Below, one piece after another: positions 1 through 64,000 of a stretch of DNA of 64,000 nt. The stretch is from Deferrisomatales bacterium (GTDB taxonomy: Bacteria > Desulfobacterota > Deferrisomatia > Deferrisomatales > JACRMM01). The first letter of the stretch is position 1, and each line of letters opens with the position of its first letter. Location of the stretch: the NCBI GenBank assembly GCA_033551855.1, contig JAWSUI010000001.1, positions 128,001 through 192,000 of the forward strand. Reading direction: 5' to 3'. A model generated the notes under the pieces. The model was not told where the DNA came from and ran no database searches. It worked only from the letters and a program-made list of their open reading frames with translations. The position numbers and the translations under genes were made by a program.

Positions 1-207
1 GTACCCCGTGGTCACGGTGAAGGCGAGCCGGTCCCCCGGCGCCCCGTCGGTATCCAGGGCCTCCTGCCGGAGCTCGGCGGCCACGTCTTCGAAGGAGATG
101 CCCGTGCGGCGAAGCACCCGTGCACGGACCTGCCCGTCGGCGTCCAGGAGCACCGCCTTGGACCAAGAGGAGCCGAGGTCGATCCCGAGAAAGAAGGGGT
201 TGCTCAT
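1..207 (-). CDS. 2-hydroxyacyl-CoA dehydratase activator (BadF/BadG/BcrA/BcrD ASKHA ATPase), N-terminal part, runs off the window
   Basis: Not in the ORF track; manual translation from ATG 207 gives MSNPFFLGIDLGSSWSKAVLLD...TVTTGY, with the GIDxGS and TGY(G) activator motifs; lies directly downstream of the dehydratase subunit. Confidence 0.85.
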   Translation of the reverse strand, partial: MSNPFFLGIDLGSSWSKAVLLDADGQVRARVLRRTGISFEDVAAELRQEALDTDGAPGDRLAFTVTTGY

Positions 208-210
208 GGT

Positions 211-280
211 CTGCTGTCCGTTGTCCGTTGGGGCACTCCGCGAGGCTACAGTCTACAACGGACCACGGACGACGGACCAC
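211..280. repeat. Intergenic heptamer-based palindrome (TGTCCGT / ACGGACC)
   Basis: gtccgttgtccgttg ... caacggaccacggacgacggaccac; related copy at 1521-1625. Confidence 0.6.
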
Positions 281-283
281 ACT

Positions 284-1516
284 CTACCCGCCCAGTTGCT
301 CGACGAACGCCTCCAGGTTGGTGCGGGCCTGCTCCTCGGAAAAACACCGCAGGTCGTTCAGGTCGCCATAGAGGACGACGTAGGGAGTCCCCGTGCGTTC
401 CTTGAGCCGCTGGGGCAGCCCATACCGGGTGTTTGAGTTGCAGGGGCAGGTCTTTGCATCGTGGTACACGATGCCGTCCACCGCGAAGTCCCGGGCCAGG
501 CGGGCGACGACGTCCTCCTTGACCGCGTCCGAGCGCACGATGAAGAGCTCCAGGTACGCCCGGGCCATGGCCTCGAAGGGATCCCCCTCCCTGCCCCCCT
601 CGAAGGCCTCGAAGATCCAGGAGTTGCAGTAGGTGGACACGACGACCGCCGTGCGGAGCTCCTGAAAGAACCCGGCGAGCTCCCGGAGCTTGCCCCACAC
701 GGGCATTCCGTCCCAGTAGATCCGGTGGCGCTCCCCCTCCACGCCGCCTACTCCCTGCGCAGCGCGCTCCTCGAGCTCGGCCAGCAGCTCGCGGTAGAAG
801 GCCACGGGACCGGGTGTGCCCCGCAGGACCACCGCCGGCCCCATGAGGATGGTGGCGTCGAAGAAGGTCAAGGGGCTCGGCCGGTGGCGGCCGCTGAAAA
901 GGCAGGCCTTCCAGAGCCGCGAGGTATCCGCCGAGAGGGCCAGGACCTCCCGGAAGCGGTCGATGTCAAACGTGTGGCCTGCGATCTGCTCCAGGGGGGG
1001 GACGAGGGCCTGGTACTGCGCCACCATGCCGTCCACCAGGGGCCGGGTCAGCTCCCCGACCTTGGTGGGAGAGTTGACCCCCACCAAGGGCACACCGAAC
1101 TCCCGGGAGTAGAAGGAGAACCAGTCCTGCACGTCGCGGCACTGGTTGGTGTTGTACACGAGCACGTCGGGCCGGGGGACGCCCTCCAGGCCATACGCCT
1201 TCTTCAGGGGGGTGTCCTTTGCCAGGTACGCCCCGATGTCACTGGTCAGATAGCTGCAGATGTCGGGGCTGTACCCGATGGCGTTGGCCAGGGGGATGAA
1301 GTCGTTGGCCCGGCGGCTCGCCCCCAACAGGGCCCCGTGGTTCTCCGGGTAGTAGACCGTGTACCCCAGGCTGAGGAGCAGCTCGGCGGGCCCCACGCTG
1401 GTGCACCAGGCGACCTTTCGTCCCGGGTCCCGGGCGGCCTCGGCGACCTCCCGGAAGTGGCCGGCCATGAGCTCTTTCATCTGTTTTTGCGCCCGGAAGG
1501 GCTTGAACTCTTTCAT
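284..1516 (-). CDS. 2-hydroxyacyl-CoA dehydratase subunit (HgdA/B, FldB/C, BcrB/C family)
   Basis: YPENHGA, YSPDICSY, NQC and DGIVYHDAKTC motifs; start at ATG 1516 (MKEFKPF). Confidence 0.85.
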   Translation of the reverse strand: MKEFKPFRAQKQMKELMAGHFREVAEAARDPGRKVAWCTSVGPAELLLSLGYTVYYPENHGALLGASRRANDFIPLANAIGYSPDICSYLTSDIGAYLAKDTPLKKAYGLEGVPRPDVLVYNTNQCRDVQDWFSFYSREFGVPLVGVNSPTKVGELTRPLVDGMVAQYQALVPPLEQIAGHTFDIDRFREVLALSADTSRLWKACLFSGRHRPSPLTFFDATILMGPAVVLRGTPGPVAFYRELLAELEERAAQGVGGVEGERHRIYWDGMPVWGKLRELAGFFQELRTAVVVSTYCNSWIFEAFEGGREGDPFEAMARAYLELFIVRSDAVKEDVVARLARDFAVDGIVYHDAKTCPCNSNTRYGLPQRLKERTGTPYVVLYGDLNDLRCFSEEQARTNLEAFVEQLGG

Positions 1517-1520
1517 GGGG

Positions 1521-1625
1521 TTGTCCGTTGTCTGTTGTCCGTCGAAGTTTGTCCGACGTCCATTGGCCGCTGGAGGCAAGACGCGCCCCCGGCTCTCCAG
1601 CGGACCGCGGACGATGGACCACGAG
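1521..1625. repeat. Intergenic heptamer-based palindrome, second copy
   Basis: ttgtccgttgtctgttgtccgt ... cggaccgcggacgatggaccac. Confidence 0.55.
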
Positions 1626-1631
1626 CCGTTT

Positions 1632-3665
1632 CTAGGCTCCCTTGAACTCCGGTCGCGACACGCCCACGCTCTTGAGGCCGGTCAGGGCGTCGGCGGTGCG
1701 GAAGATCTCCTCCAGGCGGCTGAGCTCGAGCTCGAGGCCGGCGGGAAGGTCCACGGTCATCCCCTCGTCGAGAATCTCGTTCGCGGCGCACACGGCCAGG
1801 GGGGCCTTCCGGGGAATGGCCTTGGCCGCCGCCTGGACCCGGGGGTCGCCGCTGGGAGCCCTTCCGCCCAGGACCTCGCCGATGTGCTGGTCGGAGAAGG
1901 CCTCAACTACCGCCTCCCACCCTGCCGGCACCGGCTTCTTCGCGTACTTGTCGGCGACGGCGCCCTTCGCGGCGAGGTTGCGAATGAAGGCGTCCGCCTC
2001 CGCGGAGGGCACGTAGTAGGCCGCCAGCCCGATCTCGTGGGCGGTCTTTCCGTCCAGGGGTGCGCCGGTGAAGACCAGGTACTTGCCGAGCTCCTTGCCC
2101 ACGATACGGGCGGTGCGCTGGGTGCCGCCCAAGCCGGGGAAGATTCCGATGCTCGTCTCCGGGAAGCCGAAGCCCGCCTTCTCGGTGGCGACGATGGCTT
2201 GGCACGCCAGGGCGAGCTCGGTGCCGCCGCCCAGGGAGAGGCCGTCCACCTTGGCGATCACGGGTTTCAGCGAGGTCTCGAGCTTGCGCAGCACGCGCTG
2301 GCCCCGGCGCGCGAACTCGCCGATCTTCGGAACCCGGCCCGCCTCGATGTTGTCGATGAAGAACTTGATGTCGGCTCCGGCAACGAAGGCCTTGCCCGCA
2401 CCCTCGATCACGATGGCCTTCACGTCCGCCCGCGCGGAGGCGTCGTCGAAGGCTGCCTCGAGCTGCTCCACCACGGCTTCGTTGAGGGCGTTCAGGGCCT
2501 CGGGACGGTTGATGCGGAGGGTGGCGATGCCGTCCTTCACGGCGAGTTGGACGACCTGGATGGGCCAGGGGGAGCCCGAGGCCTTTCGCGCGGAGAGGCT
2601 CTTGGCCAGGGGGTGGCCGAACTCGGCGCAGAAGGTCTCGGCCAGGGCGACGGCCTTGGCCGTGCCCACCTTGTTCATGAGCTCAAAGGGCCCCAGAGCC
2701 CAAAGAAGACCGATCTTGGCGCCCTGATCGACGTCCTCCAGGCTCGCGACCTCCTCGTCCAGGAGCTCGCCCGCCACCTGAAAGACGACCCCCATGAGGC
2801 GGTCGGCGACTTGCTGGAACTTCGCGTCGTCCGCGGTGCCCGCCAGATTCCAGGGCTCGTTCTTCTCTGCCTGGGCCTTGAGGAGCGCCACCGGCGGGTA
2901 GTAGCCCCCGAGCTCCCGACCCAGGGTGGCCTCCGCGTGGTACGCGATGGGCACGCCGGTCACGTTCATGAGCTCGAAGGGCCCCATCCCGATGCGGAAG
3001 GCTTTCTTGGCCGCCGCCTCGATGGTGGGGATGTCGGCGACCCCCTTCTCCAGGAGACGGACCGCCTCGTTGAGCCACGGGACGAAGAAGCGGTTCACCA
3101 CGAACCCCGGACGGTCCTTGCACAGGATCGGCACCTTCCCCATACGCTTGGCGAGCTCGAGGCTGGCGTCGACCGCGGCCGCACTCGTCTTGGCCCCGGG
3201 GATCACCTCGACGAGGCGGTTCTTGGCCGGGTGGTAGAAGAAGTGGAGCCCGACCACGCGCTCGGGGCGCTTTGCGGCCTCGGCGAGGTGGGTCACGTAA
3301 AAGCTCGACGTGTTGGTGGCGAGCACGGTCTCGGGCCCGCACAGGTCGCCGAGCCCCGCGAAGAGCTCCTTCTTCACCGTCTCGTCCTCGAACACGGCCT
3401 CGATCACGTAGTCGCAGTCGGCAAGCTCCTTGAGATCTGTGGTGTCGTAGATGCGGGCCAAGATCTCCTCGACCTGCTCGGGCTTGAAGATCTTTCGCTC
3501 GACGGCCTCGCCGAGAAGGGTGCGGATGCGGGAGCGTCCCCGGGCCACGAACTCGCTCGTGAGGTCCTGCATCACGACGGCGAACCCCTCCTGGGCGAGC
3601 TTCTGGACGATACCGCTTCCCATGTTGCCTGCGCCGACTACCCCGATCTTCTTAAGCTTGGCCAT
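1632..3665 (-). CDS. 3-hydroxyacyl-CoA dehydrogenase / enoyl-CoA hydratase fusion (dehydrogenase N-terminal)
   Basis: GAGNMG, EAVFE, TNTSS, GLHFF and PGFVVNR followed by the crotonase motifs NRPEALNAL, AFVAGADI, GGGTEL and FPE. Confidence 0.92.
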   Translation of the reverse strand: MAKLKKIGVVGAGNMGSGIVQKLAQEGFAVVMQDLTSEFVARGRSRIRTLLGEAVERKIFKPEQVEEILARIYDTTDLKELADCDYVIEAVFEDETVKKELFAGLGDLCGPETVLATNTSSFYVTHLAEAAKRPERVVGLHFFYHPAKNRLVEVIPGAKTSAAAVDASLELAKRMGKVPILCKDRPGFVVNRFFVPWLNEAVRLLEKGVADIPTIEAAAKKAFRIGMGPFELMNVTGVPIAYHAEATLGRELGGYYPPVALLKAQAEKNEPWNLAGTADDAKFQQVADRLMGVVFQVAGELLDEEVASLEDVDQGAKIGLLWALGPFELMNKVGTAKAVALAETFCAEFGHPLAKSLSARKASGSPWPIQVVQLAVKDGIATLRINRPEALNALNEAVVEQLEAAFDDASARADVKAIVIEGAGKAFVAGADIKFFIDNIEAGRVPKIGEFARRGQRVLRKLETSLKPVIAKVDGLSLGGGTELALACQAIVATEKAGFGFPETSIGIFPGLGGTQRTARIVGKELGKYLVFTGAPLDGKTAHEIGLAAYYVPSAEADAFIRNLAAKGAVADKYAKKPVPAGWEAVVEAFSDQHIGEVLGGRAPSGDPRVQAAAKAIPRKAPLAVCAANEILDEGMTVDLPAGLELELSRLEEIFRTADALTGLKSVGVSRPEFKGA

Positions 3666-3853
3666 GGCTTCCCTCTCCTCTGCGCCAGGGGCGCGATCGC
3701 TGAAAACAAACCGGATCCCGGTAAAGCTTCACCGTCTGTAGCTCTGCGGAGGCTCGCCGGGCGAGCCTGGTACCTGGCGCAACGTGCGCCGGAAAGCAGT
3801 ATACAAGATGCGTACCTGTCCGGAGAAACGGCGAGGGGCGGGATGCCCGGGTC

Positions 3854-4768
3854 TCAGGGCGCGAGCGGGCCCGCTCCGGGCGGGGAGAAGCGGGAGACCT
3901 CCGGGGGGAGCGGGAAGCTCCTCCCCCCGAGCCCCCGGCAGGCGAGGCTCGCGACGGTCACCGCGAGACGGAGGGCCCCCTCGCGGCGCAGCCCGCGGAC
4001 CAGGGCCAGCGCCAGGGCCCCGTGGAAGACGTCCCCGGCGCCGGTGCTGTCCCGGACGGTCACCCGCAGGGAGGGGAACCGCAGGATCTTGCCGTCGAGC
4101 AAGGCGATGGCCCCCTGATCCCCCAGCGTTGCGCAGCACCACCCCCGGGCCCGGCCCGCCACGGCCTCCAGGGCTGCCTCCGGGGGGGCCCCGGGGACCG
4201 CCTGCTCCAGAAAGCTCCGACTGACCGCGAGGACGTCGGCGCGGCCCCAGGTCTCCACCCATCGCTCTCCCGCCCGCTCGGCGTCGGCCACGGTGAGGAT
4301 GCCGCGGTCCCGGCAGAAGGGCTCCAGCTCCGGGAGGAGATGCTCCCCCTGGCGGTCCACCAGCACCGCCCGCGCCCCTTCTGCGGCGGGCCGGACCTCC
4401 TCCCAGGCGAGTCTCTCGGGGGCAGAGGGCTCGTAGGCGATGGTCCGGGTGCCCCGGGCCCGGGAGACGAGGCACCAGGCCGTGGGCGTCCGGCCCCGGG
4501 GCGCGGGCATCCCGGAGAGATCCACCCGGAAGGCCGCCATCCGCTCCCGGGCGAAGCGGCCCGCCTCGTCGTCCCCCAGCACCCCCACGAACCCCGCCCG
4601 CCCTCCCAGGTGGGCCGCAAGGCACGCCGCGGTCGATGCCTGCCCTCCCCCCTCCCGCAGCCGGGCCAGCACCGGGACCTTGGCGTCCTCCGCCGGGTAG
4701 GCCTCCACCTCCAGGAGCTCGTCCACGCAGGCCCGGCCGACGCAGAGGAGGTCGAGGTCGCGGATCAC
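3854..4768 (-). CDS. PfkB family carbohydrate kinase
   Basis: GGGQAST, GVLGDD and DSTGAGDVF motifs. Confidence 0.88.
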   Translation of the reverse strand: MIRDLDLLCVGRACVDELLEVEAYPAEDAKVPVLARLREGGGQASTAACLAAHLGGRAGFVGVLGDDEAGRFARERMAAFRVDLSGMPAPRGRTPTAWCLVSRARGTRTIAYEPSAPERLAWEEVRPAAEGARAVLVDRQGEHLLPELEPFCRDRGILTVADAERAGERWVETWGRADVLAVSRSFLEQAVPGAPPEAALEAVAGRARGWCCATLGDQGAIALLDGKILRFPSLRVTVRDSTGAGDVFHGALALALVRGLRREGALRLAVTVASLACRGLGGRSFPLPPEVSRFSPPGAGPLAP

Positions 4769-4834
4769 AGGCGACCGACCGGGGCCGGCTCCCCGCGCAT
4801 CATCCGTGCTCCTCCCCGCCGAGGAGCGCGATCG

Positions 4835-5318
4835 TCACGGATCGACCCCGGCCCGTGCGGACTGCGCCAGGGCAGGCTCGACCTCTTCCAGCCACTCCCG
4901 CGCCAGGGCCTCGAGGGCGCGGTCGCGGTAGGCGAACCAGGCTTCCCTCTGTTCGGGCTAGGCGGCCAGGGCGTCCTTGAACCGGCGGAAGGGTTTGGTG
5001 CCGCGAAGGGCCGCCTCCAACAGCTGCCGGACCAGGGGTTCGATCACCGAGGCAGCGAACTCGGCCATGAGGCGGTAGCCCTCGGAGGACGGCCGGGGCT
5101 CGATCAGGAGGTACCGGTCGCTGCCCTCCTCCAGGGCCTCGGCGAGCGCCTCGTCTTCCTCCCGGATGCCTTCGGTGACCGGGAAGACCTCGCCGGTCTT
5201 CCCGGTCGAGGAACCACTCCAGTCCCGGGTCGTTGCTTTCCAGTGCCATGGCGAGCTGGGCGAGGTCGACGGGCAGTCGATGCAAGGGGCTCTCTCCCGA
5301 TGTTGCGGGGGGCGTCAC
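4835..5318 (-). pseudogene. UPF0158 family protein with a frameshift and an internal stop
   Basis: LPVDLAQLAMALE...WFLDRE, then +1 frameshift near 5200 into TGEVFPV...YRLMAEFA...KPFRRFKDALAA*PEQREAWF; TAG at 4958-4960; natural stop at 4835-4837. Confidence 0.75.
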
Positions 5319-7369
5319 TTCCAGGAGGCGTATTCCCGAATCTCCGAGAAGGCGACCACCTTGTTTCTTCCGGTGTGCCTGGCCGCGTACAGGGCCTTGT
5401 CGACCCGGGCGACGAGGTCCTCCGGGCCCTCCGACTCCCCCTCCAGCGTCGCGGCGCCGAGGCTGACCCGCAGGGCCAGAGGTCTTTCACCCCAAGACAC
5501 AGTCAGCGCCTGCACGCCGGCCCGCACCCGCTCCGCCAGAGCCAGGGCGCCGTCCTCGGGCGTGTTCGGGAGCAGCACCGCGAGCTCCTCGCCGTTGTAC
5601 CGGGCGGCGAGGTCGGTCGCCCGGGCGACCGCTGCGAGGGTGCGGGCGACGGCCTGGAGCACGGCGTCACCCGCGAGGTGTCCGTGCAGGTCGGTGATCT
5701 TCTTGAGTTGGTCGACGCCGAGGAGAAGCACGGACAGGGCCTGCCCGCACCGGCGGCTCCTCTGCACCTCTGCGGCGAGCCGTTCGGAGAACACCCGGCG
5801 GTTGGCGAGGCCCGTCAGCTCGTCCCTGGCCGCTAGATTCCCCAGCTCCTCGTGGGCGCGGAGGAGACAGATCCCCTGGGCGCCGTGCTGGGACAGGACC
5901 TCGCAGAACTGTACCGCGGCGGGGTCGAAGGCCTTCGGGGGAACGCTCGCCGCACATAGGATGCCGATGGGCTCGGCGCTCGCTCGCAGGGGCTGGAGGA
6001 TCAGGCTGCCGAAATCCGGCGCCGGCAGCTCGTGGCTGAAAAGGGGTCGACGGGCCCCTTCCCGAGGGGTGTCGTACTGCAGGTACTGACCACTCTCCAA
6101 GACCCAACCCGCGAGCCCGTCCGCGGGCGAGAAGGCCACGCCCTCCCACTCGGCCCAGCGGGGGTCGCCGACCGCATCGAAACGAAGGCGCCCTTCGCCG
6201 TCCAGCAGGGCCACCGCGCAGAAATCCGGCTTGATGCGGGCCTGGAGCGCCGCGAGGGAGATGCTGAGCACCTCCGGGACCGAGCGGCACGTGACCAGGC
6301 TCTTGGAAAAGTCGTGCAGGTGCTGGAAGTCCAGGGAGCGGCGCTTCCAGTGCTCCAACTCGCGCAGCTGGGTGAGGATCGTCCCGACCTGGTGGGCCGC
6401 GACCTTGAGGACGGTGCTGTGTGCTTCGGAGAACGCGTTCTCCTGGAGTTGGTCCACCGCCAGCACTCCCTGCACCTGGTCGCCCTCGACGATCGGCACG
6501 CCGAGGAAGCTCTTCACGGCCACCCCGGGGCCGTAGTAGCCGAGGCGGGCCCGGGCATCGCGGAGGGCCCCAACGGACAGTGGCTTTCGGTTCTCCAGCA
6601 CCCATTGGAAGGCCGTGCCCTCGAGGTTGAACACCCGGTCCTCGCGGATGTCGTGGCTGTCGGATACCAGCTCCCGCAGAAAGAGGCCCCCGCGGGGAGT
6701 CGTCACCACGAGGGCGGCCCCGTGGGCGCCGGTGTGCTCCTTCACTTCCTGGAGGTAGTCGTAGAGCAGGTCGTCGAGACGGGACAGGTCGCGGCGCGGG
6801 CCTTCCGGTGCGGACGGCGATCCCTCCAAGTGCTCCTGGTCGAGGCGGAGCTTGTCCAGGGCCAGCTGGAGGCGCCGGCGGTGGCGTTTCTCGAGCAGGG
6901 AGGCCACCCCGGCCGCCGCGGCCACCAGCTCCAGATGGATCAGGGGCGCCAGTGTGTCGCGCCAGAGGGGAAACGCCGCCAGCGGCAGGACGAGCACGGC
7001 GGGAAGGGGTACGGTGGAGGCGAGGGCGATGAGAAGAATGGCGTGGGCGGCGAGGGACCACGCGGGAGGGGCCCCGGCCACCACCAAGGCGGTGGACAAG
7101 GCCAGCGCCGCGAGAAGCCCGACCTCGGCCCTCTCCAGGTCGGGGGACCGGGAGCGGACCACCAAGGCGTGGATGCGCCACAGGAAGTAGGCGATGAAGG
7201 CGACCAGGAGAACCAGGGCGGATGGGTGGAGTCCCTGCTCGGGGTCGAACAGTCCGGCCAGGAGAGCCGCGCCGTGAGCCGCCGGGGCCAGCGCCCGGAG
7301 GGCCAAGGCCACAGCCGCGGTTCCCGCCGGGGGGCGGGCTTGGTGTCGGGGTTCAGCGCTGGGGGGCAT
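5315..7369 (-). CDS. Membrane-bound GAF-GAF-GGDEF protein with degenerate active site
   Basis: N-terminal TM helices, GAF-like segments, DELTGLANRR, HLAGDAVL and RATDLAARYNGEEL. Confidence 0.85.
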   Translation of the reverse strand: MPPSAEPRHQARPPAGTAAVALALRALAPAAHGAALLAGLFDPEQGLHPSALVLLVAFIAYFLWRIHALVVRSRSPDLERAEVGLLAALALSTALVVAGAPPAWSLAAHAILLIALASTVPLPAVLVLPLAAFPLWRDTLAPLIHLELVAAAAGVASLLEKRHRRRLQLALDKLRLDQEHLEGSPSAPEGPRRDLSRLDDLLYDYLQEVKEHTGAHGAALVVTTPRGGLFLRELVSDSHDIREDRVFNLEGTAFQWVLENRKPLSVGALRDARARLGYYGPGVAVKSFLGVPIVEGDQVQGVLAVDQLQENAFSEAHSTVLKVAAHQVGTILTQLRELEHWKRRSLDFQHLHDFSKSLVTCRSVPEVLSISLAALQARIKPDFCAVALLDGEGRLRFDAVGDPRWAEWEGVAFSPADGLAGWVLESGQYLQYDTPREGARRPLFSHELPAPDFGSLILQPLRASAEPIGILCAASVPPKAFDPAAVQFCEVLSQHGAQGICLLRAHEELGNLAARDELTGLANRRVFSERLAAEVQRSRRCGQALSVLLLGVDQLKKITDLHGHLAGDAVLQAVARTLAAVARATDLAARYNGEELAVLLPNTPEDGALALAERVRAGVQALTVSWGERPLALRVSLGAATLEGESEGPEDLVARVDKALYAARHTGRNKVVAFSEIREYASWK

Positions 7370-7652
7370 GGCGCTCGGGCAGCAGGAAGACGGTCTCCCC
7401 TTCCCGGATCATCCCCAGGTCCCGGCGGGCTCGCCTCTCGATGGCCCTCGGGTCTTCCCGGAGCCTGGCGATGTCTCGCTCCAGGGCGGCGCGCCGATCC
7501 CGGAGATCAGCGATCTCCTCCGACAGGGCCGCCCGTTCCTGCCGCAGCCGGCGCAGCTCGCGCGATCCCTGGTCCCCGAGAAGCGCAACGGCCAGAAAAG
7601 CCAGGGCCGCCACGAGGGCGGTGCCCAGGGCGATTCGCTCTCGAACGCTCAC
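7353..7652 (-). CDS. ftsB: Septum formation initiator FtsB/DivIC
   Basis: TM helix, coiled coil and IERRARRDLGMIREGE. Confidence 0.85.
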   Translation of the reverse strand: MSVRERIALGTALVAALAFLAVALLGDQGSRELRRLRQERAALSEEIADLRDRRAALERDIARLREDPRAIERRARRDLGMIREGETVFLLPERHAPQR

Positions 7653-7674
7653 GGGAGGTCCGCTGCCGTCCCGC

Positions 7675-8460
7675 CTATTCCAAGCGGAACCGGACCCGGA
7701 TGGTTCCCCACTGCTCCCTCTCCTCTCCCGGCGGCAAGGCGTTGAACCGGAAGGCCTTGATGTACTCCAGGGCCGCGTGGTCGAGCTCCGGGTCTCCCCG
7801 CTCGGTGGGGTAGGCCCTGCCGACGTCGCCCTCGGGGGACACGTAGAAACGGATCGCGACGGAGGCCGGATGGCGGATGGGGACCTGGGGCGGGGGAGGT
7901 TCCCTGACCACGCGGCGATCGAGACCGACCGGGCCTTCGATCTCCAGTCGGCGCATGGCCTCCCGGGCGGCCGCGTCCAGGTCTTCTCCCGGGGCCGTGA
8001 CCCCGCGGAGCAGTGCCTGTGCCACGTCCGTGGCTGCCGGGGGCTCGGGTGCCGGAGACCGCGCCGGGAGCAGGCCCGGGCGCTCCGGGAGGGGCTCGAC
8101 CCGATCCGACCAGAACCGGCGCTGCCCCACCGTGTCCGGCTCCGGTAGCTCGGCGCGGCGGGTTGGAAGGCGCAGCGGGGGGAGCGGGAGCGGAGGGTCC
8201 CCGGCGGTCACCTGGGGCCCGAGCAGGTCCGGGGCCAGGGCCTCCAGGGCCTCGCGGGTGACAGCGGGGGGTGCGGGGCGTGCTGCTGCCGGGGGAGAAA
8301 GCGGCAGCGGGGGCGGAAGGGGTCGGTGCAGCTCCACTTCGACGAGGCGCTCCTCCCCCACCAGCAGGCGGACCCGCGCGGGCGGCACGAAGAGCACGAC
8401 CGCCAGGTGGAGGATGAGGCTGGTGCCCAGGGCGAGAGCCAGGGCGACTCGGGCGGACAT
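7675..8460 (-). CDS. TonB family energy transducer
   Basis: SLILH TM motif, Pro-rich linker and C-terminal FYVSPEGDV...LDHAAL. Confidence 0.8.
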   Translation of the reverse strand: MSARVALALALGTSLILHLAVVLFVPPARVRLLVGEERLVEVELHRPLPPPLPLSPPAAARPAPPAVTREALEALAPDLLGPQVTAGDPPLPLPPLRLPTRRAELPEPDTVGQRRFWSDRVEPLPERPGLLPARSPAPEPPAATDVAQALLRGVTAPGEDLDAAAREAMRRLEIEGPVGLDRRVVREPPPPQVPIRHPASVAIRFYVSPEGDVGRAYPTERGDPELDHAALEYIKAFRFNALPPGEEREQWGTIRVRFRLE

Positions 8461-8466
8461 GGCACC

Positions 8467-8871
8467 TCACCGGTGGGGCCGCGTCGCGATAGCCAGGCGG
8501 CTCAGCCCGGAAATCTTCGCCCGGTCCATGACGTCCACCACGAACTTGTGGGGAGTCTCCTCGTCCGCCTCGATCACCACCAGGGTGTCCCGGTCGGCGC
8601 GGGCGGTGTCGCGCAGAAGCGCGTCGAGATCCTCGGCGCTCGCCCGCTGGTCTCCCAATAAGAGCGAACCCGCCGGGTCCACCTTGACGCGGAGCTCCTG
8701 GCGCTCGCTGCGGACGGGCTCGGCCTTCGCCTGGGGCAGGTTGATGCGGATCCCCGGGGAGACGACGAAGGTGGTGGAGAGCATGAAGAAGATCAGGAGC
8801 AGGAAGACGCAGTCGATCAAGGGCGTGAGGTCCGGGGTCACCTGTTCCCGTCGGGGCTTGCGGAACCTCAT
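8467..8871 (-). CDS. exbD: ExbD/TolR biopolymer transporter
   Basis: MRFRK...DLTPLIDCVFLLLIFFM...INLP...IEAD; start at 8871 overlaps the exbB stop. Confidence 0.9.
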   Translation of the reverse strand: MRFRKPRREQVTPDLTPLIDCVFLLLIFFMLSTTFVVSPGIRINLPQAKAEPVRSERQELRVKVDPAGSLLLGDQRASAEDLDALLRDTARADRDTLVVIEADEETPHKFVVDVMDRAKISGLSRLAIATRPHR

Positions 8872-9512
8872 GCGTCCGCCTCGGCGCGGCTCGGGACGCG
8901 GGACCGCAGGTCGGCGTTCTTCACGAGATCCACGAAGTGCAGCGCGTACTGCTCCAGGCCCAAGATGATGCGATCCAGCTTGCCAAGGAAGTACCGGTAG
9001 GCGACGAAGGTGGGGATCGCCACGGTCAGGCCGGCGGCGGTGGTGATGAGCGCTTCGCTGATGCCCCCGGCCAGGCTGGCGGGATTCCCCACGCCCTGGA
9101 CGCTGATCACGGTGAACGCCTTGATCATTCCGGAAACCGTGCCCAGCAGCCCCAGCAGCGGCGCCACGTTGGCAACGGTCCCCAGGATGCCCACGTAGCG
9201 CTCCAGGTGGGCGGCCTCTCGGCGACCCACCTCCTCCACGGCCTCCTTGACCGCATCGCGGCCTTGGCCGGCGTGCCGGAGGGCGGCCTGGATGACGGCC
9301 CCCATGGGGCTGGGGCTTCTTCGGCACACGGCCATGGCCTCTTCGAGGAGCCCCCGCCGAATCAGCTCTTCCGCGCGCCGCGCCAACTCCTTGGGAAGGT
9401 TGCGACTGCCGCGCAGCGTCCAGGCCCGCTCGAGGAACACGGCGACGGCGATGATGGAGCACCCGACGATGGGGATCATGAGGACTCCCCCTTTGAGCAC
9501 GTATTCGTACAT
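8868..9512 (-). CDS. exbB: ExbB/TolQ/MotA proton channel
   Basis: APLLGLLGTVSGMI and GISEALITTAAGL. Confidence 0.92.
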   Translation of the reverse strand: MYEYVLKGGVLMIPIVGCSIIAVAVFLERAWTLRGSRNLPKELARRAEELIRRGLLEEAMAVCRRSPSPMGAVIQAALRHAGQGRDAVKEAVEEVGRREAAHLERYVGILGTVANVAPLLGLLGTVSGMIKAFTVISVQGVGNPASLAGGISEALITTAAGLTVAIPTFVAYRYFLGKLDRIILGLEQYALHFVDLVKNADLRSRVPSRAEADA

Positions 9513-9694
9513 GGATTCCTCTCAGAGCCTGTGACCCAATGTGCTGCGCGACCGGATTGCTTCGTTGCGCACGCGTGCACTCCTAAGCCGATCTGTTTGA
9601 GCGCTCTCGTCGGTCGCTCCAGCGCGCGGTGCACGCCGGTCTGCTCACGACGATTCCGTCACCGGCGCCTCGCGCGGGAGCACGGAGGAAGCGT

Positions 9695-12600
9695 TCAGCG
9701 CGCCGGGGCTGCCGGCGCCAGGCGGCCCAGGCGCGCTTGGGCCGCCCGGACCGGCTCTCCCTGGGCCTCGGCGGCCACCTTCTCGTAGAGGGCCCGCGCG
9801 CGGTCCGGATCCCCCTGCCCCTCGAGGAGTCCGCCCGCCCGCAGCAAGGCCCGCGCCGCAGCTTCGTCGGTAAGGGAATACAGATACCCGATCCGAAGGT
9901 AGGTTTCCAGGGCTTCCTGGCCCTTTCCCACGGCTTCCTCGGCGCTTCCCAGCGCCAGGAAGGCCCGCAGGCCGTCGGGGCTGAGGCCCATCCCCGCCGC
10001 CTCCGTCAGCGGCGCCAGGGCGCGGTCCGGTGCCCCGGCCCGGAGTCGGAGCTCGCCGAGGTCTGCCAGAACCCCCTGTCGGAGCAGCCGGGCCTGAGGA
10101 GGGCAGGTTCCCAGGGCGGCCGCGAGGCGTTCCTCGGAGCCGGCCCAGTCCTCGAGGTCGCGTGAGGCGGCGGCCGCGCTGCGCAGGGCCCGGCAGCGAT
10201 CCTCGCCGGCCGAACGCCGGCCCAGGGCGTCCCACGTGTCCCGGGCTGCCTCCGGGGGCCCCATCCGGTCGAGGACGCGGGCGAGCTCCCACAGGGCTGC
10301 CGCGCCGACGGGCCCCTCTTCCTCGGACACCTGCGAGAGGATTTCCGTGGCCTCCTCTGTGCGACCGGCCTCCAGAAGGCTCCGGGCGCCCTCCAACTGG
10401 GCCTGCGACGCTCGTGCGGCTGTCGGTGTGAGCTCAGCGGCCCGGCCGTAGGCGGCGGCGGCGGCCTCGGGCTCACCGCGCTCGGCGAGGGCCCGGGCCA
10501 ACAGGAGGAAGAGGTCTGCCGCCCGGGGGTCATCGCCGTGGCGAGAGGCGAAGCGCTCGGCAGCCCCGGCGAGGTCTTCGATGCGGCCGAGCCTCACCAG
10601 GGAGAGGGCCTGACCGTAAGACCCCTCCGGGGTGTCGCCCAGGGCAACGTAGCCCTCCAGGGCCTCGGCGTAGCGGCCGAGGTTGTACAGGCTGTCCGCG
10701 CGCTTGCGGCCTGCCTCTTCCGTGCCGGGCCCATCGGGCTCCAGGAGGAGGGCGGCCTCGAAGCGGGGTAGGGCCCGGTCGAAATGCCCCGCCGCAAAGT
10801 CCAGCCACCCCAGCGCCTGGTGGGCACGGGAGGCGAAGGGGCCCTGCGGGGCGTCTTCGAGCAGGCGGTAGAGGACGGTGCGCCCTTCCGCTTCCCGGTC
10901 GCCGCGGGCCAACATCCAGCCGCGATAGTAGCGGACTGCGTGCCGATGGGTCTCGTCCTGGGTCTCCGCCTCCAGGCGGTCCAGAGCTTCGAGGGCGGCC
11001 CGCAGCTCCCGTCGGTTGAAATGGGCGCGCGCTTCGTTCAGCAAAGCCTCGTCCCGGTTGGGATCGGTCGGGTAGGCCCGGGCGAAGCGACCAAAGAGGT
11101 CGGCGGCCTCGTCCCAACGCGCGTCCTGGAAGGCGAGCCATGCACGCCCCTGGAGGGCTTGGGGGTACGCCGCGCTCCCCTCCGGAACGGCGCGGAAGGC
11201 GCGCAGGGCCTGATCCCGCAGGCCCTGGCGCAGTCGGGCTTCCCCCAGCCAGGCCCACACCCGGTCCGCCTCGGCATAGTTGGGTGCTCGGCGCAGCGTT
11301 TCCTCGAACAGGGCGGCGGCCTCCGCCGGGCGGCCCGCGAGGAGCGCGCACAGGCCCCCGCGGTGCAGCGCGGGCGGGCCGAGGTCGGTCTCGGGGGGTA
11401 CCGCTCGGTAGGCAGCGCCCGCCTCCTCGTAGCGCTCGAGCTGGTAGAGGCTCTCGGCGATCATGAACCGTGGGATCGAGTCCTTCGGTGCGTCCCAGGC
11501 GCGCAGCGCAGAGCGGTAACGGGAGAGTGCTTCCTCGTACTCCCGCTGCCGGAAGGCGAGCCAACCCAGATCGGCTCGGGCCCACCCCACCCACGGCCCC
11601 TCGGGAGCCCTTGCCTCGAGCGCCCGCAGCGCCTCGGGAGCCTGGTGGTCCTCGGCGTCCACCAGGGCGCGGACCCTGCCGTAGAGGGCCGGGCCGAGGA
11701 GCTCCGGGGGGGGGTCGGATTCCAGGAGGGGCGAGAACCGCCGGTCGGCTTCCCGGGGCCTCCCCTGATCGAGGAGGGCCCACCCGAGGGCCACCCGGGC
11801 CGCCGGTGCGGAGGGGTGGTCCGGACTCTCCAGCAGGAACCGGAGGAGCACGGTCTCGGCGCCGGAGTGGTCCCCGGAGCCCTGCCGGGCGAGCCCCAGA
11901 GCCACGAGGCCTGCCGCCCGGACCTCCCGCGGGACCGAGTCGCCTCGTTCACCCAGGTCCCTTAGCGGCTGCAGGTAGTCCAGGGCTTCTTGGGGGTCCC
12001 CCGCGGCAAGGCGGTCGGCTCCGAGACGGTACAGGGCCTCGGGGCGGTGGATGCCGGCAGGGTCGCCGGCCAGGGACTCCCAGATGGGCCGAGCCTCCTC
12101 GGCTCGACCGAGGTCGGAGAGAAGCCAGGCGAGCCGGTAGGCGGCTTCCGGGGCGTAGTCTCCCTGGACCAGACGCAGAAATGCCGCCGCCTCCTCCGTC
12201 CGGCCCTGGCGCCGGCGGACCTCCGCGAGCCAGAAAGCGGCGTCGTCGGCTCGGGGATGCCGGGGGTGGTCCGCCCGGAGCTGGGCCAAGTAGGCTGCCG
12301 CTTCGTCGAGGACGTCTCGAGAGAGACGCTCCATCGCGGTCTTGTACAGCGCCTCGGCGCCGCCGGTCGCACGGGCCAGGGCGCCGCCGACAGGGTTTCT
12401 GTACGCACACCCCGGCGACCGAACTGCCGGCGCAGCCCCGAGGGCCGGGGAAGGGAGCACCTCGGGCGGCGGCTCCCATCGGACCGAAGCCTGGGCCAGG
12501 CGGGGCGCCTCGAGGGGGAGGAACCCGGCCCGCTGGGCGTCCAGGCGCACCTGGTCGATGCCGCGAACCACCACCTCCGGCAACTCGAGGCCCTCGGGGT

Positions 12601-12697
12601 TCGGCGCAATGCCAAGGGCCAGAGGGGCGCCGAGGGCGAGCGCGGCGCACCCGAGAAGGGCCCGGGCCAGGGGACGGGGAAGAGGGGCCAAGCGCAC
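9695..12697 (-). CDS. Large exported tetratricopeptide repeat protein
   Basis: Signal peptide after GTG 12697 (RBS caggagg); many TPR-like repeats such as ALYRLG, AWLGEA and ADSLYNLG. Confidence 0.8.
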   Translation of the reverse strand: MRLAPLPRPLARALLGCAALALGAPLALGIAPNPEGLELPEVVVRGIDQVRLDAQRAGFLPLEAPRLAQASVRWEPPPEVLPSPALGAAPAVRSPGCAYRNPVGGALARATGGAEALYKTAMERLSRDVLDEAAAYLAQLRADHPRHPRADDAAFWLAEVRRRQGRTEEAAAFLRLVQGDYAPEAAYRLAWLLSDLGRAEEARPIWESLAGDPAGIHRPEALYRLGADRLAAGDPQEALDYLQPLRDLGERGDSVPREVRAAGLVALGLARQGSGDHSGAETVLLRFLLESPDHPSAPAARVALGWALLDQGRPREADRRFSPLLESDPPPELLGPALYGRVRALVDAEDHQAPEALRALEARAPEGPWVGWARADLGWLAFRQREYEEALSRYRSALRAWDAPKDSIPRFMIAESLYQLERYEEAGAAYRAVPPETDLGPPALHRGGLCALLAGRPAEAAALFEETLRRAPNYAEADRVWAWLGEARLRQGLRDQALRAFRAVPEGSAAYPQALQGRAWLAFQDARWDEAADLFGRFARAYPTDPNRDEALLNEARAHFNRRELRAALEALDRLEAETQDETHRHAVRYYRGWMLARGDREAEGRTVLYRLLEDAPQGPFASRAHQALGWLDFAAGHFDRALPRFEAALLLEPDGPGTEEAGRKRADSLYNLGRYAEALEGYVALGDTPEGSYGQALSLVRLGRIEDLAGAAERFASRHGDDPRAADLFLLLARALAERGEPEAAAAAYGRAAELTPTAARASQAQLEGARSLLEAGRTEEATEILSQVSEEEGPVGAAALWELARVLDRMGPPEAARDTWDALGRRSAGEDRCRALRSAAAASRDLEDWAGSEERLAAALGTCPPQARLLRQGVLADLGELRLRAGAPDRALAPLTEAAGMGLSPDGLRAFLALGSAEEAVGKGQEALETYLRIGYLYSLTDEAAARALLRAGGLLEGQGDPDRARALYEKVAAEAQGEPVRAAQARLGRLAPAAPAR

Positions 12698-12918
12698 GGG
12701 CGCCTCCTGTTCGGGGAAGGGGGCGGGCCGCAGCCGGTCGGCACGGAGAAGGGAACGCCCCAGCGGGAGGGTGCAGTATAACACCGGTGCCGCGGGGACT
12801 GTACCCGGCAGGCGTTCCGTGCCCCGTCGTCCCCGCCGAGCTCGTCACAGGACGGACGCACGGGTGTCGGAGCTCTGAGCGCAGCCGGACGGAGAGGAGA
12901 GGTCAGAAGGACCGTTCG

Positions 12919-14064
12919 TCAGGGCGGCTCCGCGTGCACCCGATCGAGGAACTCAGAGATCCGGTGGGCGTAGTGGTCGACTTCGACCAGGAAGGCGTCG
13001 TGGCCGTAGTCGCTCTCGACGGACACGTGCTCCACGTCCTTGCCCAGGCGCCGGAGGACCCCTTCCATGACCCGGGAGTCCTCGGGGGGGTAGAGCCAGT
13101 CGGAGGTGAAGGTCACGAAGCGCACCCGGGCCCGAATCTGCGAGAGCGCCTCCTCCATGCCTCCGGCGAAGCCGTCCCCCAAGTCGAAGGTGTCGAGGGC
13201 CTTGGTGAGGTAGAGGTAGCTGTTCGCGTCGAATCGGTCGGGGAACTTGTATCCATTATAATGGAGGTAGCGCTCCACGTCGTACTGGGCGGTGAAGGCG
13301 TAGATCCCCTCGCGGCCCGAGATCCGCCGCCCGAACTTCCTGCGCATGGAGGCATCGCTCATGAAGGTGAGGTGGCCGATCATCCGCGCTATGGCGAGCC
13401 CGTCCCGAGGGGGCTCGCCGCCATAGTACTCCCCCCCCTTCCAGTTGGGGTCGGTCATGATGGCGCGCCGCCCGATCTTGTTGAAACCGATGCACAGTGG
13501 CGACGAGGCGCCGGTGGTGGAGATCGGGATGACGGAGCGGACCCGATCCGGATGCCGGACCGCCCACTCCAGCGCCTGCATTCCTCCCATCGAGCCGCCG
13601 ATGGCGCAAAGGAGGCGCTCGATGCCCAAGAGGTCAAGCACCCGAGCCTGGACGCGGACCATATCCCGCACAGTGATGATCGGGAACTTCATCCCGTAGG
13701 GCTTGCCCGTGCGGGGGTTTGTGCTCGCGGGCCCCGTCGTGCCCTGGCAACCCCCCAGCACGTTGACGCAGACGACGAAGTACCGGTCCGTGTCGATGCC
13801 GCGCCCCGGGCCGATCATGGGATCCCACCAGCCAGGGCGCCGGTCGTCCGGCCCGAGAATTCCGGCAGCGTGGGCGTCCCCTGACAGGGCGTGACAGACC
13901 AGCACCGCGTTGTCCGCGGAAGGCGAGAGCCGGCCGTACGTCTCGAAGCAGACGTCTATCGGACCCAGGATGCGGCCGCTTTGGAGGTGGAGCTCACCGG
14001 GGGGCTCGCACACCGCCACCTGGCGCGGGGCAACGAGCCCCACACCGCTGTCGGACAGCGTCAC
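12919..14064 (-). CDS. metX: Homoserine O-acetyltransferase
   Basis: CHALSGD, GGSMGG nucleophile elbow, DANSYL and GHDAFL. Confidence 0.95.
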   Translation of the reverse strand: MTLSDSGVGLVAPRQVAVCEPPGELHLQSGRILGPIDVCFETYGRLSPSADNAVLVCHALSGDAHAAGILGPDDRRPGWWDPMIGPGRGIDTDRYFVVCVNVLGGCQGTTGPASTNPRTGKPYGMKFPIITVRDMVRVQARVLDLLGIERLLCAIGGSMGGMQALEWAVRHPDRVRSVIPISTTGASSPLCIGFNKIGRRAIMTDPNWKGGEYYGGEPPRDGLAIARMIGHLTFMSDASMRRKFGRRISGREGIYAFTAQYDVERYLHYNGYKFPDRFDANSYLYLTKALDTFDLGDGFAGGMEEALSQIRARVRFVTFTSDWLYPPEDSRVMEGVLRRLGKDVEHVSVESDYGHDAFLVEVDHYAHRISEFLDRVHAEPP

Positions 14065-14136
14065 ACGCGACTCCTCGGAAGGGCGGCGTCGGGAGGTGTG
14101 CCGGTGCGGCGAGGGGCCGCCGGCAGGAGGCCGACC

Positions 14137-14242
14137 TTCTCATCTCTCGGGGCAGGACGCCCCGCAGGAATTAGCACCTTGCCCGGGGGGCCGGTTGCTG
14201 TGGCTTCGCAGGGCCTGGTCCCTCCGCCACTCTCGATAAGAA
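14137..14242 (-). ncRNA. SAM-I riboswitch
   Basis: Minus strand reads CTTATCGAGAGTGGCGGAGGGACCAGGCCC..GAAGCCACAGCAACC..GGTGCTAATTCC..GAGAGATGAG upstream of metX. Confidence 0.92.
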
Positions 14243-14273
14243 GCGCTTTCCGGCGTTGTCGACCGGAATAGTG

Positions 14274-14302
14274 TTTATAGCACCGCGGAACGGGGGCGTC
14301 AA
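14274..14302 (-). promoter_or_regulatory. Sigma70 promoter for riboswitch-metX
   Basis: TTGACG-N17-TATAAA with extended TG on the minus strand. Confidence 0.7.
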
Positions 14303-14581
14303 ACCCCTGTTTTTTGGATCATCCGGGAAATGGCCGGGTAGTCGTGTCCAGGGACGATCGGGTGGGCCCGACCACGTAGGCGGACGGCCGCTCGACGGGA
14401 GCAGCCGCTTCGGGAGTCGCGATGCCGCGAGGATTCCGGACGCGGCGGGGGAGAACACCTACCGTGCAGCCCGGCCTCGTCTGCCGGAGTGGGCGGGCCC
14501 GCCCGGTCGTCTGCCGGAAGAACCTGTTTTTCCCTCGGATCCGCCGTTTCCGTGTGGAGCCGGGCAGGGGAGGAACGGCTC

Positions 14582-15049
14582 TCAGTCCTGGCAGTCGGCG
14601 CAGAGCCCGTACAGCTCGAGGCGATGATACGTCACCCGAAAGCCGCGGCGGCCCGCGATGTCCTGCTGCAGCTTCTCGATGGTAGGGTCTTCGAACTCCT
14701 GGATGCCGCCGCAGGCGAGGCACACCAGGTGGTCGTGGTGGCCGACGTCCATCCCGGCCTCGTAGCGGACCCGCCCCTCGTGGAAGCGCCTCTCTTTTGC
14801 GATCCCGGCTTCCACGAAGAGGCTCATGCTCCGGTAGACGGTGGCGTGTCCGATGGAGGGATTCGTCCTCCGGATGCGCCCGCACAGCTCGTCCACGCTC
14901 ACGTGGGCGCCTTCCCGAAGGAAGGTGTCGAGAACGACATCCCTCTGGCGAGTCGCCCGCAGCCCCTTCTGCTTCAGGTAGGCCGCCAGCCGCGCGCGTG
15001 CGTCCGCCACCCGCTGGGACGAAGCATCCTCAACCTTGCGTCGCGCCAT
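14582..15049 (-). CDS. fur: Fur family transcriptional regulator
   Basis: TRQR, ATVYR, HHDHLVCLACG and CADC. Confidence 0.92.
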   Translation of the reverse strand: MARRKVEDASSQRVADARARLAAYLKQKGLRATRQRDVVLDTFLREGAHVSVDELCGRIRRTNPSIGHATVYRSMSLFVEAGIAKERRFHEGRVRYEAGMDVGHHDHLVCLACGGIQEFEDPTIEKLQQDIAGRRGFRVTYHRLELYGLCADCQD

Positions 15050-15704
15050 GGCTTGCCTCCGCCAGGTCCGCCTTCACGGCCGCGACCAGCTCGGTGCCGA
15101 GGTTTCGGGCCTCTTCCAGGGCTTCCGGGCGCCGGAGGATCGCCCCTTTCTCGTCCACCTCCCGGCACGTCACGGTCCGCCACGGTGCGGCGTCCAGGGT
15201 GTCGAGGAAGTAGCGGAAGGTCAGGAGAGGACCGTCGAAGATCTTCGCTCCCGCGGAGCCCCCGACGCTGAGGAAGACCCCCTTGCGAACGGCGAGCGGG
15301 GTCCGGTTGGCGCTCTTGCCGCGCAGGTACTTGAGGGACCAGAAGGCTTGGCAGCGATCGATGAACGCCTTTGTGTGGGCGCTCACGGAATAGAACATGA
15401 CCGGGCTCGCGAGGGCGATGGCGTGGGTGTCCCGCAGCGCCTCATACAGGCTCTGCATGTCATCCCGGAGGGCGCAGCGCCCCTCCTCTTTGCAGGCGTA
15501 GATCTCGCGGCACGGGGAGATCTTCAGGTCTCGCAGGTAGACGCGCTCGGCAACGCCGCCGCCCTCCTCCACGCCCTGGGCAAACGCGTCGAGGAGCAGG
15601 TCGGTGTTTCCGCGGATGCGCGGGCTGCCGTAGAGGCACAGCACCCGCACCGTGGCGCCGGTGGGCTCGTTTGACAGTGTGGCCGGGCGGTCGCTAGAAT
15701 CCAT
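15030..15704 (-). CDS. Flavodoxin-like / iron-sulfur flavoprotein (FMN reductase family)
   Basis: GSPR..GNT, PCREIYAC..C..DDM, ASPV and KAFIDRCQ; start uncertain (15704 or 15650). Confidence 0.85.
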   Translation of the reverse strand: MDSSDRPATLSNEPTGATVRVLCLYGSPRIRGNTDLLLDAFAQGVEEGGGVAERVYLRDLKISPCREIYACKEEGRCALRDDMQSLYEALRDTHAIALASPVMFYSVSAHTKAFIDRCQAFWSLKYLRGKSANRTPLAVRKGVFLSVGGSAGAKIFDGPLLTFRYFLDTLDAAPWRTVTCREVDEKGAILRRPEALEEARNLGTELVAAVKADLAEASHGATQG

Positions 15705-15764
15705 CAGGCTCTGTTTTTTGGCGACTCCAGGCCCTTGGGGGGCTCCGGGACGAAGGAGATGGCG

Positions 15765-16241
15765 ATGAGCGTTCGAGAGGCTGCCGTCGTCGCGCTGGGC
15801 GACGCCGTGAAATTCGAATCGGACGGCCGGGATTTCTACCTTCGAGCCGCGGAGCAGGCCGAAGAACCGGCGGCCAGAGCCGTCTTTCTCGCCCTGGCCG
15901 AGGACGAGAAGGACCACGTGGGAAGGGTACGGGAGATCTACGAAGAACTCAAGGACAAGCCCGGCTGGCCGGATGTCTCCTCCATGGTGACCCGGCGCTC
16001 TGGAGTTCTCGATGCTTTCGAGGCGGCATCCGCCCGCCTGTCGGGGGCAGCCTCGGAGCACGCGACGGTCCGTCAGGCGCTGGCTACGGCGCGGGACATG
16101 GAGAAGAAGGGCCTCGCCTTTTACCGAGACCGGGCGTCCCGCGCGACGTGCGAGGCCGAGGCGGAGTTCTATCGGCGTCTCGCCGACGAGGAGCAGATCC
16201 ACCTCACGGCGGTCGAGGGGCTGTTGTCTGCGCTGGGCTGA
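15765..16241 (+). CDS. Ferritin/rubrerythrin-like diiron protein
   Basis: E..G..FY, LAEDEKDH and LADEEQIH paired motifs; RBS aaggag. Confidence 0.85.
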   Translation: MSVREAAVVALGDAVKFESDGRDFYLRAAEQAEEPAARAVFLALAEDEKDHVGRVREIYEELKDKPGWPDVSSMVTRRSGVLDAFEAASARLSGAASEHATVRQALATARDMEKKGLAFYRDRASRATCEAEAEFYRRLADEEQIHLTAVEGLLSALG

Positions 16242-16248
16242 TCCGTCG

Positions 16249-17163
16249 GTGCGATCCCCGTTGGTTGGGCCGGAGGACCGACTCGGCCCCGGGCTCCATA
16301 CCCTTGGCCCCGGTGTCTGGATCACCTCGGGGCGGTCCGTTGTCCTGGAGGGGGCGGACCACCTCGCCTTGGTGGATCCGGGGGACGAGCCCTTCGGGAA
16401 CCCCGCCGCGCCGACCGGGCCGCTGGCGGAGCTGCGCCGCCTGGAGCGGGAGACGGGCAAGGTCCTCTCCTGGATCCTCGTCACCCACTCCCATCCCGAT
16501 CACGTCGCCAATCTCTCGGTGCTGCGAGCCGCGGCACCCGATGCACGGGTCGTGGCCCACCGCGGCGGCCCCCTGGAGGCGGATCTGTCCGTGGGCCGGC
16601 GGGTGTGGCTCGAGCTGGGGGGCGGGGTCGAGGCAATCCCCACCCCTGGACACAGCGCCGCCGGAGATGACCTCTCGTTCTGGCGCCCCGAGGGAGCGCT
16701 CCTGCTCCCGGGCGATCTCGTGCAGCCCAAGGGGGAGACCTGGGGCGCCGCCTTCTACCCCAGCCCGTGGCCGTACTTCACCGAACCGGCGCCCTATCTG
16801 CGCAGCCTCGAGGGTCTCTCCCGACTGCCCTTCTCGGTTTTGGCCACCGGCCACCGGGAGGTGCGGTTCGAAGCGCAGGCCCGCGCGTGGCTGGAGCTCA
16901 CCGCGCGGGCCATCCGGAGAGTGGGGGAAGAGGTGGCCCGGTGGCGCGGTGCCGATGACCTGGCGGCGGCCGGGCCCGCCATCTTTCGTCTCCTCGCCGA
17001 AGAGCGGGGAATCCCCGCGTCCGAGGTGGCCCGTCGGCTGGCCGTGGACGGGCAGGGCACCTCGCCCTTTCAGCGCTTCGACCTGCCGGGGGTCACGGGG
17101 TACTGGGCGCGAAGGTGCAGGAGGGCTCGGGGAGACGCGGAGGACGGGCTCCCCGGCCCGTGA
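16249..17163 (+). CDS. MBL-fold metallo-hydrolase
   Basis: THSHPDH, TPGHS, GDL and TGH. Confidence 0.82.
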   Translation: MRSPLVGPEDRLGPGLHTLGPGVWITSGRSVVLEGADHLALVDPGDEPFGNPAAPTGPLAELRRLERETGKVLSWILVTHSHPDHVANLSVLRAAAPDARVVAHRGGPLEADLSVGRRVWLELGGGVEAIPTPGHSAAGDDLSFWRPEGALLLPGDLVQPKGETWGAAFYPSPWPYFTEPAPYLRSLEGLSRLPFSVLATGHREVRFEAQARAWLELTARAIRRVGEEVARWRGADDLAAAGPAIFRLLAEERGIPASEVARRLAVDGQGTSPFQRFDLPGVTGYWARRCRRARGDAEDGLPGP

Positions 17164-17205
17164 CCGCCGTGAGGAGAGGGGCCGGCCGGGCCGGGAACGA
17201 CGACT

Positions 17206-17234
17206 TTGACACCCCCCCCGACGCTTGCTAGATT
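17206..17234 (+). promoter_or_regulatory. Sigma70 promoter of nifU-nifS
   Basis: TTGACA-N17-TAGATT. Confidence 0.65.
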
Positions 17235-17287
17235 CCAGCGGCTATCTTGGACGCCTTGCGGCGATCGCGCTGCGGAGGGATGCCCCG

Positions 17288-18130
17288 ATGTGGGATTACA
17301 CGGATAAGGTCAAGGATCACTTCCTGAACCCGCGCAACGCGGGGAAGATGGCGGACGCGGACGCCGTGGGTGAAGTGGGGAGCCTCGCGTGCGGGGACGC
17401 CCTGCGGTTGTATCTCAAGGTTGCGGACGACCGGATCGTCGATGCCTCGTTCCAGACCTTCGGGTGCGGGAGCGCGATCGCTTCCAGCTCGGCCCTCACG
17501 GAGATGGTCAAGGGCAAGACCCTGGATGAGGCCCTCCGGGTGACGAACCGCGACATTGCGGACTTTCTGGGGGGCCTGCCCAAGGAGAAGATGCATTGCT
17601 CGGTCATGGGACGTGAGGCCCTGGAGGCAGCGATCAACAGCTACCGGGGGATCGAGATTTCGAAGCACGAGCTCGAAGGCGAGGTGGTGTGTGAGTGCTT
17701 CGGGGTGACGGATGCGCAGATTCGGCGGGCCATCGAGGAGAACGACCTCAAGAGCGTCGAGGACGTTACGCACTACACCAAGGCCGGCGGGGGATGCGAG
17801 CGGTGCCTGCCGGACATCGAGCGCATACTGGCGGAGGAGCGGGGAGCCCGGGAGGCGAGACCTGTCCCTGAGGGGGCGGCCCCGAGGAAGCTCACCAACA
17901 TCCAGCGCATTCAGTTGGTGCAGAAGGTGATCGACGAGGAAATCCGGCCGAGCCTGCAGGCTGACGGGGGCGACCTGGAACTCGTGGACGTCGACGGCGG
18001 CACGGTGTACGTGAGCCTGCGGGGCACGTGCACCCATTGCCCGTCCAGCCAGCTGACCCTCAAGGGAGGGGTGGAAGCGCGGCTCCGGGAGATCGTCGAT
18101 CCCGACCTCCAGGTAGTGGAGGTGCAGTGA
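17288..18130 (+). CDS. nifU: Fe-S cluster assembly scaffold NifU (three-domain)
   Basis: [35 protein letters not shown] and DGGD..CTHC. Confidence 0.95.
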
Positions 18131-19314
18131 TGGAGACGGTCTACCTGGACAACAACGCCACGACGCGGGTGGACCCCGTGGTCTTCGAGGAGATGCGCCC
18201 GTACTTCTGCGAGCGGTACGGGAACCCCTCGAGCATGCACTCCTTCGGCGGCCACGTGGGGGTGAAGATCGCGGAGGCCCGGGAGCGGGTGGCAGAGCTC
18301 CTCGGCTGCGACCCCCCTGAGATCTTGTTCACTTCCTGCGGGACCGAAGGCGACAGCACGGCTATCCGCTCCGCTTTGGAGGCGCAGCCGGAGAAGCGGC
18401 ACCTCGTGACCACCAAGGTCGAGCACCCGGCGGTGCTGAACCTGGCCAACCACCTGGTCAAGAAGGGTTACCACCTGACCCTTCTCGGGGTGGACGGTGA
18501 CGGGAGGATCGACCTCGAGGAGCTTCGCAGCAGTCTGCGGGACGACACGGCCCTGGTGTCTCTCATGTACGCGAACAACGAGACCGGCACCGTGTTTCCC
18601 TTGCAGCAGGCGGCCGAGATCGTGAAGAGCCGCGGGATCCTCCTCCACACCGACGCCGTGCAGGCCGTGGGGAAGCTGGCCGTGGACCTGCGGACCCTGC
18701 CGGTGGACTTCCTGGTGCTGTCGGGTCACAAGCTCCATGCCCCGAAGGGGGTCGGAGCGCTCTACGTGCGCCGCCGGACGCCGTTTCGGCCGTTTCTCGT
18801 CGGCGGCCACCAGGAGAGAGGCCGTCGGGGAGGCACGGAGAATGCCCCGGGCATCATCGGCCTAGGCAAGGCCTGCGAGCTCGCGGGCGCGAACCTGGCG
18901 GAGGAGAGCGGGCGGGTGAGGGGTCTGCGGGATCGCTTGGAGAAGGGGCTCCTCGAGGCGATCCCCGATGCCCGACGCAACGGCGATCCCATGGAGCGGC
19001 TTCCGAACACTACCAGTCTGGCGTTCAAGTTCGTCGAAGGCGAGGCGATCCTGCTGCTCCTGGATCAGCTGGGCATCTGTGCCAGCTCGGGCTCCGCTTG
19101 CACCTCGGGGAGCCTGGAGCCTTCCCACGTGCTGCGCGCCATGGGGGTACCGTTCACCTATGCCCACGGGTCGATCCGGTTCAGCTTGAGCCGCTTCTCC
19201 ACCGAGGCGGAGGTGGACTTCGTGGTCAGGGAGATGCCGGGAATCATCCAGCGGCTGCGGGCGATATCCCCCTTTCAGGAGGGGGATCAGCCCACGGCCG
19301 CCGGCACCTGCTGA
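18130..19314 (+). CDS. nifS: Cysteine desulfurase NifS
   Basis: YLDNNATT, SGHK and SSGSACTS. Confidence 0.95.
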   Translation: METVYLDNNATTRVDPVVFEEMRPYFCERYGNPSSMHSFGGHVGVKIAEARERVAELLGCDPPEILFTSCGTEGDSTAIRSALEAQPEKRHLVTTKVEHPAVLNLANHLVKKGYHLTLLGVDGDGRIDLEELRSSLRDDTALVSLMYANNETGTVFPLQQAAEIVKSRGILLHTDAVQAVGKLAVDLRTLPVDFLVLSGHKLHAPKGVGALYVRRRTPFRPFLVGGHQERGRRGGTENAPGIIGLGKACELAGANLAEESGRVRGLRDRLEKGLLEAIPDARRNGDPMERLPNTTSLAFKFVEGEAILLLLDQLGICASSGSACTSGSLEPSHVLRAMGVPFTYAHGSIRFSLSRFSTEAEVDFVVREMPGIIQRLRAISPFQEGDQPTAAGTC

Positions 19315-19373
19315 CAGCGGCGTCCGGGGGGCGGGGAAGGTCCTCGGGCGCGCCCACGGGCTCTGAGGGCACG

Positions 19374-19922
19374 GTGAGCCGCGAGCATTTGGACCGTCTC
19401 GAGCGAAGGATCGAACAACTCCGGAGGGAGTACGAACTGTTCCTCGCGGGGCAGCGGCGGGGAGAGCCCGTCGCCCTGCGGGAGGAGATCAGGCGGGAAC
19501 TGCTCGCGAGAACCCGCCAGCCACCGCCTTCCACGGCGGCCGGTTTTCGCGTGCGGGCCCTTGCCCTCCGCTTCCAGGCCGTGGAAGCCCAAGTGCGCCG
19601 GCTCCTGGAGCCCCGAGGCGCCCGAAAGGGGGGCCGGCCGTCGGGGGTCGGGGGGGAGCAGGGTGTCCTGCTCCAGCGGAGTTGCCTGGAGGAGCGTGGG
19701 CTGTTGCAGGGGGGCGCTGCCCGGCTCCATCGCGAGCTGGTTTGCCTGGTGGGGGAGCGGGGGGCGCCGCCCGCCGGTGTGGTGTGTGAACGCCTGGAAG
19801 CCGAGATGCGCAGGCAGCTCGCGGTGCCGGGCGTGGAAGGGGTGCGGTTCCGGGTCGAACGGGGGGAAGCCGGCGCGACGATCCGGGGGACGGTCGTTCG
19901 AAGGGCCGACGGGCCTGGCTGA
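19374..19922 (+). CDS. Hypothetical protein resembling MXAN_5187 C-terminal-domain proteins
   Basis: LDRLERRIEQLRREYELFLAG..EP..FR..L..RF pattern and C-terminal VRFRV; family recalled from memory, not searched. Confidence 0.5.
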   Translation: MSREHLDRLERRIEQLRREYELFLAGQRRGEPVALREEIRRELLARTRQPPPSTAAGFRVRALALRFQAVEAQVRRLLEPRGARKGGRPSGVGGEQGVLLQRSCLEERGLLQGGAARLHRELVCLVGERGAPPAGVVCERLEAEMRRQLAVPGVEGVRFRVERGEAGATIRGTVVRRADGPG

Positions 19923-20065
19923 GAGGCCCCGGCCGTCAGGAGTGCGCCGCAGCCCCGCCAGGGGGGCTGCGGCGCAGGACCGTCCCGCCGAGGAGCTCCT
20001 GTCGTCGATTTCTCGGCCTCTTGCTGGCGCGAGGGCCCGGCGCCGCCAGCAAGTAGGCCGGGAGA

Positions 20066-20503
20066 TCAGGACCTGGAGAGGGCGACGTCGCGCAGGACAC
20101 CGATCTCGAGCTGCGCGTCGTCGAGGACGGCCTTGAGGACGTCCCGCTGGCTCAGTACACCGAGGAGCGCGCCCCCCTGGATCACCGGGAGGTGGCGGAT
20201 GCTGAGCCGGCCCATGGTCCGCATGGCATCTCGCAGGGAGTCACCCGGCCCCATCACCGTGACGTCGCGGGTCATGAAGTCGGCCACTACCGCCCCGGCA
20301 GCTTGGTCCCCTCGCTCCGCCAGGGCCCGCGCCAGGTCCCGCTCTGAGAGAATCCCCAGGAGCTTACCCATCGGGTCGGTCACCGGCAAGGCTCCGACGC
20401 GATGCTCGGTGACGAGCTGGGCGACCCGCTGAATAGAGTCGTCGGGGCTGCAGGTGAAGACTCTCTGCGTCTTCTTCTTCCTAAGAAGCTCGCTGACCTT
20501 CAT
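20066..20503 (-). CDS. CBS domain pair protein
   Basis: VGALPV..GILSERD and MTRDV..IRHLPV..GVLSQRD. Confidence 0.9.
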   Translation of the reverse strand: MKVSELLRKKKTQRVFTCSPDDSIQRVAQLVTEHRVGALPVTDPMGKLLGILSERDLARALAERGDQAAGAVVADFMTRDVTVMGPGDSLRDAMRTMGRLSIRHLPVIQGGALLGVLSQRDVLKAVLDDAQLEIGVLRDVALSRS

Positions 20504-20783
20504 GGGCCTCCTCCTTGTCGGGGTGGCGCGGGAGGGTTGCGGTTCCCGCGAGGAACCTTACCGGGCCGCCGGGACTCGGCAAGTCACTTCCTTGGATGCC
20601 GGGGGGAGAGGTTCTCCCGGGAGCGTCCGCAAGCCTCCCGCCCCCGTGTGATGCCCCCGGACCGCGTGCACAGACCTGGCGGGGCCGGAGAATGCTGACC
20701 CACCCGGCTGTTTCCCGGAAGTGCGAAAAAGAAGGACGTTCCCGCCGGAACGCCCCTCGCTTCCCGTGAGGCGCCGGCCCGCC

Positions 20784-21197
20784 TCAGCGCCGGCGACCGC
20801 CCACCTGGAGCTGGTTCATCGCCCGCTCCATCTTGGCTTCGGCCTCCAAATACTCCTTTGCCTCCCGGGAGTAGGTCTGCAGCTCCTTCTCGGCCTCGGC
20901 CTTCAATGCTTCGGCCGCTTGAATGTCAATCTCTGCGGGGAACTCGGCCTCCTCGGCCAGCACGGTCACCTTCGCGTGCTGGATCTCGGCGAAACCGCGG
21001 CGGACCGCGAGAAAGTGCTCCTCGGAGCCGATCCGGTACATCAGCTCCCCCACCCCGAGGGCGGTGAAGAACGGCGTGTGCCCGCTCAACACACCGAACT
21101 CCCCCTCGGCGCCCGGGGCGGTGATCTCGGAGACCTCGTCCGCCACGAGCTGCCGGTACGGGGTGACGACCTCCAGGCGAAACGTGTCCTTTGCCAT
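20784..21197 (-). CDS. atpC: ATP synthase F1 epsilon
   Basis: LEVVTP and GEFGVLSGHTP. Confidence 0.95.
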   Translation of the reverse strand: MAKDTFRLEVVTPYRQLVADEVSEITAPGAEGEFGVLSGHTPFFTALGVGELMYRIGSEEHFLAVRRGFAEIQHAKVTVLAEEAEFPAEIDIQAAEALKAEAEKELQTYSREAKEYLEAEAKMERAMNQLQVGGRRR

Positions 21198-21213
21198 GGT
21201 GCTTCTCCGGGCC

Positions 21214-23623
<2,410 letters not shown>

Positions 23624-23639
23624 CCCCGATTCTCCGCCG

Positions 23640-25151
<1,512 letters not shown>

Positions 25152-25158
25152 GGTGGTC

Positions 25159-25701
25159 TCACCCCTTGATCAGAGTTTCTCTCATGCGTTCGAGTTGGGT
25201 GCGCAGGCTGCCGTCGAAGACGAGGTTGCCCACGCGGGCCACCACCCCGCCCAGGAGGGACGGGTCGACGTGGAGCTCGAGCTCCACGTCCTTGCTCAAC
25301 GCCTTGGCAAGCGCTTGGCGCAAGGCCAACACCTGGTGGTCGTGCAGCGGCATCGGCGTGGCGGCTTGTCCGCGCACGCGGCCATCGGCCTCATCGCGCA
25401 TGGCGGAGAAGGCGCGGAGCACGTCACCGAGCTGAGGGAGCTGACGCGCCCCCAGGAGAACCCGGAGGAAGTTGGCGGCCAGCCGATCGAAGGACGCGGA
25501 CGCCAGGACGGCCTCGAGGACCTCGGCCTTGGCCGGGCGGGGCAGGATCGGGCTGAGGAGCGCCGTGCGGAGGTCCTCCTGGGAAGACAGGGCCTCCTGC
25601 ACGCTCGCCAGTTGGTCGGCCACCTCGGCCGTCTTGCCCGCCTCCTGGGCCAGCTCGAAGAGCGCCTTGGCGTAGCGCTGGGCGATTCGCGACCGGATCA
25701 A
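25159..25701 (-). CDS. atpH: ATP synthase F1 delta
   Basis: TTG start overlapping the atpF stop; [10 protein letters not shown] and [12 protein letters not shown]. Confidence 0.92.
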
Positions 25702-26267
25702 TGGACCCTCCCGATGTTCTGGATGGTGAGCTCCACCGCCTTCTTCTGGTCTTCCGCCGTGTAGGCCTTGGCCAGGAGCTGCTCCGCCAACTGCACGGAG
25801 AGGGTGGCAACCTCGGTCCGGAGCTCGTCGGTCGCCCGCTTGAGCTCGTGGGCGGCAGCCGACTCCACCTGCCGTCGGATGGACTCGGCGGCCTTCTCGG
25901 CGTCGGCCACGAGGCGGCCGCGCTGGCGCTCCCCCTCGGCCTGGAAGTCTGCGTGAATGGTCCGAATCTCTGCCTGCAGGTCCGCGACGCGGGCCTTGTA
26001 CTCCTGGTAGCGGGCCTCGGCGGCATCCCGCGCCTGGAGGGCTTCCTCCAGCTCCTTCTTGATCGAGTCGCGACGCTGGGCCAGGGCCTGGGTTATGGGC
26101 TTGCGCAGGAAGTAGTACAGCAGGCCCAGGAGGATGCCGAAGTTGACGAACTTCATCGTCAGGTCGTACAGGGGTGGGCGGCCGGTTCCTTCGGCAGCGG
26201 CCCACAGGACGGCAGGGGCGAGGAGCGCCCCGAGGGTCAGGAGCAGTGTCAAGGCGCGACGGCCCAT
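25698..26267 (-). CDS. atpF: ATP synthase Fo subunit b
   Basis: VNFGILLGLLYYFLRKP followed by a coiled coil. Confidence 0.9.
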   Translation of the reverse strand: MGRRALTLLLTLGALLAPAVLWAAAEGTGRPPLYDLTMKFVNFGILLGLLYYFLRKPITQALAQRRDSIKKELEEALQARDAAEARYQEYKARVADLQAEIRTIHADFQAEGERQRGRLVADAEKAAESIRRQVESAAAHELKRATDELRTEVATLSVQLAEQLLAKAYTAEDQKKAVELTIQNIGRVH

Positions 26268-26692
26268 CAGACGGCCCTCCCGAGGATGCGTTGGGCGATG
26301 GATTCGGCGACCTGCCCGGCTTGGGCTCGGAGGGACCGCCGCGCCTCCTCTGCCTCGCCGCGCAAGCGGGCTCGGACCTGGGCCACGGCCTTGTCCGCCT
26401 CAGCGGTGGCCGCGGCCAGCAGACGGTCCCTCTCGGTCTCGCCCTGGCGGACGAGCTGGGTGCGGGACCGGTCGGCATCGGCCTTGGCAGCGTGAATGCG
26501 CTTCTGGTAATCGTCCCAGATGGCCTGGGCTTCGCTCTCGAGCTGTGCCGCCTTCGTCCGGCGCCCCTCGGTTCGCTCCCTCCGTTCCTCGAGGACCCGC
26601 AGCATGGGCCGGAAGAGGATGCGGTTCAGGAGGTACATGAGGAGCAGGAAGTTGACGAGCTGGACGACCAGGGTGGCATTGATGTTGATCAC
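26267..26692 (-). CDS. ATP synthase Fo subunit b'
   Basis: INATLVVQLVNFLLLMYLLNRILFRP followed by a coiled coil. Confidence 0.9.
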   Translation of the reverse strand: MININATLVVQLVNFLLLMYLLNRILFRPMLRVLEERRERTEGRRTKAAQLESEAQAIWDDYQKRIHAAKADADRSRTQLVRQGETERDRLLAAATAEADKAVAQVRARLRGEAEEARRSLRAQAGQVAESIAQRILGRAV

Positions 26693-26794
26693 GGACCGAT
26701 CCTCCGTAACCCGGGGGCAGAGCGGCCGCGATCATACACGAACGCCTTGGGTGAATCAAACGGGATTCGGTGCTGCCGAGACGATTTTCCCGTG

Positions 26795-27049
26795 TCAGAC
26801 CACGAAGATCAGGAGCAGGGCAATCACGAGGGAGTAGATCCCCGTGGATTCGGACACGGCTTGCCCTACGAGCATCGTGCGGGTGAGCAGGTTGGCGTGC
26901 TCGGGGGCTCGGGCGATCCCTTCGCAGGCCTTGCCGGCCGCGAAGCCTTCGCCGATACCGGGGCCTATGGCGCCGAAGCCCATGGCGATGCCTGCGCCCA
27001 ACAGGGCGGCGGCGCGGATGACGTCGGGTCCGCTGATCTCTGGGGTCAT
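26795..27049 (-). CDS. atpE: ATP synthase Fo subunit c, single hairpin, Na+-binding signature
   Basis: ATG 27049 with RBS ggagg; GPGIGEG..ARAPE..GQAVSESTGIY. Confidence 0.95.
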   Translation of the reverse strand: MTPEISGPDVIRAAALLGAGIAMGFGAIGPGIGEGFAAGKACEGIARAPEHANLLTRTMLVGQAVSESTGIYSLVIALLLIFVV

Positions 27050-27077
27050 GGGATACCTCCGGCAGGAAGCAAGATGT

Positions 27078-28064
27078 TCAAACGACGTATAGAAGTAGAA
27101 GGGCGACGAGAAGCCCGTAGACGGCGGTGGACTGGCTGACGGCCTGGCCAACGAGCATGGTGCGCACCAGGACTGGCGAGAGGTCCGGGCGACGGCCGAT
27201 GGCACGGCAGGCGGCGGCGGCGGCCGAACCGGAACCGATCCCGGGGCCCGTGGCGGCGAGGCCGGCCGAGATCCCGGCACCGAGCAGGGCTGCAACCGCC
27301 GCCAGGCTGCCGGCGCCCGCATCTCCCGGGTGGGCGAAGACGAGCAGAAAAGCGACGAGCAGTCCGAAGATCGACGGCGTCTGGGCCACGGCCTGTCCCA
27401 TCAGCATAGCACGCAGCAGGGAGGCGTAGCCCGCCGGGCGGCGGGCTATGGCGTGGCAGGCGGCGGCGGCGGTCATCCCGGAGCCGAGGCCGGGCCCAAC
27501 GGCCGAGACGCCGGCCGAGATGGCTGCCGCCGCCAGGGCGGAAGCGGCGCTCGAGAGGGAGCCTGCCGCTTCGAGAGGGACGGCGAAGAGCAAGAGAAAG
27601 GCCATGACGAGGGCAAAGATGGCCGGGGTCTGGGCCACGGCTTGCCCCACGAGCATGGCGGTGGTGACGCGGCCCGCGGCCTGGGGGTGGCGGGCGATGC
27701 CCTTGCAGGCCGCAGCGCCGGCGAGGCCGGCCCCCAGGCCCGGGCCCAGTGCCCCGACGCCCATGCACAGGCCGGCGGCCCCCAGGGCGGCGGCTTGGAG
27801 GAGGCTGGGGACCGGCCGGGCGGTGAACAGGAGCAGCACCGCCACGACGAGGGCGAAGATGCTGGCGGACTCCGCCACGGCCTGGCCCACCAGCATGGTG
27901 CGCTGCACCCTGTGGGCGACGGCCGGCTGCCGCGCGATGGCCGCTGCCGCCGCTTCGGCGGTGCGGCCTTCGCCGATCGCGGCGCCGATGGCCCCCAGAC
28001 CGATGCACAGGCCGGCACCCAACACCGCCGCCGCCTGGGTCCACGCAGCAGGGTCCACGCTCAC
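27078..28064 (-). CDS. Fused four-hairpin ATP synthase c subunit (about 8 TM)
   Basis: Four tandem c repeats ending GQAVAESASIF, GQAVAQTPAIF, GQAVAQTPSIF and GQAVSQSTAVY, with loops ARQP, ARHP, ARRP and GRRP. Confidence 0.92.
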   Translation of the reverse strand: MSVDPAAWTQAAAVLGAGLCIGLGAIGAAIGEGRTAEAAAAAIARQPAVAHRVQRTMLVGQAVAESASIFALVVAVLLLFTARPVPSLLQAAALGAAGLCMGVGALGPGLGAGLAGAAACKGIARHPQAAGRVTTAMLVGQAVAQTPAIFALVMAFLLLFAVPLEAAGSLSSAASALAAAAISAGVSAVGPGLGSGMTAAAACHAIARRPAGYASLLRAMLMGQAVAQTPSIFGLLVAFLLVFAHPGDAGAGSLAAVAALLGAGISAGLAATGPGIGSGSAAAAACRAIGRRPDLSPVLVRTMLVGQAVSQSTAVYGLLVALLLLYVV

Positions 28065-28735
28065 TCCTGGAGGGCCACGGAAATGTATGTGAGGGTGAGC
28101 ATCGCGAAGACGAAGGCCTGCACGGTGCCCACGAAGAGGCCAAAGAACGCGCTGAGCAGGGGCGGGAAGATGAGGTGGTGGACGAGGTGGCTCACGACGA
28201 GGATGATGATCGAGCCCCCCATCACGTTCCCGTAGAGGCGAAAAGACATGGAGACGACCTTCGCCGCTTCACCAATCACGTTGAGAGGGAACATGAAGAA
28301 GAACGGCTGAAAGTACTCTTTGAGGTAGGCGCGCCAGCCCTTGGCCTTTACCGCCGCCGCTTGAGCTGTCAGGAAGGCGATTAGAGCCAGGATCAAGGTG
28401 GTGTTGAGGTCCTTTGTGGGTTCTTGCAGGAACGGGATCATCCCCAGCCAGTTGGAAATCAGGATGAAGATGAACAGGGTCAGGACCAACGGGTAGTAAC
28501 GGGGACCCCGTTTGCCGAGGGTTTCCCGGACCAGGTCCCGGAAGCCCCCGACCACGACTTCGGCCAAACTCTGGAGGGCCCCGGGCACCAGGGTGGGGCG
28601 GCGCGAGACCGCCATCCCGAGGGCGACGAGCACGGCCATGACGACCCAGGACATCAGGAGGGTGGTCGCGTTCAAGACGACGTCGCGACCGGCGAAGGGA
28701 AGAACCCAGTGGGGGATGTGGGTGATGGCTTCCAT
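28061..28735 (-). CDS. atpB: ATP synthase Fo subunit a
   Basis: PTKDLNTT, SFRLYGN (essential Arg) and VQAFVFAML. Confidence 0.95.
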   Translation of the reverse strand: MEAITHIPHWVLPFAGRDVVLNATTLLMSWVVMAVLVALGMAVSRRPTLVPGALQSLAEVVVGGFRDLVRETLGKRGPRYYPLVLTLFIFILISNWLGMIPFLQEPTKDLNTTLILALIAFLTAQAAAVKAKGWRAYLKEYFQPFFFMFPLNVIGEAAKVVSMSFRLYGNVMGGSIIILVVSHLVHHLIFPPLLSAFFGLFVGTVQAFVFAMLTLTYISVALQE

Positions 28736-28757
28736 GGCCGGACCCTCGGAGGGAGGC

Positions 28758-29141
28758 TCAATCGCCCCCGCAGGGGCCCAGAAGGCTGCCCGCGAGGAGA
28801 ACGGCGGGCCCCGCGAAGAGGCCGAGTGCGGCGGACCCGAGGGAAACCCCGGGGAGGGCGTAAGCGGCTCCCAGGGCGCCGGCCCGCAGGCCGGTTCGCA
28901 GGAGCGACCCCAATCGGGCGCGCCGGCCGGCCAGGCGCGGGGGCGCCGTGACGTGGCGGGCGATCTGCGTTCCGAGCAGATGCACAGCCGCTGCGCTCGC
29001 GAGGCTCCCGAGCAAGAAGCCCTTGGCCTCCGGCGATCCACCGAGCAAGCCCAGCAGAGCGGCACCGCCCAGTCCGAGGAGCCCCGCCCCGGCAGCGGCT
29101 CCGAGACGAAACCGGCGGAAGACATCGACGGTGGAAGTCAC
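28758..29141 (-). CDS. atpI: ATP synthase subunit I-like membrane protein
   Basis: Four hydrophobic segments between atpZ and atpB; GTG overlaps the upstream stop. Confidence 0.6.
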   Translation of the reverse strand: MTSTVDVFRRFRLGAAAGAGLLGLGGAALLGLLGGSPEAKGFLLGSLASAAAVHLLGTQIARHVTAPPRLAGRRARLGSLLRTGLRAGALGAAYALPGVSLGSAALGLFAGPAVLLAGSLLGPCGGD

Positions 29142-29410
29142 CGTTGCCTCCTCTCGGCCCGGCGCCCCGTCTCGGTGACGATCCGGTAGACAGCCCAGAA
29201 GCCGGAAAGGGCCCCCAGGGGAATGAAGAGGGCTTTCCAGAGCCCCCGGTGCCCGGTCCACTGGTCGAGGTAGTACCCCAAGGCAAAGCCGATGCCCACC
29301 GCGGCGACCATCGTCAGGCCCAAATGCGTGAGGAGGCCGAGGTGCTCCATGAGGTCCTTCATCTCCTTGGGATTGAAGTTCCTCTTGCGTGTCGGCTGGT
29401 TAGGTACCAT
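29138..29410 (-). CDS. AtpZ/AtpI family protein
   Basis: LGLTMVAAVGIGFALGYYLD..two TM; start uncertain. Confidence 0.85.
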   Translation of the reverse strand: MVPNQPTRKRNFNPKEMKDLMEHLGLLTHLGLTMVAAVGIGFALGYYLDQWTGHRGLWKALFIPLGALSGFWAVYRIVTETGRRAERRQR

Positions 29411-29423
29411 TGGGTCCTCGGGG

Positions 29424-29560
29424 TGTCAAGGCAGAGGGCGGTCCGTGGATCCCCCGCCTGCTCGGCAAGCGGGGTCCGGGAGCCCCTACGTTTCGCCCCG
29501 CAATCCGCAGCGGTTCGACCAGGTGTCCTCGCATGCCACTGTGCGCCGGGCTTCAACCGT
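29424..29560. repeat. Partial copy of the 213-bp repeat family
   Basis: tggatcccccg..gcggggtccgggagcccct..tttcgccccgcaatccgc..ttcga matches the unit at 38315. Confidence 0.7.
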
Positions 29561-29754
29561 TTCCGCGGATTCGCCGGCCGGGCGGCCGCGGGTGGGGGGG
29601 CCCGGTAGGCCTCCGGAAGCACTGGATTTCTCTGGAGATTCTCAGGTCGACGCAGCGGAGGGGGATGTGGCCCCACAGCGGGCAGCACGCGCCAGACCGC
29701 CGTCCGGAGCGGGCGGAGGGCTCTCCTGCTTGGGAGAGGCACCGGGGGGCTCAC

Positions 29755-30612
29755 TCAGCGGCCGGATGCCTCGAGGAGGGACAGGAGGCGATCCAAGTCG
29801 TCCAGACTGCGGTAGTCGATGCGGATGCTGCCGGCCCCCTTCTTCTTGGCCGGCTGCACGGACACCCGGGTGCCCAGTCGGCGGCCGAGGCGGTCCTCGA
29901 GCGCTCGTACGTTGGGGTCCTTCGGCGGTGCGGGGGCAGGTCCCGCCGCAGGCCTTCGCGCGAGGGCCTCCGCCTCCCGCACGGACAGACCGCGGCGGAG
30001 GACCTGGCGGAGCAACTCGAGTCGGGCCGCGTCTCCGGTGACGGTGAGAAGGGCGCGGGCGTGGCCGGCGGAGAGGGTGCCGTCGCGCAGGGCCTGGAGC
30101 GCCTCCTCCGGCAGCCCCAGCAGCCGCAAGGCGTTTGCAACGGCGGCCCGGGACTTCCCGATTCGGGCGGCGAGGGCCTCCTGGGAGAGCCGGGCTCGGT
30201 CGAGAAGCAGTCGGTAAGCCTGGGCCTCCTCTACAGGATTGAGGTCCTCGCGCTGGAGGTTCTCCACCAAGGCCATTTCAAGGACTTCGTCTTCGTCGGC
30301 CTGGCGCACGATCGCAGGAACCTCGGTCAGCCCGGCGCGCTGGGCGGCTCGCCAGCGGCGCTCGCCCGCGATGAGCTCGTAGGCGCCGGACGCGGACCGT
30401 CGCAAGATCACGGGTTGGATGAGCCCCTTCTCGCGAATCGACTGCGCGAGCTCCTCGAGCGTCCCGTCCGGAAAGTGCTGGCGGGGTTGGTGGGGGCTCG
30501 GGTGAATCTCCTCCACGGGGCAGAGGAAGAACTCTCCTTCCAGGCGGTCGGGGAGCAGGGCGTCGAGCCCCGAGCCGAGGGCAGGGCGGGGGCGTTTCGC
30601 GGTCTGAGCCAT
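29755..30612 (-). CDS. parB: Chromosome partitioning protein ParB
   Basis: [19 protein letters not shown] and ENLQREDL. Confidence 0.96.
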
Positions 30613-30635
30613 GGGGGTCCTCTGGGGGCGCCGCC

Positions 30636-31421
30636 CTAAGCGGCGACGGGGGGCTGTGGGGCCGCCGGCCGGATCAGCTCCCTGGCCATGCGCAGGTAGC
30701 CCTGGGCCCCGCTGGAGCGGATGTCGTACAGGAGGGCCGGCTTCCCGTGGCTCGGCGACTCACTCAGGCGCACGTTGCGGGGGATGACCGAGCGGAAGAC
30801 CTTGTCCTTGAAGTGGCGCTTGACCTCGTCGGCCACTTGGTGGCTGAGGTTGTTTCGGGGATCGAACATGGTGAGCAGAATCCCCTCGATCTCCAGCCGG
30901 GGGTTGAAGCCGCGCTTGACCGTCCGGACCGTGTGGAGGAGCTGGGAGAGCCCCTCGAGGGCATAGTATTCGCACTGGAGGGGGATGATGACGGCGTCGG
31001 ATGCCACCAGGGCATTGATGGTGAGCAGACCAAGGCTCGGGGGGCAGTCCACCAGGATGTAATCGTACTCTTGTCGAACGGGCGCGAGGGCCTCCCGGAG
31101 ACGGAACTCCCTCCGATTCGCGGTGACGAGCTCGACCTCCGCCCCGGACAGGTCGCGGGAGGCCGGCACCAGGAACAAGTGGCCCAAGGCGGTGGAGCGG
31201 GTCGCGGAGGCTGCGGGAGCCTGCCCCGTCAGGACGTGGTAGGAGGTGAGCTCCCCGGGCCCTGCCCGCTGTCCCAGCCCGCTGGTCGCATTGGACTGGG
31301 GGTCCGCGTCGAAGAGGAGCACCCTCTTCTCCGCAGCGGCGAGGGACGCGGCGAGGTTCACGGCGGTGGTGGTCTTGCCGACGCCGCCCTTCTGGTTGGC
31401 CAACGAGAGAATGCGAGCCAT
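30636..31421 (-). CDS. parA: Chromosome partitioning ATPase ParA/Soj
   Basis: NQKGGVGKTT, DCPPSL and PRNVRLSE. Confidence 0.96.
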   Translation of the reverse strand: MARILSLANQKGGVGKTTTAVNLAASLAAAEKRVLLFDADPQSNATSGLGQRAGPGELTSYHVLTGQAPAASATRSTALGHLFLVPASRDLSGAEVELVTANRREFRLREALAPVRQEYDYILVDCPPSLGLLTINALVASDAVIIPLQCEYYALEGLSQLLHTVRTVKRGFNPRLEIEGILLTMFDPRNNLSHQVADEVKRHFKDKVFRSVIPRNVRLSESPSHGKPALLYDIRSSGAQGYLRMARELIRPAAPQPPVAA

Positions 31422-31556
31422 GGACACCTCCCAACGCGGGACGTTACCACAGGGCCGGCGAGGAGGGAACGGGCTTGCGCGAACCTGTGGCGGGCGGTCC
31501 CCACGGGGTTGTGCGGGGGGGGCGGGACGCGCGCAGGAACCCGGTTCGTGCCGCGG

Positions 31557-31572
31557 TGTTTCACGTGAAACA
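31557..31572. promoter_or_regulatory. parS site
   Basis: Perfect TGTTTCACGTGAAACA. Confidence 0.92.
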
Positions 31573-31585
31573 GCCCCGGGGGGGC

Positions 31586-32206
31586 TCAGTCGATCCTCCG
31601 ATATACTTGCAGTCGTCGGGGCCCGGCGCCGGGGGGGGGTGGGTACTCCAGATCCTCCACCGAGCTCCAGCCGATAGGCGGCTCCGCGGGGCCGGACCCC
31701 AGGAGCAGGAAGACGTCGCCCGAGGGAGCGAGGAAAGGGCGCGCGGACTTCAGCAGGGAGTGTGGGGCGGCCAAGGCCCTGGCGGTGACGGACGCAAAGC
31801 TCCCGGCCAGCTCGGGCTGTTCCCGAAGGGCTTCTTCGTGACGGGACTGCACCACACGGACCCGGCCGAGGCCCAGGACCCGGACCGCGTGGCGCAGGAA
31901 GCTCGCGCGCTTGCCCAGGGGCTCCAGGCAGACCACCACGGCGCCGGGCCACGCCAGAGCGATGGGGAGGGCCGGAAGGCCGGCGCCGCTGCCGATGTCC
32001 AGGAGGGGAAAGCGCGGGGGGACGAGCAGGAACGGGAGCACCGCGTCCGCGATCTGGAGGCGGATGCCGGGCAGATCTCTCGGCCCCACCAGCCGCACGG
32101 AGCGGTTCCAGCGCTCGAGCTCACGGGCATAGGTCTCGAAGCGCTCCCAGGGGAGGGCTGCCCGAAGGTCCGGGCGTAGGAGGCGGTCCCACTCCCCCGG
32201 GGTCAC
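31586..32206 (-). CDS. rsmG: 16S rRNA m7G527 methyltransferase
   Basis: [20 protein letters not shown] and VTARA; GTG overlaps the mnmG stop. Confidence 0.9.
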
Positions 32207-34077
32207 GGGAACTGCCCGTTCTTCCGGAGGTGCACGAGCAGCGAGGTCACCGCAGCGGGCCTCATGCCCGGCAGGCGTTGGGCCTGACCGAGGGTGAGGG
32301 GCCGGGCGGAGGCCAGCAGGTCGCGAACCTCCGGGGGCAGCCCGGCCACGGCTCCGTAGTCGAGATCCGGGGCCAAGGGGGTGGTCTCGAGGCGGGCGGT
32401 CGCCCGGAGGCGCTCTTCGTCCCTCCGAACGTACCCTTCGTACTTCACATCGATCTCCACCGTTTCCTCGTCGCGAGGCGTCGCCTCGGGCCACCCGGTG
32501 GCCAGGGGCTTGAGCTGGGCCAGGGAGATCTCGGGCCGGCGCAGGAGCTCCTCGAGGGACGCGGGTTGTTTGGGAAACCGGGTGCCGGCTTCTCGAAAGA
32601 GCTCGACGGCCTGCGGAGTAGGCGCGGCGCGGGTAGAGGCCAGGAAGGCGCGGAGCTCCCCAAGGACGCGTTGCCGCTTGCGAAAACGTGCGGCCCGGTC
32701 CGGCGTGACGCTCCCCAGCTCCACGGCCAGCGGAGTCAAGCGCAGGTCGGCGTTGTCCTCCCGAAGGACGAGGCGGTACTCTGCGCGACTCGTGAACATG
32801 CGGTACGGCTCGGTGATGCCCCGGGTCACGAGGTCGTCCACCAGCACCCCCAGGTACCCCTGATGTCGCCCCAAGACCACTCCCCCCCTGCCTGCGGCGC
32901 GCCGGGCCGCATTGACCCCGGCCAAGAGGCCCTGGGCGGCGGCCTCCTCGTACCCCGACGTGCCGTTGATCTGCCCGGCGAGGAAGAGCCCCTGGAGGCG
33001 CTTGGACTCCAACGTGGGATAGAGTTCGGTCGGGTCCGAGTAGTCGTACTCGACCGCGTAGCCGGGCCTCAGAAGCTCTGCCTCCTCGAGGCCGGGTATG
33101 GATCGCACGAAGTGCAGCTGGACATCGAGGGGCAGACTCGTGGAGATGCCGTTGGGATACACCTCCCGCGTGTCCTCCCCTTCCGGCTCGAGAAAGATCT
33201 GGTGGCGCTCCTTGTCGGGGAAGCGCACCACCTTGTCTTCGATGCTCGGGCAGTAGCGGGGCCCGATTCCCTGGATCACACCGGTGTAGAGCGGGGAGCG
33301 GTCCAGGGCCGAACGAATGATCGCGTGGGTCTCGGGTGTCGTGTAGGTGACGTGGCAGGGATGCTGTGGACGGCGAAACGCGACGGTATCCACCGAAAAG
33401 GGGGTCGGGTCCGGGTCGCCGGCTTGCGGCTCGAGGCCGCGCCAGCGGAGGCTGTTCCCGTTGAGCCGCGGTGGAGTGCCTGTCTTGAGCCGCCCCAGGG
33501 GAAACCCCCGCCTTCGGAGATCCTCCGCCAGGGCGCGGGAAGGGGGCTCGCCGGCCCGCCCCGCGGGAAACCGGCTGAGACCGATGTGCACGAGCCCGTT
33601 CAGGAACGTGCCGGGGCACAGCACCACGGCCGCCGCCCGGAGGAAAGTGCCGGCCCGAGTCTCCAGGCCGGCCAGGCGGGTCCCTTCGAGACGGAGGCCG
33701 ATCACTTCCCCCTGGTGCAGGGTCAGGCCCCGAAAGGACTCGAGAACGGCCTTCATGTGCCGCCCGTATCGATAGCGGTCGGCTTGCGCCCGCGTCGCCC
33801 AGACCGCCGGGCCCTTGCGGGTGTTCAGGCGGCGAAGCTGCAGGGCGGTGGCGTCGGTCGCCCTTCCCATCTCGCCCCCAAGGGCGTCGATCTCACGAAC
33901 CAGGTGCCCCTTCCCGAGACCCCCCACCGCCGGGTTGCAGGACATCTGGCCGACGGCATCCAACTGCAGGGTCAGGAGGATCGTACGCGCGCCCAGTCGG
34001 GCCGCCGCTAGGGCGGCCTCGATGCCCGCGTGCCCGCCGCCGACCACCGCGACGTCGTAGGAAACAGGCCACTCCAT
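32203..34077 (-). CDS. mnmG: tRNA modification enzyme MnmG/GidA
   Basis: [22 protein letters not shown] and [12 protein letters not shown]. Confidence 0.97.
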
Positions 34078-34171
34078 GGGTCATCCCTTGGACAGCTGCG
34101 AAGGCCCCGAAGGGGGTGCCCGGCGTCGCGCCCAAGCCGAAATGCTGCCGGAGGCCCTCATCGGCTCGGGG

Positions 34172-34187
34172 TGTTTCACGTGAAACA
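34172..34187. promoter_or_regulatory. parS site
   Basis: Perfect TGTTTCACGTGAAACA. Confidence 0.92.
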
Positions 34188-34446
34188 CCCGGTATCCGTC
34201 GAAAGACGTCACGCCCCCCGACCACAACCGGGCACTGCCTACTGCTACAACGAGCGATCGGTTCTCCGCGTGCGTTCGGCGCGAAACCTTCCCTCCGGCG
34301 GTCAGGATCCCGGCGCGCAGTGCATCGCGAGACGGTTTCGAGCGGCCCTGCGGCCCTTCGGTGCGCCCAGTGCATCGTTCCAAGGCCGCCTTCGGGCTCT
34401 TCAGGAAGGCCCCGCGCCCGACTCTGACGCAACTCTCGCTGCAGCA

Positions 34447-35826
34447 CTACTTCCCGATGCAGAACTCGGAAAAGATGTCCTCCAGCACGTCCTCGGGCGT
34501 TCCCCACCCCAACAGCTCCGACAGGCACCGTCGCGCTTCGTGCATCTCGCTCGCCGCCACCTCGGGAAACCCTCCTCCTTCCAGGACCAGAAGAGCGCGC
34601 CGCAGGGCTGCCAGAGCTTGCTCCACGGCCCGTCGATGCCGCACACGGGTCAGCGGCGCGTCCCCTGCGCCGTCGCGCGGGCCGCTCCCGGCGGCTTCCC
34701 GAAGGTCCTGGAGCAGGGCGGGGATCCCCTCCCCGGTGAGGGCGGAGAGCACCAAGGGAGGCTCTCCGAGTACCGCAGCCAGCTGGGCGCAGGGCCGGGC
34801 CCCCAGGTCCGCCTTGTTCATCACCCCCCGAACCTGGTGTTGGTGCTGCAACCGCTCGGCCTCCTCGATCTCCTCGGGCCGCAGGTCGCGCGCCCCGTCG
34901 CAGACCAAGAGCACCAGATCCGCCCGGGCGGCGGCGGCACGCGCGCGGCGAACGCCTTCCTCTTCGAGGGGATCCCTGGCGGGGCGAAGCCCGGCGGTGT
35001 CCACCAGACGAATCGGGGTCCCCAACGCGTTGAGCCACGCCTCGATCGTGTCGCGCGTGGTCCCCGGAGTCGGGCTGACGATGGCGCGGTCTTCTTCGAG
35101 CAGGCGGTTGAGGAGGCTCGACTTGCCGGTGTTGGGGGCCCCGACGAGCGCCACCGTGTACCCGTCCCGAAGCGTACGCCCCCAGGAGTAGGTCGACAGC
35201 TTCCCCTCCATGGCTGCCACCACGGGGGTGAGGGCTTGGGCCGTATGCGTTTGGTCTAGATCTCCGAGATCGTCCTCGGGAAAGTCCAGGTGCGCCTCTA
35301 GTCGGGCAAGGCAGTGGCCGAGCGCCTGCTGCCACTGTTCCACGTCCCGGGACAGCGCGCCGCCGAGCAGTTCCTCGTGGACCTTCAGGGCAGCGTCCGT
35401 TCGCGCTCGGACGACGTCCAGAACCGCTTCGGCTTGAAGCAGGTCTACCCTGCCGCGCAGATACGCTCGCAAGGTGAACTCTCCGGGCTCCGCCAAGCGG
35501 GCGCCGGAGAAGAGAAGGGCGTCCAGGACGGCCGGGCCCGCGGGGCCGCCGTGGCACTGGATCTCCAGCACGTCTTCCCGGGTGTAGGAGGCCGGGCCGG
35601 GCATCCATAGGGAGAGGGCCTCGTCGAGAGGCCCGCCCCGGCGGGGATCCCACACCCGTGTCCACCGCACGGTCCAGGGTTCGAGTTGGAGGGCCTCCCC
35701 CCCGCGATCCCGGAGCACGGCCCTTCCCAGAGAGGCCGCCTCGGGGCCGCTGACTCGGACGACGCAGATTCCTCCCTCCCCCGGCGGGGTCGCGAGCGCA
35801 GCGATCGTGTCCTCCAACGAGCGCAC
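34447..35826 (-). CDS. mnmE: tRNA modification GTPase MnmE
   Basis: GAPNTGKSS, GTTRD, DTAG, NKAD and FCIGK. Confidence 0.97.
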   Translation of the reverse strand: MRSLEDTIAALATPPGEGGICVVRVSGPEAASLGRAVLRDRGGEALQLEPWTVRWTRVWDPRRGGPLDEALSLWMPGPASYTREDVLEIQCHGGPAGPAVLDALLFSGARLAEPGEFTLRAYLRGRVDLLQAEAVLDVVRARTDAALKVHEELLGGALSRDVEQWQQALGHCLARLEAHLDFPEDDLGDLDQTHTAQALTPVVAAMEGKLSTYSWGRTLRDGYTVALVGAPNTGKSSLLNRLLEEDRAIVSPTPGTTRDTIEAWLNALGTPIRLVDTAGLRPARDPLEEEGVRRARAAAARADLVLLVCDGARDLRPEEIEEAERLQHQHQVRGVMNKADLGARPCAQLAAVLGEPPLVLSALTGEGIPALLQDLREAAGSGPRDGAGDAPLTRVRHRRAVEQALAALRRALLVLEGGGFPEVAASEMHEARRCLSELLGWGTPEDVLEDIFSEFCIGK

Positions 35827-35862
35827 CGGATCCCCGAAAACGCTGCGGGACGCTGCCGCCCC

Positions 35863-37452
35863 CTACGCGGCAGCGGGCTCGGCCCTGCGCAGCATCCAGG
35901 CCTGCTGCGCGATGCTCAGCAGATTGTTCACGAGCCAGTAGATGACCAAGCCGGACGGGAAATTGAGGAACATGAAGGTAAACACCGCGGGCAGCCCGTA
36001 CATCATCATCTTCATCTGGGTTGGGTTGGTCCCGGTCATGGGAGTCAGCTTCTGCTGAAGCAACATGCTGGCTCCCATCACGATAGGCGTGATGTAGTAG
36101 GGGTCTTTGTCGGAAAGGTCTGTGATCCACAGAAAGAATGGAGCGTGACGCAGTTCTATGGATCCCAACAGGATTTTGTACAAAGCGAAGAAAAACGGGA
36201 TCTGGACCAACATCGGGAGGCAGCCCCCGAGCGGGTTGACCTTGTGGGTCTTGTAGAGCTGCATGACCTCCATGTTCATGCGCTCGCGGTCTTTTCCGTA
36301 TTTCTCCTTGAGGCGCTGCATTTTCGGCTGCAGATCCTTCATCCGCTGCATGGACTTAAAGCTTCGTGCGCTCAGGGGCCAGAAAACGGCCTTGATCACC
36401 GTAGTGAGAATGATGATCGCAATACCATAATTCCCGGTAACACCATAGATCGCGTTCAAGAAAACCATCAACGGCTTTGCAATCACATGGAAGAAGCCAT
36501 AGTGCGCCACGTGATCCAAGTTGGCCCCCAACGGGGCCAAGGCCGCCGGCAGCTTGGGGCCGAGGTAGATGCTGTAGGAAAACGTAGCCTCGGCACCCGG
36601 GTAGAGGTCGAACACGGGCCCCAGGAGCTCCACCTCGGCGACCTTGTCCTGCCCCAGGTGGGACCCGATCCGCAAGGAAGTACCCTCGGGCGACGACGGC
36701 ACCGCTGCCACCAAGAAGTACTTCTCCAGCAGGGCGGCCCAGGAGATGTTTGCCGGGGCCTGCACGCCGTCGCGGATCCGCTTGATCTTCACCTCCTCGA
36801 AGTCGCCCCCGCGATAGTAGGCGGGGCCCGTGAAGGAGTAGCTGTCCTCGAGGGGGGCAAAGTCCTGGACGAGCAACAAGCCGAGGCGGTCGCGAAGCGC
36901 CGCGCCCGCGCCGTTCCTCAGCCGGACGTCCACGTCCACGTCGTAGCGGCCGGGTGCGAGGGAGTATGTCTTCTCGATCCGGATCCCGGCGGGGGAGGTC
37001 CAAGAGTAGGTCACCCGGTCCGGGCGGTGTTCGACCTCCTCGTACACCTGGTTCCACTCCGGAATCGCCTCCAGCAGTCGCACTGCCCCGGCGAGGTCCG
37101 TCCCCGCCGGGGCGGCCAGAAGGCGCACGTCCGGGCTTTCCGGGGCAGGGGTCTCGCGGTATTCCTTGAGGCGAGCCTCTACGATGGCGGCGGATCGGCT
37201 CGAGAGACGAAGGGTCACCCGATCGTTCTCCAGCACGGCGTGGCGAACCGGCACCGCCGGTGTCGCCGGTACCTCCCCGGCGGGCGCTCCGGTCACCCAG
37301 GGGGCGGGGGGGGCAACCCCGGGCTCAACCGGAGAGGCAGCGGGCGGGGGAGCTCCGGGCCCCTGCGGAGGAGGGGGGGCAAGATACATCTGGAACAGCA
37401 AGAGAACGGCCATGGACAAGGCCACGGCCAGGATGGTTCGCTTCAGGTCCAT
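35863..37452 (-). CDS. yidC: Membrane protein insertase YidC
   Basis: [23 protein letters not shown] and GLVIYW. Confidence 0.96.
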
Positions 37453-37714
37453 CGTTGCATCTCCATCCGGAGGAAGGGGTGCCTCCTGCCGCAGGGCCTC
37501 CTGCGGGAACAGGGTCGTATCCGCCAGGGTGCAGCGGGTGGCACCGAAGAAGGCGCCAGGCGGTCAGCCCGGTACCCTTCCAGAACCCGTGGGTCTGAAA
37601 CGCAGTCACCGCGTAGGCGCTGCACGTGGGGTAAAACCGGCACGCAGGGGGCAAGAACGGCGAGATCAGGAGGCGGTATGCGGTTACGGTGAGGGCCGCG
37701 ACACGGGCAGCCAA
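37325..37714 (-). CDS. yidD: Membrane protein insertion efficiency factor YidD
   Basis: [31 protein letters not shown]; putative TTG start; first stop lies inside yidC. Confidence 0.85.
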
Positions 37715-38238
37715 TCCCGGAGAGCCCCGTCCAACTCCGCCATCACGTCCCACAGGCCCAGCCCGGCCGCCCCTGTCTTTGCCACCACCACCAAGTCCAC
37801 GGTTGGCGCAAACGCGAGCCGTCGGAGGCGGAAATACTCTCGGAGAAGCCGCTTCGTGCGATTTCGGGCGTGGGCCTTCCCCACCTTCCGAGACACGACG
37901 AGCCCCAGCCTGCTCCCTCCCGAGGAGCCGGGGGCGATCACCGCCCGAAAGTGATCCGTGTGGCGGCTCTTTCCGAGACGGAAGGCGCGATCGAACTCGG
38001 CCTTGGTTCGAATCCGGCATGTGTGAGGAAAGGTGAAGTGCGGCGCCGATGGAACGGCTACTTCTTCGGGATCGCCACGGTGAGCCGCAGGCGCCCCTTC
38101 AGGCGACGGCGCGCCAGAACCCTTCTCCCGTTGGCCGTGGCCATGCGGGACCGGAAGCCGTGGGTCCGCTTGCGGCGAATTCGGCTGGGCTGGTACGTGT
38201 GTTGCTGCATATCGCGTCCTCCTCGGGGAGTGCGGCAT
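37684..38238 (-). CDS. rnpA: Ribonuclease P protein component, N-terminally extended over rpmH
   Basis: [33 protein letters not shown] and DLVVVA; the only in-frame start upstream of the domain is ATG 38238. Confidence 0.88.
38058..38210 (-). CDS. rpmH: 50S ribosomal protein L34
   Basis: Manual translation [53 protein letters not shown] gaggagg. Confidence 0.96.
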
Positions 38239-38272
38239 GGAGAACGAGCTCCAGTTCTTGGGGAAACAGGAA

Positions 38273-38301
38273 GACTAGGGGAGCTCGAGAGCGGCTGTCA
38301 A
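38273..38301 (-). promoter_or_regulatory. Sigma70 promoter of the rpmH-rnpA operon
   Basis: TTGACA-N17-TAGTCT on the minus strand. Confidence 0.65.
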
Positions 38302-38314
38302 GGCATTTCGGGTT

Positions 38315-38740
38315 CCCTGGACCCACCGGCTGGTCGGCGAGCGGAGTCCGGGAGCCCCTGCGCTTCGCCCCGCAATCCGCGGCAATTCGAAGAAGTGTCG
38401 CGGCAGTTCCGGGTGCGCCGGCCTGCACCCGCTTACGCCCGCCTCGTCGAGTCGGTGGATGCGGTGCGGGGCTGCACTCCTGGGCTCCCGGACTCCGCAC
38501 CGCAATGTGGTGGTGGATTCTGGGGCTCCCTGGACCCACCGGCTGATCGGCGAGCGGAGTCCGGGAGCCCCTGCGCTTCGCCCCACAATCCGCGGTAGTT
38601 CGAAGAGGTGCGCCCGCAGTCCCGGGTGCATCGGGCTTCCCCCCCGCGCCGGCCTCGGTCGACTCGGCGGATGCGGTGCGGGGCTGCGCTCCTGATCTCC
38701 CGGACTCCGCCCCACAATGTGGTGGTGGATCCCGGGCTCC
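38315..38740. repeat. Two tandem ~213-bp palindromic units (MITE/REP-like)
   Basis: Units start ccctggacccaccggctg at 38315 and 38528; internal inverted repeat GCGGAGTCCGGGAGCCC / GGGCTCCCGGACTCCGC. Confidence 0.85.
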
Positions 38741-38862
38741 CCGGGAACCCCCGTCTCGGAGGAGGGCGGGGTCGAGGAGTCGCAGCGATCAGCCGGGCAG
38801 CCGCGCTCCGTGCCACAGAATCGCCTGGAACCCTCCGGTTGCCGCCCGGTACCATGCCCCCC

Positions 38863-40032
38863 ATGACCCTAGCTCTCTACGTCCACGTGCCCTTCTGCGA
38901 GAGCCGCTGCGCCTATTGCGGGTTTTACAGCGGCGAGTCGCTGCAGTGGTGTAGCCAGTACCCGGAGTGGGTTGCTGCCGAGGCGCGCCTCCGGCGGGCA
39001 GAGAGACCGGGCAAGGGACGCCTGACCTCCGTCTATCTTGGCGGCGGTACCCCGTCGCTCCTCGGAGAGGCAGGGATCGGCCGCGTGCTCGAGGCGGCCC
39101 GGAACGAATGGGGGGTGGCGCAGGACGCAGAGGTCACGGTCGAGGTGAACCCGGGCGTGCCGACGGATCTCGTCGCCCTGCGCCGACTGGGCGTGAACCG
39201 GCTCTCAGTGGGGGTTCAAGCCCTGGACGACGGTGTCCTCGCGTCCCTGGGGCGACGCCACACGGCGGCCTGTGCCACCGGTGCCGTCCAGGACGCAAGG
39301 CGGGCCGGCTTTCCCCGGGTGAGCGCCGATCTCCTGTACGGAGTCCCGGGATTGCGGCCTGGAGCCCTGAGGGACTGGGTCTACGGGCTCTCGGCCCAGG
39401 GGGCGGATCACGTGTCGGCCTACAGCCTGGAGCTCCACCCGGGCACCCCCCTGGCGGAAGCCGTGGCCTTGGGTCTGGCGGAGGCCTGCGGTTCCGACGA
39501 GGAGGAATCACAGTGGTGGGAGCTCACGGAAGCCCTGGCTCAAGAGGGCTACGAGGCCTACGAGGTGTCCAACTTCGCGTGGCCGGGGGCCCGCTGCCGG
39601 CACAACGTCGCGTACTGGGAGGGGGGCCCCTACCTGGGTCTGGGGCCCGGGGCGCACGGCTACGAACCGGCGGAAGGGATGTGGGGGACACGGTGGTGGA
39701 ACGCGCCGTCCCTGCACCGCTATCGGGAGAGCCTCCTCGCCGGGATTCTGCCTCCGGGAGGCCGGGAGATTCTGACCCGGGACGAGGCCCTGCTCGAGAC
39801 CCTGTTCCTCGCATTTCGGAGAACCCAACCGCTCGGCCTCGGGTCGGTGCCTCGCCGATTCCGGCTCGATCCGGTGCGCTGGGCCGAGACGCTGGCGAGG
39901 CTCGAGCGGCACGGATTCCTGCGCCCCGCGGGCGCGGGCTGTTGGACGCCGACCTTGGAGGCGGCGCGGCGAGCCGACGGACTCGCCTTGTGGATCCGCG
40001 AGCTCATGGTCTCGGCTGCCGGGGCCCCGTAG
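38863..40032 (+). CDS. hemW: Radical SAM heme chaperone HemW (HemN-like)
   Basis: LYVHVPFCESRCAYC, GGGTPS, YEVSNF, HNVAYW and GLGPGAH; located upstream of hrcA. Confidence 0.9.
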   Translation: MTLALYVHVPFCESRCAYCGFYSGESLQWCSQYPEWVAAEARLRRAERPGKGRLTSVYLGGGTPSLLGEAGIGRVLEAARNEWGVAQDAEVTVEVNPGVPTDLVALRRLGVNRLSVGVQALDDGVLASLGRRHTAACATGAVQDARRAGFPRVSADLLYGVPGLRPGALRDWVYGLSAQGADHVSAYSLELHPGTPLAEAVALGLAEACGSDEEESQWWELTEALAQEGYEAYEVSNFAWPGARCRHNVAYWEGGPYLGLGPGAHGYEPAEGMWGTRWWNAPSLHRYRESLLAGILPPGGREILTRDEALLETLFLAFRRTQPLGLGSVPRRFRLDPVRWAETLARLERHGFLRPAGAGCWTPTLEAARRADGLALWIRELMVSAAGAP

Positions 40033-40075
40033 CCCCGGGGAGCCGGTGTGTGTCCCGGGCGGAGGGTCCTGGTGC

Positions 40076-40104
40076 TTGACTCCCTGCGGGGGCATGGTTA
40101 CCGT
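40076..40104 (+). promoter_or_regulatory. Sigma70 promoter of the hrcA operon
   Basis: TTGACT-N17-TACCGT immediately before the left CIRCE arm. Confidence 0.6.
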
Positions 40105-40110
40105 ACGGCG

Positions 40111-40373
40111 CTGGCACTCTTGGTGGTCCATTCCGCAAATGCGCCGGCATTTGAACGCCGCTACACCCGCGTCTGCCGCATTGTTGGTCTCTAGGCCTTC
40201 CGAGGGCCTCGCCGAGGGGCCGCCTGGGGCCGTGCGGGTCCGCTCTCCTGCGGAATCGCCGGGCAACTTCGACCCGGTATTCTCCCTCCTCGCGCTGTGC
40301 GGCCGCGGTGGATGGACACTCTCGGTGCTGTCACCGCGCCTGCGAGCCGGACCACTTGGGGTGCGAGTGCTAA
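40111..40373 (+). promoter_or_regulatory. CIRCE operator interrupted by an insertion
   Basis: Left arm CTGGCACTC at 40111-40119, right arm GAGTGCTAA at 40365-40373; removing the insert restores the N9 spacer. Confidence 0.8.
40124..40354. mobile_element. 231-bp non-autonomous insertion (MITE-like)
   Basis: Ends TGGTCC...GGACCA with further imperfect pairing; flanked by CTTGG direct repeats at 40119-40123 and 40355-40359. Confidence 0.75.
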
Positions 40374-40383
40374 AGGGGTGGCC

Positions 40384-41424
40384 GTGGAAACGAGCTTGCG
40401 CGAGAGAGACCGGCAGATCTTGAGTGCCGTTGTGGAGGAATTCGTCCAGACGGCAGAGCCGGTGGGGTCGCGCTACCTCGCCAGGAAGCACCGCCTGGGG
40501 GTCTCGCCGGCTACCGTCCGGAACGCGATGGCTGACCTGGAGGACCTGGGCTACCTGGCCCAGCCCCACACCTCTGCCGGCCGCAAGCCCACCGATAAAG
40601 GGTATCGTTACTACGTCGATTGCCTGATGAGCGCCGAGACTCCCCCTCCGGGGGAGCGACGCCGGCTGCGGCGGAGCCTGGGGGCCGCGGGTTCCGCGGA
40701 CATCCAGGAGATCCTCGGCTCGGCCTCCCGCGTCTTGTCTTCCGCGGCGCGGCAGGTGGGGATCGTGGCCGCGCCGCGCTTCGAGGCCGGGGTCTTCTGG
40801 CACATCGATTTCGTGCTCCTGCGGGAAGGCCGCGTCCTGGTGATCCTCGTGTCCCAGTCCGGGGTGGTCCACCACCGACCCGTGGCAGCACCCGAGATCG
40901 GCTCCCAGGCCGAGCTCGACCGCATGGCCAACTATTTGAACAGCTTCCTGCAGGACCTGACGTTGAGGGAGGTCAAGGAGCGGATCGTTGCCGAGATGGC
41001 CAGCGAAGTCGCGCTGTACGACTCGATGCTTCGCCGGGCCTTGGAGTTGGGCAGCCTTGCGGTGGGGGGAGAGTCGACCGAGGGAGAGGTGTACTTCGGC
41101 GATCCGGCGGCCCTGTTCGACCAGCCCGAGTTCAGCAGCGCGTCGAGGATGCGCGGGATCTTCGAGGCTTTCGAGAAGAAGGGACTCCTCATCCGCTTGC
41201 TGGACCGAGCGGCGGAGGCGCCAGGGCTGCACCTCCTCATCGGCGAGGAGAACCCCTTGGCGGATCTGCGGGACTGCACGCTGGTGGCCGCCCCGTACCG
41301 CCGCAGCGGGCGGGTGCTCGGGTCCGTCGGCGTCATCGGCCCGACGAGGATGGACTACCCCCGGGTCGTGGGGCTCGTCGAGTACACTGCCCGACTCGTC
41401 GGCGAGGCCCTGGACGAGCTCTAG
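40384..41424 (+). CDS. hrcA: Heat-inducible transcription repressor
   Basis: EPVGS, SPATVRN, QPHTSAGRKPTDKGYRYYVD and GPTRMDY. Confidence 0.96.
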   Translation: METSLRERDRQILSAVVEEFVQTAEPVGSRYLARKHRLGVSPATVRNAMADLEDLGYLAQPHTSAGRKPTDKGYRYYVDCLMSAETPPPGERRRLRRSLGAAGSADIQEILGSASRVLSSAARQVGIVAAPRFEAGVFWHIDFVLLREGRVLVILVSQSGVVHHRPVAAPEIGSQAELDRMANYLNSFLQDLTLREVKERIVAEMASEVALYDSMLRRALELGSLAVGGESTEGEVYFGDPAALFDQPEFSSASRMRGIFEAFEKKGLLIRLLDRAAEAPGLHLLIGEENPLADLRDCTLVAAPYRRSGRVLGSVGVIGPTRMDYPRVVGLVEYTARLVGEALDEL

Positions 41425-41621
41425 CCGGGTGCCGCACCCCCCTGCCGGGGTGTTGCGGACGAGGTGTCTTGGGGGGCGGCCCCTTGGAGGTTTCGCGAAG
41501 CCCCTCGCGTTCGAGGCCCCTATCCGGTCCCGGGGGAGGCAGTTGGTGGGTGGGGGCGACCGACGGCCATGGAGTCCTGGTCGTCGAGGGTGTCTGATCA
41601 GGCGGAAAGGGAGATAGCCGG

Positions 41622-42200
41622 ATGGCGGATGAAGAAAAGGCTGGCGGAAGCCCGTTGGAGGAGCCGGGCGAGGGCGTCCCCGATGCCGGCGGGGCTCCCG
41701 CCTCCCGGGCCGAGGTCCTGTCGGTGGAGGAGATCCTGGCAGAGAAGGATGCGCAGCTTGGCCAGCTCCGAGCCGAGCTGCTCTATCAGCGGGCCGAGCT
41801 GGAGAACTTCAAGCGGCGCACCGAGAAGCGGTACGGAGAAGCGCTGGCGTACGCTTCCGAGGGGCTGCTCAAGGACCTGCTTCCGGTGCTGGACAACCTG
41901 GAGCGGGCGCTCTCCCACGCCCGGGAGGGCGGGTCCGAAGGCATCGACTCCCTCATCGAGGGTCTGGACCACGTGCTCCAGCAATTCCTGGACGCCCTCG
42001 GGCGCCACGACGTGGCGCCCGTACCGTCCGACGGGGCCCGGTTCGACCCCGCTGTTCACGATGCCTTGGCGCAGGTGCCTGGAGCGGAGGACGGCTGGGT
42101 GGGTGATACCTACGAGAAGGGGTACACGTGGAAGGGACGGCTGCTGCGCCCGGCAAAAGTTACGGTCACCAAGGTTGCGGCGCCTTCGGGCGATGGTTAG
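41622..42200 (+). CDS. grpE: Nucleotide exchange factor GrpE
   Basis: AELENFKRR, LLPVLDNLERA, FDP..H and LLRPAKV. Confidence 0.96.
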   Translation: MADEEKAGGSPLEEPGEGVPDAGGAPASRAEVLSVEEILAEKDAQLGQLRAELLYQRAELENFKRRTEKRYGEALAYASEGLLKDLLPVLDNLERALSHAREGGSEGIDSLIEGLDHVLQQFLDALGRHDVAPVPSDGARFDPAVHDALAQVPGAEDGWVGDTYEKGYTWKGRLLRPAKVTVTKVAAPSGDG

Positions 42201-42275
42201 AGTTCGGCAGGATGGAACCACGGGGGTGCCTAGGCGCCCCCGCTATCACGTGACGTGCGATGAGGAGGCACCCAT

Positions 42276-44177
42276 ATGGGCAAGATCATCGGTATCGATT
42301 TGGGCACCACGAACAGCGTGGTGGCGATCGTCGAGGGGGGAGACCCTGTCGTTATCACCAATCCGGAAGGCGGCCGGACGACCCCGAGCATGGTCGCGCT
42401 CTCCCCGGATGGCGAGCGGTTGGTGGGGCAGGCAGCCAAGCGCCAAGCAGTGACCAACCCGGAGAACACGGTCTTCGCGATCAAGCGCCTCATCGGCCGC
42501 AAGTTCACCGACCCCGAGGTAAAGAAAGATATGGGGATGGTGTCCTACAAGATCGTGGAAGGCACCAACGGGGATGCGTGGGTCGAGATCCGCGGGAAGA
42601 AGTACAGCCCGGCCGAGGTCTCCGCGTGGATCCTGCAGAAGATGAAGCAGACGGCGGAGGAGTACCTGGGCCACGAGGTCAAGGAGGCGGTGATCACCGT
42701 ACCTGCCTACTTCAACGACAGCCAGCGCCAGGCGACGAAGGACGCCGGCAGGATCGCGGGCCTGGAAGTGAAACGGATCATCAACGAGCCTACCGCCTCA
42801 GCGCTGGCCTACGGGCTGGAAAAGAAGGGAGAGCGGAAGATCGCCGTCTACGATCTGGGGGGAGGCACGTTCGACATCTCGATCCTCGAGATCGGCGAGG
42901 GGGTCTTCGAGGTCAAGAGCACGAACGGCAACACCTTTCTCGGGGGTGAGGACTTCGACAAGCGGCTCATCGACTACCTGGCCGACGAGTTCAAGAAGGA
43001 GCAGGGCATCGACCTCCGGGGCGACAAGATGGCGCTGCAGCGCCTCAAGGAGGGGGCCGAGAAGGCCAAGATGGAGCTCTCCACCACGATGGAGACCACG
43101 GTCAATCTGCCGTTCATCACGGCGGACCAGAACGGGCCCAAACACCTGAACATCCGCATCACGAGGGCAAAGCTCGAGCAGTTGGTGGGGGACTTGGTGG
43201 ACGCGACCGAGGGACCCTGCCGCCAAGCGCTCAAGGACGCGGGCCTGTCCCCTTCCCAGATCGACGACGTCATCCTGGTGGGGGGCATGACCCGGATGCC
43301 CAAAGTCCAGGAGAAGGTGGAGCAGCTCTTCGGGAGAAAGCCCCACAAGGGGGTGAACCCGGACGAGGCGGTGGCGGTGGGTGCGGGCATCCAGGCCGCG
43401 GTGCTGGCCGGCGAGGTCAAGGACGTGCTCCTCCTCGACGTCACGCCCCTCTCCCTCGGGATCGAGACCCTCGGAGGCGTCTTCACGCGGATCATCGACC
43501 GCAACACGACGGTGCCCTGTCGGAAGAGCCAGATCTTCTCCACCGCGGATGACAATCAGACAGCCGTGTCGATCCACGTGCTCCAGGGGGAGCGCGACAT
43601 GGCCCGGGACAACAAGACCATTGGCCGGTTCGAGCTGGTGGGGATTCCCCCGGCTCCCCGCGGCCTTCCCCAGATCGAGGTGACCTTCGACATCGACGCC
43701 AATGGGATCCTGCACGTATCGGCCAAGGACATGGCGACGGGGAAGGAGCAATCCATCGAGATCAAGGCCTCCTCCGGGTTGAGCGAGGAGGAGATCAAGC
43801 GGATGGTGCGCGACGCGGAGGTGCACGCCGAGGAGGACCACCGCAAACGGGAGCTCGTCGAGGAGCGCAACAAGCTCGACGGGCTGATCTACTCCACGGA
43901 GAAGAGCCTCAAGGAGTTCGGGGACAAGGTGGACCCGGCCAGCCGTACCCAGATCGAATCCGCCTTGACGGAGGCCAAGTCGGCGCTGGACGCCGGGGAC
44001 GTCTCCCGGATCCGCTCGGCCTTCGAGGCGCTGACCCAGGCTTCCCACAAGTTGGCCGAAGAGATGTACAAGAAGGCGGGCTCGGGCGGGGATCCGGGAG
44101 CCGGAGGCGCCTCCGGCGGCCCCGCGGGTAGCGCGGACGAAGGGGTGGTCGACGCGGACTTCGAAGAGGTGAAGTGA
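42276..44177 (+). CDS. dnaK: Chaperone DnaK
   Basis: [16 protein letters not shown] and VDADFEEV. Confidence 0.98.
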
Positions 44178-44194
44178 CACCGAACCGCCCATGA

Positions 44195-44220
44195 CCGGGG
44201 GGCCCGAAAGGGCCCCCCGG
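44195..44220 (+). terminator. Strong hairpin after dnaK (terminator or stabiliser)
   Basis: CCGGGGGGCCC-GAAA-GGGCCCCCCGG; no clear U-tract. Confidence 0.5.
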
Positions 44221-44311
44221 CCTGCTTCATCCCCCCTGCCCGCCAGGCCGCCCCCCCATCTCCCTGCGCATCCGGCAGGCGCCCGGCGGCTCCTTCTCCC
44301 TCAGGGATCCC

Positions 44312-45424
44312 GTGGCCGACACCGATTACTACCAGATCCTGGGCGTTCACCGAAACGCGAGCGACGCCGAGATCAAGAAGGCGTTCCGGCAGCTCGCCTT
44401 GCAGTGGCACCCGGATCGCAACCCGGGGAACACCGAGGCGGAGGCGCGCTTCAAGGAGGCCGCGGAGGCCTATGAGGTGCTGTCGGACCCGGCCCGCCGG
44501 ACCGAGTACGATCGATTCGGACGGGTGGGTCAGGGCGGGCCGCGGGAGCACACGGACCGCGGGTTCGGTTTCCACACCAACGTCGACGACCTCTTCAGCG
44601 AGATCTTTGGGGACATCTTTGGCCAGCGCAGGCCCCGAGGCCCTCGGCCCGAGAGAGGAGCGGACCTCCGCTACAACCTGACCATGGACTTCGCGGAGGG
44701 GGTGTTTGGCTGCACCAAGGAGCTGGAGATCCCCCTGCGGCGGCCGTGCCCCGAGTGCGGTGGTTCCGGCGCCCGCCGGGGTACCTCCCCGGCTCCATGC
44801 CCCGACTGCCATGGGCAGGGGCGGGTGCGGTACCAGCAGGGGTTCTTCAGTGTCGAGCGGGAGTGCCACCGCTGCGGGGGCGAAGGACGGGTCGCGCTGG
44901 ACCCGTGTCCCGAGTGCGGGGGCAGAGGCTTGGTCCAGCAGCGAAGGCGCCTCAACGTGCGGGTGCCGCCCGGTGTCGAGACGGGGTCGAGGCTCCGGGT
45001 GGCCGGAGAGGGGGAGGCCGGAACCCACGGCGGTCCTCCGGGGGACCTCTACGTCGTCCTGACGGTGCGCCCTCACCCCCTTTTCTCCCGTCATGGGCAA
45101 CATCTGGTGTGCGAGGTGCCGGTGTCGATGGGGCAGGCCGCACTGGGAGCGGAGATCGAGGTGCCCACCCTGGAGGGCCCGGCTCGGGTCCGGGTGCCGG
45201 CCGGGACGCAGCACGGAGAGGTGCTCTCCCTGAAGGGAAAGGGAGTGCCCCGGGGCGAGAAAGGGCGGCGAGGGGAGCTCAAGCTCGTGATCCAGGTGGA
45301 GGTGCCGCGGAGTCTTACGCCGCGGCAAGAGGAGCTGCTGCGGGAGTTCGAGGCCCTGCGGGTCGAGGAGGGCGGCTCCGCGGTGAGCCGCTTCCTCGAG
45401 GCGGTACGCAAGTTCTTCGGTTGA
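44312..45424 (+). CDS. dnaJ: Chaperone DnaJ
   Basis: J domain HPD and four CxxCxGxG repeats. Confidence 0.97.
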
Positions 45425-45715
45425 AATGCGACACCGGGATCCTTCTCCGGGTCGCCGTGGCGGGGCTGGAGAGATCGGGATCGGAAGCCGGAGCCCGCTG
45501 CACCCAGCCACGGCAGCGGGTGGAAACCGCGGAGGCTCGGCCCAGCGGATCCCCCGAGCGACGCCGCCCCGGAGTCGCCCCGGATGGCGGGACGACCCGC
45601 GGGGATTCCGGACCGCCGAGGCTCACAAGGGGCGGCCCCGGGGCCCCCGGTGTTTGCCTCGGCCAAGGCCCCTCTGGTACCCTCCGGGTATCGTAACCCT
45701 TCCGCACCGGCCAAG

Positions 45716-47545
45716 ATGACCTCTCGGCGACCTGCCAGGGCCCTGCCCCTGCTCTTCCTGTTTGCGGCCGCCTGCGCGGTCGCTCCCCGGCCGGTGCCCC
45801 CGCCGCCGGCGCACCCCGTTGCTCCTCCCGCACCGGCGGAGACGCGGGTGGGTCTTCCCGCACCCGAAGTGGAGCCTCCACCGCTGCCGGTCCTCGCTCC
45901 CCGTCCCGATCCCGGGGAGGTGGGGGCGCTCCTGGACGAGGGGCGCTTCCGGGAGGCCCTGGAGGCCTTGGCGGCACCGGAGGAAGGTTGGCCGGGAACC
46001 CTGTGGGCCATGCGGGCGGGGGCGCTGGCGGGGCTGGGGCGCCGGGCGGAGGCGGCCCGGGCGCTGGGCGCCGCGCTGGCGGCGGGGGGCGAAGGGACCC
46101 ACCTCCACCGGGTTGCGTTGCGATCCCTTCTGGAGCTCCTGGAGGAAGAGGAGCTGGAGGAGGTGGTGTGGGCGTGCCCCCTCTGCCCGGAGGCAGGGTA
46201 CGCCCTCCTGCGCTGGGCTCAGGTGCGCGACGCAGCGGGGGACAGGGAGAGCGCGGAATCCCTCTTGCGGGAGGTCGCTCGGGGCTTCGGCGGAACGCCC
46301 CCGGCCGACGAGGCCGAAGCACTGCTCGCGCGGTGGTCGGCTGACCGGGCCGGGACGCCGGGACTCTACGGACTCCTCCTGCCCCTCTCGGGGCCCATCC
46401 ACCTGATCGGAGAGCGTGCCCTGCGGGGAGCCTTGGTGGCCTCCGGGCTCCTCGACGGGGAGGAGGATCCGGGCATTCGGTTGGTGGTGGTCGATTCCAG
46501 GGGCGAGGCCGAGGCGGCGGCCCAGGGCGTGAGGGACCTGGCGGCCCAAGGGGTGATGGGCATCCTCGGTCCCCTTCGCGCCGCCGCGGCGGGCGAGGCC
46601 GCCCGAGTGGCGCGGGAGGTCGGGGTGCCGCTGCTGGCCCCTTCCCCAAGCCCGGCAGCCTCCGGCGGCGGCGCGTTTCGCCTCTATCTGCGGGAGGAGG
46701 ACGAGATCGCCCGCCTGGTGGAGCACGCCGTCCTCCGGCGGGGCCTGTCCCGCTTCGCCATCCTGTACCCCGAAACACCCTTGGGGAGGCGCTACCGGGA
46801 TCTCTTCTGGGACGAGGCCGTGGCCCGGGGAGCCGAGATCACCGGCGTGGAGGCCTTTCCCGCGGGCTCGCGCGATCTGGGCGACGAGATCCGGCGGCTC
46901 ACCGGGGTCTTCGCGCTCACCGAGGCCGAGGTGCGCCGGCGGTTCCTCGAAGAGGAGCGACTTCGGTCGGGCCGAGAGCAAGCGCTGCTCTCGGCTCTGG
47001 GCCTGTCGGAGGAAGCCGGGGGTGGGAGCGGGGAGCACATCGACCCCGAACGCCTCACCCGGTACAAGCCTCCGCCGATCGTGGACTTCGATGCGGTGTT
47101 TCTTCCAGCATCCGGTCTGGACGCCGCTCAGATCGCGCCCCAACTCCCCTTCCATGACGTGGAGGGCGTCTTGCTGCTCGGCATCCGGACCTGGAATCAC
47201 CCTTCCCTGGTCCAGGTGGGGCAGGAGTACGTCGCCCGGGCCCTCTTCCCGGCCGAGTTCCACCCCGGCCTCCCTGGAGCCGTCGACTTTGCCGTCCGGT
47301 ACCAGCGCGAGTACGGGGAGGTCCCGGGTGTCATCGAGGCCTACGCCTACGACGGGATGAAGCTCCTCCGAGAGCTCGCTTCGCCGTCGGGAGCCGGGGG
47401 CCGGGCCGAGCTGCGCCGTCGCCTGGAGGCCCTGTGGGCGGCGCCCGGCGTCACCGGACCGCTCACGGCCCATCCGTCGGGCGACATCTCCGCTGAGCCA
47501 AAGATCCTGACCGTGCGTCGCGGCCGGATCGTCCCCGCGGAATGA
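45716..47545 (+). CDS. LppC/LpoA-like lipoprotein (penicillin-binding protein activator family)
   Basis: Lipobox-like FAAAC, TPR-like region, GLLLPLSG, ILGPL, QIAPQL and AYAYD. Confidence 0.78.
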   Translation: MTSRRPARALPLLFLFAAACAVAPRPVPPPPAHPVAPPAPAETRVGLPAPEVEPPPLPVLAPRPDPGEVGALLDEGRFREALEALAAPEEGWPGTLWAMRAGALAGLGRRAEAARALGAALAAGGEGTHLHRVALRSLLELLEEEELEEVVWACPLCPEAGYALLRWAQVRDAAGDRESAESLLREVARGFGGTPPADEAEALLARWSADRAGTPGLYGLLLPLSGPIHLIGERALRGALVASGLLDGEEDPGIRLVVVDSRGEAEAAAQGVRDLAAQGVMGILGPLRAAAAGEAARVAREVGVPLLAPSPSPAASGGGAFRLYLREEDEIARLVEHAVLRRGLSRFAILYPETPLGRRYRDLFWDEAVARGAEITGVEAFPAGSRDLGDEIRRLTGVFALTEAEVRRRFLEEERLRSGREQALLSALGLSEEAGGGSGEHIDPERLTRYKPPPIVDFDAVFLPASGLDAAQIAPQLPFHDVEGVLLLGIRTWNHPSLVQVGQEYVARALFPAEFHPGLPGAVDFAVRYQREYGEVPGVIEAYAYDGMKLLRELASPSGAGGRAELRRRLEALWAAPGVTGPLTAHPSGDISAEPKILTVRRGRIVPAE

Positions 47546-47615
47546 AGGGACGATCCTGACGGTGGAGGCGGTGCCCCGGGTCTGTCGCTGTCCCGGCCGC
47601 CCCTGTAGGGGCAGG

Positions 47616-48101
47616 CTATTCTCCGACCTTGGCCTTCTGGCGAGTCAGGAGGCCGATGTGTCGGAGCTCCTCGTCGATGAGGGCATCCAGGCCTGGGGCG
47701 CGGGGCAGGAGCTGCTTCATCGCGCTGTAGAAGACCACCGAGTCCTTCTCGAACTGGATCGCCAGGTCCAGGAGGGCCGCCGCTGAGGTGCAGCGGGCCA
47801 CGAGCCCCCCGATGTCCCGGTTCTTGACGAAGACGTGCCCGTCGGCCGTGGCCCGGATGTACTCCCGCTCCTCATCCGCCGGGTCGAAGGCCCCTCCCTC
47901 GCTCGCCTGGGACGGGAGCTTGCGGCGCAACTCCTCGAAGAGCTCCACGTGCTTGGTCTCCCAGGCCGCGAGCTCCTTGCACAGTGCCCGCACCTGCGGG
48001 TCGGTGGTGGCCGCGGCGGCTGCCGTGTAGAAGGCCCGGCCGTTCTTCTCGATCTCCACGCCCACCAGATAGATCTCGTCGACGTTCATGTAGTACGACA
48101 T
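47616..48101 (-). CDS. Ferritin/rubrerythrin-like protein
   Basis: IEKNGRAFY, WETKH, FEKDSVVFY and EELRH. Confidence 0.88.
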   Translation of the reverse strand: MSYYMNVDEIYLVGVEIEKNGRAFYTAAAAATTDPQVRALCKELAAWETKHVELFEELRRKLPSQASEGGAFDPADEEREYIRATADGHVFVKNRDIGGLVARCTSAAALLDLAIQFEKDSVVFYSAMKQLLPRAPGLDALIDEELRHIGLLTRQKAKVGE

Positions 48102-48143
48102 GCCGGGCTCCTTGCCTCATAGCGAAACCAGTAAAGATCCCTG

Positions 48144-48237
48144 GACGGGATTACAGGAAGGAACGGCTGAAAGCTCTCTTGGAAAGCCGAGGAGGAATTT
48201 TTGGTTCTGTCGCGCCGTTGATCCAGTAGATCCCGTC
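48144..48237. repeat. Degenerate CAGGAT-type palindromic repeat
   Basis: GACGGGATTACAGGA...TCCAGTAGATCCCGTC. Confidence 0.5.
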
Positions 48238-48248
48238 AAGGTGCTTCC

Positions 48249-49109
48249 TCAGTACTCCGGGGTCAGCTCGTCGAGCTCGGCGAAGGAGAACACGGGGCCG
48301 TCCTTGCACACGTACTTGTGCCCCACGTTGCAGCGGCCGCACTTGCCGATGCCGCACTTCATGCGCATCTCCAGGGAAGTGATGATGTTCTCCTTGGAGA
48401 AGCCGAGCTCGAAGAAGACCGGCAAGGTGAAGCGGATCATGATCGGCGGGCCGCACAGGACGCACACCGCGTTCTCGGCGCTCGGAGCCACGTCCTTGCA
48501 CACCGCGGGCACGAACCCCTCCCGCCCGGTCCACTGCTCGTCGCCCTTGTCCACGGTGACGTGCAGGTCCACGTCGCCCCGCTGCCCCCACTCCCGGAGC
48601 TCGTCCTTGTAGAGCAGCAGGCCGGGGTTCCGGGCGCCGTACACGACCGTGATCTTCCCAAAGCGGCCGCGGTTCTCCGGAACGATCATGTAGTTCAGGA
48701 GCGAGCGCAGGGTGGTGAACGCAAAGCCGCCGCCCACGATGACGACGCTCTTCCCTTCCAGGAACTCGAGGGGCCACGAATTGCCGAGGGGCCCGCGGAT
48801 GCCCATCCGCTGGCCCTCCTCCATCTCGTGGAGGGCGGTGGTCACCACGCCGGCCTTCTGGACCGTGAACTCCACGTACCCCGGTTGGGTGGGGGAAGAG
48901 GCGATGCCGATGGGGGACTCCCCCTTGCCGAAGATCGACAACTCGGCGAACTGGCCGGGTGTGTACCCGAACCGCGCCTCGTCCTCCGGGTTCACGAAGG
49001 TGAAGCGAAAGGTCTTGATGTCCTTCGTGTCCACCTCGGTGATGATCTTTGCGATCTCCACCGGAATCGGCACGTACGGATTGTCCCTATCAGCGCATAC
49101 GCAGGCCAT
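48249..49109 (-). CDS. flxA: FAD/NAD-binding oxidoreductase (FlxA / AsrB-like)
   Basis: GQF, RGPLGN, GGGFA, CGPP and MKCGIGKCGRC..CKDGPVF. Confidence 0.85.
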   Translation of the reverse strand: MACVCADRDNPYVPIPVEIAKIITEVDTKDIKTFRFTFVNPEDEARFGYTPGQFAELSIFGKGESPIGIASSPTQPGYVEFTVQKAGVVTTALHEMEEGQRMGIRGPLGNSWPLEFLEGKSVVIVGGGFAFTTLRSLLNYMIVPENRGRFGKITVVYGARNPGLLLYKDELREWGQRGDVDLHVTVDKGDEQWTGREGFVPAVCKDVAPSAENAVCVLCGPPIMIRFTLPVFFELGFSKENIITSLEMRMKCGIGKCGRCNVGHKYVCKDGPVFSFAELDELTPEY

Positions 49110-49132
49110 GTGTTTCCTCGAAAAGTCTCTTT

Positions 49133-49235
49133 GACATGATAACAGGATGGACAGGATGTTCGGGCCTTCGAACCTCTACCCGTTGTAGTTGAATTCATAT
49201 TAAAGAAGATCTATGCCCTATCCTGTTATCCTGTC
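49133..49235. repeat. CAGGAT-type palindromic intergenic repeat
   Basis: GACATGATAACAGGAT...ATCCTGTTATCCTGTC. Confidence 0.8.
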
Positions 49236-49249
49236 GAAACAACTTCAGG

Positions 49250-50278
49250 TCAGATCCTGGCCACATCCTGAACGATCTTGCGGATGTCCAGGTTCACGGG
49301 GCAGTTCAGAACGCACCGGCCGCAGCCCACACATCCCACAAGGTCGAAGTTCTCGGGGATGTAGCGGAACTTGTGCATCACACGCTGGCGCCAGCGCTCC
49401 TTCTGGCTGGACCGGGGATTGTGGCCCGAGGCCTCCTTGGTGAAGAGCGGGAACATGCAGGAGTCCCAGCTCCGCAGCCGCACGCCGTCGTCCCGCTGCA
49501 CCTCGTCGCTGATGTCGAAGCAGTGGCACGTGGGGCAGATGTAGGTGCACGTGCCGCAGGCCAGGCACTTGCCGTGGAGGTCCGCCCAGAACGGATGGTC
49601 GAAGTTCTCCTGGAGAATCGGCTTGATCTCCCGGGCCGGCACCCGGGAGCGGATGGCTCCCCGGGCCCCCTCGGCCACTCGGTCCTTGCGCGCGTCGACC
49701 TGCTCGTCGGGCGGGAGGGAGCCCTCGAAGAAGGGCAGGAGCGCGCGGCCCTTCTCGGTCAGGAACTCGGCCAGGAGGTCGTTCCCCAGGTCCGTCAGCA
49801 GGACGTCGACCCCTGTCGGGTCGGCCGGCACCGGGTCTCCCCCCACCGAAGTGCAAAAGCACGCGGCGTAGGGGGGCTCGCTGCAGGCCAGCGCGACGAC
49901 CGCGGTCCGGTCGCGGTGGGCCGTGTAGTATGGGTCTCGGCACCCCGGCTGGTCGAACACCCGGTCCAGGAGCAGGAAACTCTGGGCATCGCAGGGCCGC
50001 ACCAGCACCACGGCCTCGGCAGGGTCGTTCCCGGTGCCGGTCTGCTCCATGCCCTTCGGCGTCCGGGTGAACCGCATTAGGGTCTCGGTGTGGGGGAAAA
50101 AGACGTTCTTCGGGGCGTTGCGGGTATTGCGAAAGGCGAGCTCCGGCTCCCGGCCGGGCTCGAGGGGCCCGAACACCACGTTGTCGCCCACCCTCACCGG
50201 GCCGAGCACGCGCTTGGCGGCGGAGAGCCGCCTCAGCGCCTCGGCGAGGTCTTCCTTCTTGAGAAGTCGCTTTTCCAT
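49250..50278 (-). CDS. flxB: 4Fe-4S protein (FlxB / AsrA-like)
   Basis: RPCD, CFC, CLACGTCTYICPTCHCF, WDSC and CVGCGRC..CP. Confidence 0.82.
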   Translation of the reverse strand: MEKRLLKKEDLAEALRRLSAAKRVLGPVRVGDNVVFGPLEPGREPELAFRNTRNAPKNVFFPHTETLMRFTRTPKGMEQTGTGNDPAEAVVLVRPCDAQSFLLLDRVFDQPGCRDPYYTAHRDRTAVVALACSEPPYAACFCTSVGGDPVPADPTGVDVLLTDLGNDLLAEFLTEKGRALLPFFEGSLPPDEQVDARKDRVAEGARGAIRSRVPAREIKPILQENFDHPFWADLHGKCLACGTCTYICPTCHCFDISDEVQRDDGVRLRSWDSCMFPLFTKEASGHNPRSSQKERWRQRVMHKFRYIPENFDLVGCVGCGRCVLNCPVNLDIRKIVQDVARI

Positions 50279-50301
50279 GGGTTCCCTCGCGCGGGCCGGT
50301 G

Positions 50302-51147
50302 TCACAGGAAGATGCCCACCTGACGCAGCAGCGGCATGGGGTCGACGTGGTGGAACTTGAGCCACTTGCCCGCATCGGGCGAGCCCATGGCCAGTCCCAT
50401 GAGCTCCGAGAAGTAGAAGATGGGCATGCCCTGGCTGGCGCGCATATCGAGGTTGGCCATGCACTCGGGGCACGCGGTGACGATGCAGTTGGCGCCGGCC
50501 TCCCGGGCCATGTCCACCAGCCGGTCCACGAGGCGTACGACCTGCTCGGTGCGAGCCACCGTCAGCGCGCCGCCGCAACAGTCGGTCTTGAAGGACCACG
50601 GTCGTGCCTCCGCCCCCAGGGCTTCCACGAGGCGGTCCATGGTCGTGGGGTTCTCGGGGTCGTCGAACCGACACACGTCGGGCGGTCGCACGAGGAGACA
50701 GCCGTAGTAGCTCACGACCTTGAGCCCCGCCAGCTTGCGCGTCACCTTCTCCCGCACCGTCTCGAGGCCCACCTGGTTGACGTAGAAGTCCACCGAGTTC
50801 TGGATCTCCAGGTCTTCCTTGAGGCGGCCCTGGAGCTCCTCCTCCATCCGAGCCTTGAGCTCGGGGTCCCGGTGGAGGTGGTGCTCGGCGGACTTGAACC
50901 GGTTGAAGCAGGCTGCGCAGGGCACCATGACGTCCAGGCCACGCTTCTGGGCCGCCATCAGGTTGCGTGCGGGCAGGGCGACCGAAAGCTCGAAGTTGGT
51001 GGCGTGGGCTGAGCTGGCGCCGCAGCAGGTCCACCCGTCCACCTCCACGAGGTTCACCCCCAAGGCTTTGCTCACGGCCTGGATCGACTGGTCGTAACCC
51101 TTTGCCGTGCCGTGCATGCAGCAGCCGGGATAGTACGAAACGTTCAA
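50302..51147 (-). CDS. hdrB: Heterodisulfide reductase subunit B
   Basis: YYPGC, CCG..C..C, YYGC and CCG..CPEC. Confidence 0.92.
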   Translation of the reverse strand: MNVSYYPGCCMHGTAKGYDQSIQAVSKALGVNLVEVDGWTCCGASSAHATNFELSVALPARNLMAAQKRGLDVMVPCAACFNRFKSAEHHLHRDPELKARMEEELQGRLKEDLEIQNSVDFYVNQVGLETVREKVTRKLAGLKVVSYYGCLLVRPPDVCRFDDPENPTTMDRLVEALGAEARPWSFKTDCCGGALTVARTEQVVRLVDRLVDMAREAGANCIVTACPECMANLDMRASQGMPIFYFSELMGLAMGSPDAGKWLKFHHVDPMPLLRQVGIFL

Positions 51148-51243
51148 CGAGAGTCTCCTTTGCCAGGGTCGCCGCTCACCGGCGACCGACGTCTCCTTCC
51201 CTCCCTGTGGGAGGAGGGGGTGTCTCCCCAGAAGCCTCTGTTC

Positions 51244-51786
51244 CTAATGGGCCCCGTTGCCGTTCTTCTTCGTGCTGCCGAAGAGCCTGCGCACCTCCTT
51301 CTTTCCCTCGACCCGCGGGCCGAAGAGCGGCAATCGGCCCTTGGCGAACATGGACAAGCCGATGCCCACGTCAGAAAAGAGGTCGCCGCTCTTGAGCTTG
51401 TAGGCGCACACCATGAGGGCTTCGTGGATCCGGCCCCCCTTCTGGATGCTGTCGAGAAAGGCCTCGTGGAACGCCACGACCCTTTTCTCGGCGACGCGTG
51501 CGCCGGACTCCAGTGCCATTTGCCGCAGCACGTCGAACATCCGGGCGATGTCGACCTCGTTGGGGCACCGCATCGTGCAGGTCTCGCAGGAGACGCACAG
51601 CCAGATGGCCGAGCTCTCCAGCACCGCCTGCCGCTGGTCCTGCTGCACCATCCTCACCACGGCGTTGGGCTTGTAGTCCATGGCCACGGCCATCGGGCAA
51701 CCGGCGGTGCACTTGCGACAGTGGAAACATCGCTGCAGCGGCGCGCCCTTGACCTGGGAGTTCACGTCTTCGAGAAAAGTCTCCAT
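51244..51786 (-). CDS. hdrC: Heterodisulfide reductase subunit C
   Basis: CFHCRKCTAGCP and WLCVSCETCTMRCP. Confidence 0.9.
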   Translation of the reverse strand: METFLEDVNSQVKGAPLQRCFHCRKCTAGCPMAVAMDYKPNAVVRMVQQDQRQAVLESSAIWLCVSCETCTMRCPNEVDIARMFDVLRQMALESGARVAEKRVVAFHEAFLDSIQKGGRIHEALMVCAYKLKSGDLFSDVGIGLSMFAKGRLPLFGPRVEGKKEVRRLFGSTKKNGNGAH

Positions 51787-51806
51787 TGCCTCACTCGTTC
51801 CCAACC

Positions 51807-52817
51807 CTACGGGTTGTAGATGAACTCCTCCAGGTCGTCCTCTTTCGCCTCGGCGAGGGCCGCGGGCTCGTCGGGCGAAAGACCCGCCCGCCGTCCGAAC
51901 ATCCCCAGCACGTCCTTGTCGAGCTTCTTCAGGAAGCGCCGCAGATCCACCCCCATGGGGCAAACTGCGGAGCAGGAGCCGCAGTCCACGCACCGTCCGG
52001 CCATGTGGTACAGGCGCATGAGCTGGAACACCTGCACGTCTGCCTCCGCTTGACCGATCCCCACCCACTGGGGCTCGCTCTGCTCTGCGAAGCAGGTGCG
52101 GCAGTAGCACGAGGGACACGCGTTGCGGCAGGCGTTGCAGCGCATGCACTTGGCCATCTCCTGCGCGAACCCCTGCCAGCGCTCGTCGGCCGACAGTTCT
52201 TCCACGGCCTCCACCGCCGTGAATTCCCGAGCGGCGTCGTGGGGCGGCGCCGGCTCGCCGAGCATCACGTCGGAGAGGACCGGGTTGTTGAAGGCGCAGG
52301 ACCGGCAGCTCTCCGCCAGAAGGTCCCGGACGGCCAGGTCCTTGGCCCCCGCAGCGGACTCGACCCGCACCCGGCCGTCCTCGAAGGACCCGGTCAGGAG
52401 CTCCTCGCCCCCTGCCGCCTCCAGGAGCTTACGGCGGTCGAGCACGCCGGTGCAGGGGACCCCGAACACCAGCACCTCGTCGCGCCCGTACTGGCGCTCG
52501 TTGAGATGGATCGCCAGGGACCGGCTCGTGCATCCCGGGGCGACCACCCCCACGACCTTCTTCTTCCGGTCCTCGGGTTTCAGCCGCTTCTGCGCCGCGC
52601 GGTGAGCCGCCACCAAGTCGTGGACGTACTTGGCCAGGTTCTGCCCGCAGGCCGGGTTCCACACCAGGCGCCCCGCCTCCTCGGGCGCCGTGATGAACAC
52701 CGGAGTCGCCGTGAGCGGCAGGGTGCCCGCCTCGAACCCCACCACGACCTGGACGCGGTCCTCAGCCAAGGCCCGGGCCGCCTCATGCTGCAACTTCTCT
52801 TGCATCGTGTCCGCCAT
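51807..52817 (-). CDS. flxC: 4Fe-4S dicluster protein (FlxC-like)
   Basis: CMRCNACRNACPSCYC and HMAGRCVDCGSCSAVCP. Confidence 0.78.
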   Translation of the reverse strand: MADTMQEKLQHEAARALAEDRVQVVVGFEAGTLPLTATPVFITAPEEAGRLVWNPACGQNLAKYVHDLVAAHRAAQKRLKPEDRKKKVVGVVAPGCTSRSLAIHLNERQYGRDEVLVFGVPCTGVLDRRKLLEAAGGEELLTGSFEDGRVRVESAAGAKDLAVRDLLAESCRSCAFNNPVLSDVMLGEPAPPHDAAREFTAVEAVEELSADERWQGFAQEMAKCMRCNACRNACPSCYCRTCFAEQSEPQWVGIGQAEADVQVFQLMRLYHMAGRCVDCGSCSAVCPMGVDLRRFLKKLDKDVLGMFGRRAGLSPDEPAALAEAKEDDLEEFIYNP

Positions 52818-52862
52818 GGAAACCTCTCGGATCCCGCCGCCTTCCGGAAGGCCGGTCGGGGT

Positions 52863-53327
52863 TCAGACGACTGCGGTGACAGGCTCCCCCACGTGTTTCA
52901 CCAGCCGGGTCGCGGGGCCCAGGGCCCGAACCTTTTCCGTGACCCCTCGAATCACCTGGGCGAACCGGTCGCCCTCCGACGCCGAGACCCAGGTGAAGAT
53001 CGTCCGATCCGCCTCGAGGCCCGCGTATTCGAGGAAGCTCTTCAGCACGGCGAATTTTCTCCGCGCCGTGAGGTTCCCGGTCAGATAGTGGCACTCTCCC
53101 GGGTGACAGCCGGAGACGAGCACGCCGTCGGCTCCGTCCTGGAGGGCCTTGACGACGAAGAAGGGGTTGATCCGACCCGTGCAGGGCACCCGGACGATCC
53201 GTACGTTGGTCGGGTACTGGATGCGGCTGATACCCGCCAGGTCCGCCCCGGCATAGGTGCACCAGGTGCAGACGACGGCGAGAATCTTGGGCTCCCAGTT
53301 TTCGGTCTTTGCGGCTGCTTCGGCCAT
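52863..53327 (-). CDS. mvhD: MvhD/FlxD [2Fe-2S] subunit
   Basis: CTWCTYAGAD, PCTGR, GCHPGECHY and WVSASE. Confidence 0.92.
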   Translation of the reverse strand: MAEAAAKTENWEPKILAVVCTWCTYAGADLAGISRIQYPTNVRIVRVPCTGRINPFFVVKALQDGADGVLVSGCHPGECHYLTGNLTARRKFAVLKSFLEYAGLEADRTIFTWVSASEGDRFAQVIRGVTEKVRALGPATRLVKHVGEPVTAVV

Positions 53328-53401
53328 TCCGGTGGTCCTCGATGGTTGTGGGTCGCGGCCGAGGCCGCTTCTACGATTCGCCTGCTCAAGAACAAGAATG
53401 G

Positions 53402-53499
53402 GACAGGACGACGGGATGAACAGGATAGGAACCTTCGCTGCAAAGGAAATGCGTCGACACGGTCGACACGAACTTTCCTGTCCGTCCCGTTATCCTGTC
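53402..53499. repeat. CAGGAT-type palindromic intergenic repeat
   Basis: GACAGGACGACGGGAT...GTCCCGTTATCCTGTC. Confidence 0.7.
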
Positions 53500-53515
53500 T
53501 AACCGCCTTGTCTCC

Positions 53516-56500
53516 CTACATCGCCCCGATCTGGGCCAGAACTTCCTCGTTGTTGAAGCCGTTGAGGTCCGCGGCGTTCATCCGACAGGACGACGTGCAC
53601 ACGCCGCAGCCCTTGCACAGCACCGTGTTCACCACCGCCGCCCCCTGGGCGGCATCGACGGCGATGGCGCTGTAGGGGCAGTTGATCTCGCACAGGCCGC
53701 AGGCCATGCAACGGTCGGTGATGACGTAGGCGGTCTTGCCCTCTGCCTCGATGTAGGGCTGGGTGAGAACCGTCGCGGCCCGGGAGACCGCTGCGTTGGC
53801 CTGGGTCACGCTCTCGTCGCTCATCTTTGGCGAGTGGGCCAGCCCGCACACGAAGACCCCGTCGGTGGCGAAATCCACCGGGCGCAGCTTGACGTGGGCC
53901 TCCAGGAAGAACCCGTCCTGGTTCGTCGGCACCTTGAGCATGCGACCGATGTCCGCGTTCTCGGGGTTCGGTGCGGTGCCCACGCTCAGCACCACCACGT
54001 CGGCCCCCAGATGCACGGGCTGATTGAGCACCGGGTCGAAGGCGCGCACCGAGAGGCGGCCTCCCTCGCCTTCGGCGACCTCGGGCCGGCGCTCCTCGTC
54101 GTAGCGCACGAACTGTATTCCCAGCTCCCGGGCCCGGCGGTAGAAGTCCTCCTTGAGCCCGTAGGTGCGCACGTCCCGGTAGAGGATGGTGATCTCCCGG
54201 CTGGGGTCGGCCTCCTTCAGCCGCAGGGCGTTCTTGATCGCCTCACTGCAGCAGTACCGGCTGCAGTAGGGGTGCTCGGCACTCCGGGAGCCGACGCACT
54301 GGATCATGACCACCTGCCGCAGGGCGTCGAGTCGGTGATCCTCTGCCGCGATCGCCCCTTCGAGCTCCCGCTGGGTGACCACCCGCTCCGACTGGCCGTA
54401 CAGGTACTCGGAGGTCTCCATCTCGCTGCCGCCCGTGGCCACGATCACGACCCCGTGCTCGAAGCTGCGCTCCCCCGCGGGGGTGGCGATGGTGGTCTCG
54501 TAGTTCCCGATGAAGCCGTCGATCTTCGTCGCCCGGGAGCCGGTGTAGGCCGTGATGAGCCGGTTCCGCTCCACCTGCGCGAGCAGGACCTTCAGGTGTG
54601 CCTGGGTGTCGAGCCCCTCGAGGGTGTAGTGGAGGTGCCGGTAATTGCCCCCGAGCTCGGGCTCGGTCTCGACGATGCAGGAGGCGAAGCCCTGGTCGGC
54701 CAGCCGCAGTGCGGCCGTGATCCCCGAGAGCCCTCCCCCCAGGATCAGGGCGGCCGTGGTGATGGGCAGCTGGCCCGGCTGGAGGGGCTGGAGGTACGCG
54801 GACTTGGCCACCGCCATCCGGACCAGGTCCTTGGCCTTCTCTGTGGCCTTCTCCGGCTCGTGCATGTGCACCCACGAGCCCTGATCCCGGATGTTCGCCA
54901 TCTCGAAGAGGAAGGGGTTCAGGCCCGCCTTTTCGAGGTTCTCCTGGAAGAGCCCCTCGTGGGTTCGTGGGGAGCAGGAAGCCACCACCACCCGGGTCAG
55001 GTCGTGGTCGCGGATCACCTCGGCCATCTGCACCGCCGTGTCCTGGGAGCAGGTGAAGAGGTTGTCGGTGACGTACGCCACGTTGGGGAGGGTGCGGGCG
55101 TATTCGGCCACGCCGGGCACATCCACCACGCCGCCGATGTTGATGCCGCAGTGGCACACGAACACCCCCACCCGGGGCCCCGTGCCCCGAAGGTCCTTTT
55201 CCGTGGGGAGCTCCTCCTCGGCCACCAGGGTCCCCCGCCGGGAGGCGAGGAGCCCCTGGGCGCAGGCCGCGGCACCGCTGGCCTCCATGACCGTCTCCGG
55301 GATGTCCTTGGGGCCCCCGAAGGCCCCGCACACGTACACGCCGGCCCGGCTGGTCTCGACCGGGTTCTCGAGGGCGGTCCGGCAAAACCCCTGGTCCGTG
55401 AGCTCGATACCCAGGGCCGAGGCGAGCCCGGCGGCCTCCCGGGGCGGGGTGAGCCCCACGGAGAGGACCACCATCTCGAACTCCTCCTCCACCTGGGTGC
55501 CGTCCTCCAGGACGTAGGTGAGGAGGAGGTTCTTCGATCTCTGGAGCTCCTTGAGGGTGGAAGGGATCGAGCGGATGTAACGGACCCCGTAGTCCTTCTT
55601 GGCCCGCTCCACGAACCGGTCGAAGTCCTTCCCGTGGGCCCGGATGTCCATGAAGAAGATGGTGGGCTCCAGGTCCTTCGCGTGCTCCTTGCCGATGATC
55701 GCCTCCTTGGTGGCGTACATGCAGCAGACCGACGAACACCACGTGTTCCCGCACCGCACATCGCGGGAGCCCACGCACTGGATGAAGGCGACCTTCTTCG
55801 GCTCCTTCCCGTCGGAGATCCGCTGCACGTGCCCGAAGTAGGGACCCGAGGCGGAGAGGATTCGCTCGAACTGGAGGCTCGTGACCACGTTGGGGTAGAC
55901 CCCGTAGCCATACTCCCCGAGGGCCCCGGCGTCGAACGGCTCGAAGCCCGGCGCCGCGATCACCGCGCCCACCTCCAGCTCGCGCACCCGTGCGGCGTCC
56001 TCGTGAACCACGGCGTGGGCCACGCAGGCCTCCACGCACTGGTAGCACTCCGAGCAGATACCGCAGGACAGGCACCGCTCGGCCTCCGCCCTTGCCTCGG
56101 CCTCGGTCATGGGCCGGATTACCTCGCGGAAGTGGGTCGCCCGCTCGGCCGGGGGCAGGTGGGGCATGTGGAGCCGTGACGCCTTGGCGACGGCGCCTGT
56201 GTCGCCCGGGTCGGCCAGCCCTTCGTCCCAGTTGCGGGACCGGCCCGCAGCAAGCTCCTCGCCCTTGAGGTACCGGTCGATGGAGACCGCAGCCTCCTTG
56301 CCGGCGTTCACCGCCTTGACCACGGTGGCCGGGCCGGTCACGGCGTCGCCGCCGGCGAACACGCCGGGCAGGGTCGTGGCAAAAGTCACCGGGTCGGCGT
56401 CGATGGTGTTCCAGCGGTTGACCAGGGCGCCGCTGCCGTTCGCGAGGAACGAGAGGTCGCACTGCTGGCCGATGGCCGGGACCACCGCGTCCACCTCGAG

Positions 56501-57943
56501 CCGGAACTCCGAGCCCTTCACCGGCACGGGGCGGCGGCGGCCCGAGGCGTCGGGCTCCCCGAGCTCCATCCGGACGCACTCGATGCCCGTGACCCGGCCG
56601 TTCTCGCCCAGGACCCGCACGGGCGCGACCAGGAGCTCCAACCGGACGCCCTCTTCCAGGGCCTCCTCGACCTCCTCGGGGGAGGCGGGCATCTCGGCCC
56701 GGCTGCGCCGGTACAGACAGACCACTTCTCTGGAGCCCGTGCGAAGCGCCGTGCGCACCGCGTCCATGGCCACGTTGCCCCCGCCGATCACGGCGACCCG
56801 GTCCCCCAGGAACACCTTCTCCCCCAGGTTCACCCGTCTGAGGTAGTCCACCCCGTGGACCACGCCCTCGAGCTCCTCGCCGTCCACGTCGAGCCGGGCG
56901 CTCCGCTGTGCCCCCACGGCCACGAAGACCGCGTCGTAGTCCCTCCGGAGGTCGTCGAAGGCCACGTCCTTCCCCACGGCGCTGTTCAGGCGGATCTCGA
57001 CCCCCAGGTCGCGAATCACCTGGATCTCTGCGCCCAGCACGTCCCGGGGCAGCCGGTACTCAGGGATGCCGGCCCACATCCACCCGCCGGCCACCGGAAG
57101 GGCCTCGAAGACGGTGACGCGGTACCCCTCCGCCGCCAGGTAGTACGCCGCCGTGAGCCCGCCGGGCCCGGCGCCGACGATGGCCACCTTCTTCCCCGTG
57201 CCCTCCTTCACCTCGGGCACGTAGCGGGTCTCGGCCTTCAGGTCGAGGTCGGCCACGAAGCGCTTGAGGTGCATGATGTCGACGGGCTCGTCCACCTCGG
57301 CCCGCTTGCACGCCCCCTCGCAGGGGTGGTTGCAGACGCGGCCGCACACCGACGGGAAGGGGTTCTCCTGCTTGATCAGCTTCAACGCCTCGGCGTACTT
57401 GCCCTGGGCGATCAGGGCCACGTATCCCTGGACGCTGATGTGGGTGGGACACGCCGCCTTGCAGGGCGAGGTGCCCCGCTTCTCGATGGCGAACGCAGCC
57501 GGAATCGCCTGGGGGAAGTGCCGGTAGGCCGCCGTGCGCTCCGAGAGCCCCCCGTTGAACTCATCGGGCCGGGGCACCGGGCATACCTTGGCGCAGTCGC
57601 CGCACCCGGTGCACTTGTCGAGATCGATGAACCGGGGCGCCTGGGCGAGCTTCACCCGGAACCGTCCAGCCGACCCCTCCACGGCCTCGACCGTGGCCTG
57701 GGTGAGGATCTCCACATTCGGGTGGCGGCCCACCTCCACGAGCTTCGGCGAGAGGATGCACGCCGAGCAGTCATTCGTGGGGAAGGTCTTGTCCAACTGG
57801 GCCATGACCCCGCCGATGGAGATCCCCTTCTCCACCAGGTAGACCTTCATCCCGGAGTTCGCGAGGTCCAGGGACGCCTGGATGCCGGCGATCCCGGAGC
57901 CCACCACCATCACAGCGCCTACGCTTTCGCCATTGGTCGACAC
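53516..57943 (-). CDS. hdrA: Large HdrA-like flavoprotein with inserted GltD-like NAD(P)H domain (HdrL type)
   Basis: LDKTFPTNDC; GltD block (CPTH, CGRVC, GAGPGG, GGGNVAMD); two QCVGSR..CS..CC modules; HVKLRP; C-terminal ferredoxin; GTG start with RBS gaggga. Confidence 0.9.
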   Translation of the reverse strand: MSTNGESVGAVMVVGSGIAGIQASLDLANSGMKVYLVEKGISIGGVMAQLDKTFPTNDCSACILSPKLVEVGRHPNVEILTQATVEAVEGSAGRFRVKLAQAPRFIDLDKCTGCGDCAKVCPVPRPDEFNGGLSERTAAYRHFPQAIPAAFAIEKRGTSPCKAACPTHISVQGYVALIAQGKYAEALKLIKQENPFPSVCGRVCNHPCEGACKRAEVDEPVDIMHLKRFVADLDLKAETRYVPEVKEGTGKKVAIVGAGPGGLTAAYYLAAEGYRVTVFEALPVAGGWMWAGIPEYRLPRDVLGAEIQVIRDLGVEIRLNSAVGKDVAFDDLRRDYDAVFVAVGAQRSARLDVDGEELEGVVHGVDYLRRVNLGEKVFLGDRVAVIGGGNVAMDAVRTALRTGSREVVCLYRRSRAEMPASPEEVEEALEEGVRLELLVAPVRVLGENGRVTGIECVRMELGEPDASGRRRPVPVKGSEFRLEVDAVVPAIGQQCDLSFLANGSGALVNRWNTIDADPVTFATTLPGVFAGGDAVTGPATVVKAVNAGKEAAVSIDRYLKGEELAAGRSRNWDEGLADPGDTGAVAKASRLHMPHLPPAERATHFREVIRPMTEAEARAEAERCLSCGICSECYQCVEACVAHAVVHEDAARVRELEVGAVIAAPGFEPFDAGALGEYGYGVYPNVVTSLQFERILSASGPYFGHVQRISDGKEPKKVAFIQCVGSRDVRCGNTWCSSVCCMYATKEAIIGKEHAKDLEPTIFFMDIRAHGKDFDRFVERAKKDYGVRYIRSIPSTLKELQRSKNLLLTYVLEDGTQVEEEFEMVVLSVGLTPPREAAGLASALGIELTDQGFCRTALENPVETSRAGVYVCGAFGGPKDIPETVMEASGAAACAQGLLASRRGTLVAEEELPTEKDLRGTGPRVGVFVCHCGINIGGVVDVPGVAEYARTLPNVAYVTDNLFTCSQDTAVQMAEVIRDHDLTRVVVASCSPRTHEGLFQENLEKAGLNPFLFEMANIRDQGSWVHMHEPEKATEKAKDLVRMAVAKSAYLQPLQPGQLPITTAALILGGGLSGITAALRLADQGFASCIVETEPELGGNYRHLHYTLEGLDTQAHLKVLLAQVERNRLITAYTGSRATKIDGFIGNYETTIATPAGERSFEHGVVIVATGGSEMETSEYLYGQSERVVTQRELEGAIAAEDHRLDALRQVVMIQCVGSRSAEHPYCSRYCCSEAIKNALRLKEADPSREITILYRDVRTYGLKEDFYRRARELGIQFVRYDEERRPEVAEGEGGRLSVRAFDPVLNQPVHLGADVVVLSVGTAPNPENADIGRMLKVPTNQDGFFLEAHVKLRPVDFATDGVFVCGLAHSPKMSDESVTQANAAVSRAATVLTQPYIEAEGKTAYVITDRCMACGLCEINCPYSAIAVDAAQGAAVVNTVLCKGCGVCTSSCRMNAADLNGFNNEEVLAQIGAM

Positions 57944-58093
57944 GGATCGGTCCCTCGATGCTGGCGCGCGGCCGGTCTTCTGCGCGGACGCACGTGAAAC
58001 ATGCCACAATCCTGGCCTGCCTACCCATCACCGGGAGTCGGGAAGGGGAGCACCACGGGCAGGGCCACCTTTGTACGACTTTTCACGGGCGGA

Positions 58094-58180
58094 AGTCAAC
58101 ACTGCCATTCGCCCTGGATCCACCGCCTGGCACGTGCCCGGGGTCGGGGAGCCCCTCCGCTCCACCCCGCAATCCCCGAT
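58094..58180. repeat. Short degenerate copy of the 213-bp repeat family
   Basis: ccctggatccaccgcctgg..ggggtcggggagcccctccgctccaccccgcaatcc. Confidence 0.6.
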
Positions 58181-58194
58181 ACCCGGACGAGCCC

Positions 58195-58236
58195 AAAAAA
58201 TCCCCCGACCCGCGATGGCGGCAGGCCGGGGGATTT
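58195..58236 (-). terminator. Rho-independent terminator of the cytochrome gene
   Basis: aaatcccccg...cgggggattt hairpin followed by a T-run on the minus strand. Confidence 0.7.
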
Positions 58237-58291
58237 CACTGGTGGATGCGGGATTCCGTCGCCCCCCGTCGTTGGGGAGCGGAATCCGGAA

Positions 58292-60724
58292 TCAGTTGGA
58301 GTCGTCGGTCAGCGGAATCCCCTCTGCCGGCTTGCCGATCGCGCCCAAGACCGCATCCCGGATGAAGGTATGGGTGCGGATGTCGGGCAAGTTGGTGCTG
58401 CGGGCCCGCTTCGGCATCACGTCGTCGAGCACGTAGCCGTGGCTGGGGCCGTGACAGTCGGCGCACAGCTGCTCGAAGGGCTTTTTCAGTGTGGTGCCGT
58501 TGTGGGTGTCGTGGCAGTCGGTGCAGGTCATCCCCTTCTTGGGTCCCTGCTCCAGGTCGTTGTACTCCTGGCGGTGGGAGCGGCTGGCGCCGTCGGCGTA
58601 GAAGCGCTGGCTGGCACCCGCTGCGGGACCGGCAAAGAACCCGACGGTCTCTCCACCTTCCGTCTTCTCCCAGACGTTGAGGTTGCGCGCCACGCTGAGA
58701 ATCATGACGTGATCCGCGACCTTGTCGCCGAGCTGGAAGCCGGGAGCGTCCTCTCGACCCTCCAGGGTGTTGTGTGCGCTGTTGCGGCCGTGACAGGCGC
58801 CGCAGAACTCGAGCTGCGCCGACCGCTTGAACTTGGCCGGATTGATGATCCAGTCTGCCCGGGCAGTTCCGGCCGGAGGAGACACGTGGTTCCCGGCCGG
58901 ACCGTGGCAGGCTTCGCAACCGATGCCGAGCTCTGCCACGACGGTTTCGAGGGAGTACTCGTTATCCTGGCGACGGATGCCGGCGTCGATAGCCGGGTCC
59001 CGGATGTCCTCCGAGAACTCCAGGTCGAACCCGGTGGCGTGGCACGCCAGGCAGCGATCCTCGTAGACCCGACCGGAAGCGTAGGCTGCCAGACGCGGAT
59101 CGGTGCCGTCCGGCGTGTCGTAGAACTGCGACTGGACGAACACGTGGCCGTCATTGGTCTTGACCACGAAACGCTGCTTCCACTTGCTGCCGACCGTGTA
59201 AACAATCTCGTCCAGGGAACCGAGAAAGTTTCCCGAGCCCTGGCGGATCTCCAGGAGCGGACTGGTTGGGTCGTTGGTCATCAGGTCAAGCAGCAACTCC
59301 CGCGCCGTGCCCATGAGCTCATCGGCGCCAGGGTCGAAGGGCTGGATCATCTTGCCGTGCATCGTGCCGGCCCAGCCGCTGTGCTCAGCGGTGTGGCAGG
59401 CACTGCAGATTTGTGATCCCGCGTAGTTTGCAGCGGTCAGGTCGGGCAGAACGGCGGCATCTTGAGTGAGGGGTACGTCGTCAGCGGGCTTTCCGAGGGC
59501 CCCGTACCGGAAGGTGTGGGTGCGGATGTCAGGTAGGTTCGTGCTGCGCGCCCGCTTGGGCATGATGATGTCGATGTCTTCCTGGGTGAATGCCCGGCCG
59601 GGCGCCATGGTGCCGTCGTGGCAGGTAGCGCACAGGGCGACCGCGTCGGCGGCCCTGAGGGCGTTGCCGGCGTGGGGGTCGTGGCAGTCGGTGCACGTCA
59701 GCTTGCCGGCATGGGGGCCCTGCAACATGTCGTTGTACTCCTGCCGGTGCGAACGGCTCGCGCCGTCGTCATAGAAGCGCTGGCTTGCTCCCGCCGCGGC
59801 GCCGGCGAAGTAGCCGACTCCCGGTTTGTGCCACACGTTGCCGCCTTCCGCGTCCGTCACATCCTGCATCTTCACAACCTCGTGAAGATTTACATCGCCA
59901 AGCTGAAAGCCCAAAGCGTCTTCGCGGCCGTCGATGGTCGCATGGGCGCTGTTGCGCCCATGGCAGGACCCGCAGAACTGGAACTGCTGCTCGATGCTGT
60001 AATCAGCAGGATTCAGAATGTTGGACGCCGAGGGTGAGGAGACATGGTCCTCGCCGGGGCCATGGCACTTCTCGCAACCGATGCCCAGTTCGGTGACGAC
60101 GCTCCCAAGGGTGTAGAGGGGATCTGCCCGGTCCAGCGTATTGGCCCGGTCCACATCGAAACCGGTGGCGTGACAGTCGAGACAACGGTCCTCATAAACC
60201 CGCGCCGATGCGTAATCGGCGATCCTTGGGTTGAATCCGTCAGGAGTGTCATAGAATTGCCCGTTGACAAAGACGTGTCCGGCGTCGGTCTTGACGACAT
60301 ACCGCTGCTTCCACTTGCCGCCGACGACGTAGACGATCTGGTCCAGAGATTCAAGGAAAAGCCTGGAACCGGCTACGCCGTACTCGAGGCGCGGATCCGT
60401 GGGGTTGCTCGCGATGAGGGACTCCAGGAGCTCCCGGGCTTCGGGAAGGATGGTCTCGTCGCCGGCTACCCGAATCATGTCCCCATGAACGGTTTCGGCC
60501 CACCCTGCGTAAGCGGCGGAGTGACAGGTCTGGCAGGCTTCCGACCCGACGAAACCGGCTCGCGGCTGCCCTTCGAGGATCGGAGTTTCGACGATGGGAT
60601 CGACAGGGGGGCTCGCGGGAGTCGACGAGCTCGAGGAACCGCAACCGGCCAGCGCTCCCGCAAGAGCTACAGCTACCGCCAGTGCCGTCGTTGTCGCGAC
60701 CCCTCTCCAGGTTTGCTGTTTCAT
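58292..60724 (-). CDS. Dodecaheme c-type cytochrome lipoprotein (2 x 6-heme module)
   Basis: Lipobox LAGC followed by a Ser run; 12 CxxCH motifs; internal duplication. Confidence 0.9.
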   Translation of the reverse strand: MKQQTWRGVATTTALAVAVALAGALAGCGSSSSSTPASPPVDPIVETPILEGQPRAGFVGSEACQTCHSAAYAGWAETVHGDMIRVAGDETILPEARELLESLIASNPTDPRLEYGVAGSRLFLESLDQIVYVVGGKWKQRYVVKTDAGHVFVNGQFYDTPDGFNPRIADYASARVYEDRCLDCHATGFDVDRANTLDRADPLYTLGSVVTELGIGCEKCHGPGEDHVSSPSASNILNPADYSIEQQFQFCGSCHGRNSAHATIDGREDALGFQLGDVNLHEVVKMQDVTDAEGGNVWHKPGVGYFAGAAAGASQRFYDDGASRSHRQEYNDMLQGPHAGKLTCTDCHDPHAGNALRAADAVALCATCHDGTMAPGRAFTQEDIDIIMPKRARSTNLPDIRTHTFRYGALGKPADDVPLTQDAAVLPDLTAANYAGSQICSACHTAEHSGWAGTMHGKMIQPFDPGADELMGTARELLLDLMTNDPTSPLLEIRQGSGNFLGSLDEIVYTVGSKWKQRFVVKTNDGHVFVQSQFYDTPDGTDPRLAAYASGRVYEDRCLACHATGFDLEFSEDIRDPAIDAGIRRQDNEYSLETVVAELGIGCEACHGPAGNHVSPPAGTARADWIINPAKFKRSAQLEFCGACHGRNSAHNTLEGREDAPGFQLGDKVADHVMILSVARNLNVWEKTEGGETVGFFAGPAAGASQRFYADGASRSHRQEYNDLEQGPKKGMTCTDCHDTHNGTTLKKPFEQLCADCHGPSHGYVLDDVMPKRARSTNLPDIRTHTFIRDAVLGAIGKPAEGIPLTDDSN

Positions 60725-60990
60725 CGGCAGTTCCTCTCCTTCCCGGTTGGTGAAACGGTTTCGCTGCAGCACTTCTGGGGTTCCCGGCGGTCTTGTGGCA
60801 GACACGCACACCGCGGGAACATGCCCATCCCATGCCCATCCCGAGGAAGCCTAGAGGAGGGGGGAGGTTGGATTCCAGATAAGTTGAGTTGAGGAAAGCG
60901 GCAATTCTGTGAAGATTGGCCCACACCGGCGGGGAGCCTACGGGGAACCGCTCTGGGACGTGGCGGCGAGCTGCCGGCAATCCTGGAGAG

Positions 60991-61659
60991 TCAGCCCTCG
61001 CCTTGTCGGGTGATCTCCTCGAGACAGGCCACCACCCTGATTCCCTCGGTGGTGAGAGAGTAGTTCTTGCGCTCGTCCTGGGAGACGAGACCCGCCTCCT
61101 TGAGGATGCGCAGATGAAAGTTCACCTTGGTGTGATCGTCAATCGCGAGGGCCCGCGTGAGATCCATGAAGCGCAGCTTGGCATGGCGGCTGAGGAGGCG
61201 CAATGCGTCCCTCCGGATGGCGTTTCCCAAACAGTGGAAGGTGGTTTCCGCGTCGGGAGGGGTCTCGCACTCGGAGAATCGCGCAGACTCGAGGCACCGC
61301 CTTACCGCCACCGTGAGCTCGTCGAGTCGGAACGGCTTGACCAGATAGTCCTCGGCTCCTCGGCGCATGGCCTCCACCGCGCTTTGGACTGTGGCGAAGG
61401 CCGTGATCATCACGACCCTCGACCGGGGCGCCTGTCGCCGAATAAGAGGAAGCGCCTCCATGCCCCCCATCCCGGGCATCATCAGGTCGAGGAGGACGAC
61501 GTCGAACGGCTCCTTGCGGAGGATCTCGAGGGCTTCGTCCGCCCGGCTCGCCAGGGTCACACCGAACCCCGCGCCGGCGAGAATCTCTTGGATGTTTTCT
61601 TGCAGGTCCCGGTCGTCGTCGACGACGAGAACCCTAGCCGACGGCAGAGCCCTCGTCAT
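60991..61659 (-). CDS. Response regulator (REC plus ArsR-like winged helix)
   Basis: LVVDDD, LLDLMMP, MITA and KPF; C-terminal NAIRR..L..NFHLRILKEAGLV. Confidence 0.88.
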   Translation of the reverse strand: MTRALPSARVLVVDDDRDLQENIQEILAGAGFGVTLASRADEALEILRKEPFDVVLLDLMMPGMGGMEALPLIRRQAPRSRVVMITAFATVQSAVEAMRRGAEDYLVKPFRLDELTVAVRRCLESARFSECETPPDAETTFHCLGNAIRRDALRLLSRHAKLRFMDLTRALAIDDHTKVNFHLRILKEAGLVSQDERKNYSLTTEGIRVVACLEEITRQGEG

Positions 61660-63070
61660 GGGAGACTCCTGGAAGGGGGAACACCACGGCCATCTTCGTT
61701 CCTCCGGGTCCGGTTTCCTTGAGCTCGATCCGACCCCCGTGCCGTTCCATGATCCCCTGGGAGACCGAGAGCCCGAGCCCGGTGCCGTGTCCGACCTCCT
61801 TGGTCGTAAAAAACGGATCGAAGATGCGGCCGCGGTGCTCGGGCGCGATCCCCGGGCCGCTGTCGGCGACCTCTGCAACCACATGGCCGTTCCCGGCAGC
61901 GGTGGTGATCACGATTCGGCCCCCCGGAGGGGTGACGTCCCTGGCGTTGACGAGGAGGTTCAGGAGGACCTCCTCGATCTTCCAGGGCACGATCCGGATC
62001 GGCGGGAGCTCGCCGGGGCGAAAGTCGATGGAATCGCCTTTCGGGGCCGTACCGAGAAGGGTCAACGTGCCTCGGATGACCTCGTTCAAATCCGCATCCA
62101 CCGCGTCGCCTTCCCGGGATCGGGAGACGAACAGGAGCTCCTGGGCGATCTTCGAGGCCCGCTGGAGATTTCGTTCGATGACCGTGAAACGTCTCGGGAT
62201 CGTTTCCGTGTCCGGCTCCCCTGAGAGGTCCCTCTTCAGCAGTTCGACCGAGAGGGAGACGTTGCTCAGCGGGTTGTTGATCTCGTGGGCGATGCCCGAG
62301 GCGAGCCTCCCGAGGGCGTTGATCCTCTCCGACTGCGCGAAGCGCTGCAGCCGTTGCTCGATCGCCACCTGGCGCTCGACGTCGAAGACATGCAGTCCGC
62401 GCATCAAGAAGTGCAGGATCCCCAAGGCGGAGAGGGCCCGGGCCACCTCGACCTGGACCAGGACGGGCAGAGGGGTGCGGGACGGGATCAGCCCGGTGAG
62501 GATGCCGTACAGGACGGTGAACAGGCCTGCCCAGACGAAGTTGTTCGCCCCCTTGCTGCTCAGTGTCCGCACGGTTGCCCCGTAGGCCAGGAAAGCGAGC
62601 CCGGCGGCCACCCCGGCGGGAAATCCCACCAGGTTGCGGATGCGGTAGTTGTGGTGCGCGAGGAAGTCGTGGGCGTACTGCTCTCTCCCGGCCAGCACTG
62701 CCAGCGCGAGAAGACCGAAGAGCAGGGGCGGGACGAGGAAGAGCGGGCGGCGCCATCGGGGGTAGATCCGCGAGAGGAGCAGGATGCCGAAGGACAGAAG
62801 GAAGCAGTACGAGAGCAGAACCGGCCACAGCTTCAAGGACTTGATCCGGAAGAGGAACGGGGCATCCTCGAAGGACTCCTGGAGCAGGAGGTACAGCTCG
62901 AGCCACTCGTGGAAGGCGTGGGTGAAGGCGAAGAGGGCAAACAGCCAGAGCGGCCGGGCGATCGCCTGATTGCTGGCGCGAAGGTCCCGCGCGAAGACCG
63001 CGACCCCCATGGAGAAGAAGACCAGGCCGTAGAGCAGGTACAGGACGAAGACGAACAAAGGGTTCGACAT
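61634..63070 (-). CDS. Multi-TM sensor histidine kinase
   Basis: About 7 TM helices, AHEINNP, NLLVNA, DSGPG, FDPFFTTK and GTGLGL. Confidence 0.92.
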   Translation of the reverse strand: MSNPLFVFVLYLLYGLVFFSMGVAVFARDLRASNQAIARPLWLFALFAFTHAFHEWLELYLLLQESFEDAPFLFRIKSLKLWPVLLSYCFLLSFGILLLSRIYPRWRRPLFLVPPLLFGLLALAVLAGREQYAHDFLAHHNYRIRNLVGFPAGVAAGLAFLAYGATVRTLSSKGANNFVWAGLFTVLYGILTGLIPSRTPLPVLVQVEVARALSALGILHFLMRGLHVFDVERQVAIEQRLQRFAQSERINALGRLASGIAHEINNPLSNVSLSVELLKRDLSGEPDTETIPRRFTVIERNLQRASKIAQELLFVSRSREGDAVDADLNEVIRGTLTLLGTAPKGDSIDFRPGELPPIRIVPWKIEEVLLNLLVNARDVTPPGGRIVITTAAGNGHVVAEVADSGPGIAPEHRGRIFDPFFTTKEVGHGTGLGLSVSQGIMERHGGRIELKETGPGGTKMAVVFPLPGVSHDEGSAVG

Positions 63071-63445
63071 GGGGTTCCCCCATCGCAGCCCGTCCGATGC
63101 CCGCTTCGGGGCCGGGGCAAGCGGAGCGCTCGACTCTCGGGCAGTTTAGCCGCGCCGGTTTCACGGGCACAAGCCGGGTGTCTTGGGACGCCCGGCCGCG
63201 AGGGTGGACGCCAGGCTCGACCCAGTCGTCGGACGTTGGCACCGACCCAGTCAGAAAGCCGAAAACAGCCTCGGTGCGCGGTGTCGGCCCCTGGTCGCCG
63301 TTCCAGACATCCCCAGTGGGCACTTCAGGTGGGTCCTGGTTTCTCGACACGGGCGTCGAACCCCGTGACGGAGGGCCTGTCGTGTCTCTCCCGCCCCCGG
63401 AAACGTGCCGGTCCCGTCCTGTGTCCTCCCCCAATTCCTGCACCT

Positions 63446-63459
63446 TTGACCTGCGTCAA
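63446..63459. promoter_or_regulatory. Putative CRP/FNR-family binding site
   Basis: Perfect palindrome TTGAC-CTGC-GTCAA. Confidence 0.45.
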
Positions 63460-63742
63460 TGCCCCCGGGGACATAACGGAGTTCTATTGACACCATTCCG
63501 GCGACCGCTTCGTTGCAGCGGGACGGGAGACGTCGAGGTGGCGAACACTGTTCTTTGTGCTGCGAAGGTTTTGCGACCGGCGAGGTCCGTGCCCCTCGCG
63601 ACCAGCTGCCTCCCGGGGAGAAGCGTTGCGGCGGGAGCGAGGGAACAAAATAAAACGGAGTTCTTGTCTGCGAACCATTCTCATTCACGAGCCGTGTAGG
63701 CGAACGTCCCGGCGGGGCCGGCCAGGGGAGGAGGGAAAGGGG

Positions 63743-64000
63743 ATGACGACGCGAACGGGCTGGAGGTGGGCGCTCACCTTGACGGTCGGCCTCTATGGCC
63801 TGGCAGCTGCGGCGCCGTCGGATGCCGCGGACGCCGCGGCTCTCTACCAGGACCTTTGCGCCGGCTGCCACGGCGACGGGGGGGAGGGGGTGGGTGATCT
63901 TCCGCCCCTCTTCGACGCGGGCGGCGACCTCGACTACGTGGCCGCCTTCATCCGGGACGGGGGCGCCGACATGCCGGCGTTTCCGTACCTGACGGAGGAA
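63743..64000 (+). CDS. Exported class I cytochrome c domain protein, truncated by the window end
   Basis: Manual translation MTTRTGWRWALTL..AADAAALYQDLCAGCHG...DMPAF; strong RBS. Confidence 0.85.
   Translation, partial: MTTRTGWRWALTLTVGLYGLAAAAPSDAADAAALYQDLCAGCHGDGGEGVGDLPPLFDAGGDLDYVAAFIRDGGADMPAFPYLTEE

Follow-up and report, generated by a model that had tools for sequence, protein, structure and literature searches.

The operon and its four-hairpin gene

The window, i.e. the whole analysed stretch of 64,000 nucleotides from a Deferrisomatales bacterium (contig JAWSUI010000001.1), carries on its minus strand an ATP synthase operon in which the gene for a four-hairpin c subunit, hereafter c4, lies between atpB and a single-hairpin atpE. 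Its genes are listed below from the first to the last.

29138..29410, minus strand: atpZ-like small membrane protein, first gene of the operon (PF09527 ATPase_gene1, E 1.8e-13)
28758..29261, minus strand: AtpI-like, weak match (PF03899 ATP-synt_I, E 0.0012, 19.7 bits for a cut-off of 25.1), start uncertain
28061..28762, minus strand: atpB, Fo subunit a of the putative hybrid module, directly upstream of c4 (PF00119, E 1.3e-51)
27078..28064, minus strand: c4, four-hairpin c subunit, 328 aa from GTG 28064, stop codon at 27078-27080
26795..27049, minus strand: atpE, normal single-hairpin c of 84 aa, downstream of c4 (PF00137)
26267..26692, minus strand: atpF' (b') (PF00430, E 5.1e-19)
25698..26267, minus strand: atpF (b) (PF00430, E 2.1e-20)
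25159..25701, minus strand: atpH (delta), start approximate (PF00213 OSCP, E 1.2e-46)
23640..25151, minus strand: atpA (alpha) (PF00006, PF00306, PF02874)
22760..23623, minus strand: atpG (gamma) (PF00231, E 4.1e-103)
21214..22626, minus strand: atpD (beta), the only F-type beta of the genome
20784..21197, minus strand: atpC (epsilon) (PF02823 and PF00401)

The operon is F-type throughout (a of PF00119, b, b', OSCP delta, alpha, gamma, beta and epsilon), and no A/V-type subunit lies next to c4, all its neighbours belonging to F-type families. The AtpI-like ORF occupies the position of atpI in the operon known from Acetobacterium woodii and from Clostridium aceticum. As for atpB, its product retains the Arg in "SFRLYGN" and is 35% identical to the other F-type subunit a of the genome. 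The other strong beta match, on contig C13, is part of an N-ATPase operon. A search of sequencing runs for this DNA listed no RNA run; it gave one DNA run, perhaps the source, and another with a small share.

The c4 frame is open across 27078-28064 (328 aa in the ORF analysis) and four stretches of its product matched the Pfam ATP-synt_C profile (PF00137; E 1.5e-55, 185.7 bits, cut-off 24), which bears out the intact four-hairpin gene between atpB and a normal atpE that had been described from the sequence alone. The length of 328 aa given in that sequence-only reading holds for the open frame, but translation probably begins at the second GTG (28058), which has AGGAG 5 nt upstream and gives 326 aa; the public record P0003, identical to c4, also has 326 aa. 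GTG 28064 overlaps the stop codon of atpB, and the 28-nt gap between c4 and the single-hairpin atpE contains a GGAGG site. Pairwise protein identity among the hairpins of c4 is 43-53%, and Tandem Repeats Finder detected no DNA array of hairpin length in the gene. Because the hairpins have diverged and the DNA holds no such array, an assembly artefact, a doubt raised by the same reading, is excluded.

Ion-site residues of the four hairpins

Positions 32, 65, 66, 67 and 70 follow the Ilyobacter/Fusobacterium numbering and were derived from an alignment of the hairpins, which agrees with the motifs initially assigned to them (GEG and AES in hairpin 1, QTP in hairpins 2 and 3, QSTAVY in hairpin 4). 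The residues at 32/65/66/67/70 are given last in each line.

27816..28064, minus strand: hairpin 1, aa 1-83, GEG ... AESASIF, E/E/S/A/F
27576..27815, minus strand: hairpin 2, aa 84-163, GAG ... AQTPAIF, A/Q/T/P/F, without carboxylate
27330..27575, minus strand: hairpin 3, aa 164-245, GSG ... AQTPSIF, S/Q/T/P/F, without carboxylate
27081..27329, minus strand: hairpin 4, aa 246-328, GSG ... SQSTAVY, S/Q/S/T/Y, without carboxylate

The only carboxylates of c4 at ion-site positions are Glu32 and Glu65, both in hairpin 1, where Ala67 and Phe70 replace Thr and Tyr. Hairpin 4, for its part, retains Ser66, Thr67 and Tyr70 (S312, T313 and Y316). The protein has the helical hairpins of PF00137 according to both the profile match and its helical model, and the ion-carrying carboxylate expected midway along each outer helix is found only in hairpin 1 (E65), Gln standing in its place in hairpins 2 to 4 (Q145, Q228 and Q311). 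Among 37 four-hairpin homologues, the invariant residues include E32, E65, S66 and F70 in hairpin 1, Q145, T146 and P147 in hairpin 2, Q228, T229 and F233 in hairpin 3, and Q311, S312, T313 and Y316 in hairpin 4.

The normal partner c (84 aa) reads E/E/S/T/Y at the same positions, which is the full two-carboxylate Na+ motif of the Fusobacterium nucleatum type and predicts Na+ specificity, whereas c4 splits these five residues between hairpins 1 and 4. The corresponding E34, E67, S68, T69 and Y72 do not vary among 30 partner c subunits. Concerning position 66, a Ser or Thr is present in every hairpin and cannot tell a live site from a dead one.

A conserved family of multi-hairpin c subunits

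c4 belongs to a large and strongly conserved family of F-type c subunits with three to six hairpins, found mostly in Desulfobacterota. Among 8000 candidates scored, 1834 homologues were found at E ≤ 1e-5; the searches also gave 428 genome loci and, at E ≤ 1e-30, 212 cluster representatives. Its closest members, P0004, P0005 and P0008, are 74-81% identical to c4, and hairpin counts of 3, 4, 5 and 6 occur among close relatives. In a phylum sample, 41 of 401 genomes had a match to the family. Carriers include the cultured strains Desulfatibacillum alkenivorans DSM 16219, with the E-Q-Q-E architecture, and Desulfacinum infernum DSM 9756.

The sequence-only reading had proposed a search for four-domain proteins beside a single atpE; the homologues found here form a conserved family in which the E/Q pattern and the terminal STxxY are kept. 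In the family loci atpB lies directly upstream of the multi-hairpin gene; downstream, a single-hairpin ORF follows within 500 nt in 77 of 80 loci and beyond a longer gap in one more (78/80). Of the single-hairpin ORFs in these loci, 80 in number, 79 read E-E-S-T-Y.

All hairpins of the family, dead ones included, are under strong purifying selection. Mean pairwise identities for hairpins 1 to 4 are 0.62, 0.65, 0.67 and 0.67 (37 four-hairpin proteins). The dN/dS ratio, also suggested as a check, was computed for 25 pairs (dS 0.15-1.2) of family members other than c4 itself and P0004, P0005 and P0008; the 15 pairs with the lowest dS give values of 0.02-0.25, and the ratio is similar across all four hairpins. 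In a hairpin tree built without A. woodii sequences, a single clade (31/31, support 0.97) unites the first hairpins from the Desulfobacterota family. Hairpin 3 of the window group is tentatively placed in this tree of ~80-residue sequences apart from the other inner hairpins and as sister to the clade of last hairpins and single c subunits (support 0.82).

As regards the literature, an excerpt of a preprint (10.64898/2026.10.01.756066) describes F-type c subunits as "predominantly" single hairpins, and a passage of PMC13343851 gives two to four atpE copies for Desulfatiglandales. A full-text literature search of limited reach found no F-type c subunit with more than two hairpins, in line with the earlier statement that no characterised F-type example was known, although reviews beyond that reach may list them.

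Covariation of the half-sites

In the F. nucleatum ring, according to an excerpt of PMC3692424, Na+ is bound by Glu32 and Glu65 of one subunit and by the Val63 oxygen and Ser66 of its neighbour, Tyr70 and Ser66 form hydrogen bonds with Glu65, and Thr67 holds a water molecule. A motif rule for double hairpins is available from a part of bioRxiv 10.64898/2026.10.01.756066. The pairing of half-sites was analysed at the 746 internal junctions of 200 family proteins. An internal hairpin has Tyr70 only if the next one has Glu65, seven junctions excepted: for Tyr70 of hairpin i vs. Glu65 of hairpin i+1 the counts are [[34,0],[7,705]], with 34/34 and 705/712 junctions in agreement (Fisher p 3e-52, a value overstated, as the counts include close kin).

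At the ends of the proteins, Glu65 and Phe70 each occur in 198/200 first hairpins, and Tyr70 in 199/200 last hairpins, with S-T-x-x-Tyr kept. Glu or Gln at position 32 is confined to hairpins having Glu65 (220 vs. 0). The rule is followed in the EQQ, EQQQ, EQQQQ, EQQQQQ, EQQE, EQQQE, EQEQ and EQEE architectures; one four-hairpin lineage, "EQED" (19 representatives), departs from it. The claim that each end of the fusion keeps the half-site that would face a normal c, with dead interfaces inside, is therefore supported as a pattern of sequence, so that the earlier interpretation as a whole is partly supported.

Structural and docking models

The AF2 model of c4 (pLDDT 94.8, pTM 0.91) consists of eight long helices arranged in four hairpins, the modelled outer helix being broken at Q145 in hairpin 2 and at Q228 in hairpin 3. 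The best solved match is A. woodii c1 (4bem_J), both by sequence (E 4e-27) and by fold (Foldseek E 1.3e-6, TM by target 0.81).

Structure prediction of mixed rings had also been proposed. Docking of c4 with the normal c passes, with an ipSAE of 0.64 vs. 0.00 for the best of three controls. Among solved complexes 116 of 157 attain the mark applied, and among mismatched pairs 2 of 215. Similar complexes (c-rings, 4BEM) are already solved, and memory of them may account for the pass. Contact agreement between runs is at least 98% and the pLDDT of the partner at least 84. In the docked model, the normal c rests on hairpin 4 (residues 253-328), its E34 and E67 facing c4 residues 309-314 and Y316, which makes hairpin 4 the face to which the model docks this subunit.

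Comparison with known rotor subunits

The closest known counterpart of c4 is A. woodii c1, of which c4 is a longer variant. In A. woodii and C. aceticum, as in the c4 loci, a fused c gene (c1; 4BEM chain J) follows atpB and precedes a single-hairpin c of the Na+ type, and the operon atpI-B-E1-E2 (PMC7911925) has the same gene order. In both proteins hairpin 1 has the Glu, with Phe at +5, while the last hairpin has Gln and keeps T-T-x-x-Tyr in c1. They differ in several respects. c1 is made of two hairpins with a single dead interface, c4 of four hairpins with three consecutive dead ones; the inner hairpins of c4 have an invariant Q-T-P motif of their own; the live sites of the c4 system have Glu32, hence two carboxylates, where A. 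woodii c1 has Gln32; and c4 carriers, unlike A. woodii, possess an extra ordinary a-c module. The A. woodii ring, whose enzyme has been expressed in E. coli, is mixed, with nine c2/3 to one c1, as the c4 ring would be.

The c subunit of F. nucleatum (PMC3692424) has the same E32, E65, S66, T67 and Y70 as the partner c, but its ring is a homomeric c11 of single hairpins with 11 sites, unlike the c4 system. The c subunit of N-ATPases (atpDCQRBEFAG), of which one operon is present on contig C13, shares Glu32 and Glu65-S-T-x-x-Y with the partner c. However, the N-ATPase has an operon to itself, which encodes AtpR and AtpQ, a distinct alpha and beta and a single-hairpin c, and to which c4 does not belong.

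Archaeal c subunits occur with 1, 2, 3 or 13 hairpins (PMC9171764). Fused hairpins with lost carboxylates are also found in the V-/A-type proteolipids (Enterococcus hirae NtpK, yeast and mammalian c), which sit in A/V-type enzymes, whereas c4 sits in a wholly F-type operon; c4 is alignable with them across two hairpins (TM by target 0.78-0.85). In two-hairpin V-type proteolipids live and dead positions alternate, and we know of no V-type proteolipid with three consecutive dead positions.

Proposed rotor and energetics

c4 is probably a rotor subunit of a Na+-coupled F1Fo, in which it would fill four adjacent ring positions with a single ion-carrying carboxylate and form a hybrid ring with the normal c. 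Each ion site would lie between two hairpins, one supplying Glu32 and Glu65 and the preceding one Ser66, Thr67 and Tyr70. The Glu pair of hairpin 1 would complete a site with the S-T-Y face of the preceding subunit, and the S-T-Y face of hairpin 4 with the Glu pair of the following one, while the three interfaces inside c4 (Gln65, no Glu32, Pro67/Phe70) would bind no ion. Mixed with single-hairpin c, c4 would give a hybrid ring with three consecutive ion-less interfaces, and k copies of it would mean 3k fewer Na+ per turn, the principle being that of A. woodii c1 extended from two to four hairpins. The half-site edges of c4 are equally compatible with a ring of c4 alone.

For an assumed 11-hairpin ring and 50 kJ/mol (the ring size is not given by the sequence), simple arithmetic places the threshold for synthesis at about 141 mV, rising to 194 mV with one c4 and to about 311 mV with two. 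Two copies per ring in a synthase are implausible. Three consecutive ion-less steps would provide no ion-driven torque, which is odd for the sole F1 operon of an anaerobe. Ring incorporation of c4, its copy number, a lowered Na+/ATP ratio and the use of two motors are points that we infer.

Two a-c modules for one F1 head

The genome also carries an ordinary, stand-alone atpI-a-c module, and it has one F-type F1 head in all. In each of the 11 genomes checked, a single F-type beta goes with two F-type a genes, one in an ordinary a-c module and one in a module of the c4 kind, and the c of the ordinary module reads Q32/E65/S66/L67/Y70 in 6/6. In the phylum sample, at least two a genes are present in 41/41 carriers vs. 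about 50 of 360 non-carriers (counted manually from the table); for 30 of these 41 genomes an N-ATPase could account for the second a gene. Since a second, ordinary a-c module is present, the c4 rotor need not be the sole rotor, and the cell could be able to build two different membrane motors on one F1 head.

A more tentative extension, which we regard as possible rather than probable, is a two-level "gearbox" on one F1 head. It would combine swappable a-c motors (ordinary and Na+) with a fused c of three to six hairpins setting the Na+/ATP ratio, through the length of the ion-less block, fixed by evolution, and through its copy number, fixed by expression.

Alternative roles of c4

The c4 enzyme might instead be mainly an ATP-driven Na+ pump maintaining a steep gradient, as in V-type ATPases, with synthesis left to the ordinary a-c module, which is available to the same F1. 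The thermodynamic threshold for synthesis climbs with every c4 copy, a long ion-less arc costs nothing if F1 drives the rotor, and the textbook explanation of how a synthase turned into a hydrolase is duplication with subsequent site loss (in an excerpt of PMC9171764). However, it is the c4 module, not the ordinary one, that clusters with the only F-type F1, and an N-ATPase, an enzyme type to which Na+ export is ascribed (excerpt of PMC2881411), is already encoded in this genome by an operon. The same portion of PMC9171764 reports an enzyme with a V-type c subunit that made ATP at low driving force, and hybrid rotors serve as synthases in C. aceticum and A. woodii (PMC7911925). A pump is unlikely.

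Separate homomeric rings of c4 and of the single c, e.g. three c4 with 12 hairpins and 3 sites, hence two rotor populations, are very unlikely, even if two c4 copies would also complement each other, one offering the S-T-Y face of its hairpin 4 and the other the Glu pair of its hairpin 1. A c4-only ring would carry one ion per ATP and, by arithmetic, need about 500 mV for synthesis, and the occurrence of 3, 4, 5 and 6 hairpins in close relatives fits poorly with ring closure by multiples. The single c that follows the multi-hairpin gene (78/80 loci; E-E-S-T-Y in 79/80), the docking model, which takes c on hairpin 4, and the mixed 9:1 ring of A. woodii also speak for the hybrid ring.

A role outside the working rotor, as an assembly template or a membrane protein of other function, is hardly to be expected. 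The invariant Q-T-P motif of the dead hairpins and the modelled helix break might serve such a function, but both edge half-sites are preserved exactly, the gene lies between atpB and atpE, as with A. woodii c1, the top structural match is a ring subunit, and strong purifying selection acts on all hairpins. Finally, a decaying tandem duplication (or artefact) is refuted by the intact frame, the hairpin divergence (43-53% identity) without a tandem array, and hundreds of orthologues with dN/dS of 0.02-0.25, dead hairpins included.

Implications of the proposed hybrid ring

The ion/ATP ratio of F-type enzymes is usually inferred from the number of c subunits, and the A. woodii ring with its one missing site is regarded as a curiosity. 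In the conserved and widespread family described here, ion-less positions could make up at least a third of the ring. Multi-hairpin c subunits are present in about a tenth of the sampled genomes of the phylum, cultured strains among them, and, if they are built into the ring, the bioenergetic yields currently attributed to many anaerobes that reduce sulfate, iron or sulfur may be in error. In that case, the family would also be a natural test of a rotor crossing several carboxylate-free positions. The ordinary a-c module beside a single F1 head suggests motor swapping. If the two-level arrangement were true, the Na+/ATP ratio would fall well under anything known for F-type enzymes and the rotor would coast for a quarter to half a turn without ion-driven torque, which would put models of torque generation to the test.

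The c4 gene and its operon

The four-hairpin fused c subunit (c4) is encoded by a frame of 328 codons, open throughout, whose product matches four ATP-synt_C domains (Pfam, E 1.5e-55, 185.7 bits). As the sequence-only reading had claimed, it stands intact between atpB and a normal atpE, and the Pfam matches of its neighbours make up a complete F-type operon.

Genes of the operon (window coordinates, Pfam assignments)
29138-29410, minus strand: atpZ-like
28758-29261, minus strand: AtpI-like, weak match
28061-28762, minus strand: atpB
27078-28064, minus strand: c4, four domains, between atpB and atpE
26795-27049, minus strand: atpE, normal c, 84 aa
After atpE, minus strand: b', b, delta, alpha, gamma, beta, epsilon

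The first GTG of c4 overlaps the atpB stop codon. Six bases further along lies another GTG, with AGGAG 5 nt ahead of it, and this is where an identical public record of 326 aa starts. The normal c is preceded by a GGAGG site of its own. In databases, genes of this family are merely named 'ATP synthase F0 subunit C'. Upstream, the operon is adjoined (29755-37452, minus strand) by genes that we take, from their translations, to be parB, parA, rsmG, mnmG, mnmE and yidC, a set typical of the replication-origin region.

The alignment confirmed the residues read earlier, with Glu65 in hairpin 1 only, QTP in hairpins 2 and 3 and QSTAVY in hairpin 4.

Residues at positions 32/65/66/67/70 (Ilyobacter/Fusobacterium c-subunit numbering, alignment)
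Hairpin 1 of c4: E/E/S/A/F
Hairpin 2 of c4: A/Q/T/P/F
Hairpin 3 of c4: S/Q/T/P/F
Hairpin 4 of c4: S/Q/S/T/Y
Normal c: E/E/S/T/Y

An assembly artefact, which the sequence-only reading had called unlikely, was ruled out, since the aligned hairpins are 43-53% identical and no tandem array was detectable in the DNA at c4: the gene is real.

Distribution of multi-hairpin c subunits

Of 8000 candidates scored in a word-indexed search, 1834 proteins (180-574 aa long) matched at E<=1e-5, and a profile search against 1.84 billion cluster representatives yielded 212 matches at E<=1e-30. Classified by position 65, the best 120 of the 1834 matches comprise E-Q-Q-Q-Q (67), E-Q-Q-Q-Q-Q (25), E-Q-Q-Q-E (16), the E-Q-Q-Q architecture of c4 (5), E-Q-Q-Q-Q-E (3), E-Q-Q-E (2) and other readings (2). 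With each species represented by one genome, a scan located 428 loci, of which 80 were retained; most belong to Desulfobacterales and relatives, and the cultured carriers include Desulfatibacillum alkenivorans DSM 16219 and Desulfacinum infernum DSM 9756. Of 401 genomes sampled evenly across Desulfobacterota, 41 contain a match (E<=1e-35).

As for the Deferrisomatales relatives, seven of ten loci carry a three-hairpin E-Q-Q form and two a four-hairpin one, the tenth being cut by a contig end, so that hairpin number changes among close relatives; an E-E-S-T-Y single c then follows in all nine complete loci. In a 150-hairpin tree, hairpin 3 of the window's group is sister to a clade that unites last hairpins with single c subunits (support 0.82) and does not cluster with other inner hairpins. 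This hints that the lineage gained its fourth hairpin independently, starting from an ancestor with three.

The representative library also holds c-subunit fusions of 15, 12, 10, 9, 8 and 7 hairpins (P0147, P0271, P0150, P0211, P0226 and P0196, respectively; 524 to 1139 aa), with Glu65 and Tyr70 kept in nearly every hairpin; they resemble entire or half rings made as a single chain.

Half-sites and selection

In the excerpted text on the F. nucleatum ring (PMC3692424), the Na+ ligands are Glu32 and Glu65 of one subunit with the Val63 carbonyl and Ser66 of the adjacent one, Glu65 receives hydrogen bonds from Tyr70 and Ser66, and Thr67 holds a water. The motif rule for double hairpins, as excerpts of a preprint word it, requires [STQ][STQ]xxY of the first hairpin and Glu of the second (bioRxiv 10.64898/2026.10.01.756066). 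Together, these imply that the Glu of hairpin i+1 and the S-T-Y face of hairpin i act as a pair.

For the covariation analysis, the multi-hairpin ORFs from the 80 loci were pooled with the 120 database matches, giving 200 proteins. Where an internal hairpin carries Tyr70, the next one has Glu65 in 34/34 cases, and where Tyr70 is missing, the next one lacks Glu65 in 705/712, the rule being broken at 7 junctions; as the sequences are related by descent, a Fisher p on these counts is too strong. Glu/Gln32 is confined to hairpins with Glu65 (220 vs. 0), Phe70 occurs in 198/200 first hairpins, and eight architectures obey the rule, among them E-Q-E-Q (F-Y-F-Y) and E-Q-Q-E (F-F-Y-Y). The proposed conservation of the E/Q pattern and terminal STxxY was borne out (Glu65 in 198/200 first hairpins, Tyr70 in 199/200 last ones).

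Some four-hairpin relatives have two or three live hairpins, i.e. with Glu65 (L015 and L071, E-Q-E-Q; L019, E-Q-E-E; L012, L035 and others, E-Q-Q-E), and Tyr70 shifts in step (F-Y-F-Y, F-Y-Y-Y and F-F-Y-Y, respectively). A separate lineage with E-Q-E-D at position 65 and L/I/F-F-F-Y at position 70 (19 representatives, among P0123-P0271) does not follow the rule.

By the covariation, and by the like hairpin order of the Acetobacterium woodii two-hairpin c1, c4 has complementary edges: the N-terminal one would present two Glu residues to the S-T-Y face on the subunit before it, and the C-terminal one its own S-T-Y face to the two Glu residues of the next subunit; all three inner interfaces are predicted to be dead. 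The sequence pattern thus agrees with the half-sites earlier proposed at the fusion ends.

The dead hairpins are under selection, as indicated by invariant residues, identity and dN/dS. Across 37 four-hairpin proteins, the invariant residues include E32, E65, S66 and F70 in hairpin 1, Q145, T146 and P147 in hairpin 2, Q228, T229 and F233 in hairpin 3, and Q311, S312, T313 and Y316 in hairpin 4. Conservation of the dead hairpins equals that of the live one (mean pairwise identity 0.65-0.67 vs. 0.62). The suggested dN/dS check, made on family members other than the window's gene, gave 0.02-0.25 (15 lowest-dS pairs of 25 with usable dS), similar across the four hairpins.

Structure prediction

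The AF2 model of c4 is of high confidence (pLDDT 94.8, pTM 0.91) and built of long helices. In hairpins 2 and 3 (window 27576-27815 and 27330-27575) the outer helix breaks exactly at Q145 and Q228, respectively, the Gln replacing Glu65 directly before the invariant Thr-Pro; in hairpins 1 and 4 it runs through without a break. Foldseek ranked A. woodii c1 first and two-hairpin V-type proteolipids next, and the solved chains cover half of the model at most (TM by query <= 0.46).

The structure prediction called for earlier was run on the c4 and normal c pair and reached an ipSAE of 0.64 vs. 0.00 for the best of three controls, the mark being attained by 116/157 solved complexes and 2/215 mismatched pairs. 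Contact agreement between runs was at least 98%, with a partner pLDDT of at least 84. Every run placed the normal c against hairpin 4 (residues 253-328), with E34 and E67 of the normal c facing c4 residues 309-314 and Y316, which is the orientation predicted by covariation. Since c-rings have already been solved, this pass may reflect memory of them, and the modelled interface speaks for likeness, not binding.

Other membrane sectors of the genome

Three a-c sets were found in the window's genome.

Set 1, window operon: c4 and normal c
Set 2, N-ATPase operon, contig C13 (L003 1-3189; beta C13:15147-16517): AtpR PF12966, E 6e-29
Set 3, stand-alone atpI-a-c module, start of contig C9, 304-1875 (L006): own c and a

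The complete-looking N-ATPase operon (AtpQ/Z-like, AtpR, a, c, long b, alpha), with a c of 93 aa reading GEG ... IESTAIY, is a third rotary membrane sector in this genome. The stand-alone module has a c of 108 aa (Q32/E65/S66/L67/Y70), an a 35% identical to the window's, and no F1 genes beside it. Only two beta subunits are present, that of the window operon and that of the N-ATPase.

Ten other carriers, five relatives in the same order and five elsewhere (both cultured strains included), each combine a single F-type beta with two F-type a genes; the multi-hairpin c adjoins one of these, and an ordinary single c the other, in a module like the stand-alone one. At least two a genes occur in 41/41 carriers of the Desulfobacterota sample vs. 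about 50/360 non-carriers; some of these a genes may belong to N-ATPases. It is the c4 module that is the addition, the stand-alone one being ordinary. In Deferrisomatales the added module lies within the F1 operon, directly before b' and b; in Desulfobacterales it is separate from F1.

A proposed hybrid rotor

The closest known system is the hybrid rotor of A. woodii and C. aceticum, and the best solved match of c4 is A. woodii c1 (4bem_J, E 4e-27), which occurs in a mixed ring at nine c2/3 to one c1 (PMC9171764). Like c4, c1 has its Glu first and Gln-Tyr last ('ETSGIF' in hairpin 1, 'QTTGIY' in hairpin 2). It differs from c4, which has four hairpins where c1 has two, three dead interfaces where c1 has one, a Q-T-P motif of its own and Glu32 in place of Gln32, and whose genome carries an extra a-c module. 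No published description of such a multi-hairpin F-type c was found in the literature searched, a scope outside which the 2015 hybrid-rotor review and the 2014 structure paper fall.

The four-hairpin c that this genome's sole F-type operon encodes together with a Na+-motif c is intact, is under selection and has complementary edges. Rival explanations are a pump role for the c4-containing enzyme, rings of c4 alone and a non-rotor role of c4. In the mixed ring that we propose, c4 would be inserted between normal c subunits, as c1 is in A. woodii, giving three consecutive ion-less interfaces and lowering the Na+ per turn by 3 for each copy. For an assumed ring of 11 hairpins, one c4 would leave 8 sites, 2.67 Na+/ATP and a threshold of ~194 mV at 50 kJ/mol; two copies would need ~311 mV, so that a ring with a single copy, or one of more hairpins, seems likelier. 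A lower Na+/ATP ratio is regarded by the hybrid-rotor authors, in the discussion of their article, as an adaptation to low-energy life (PMC7911925).
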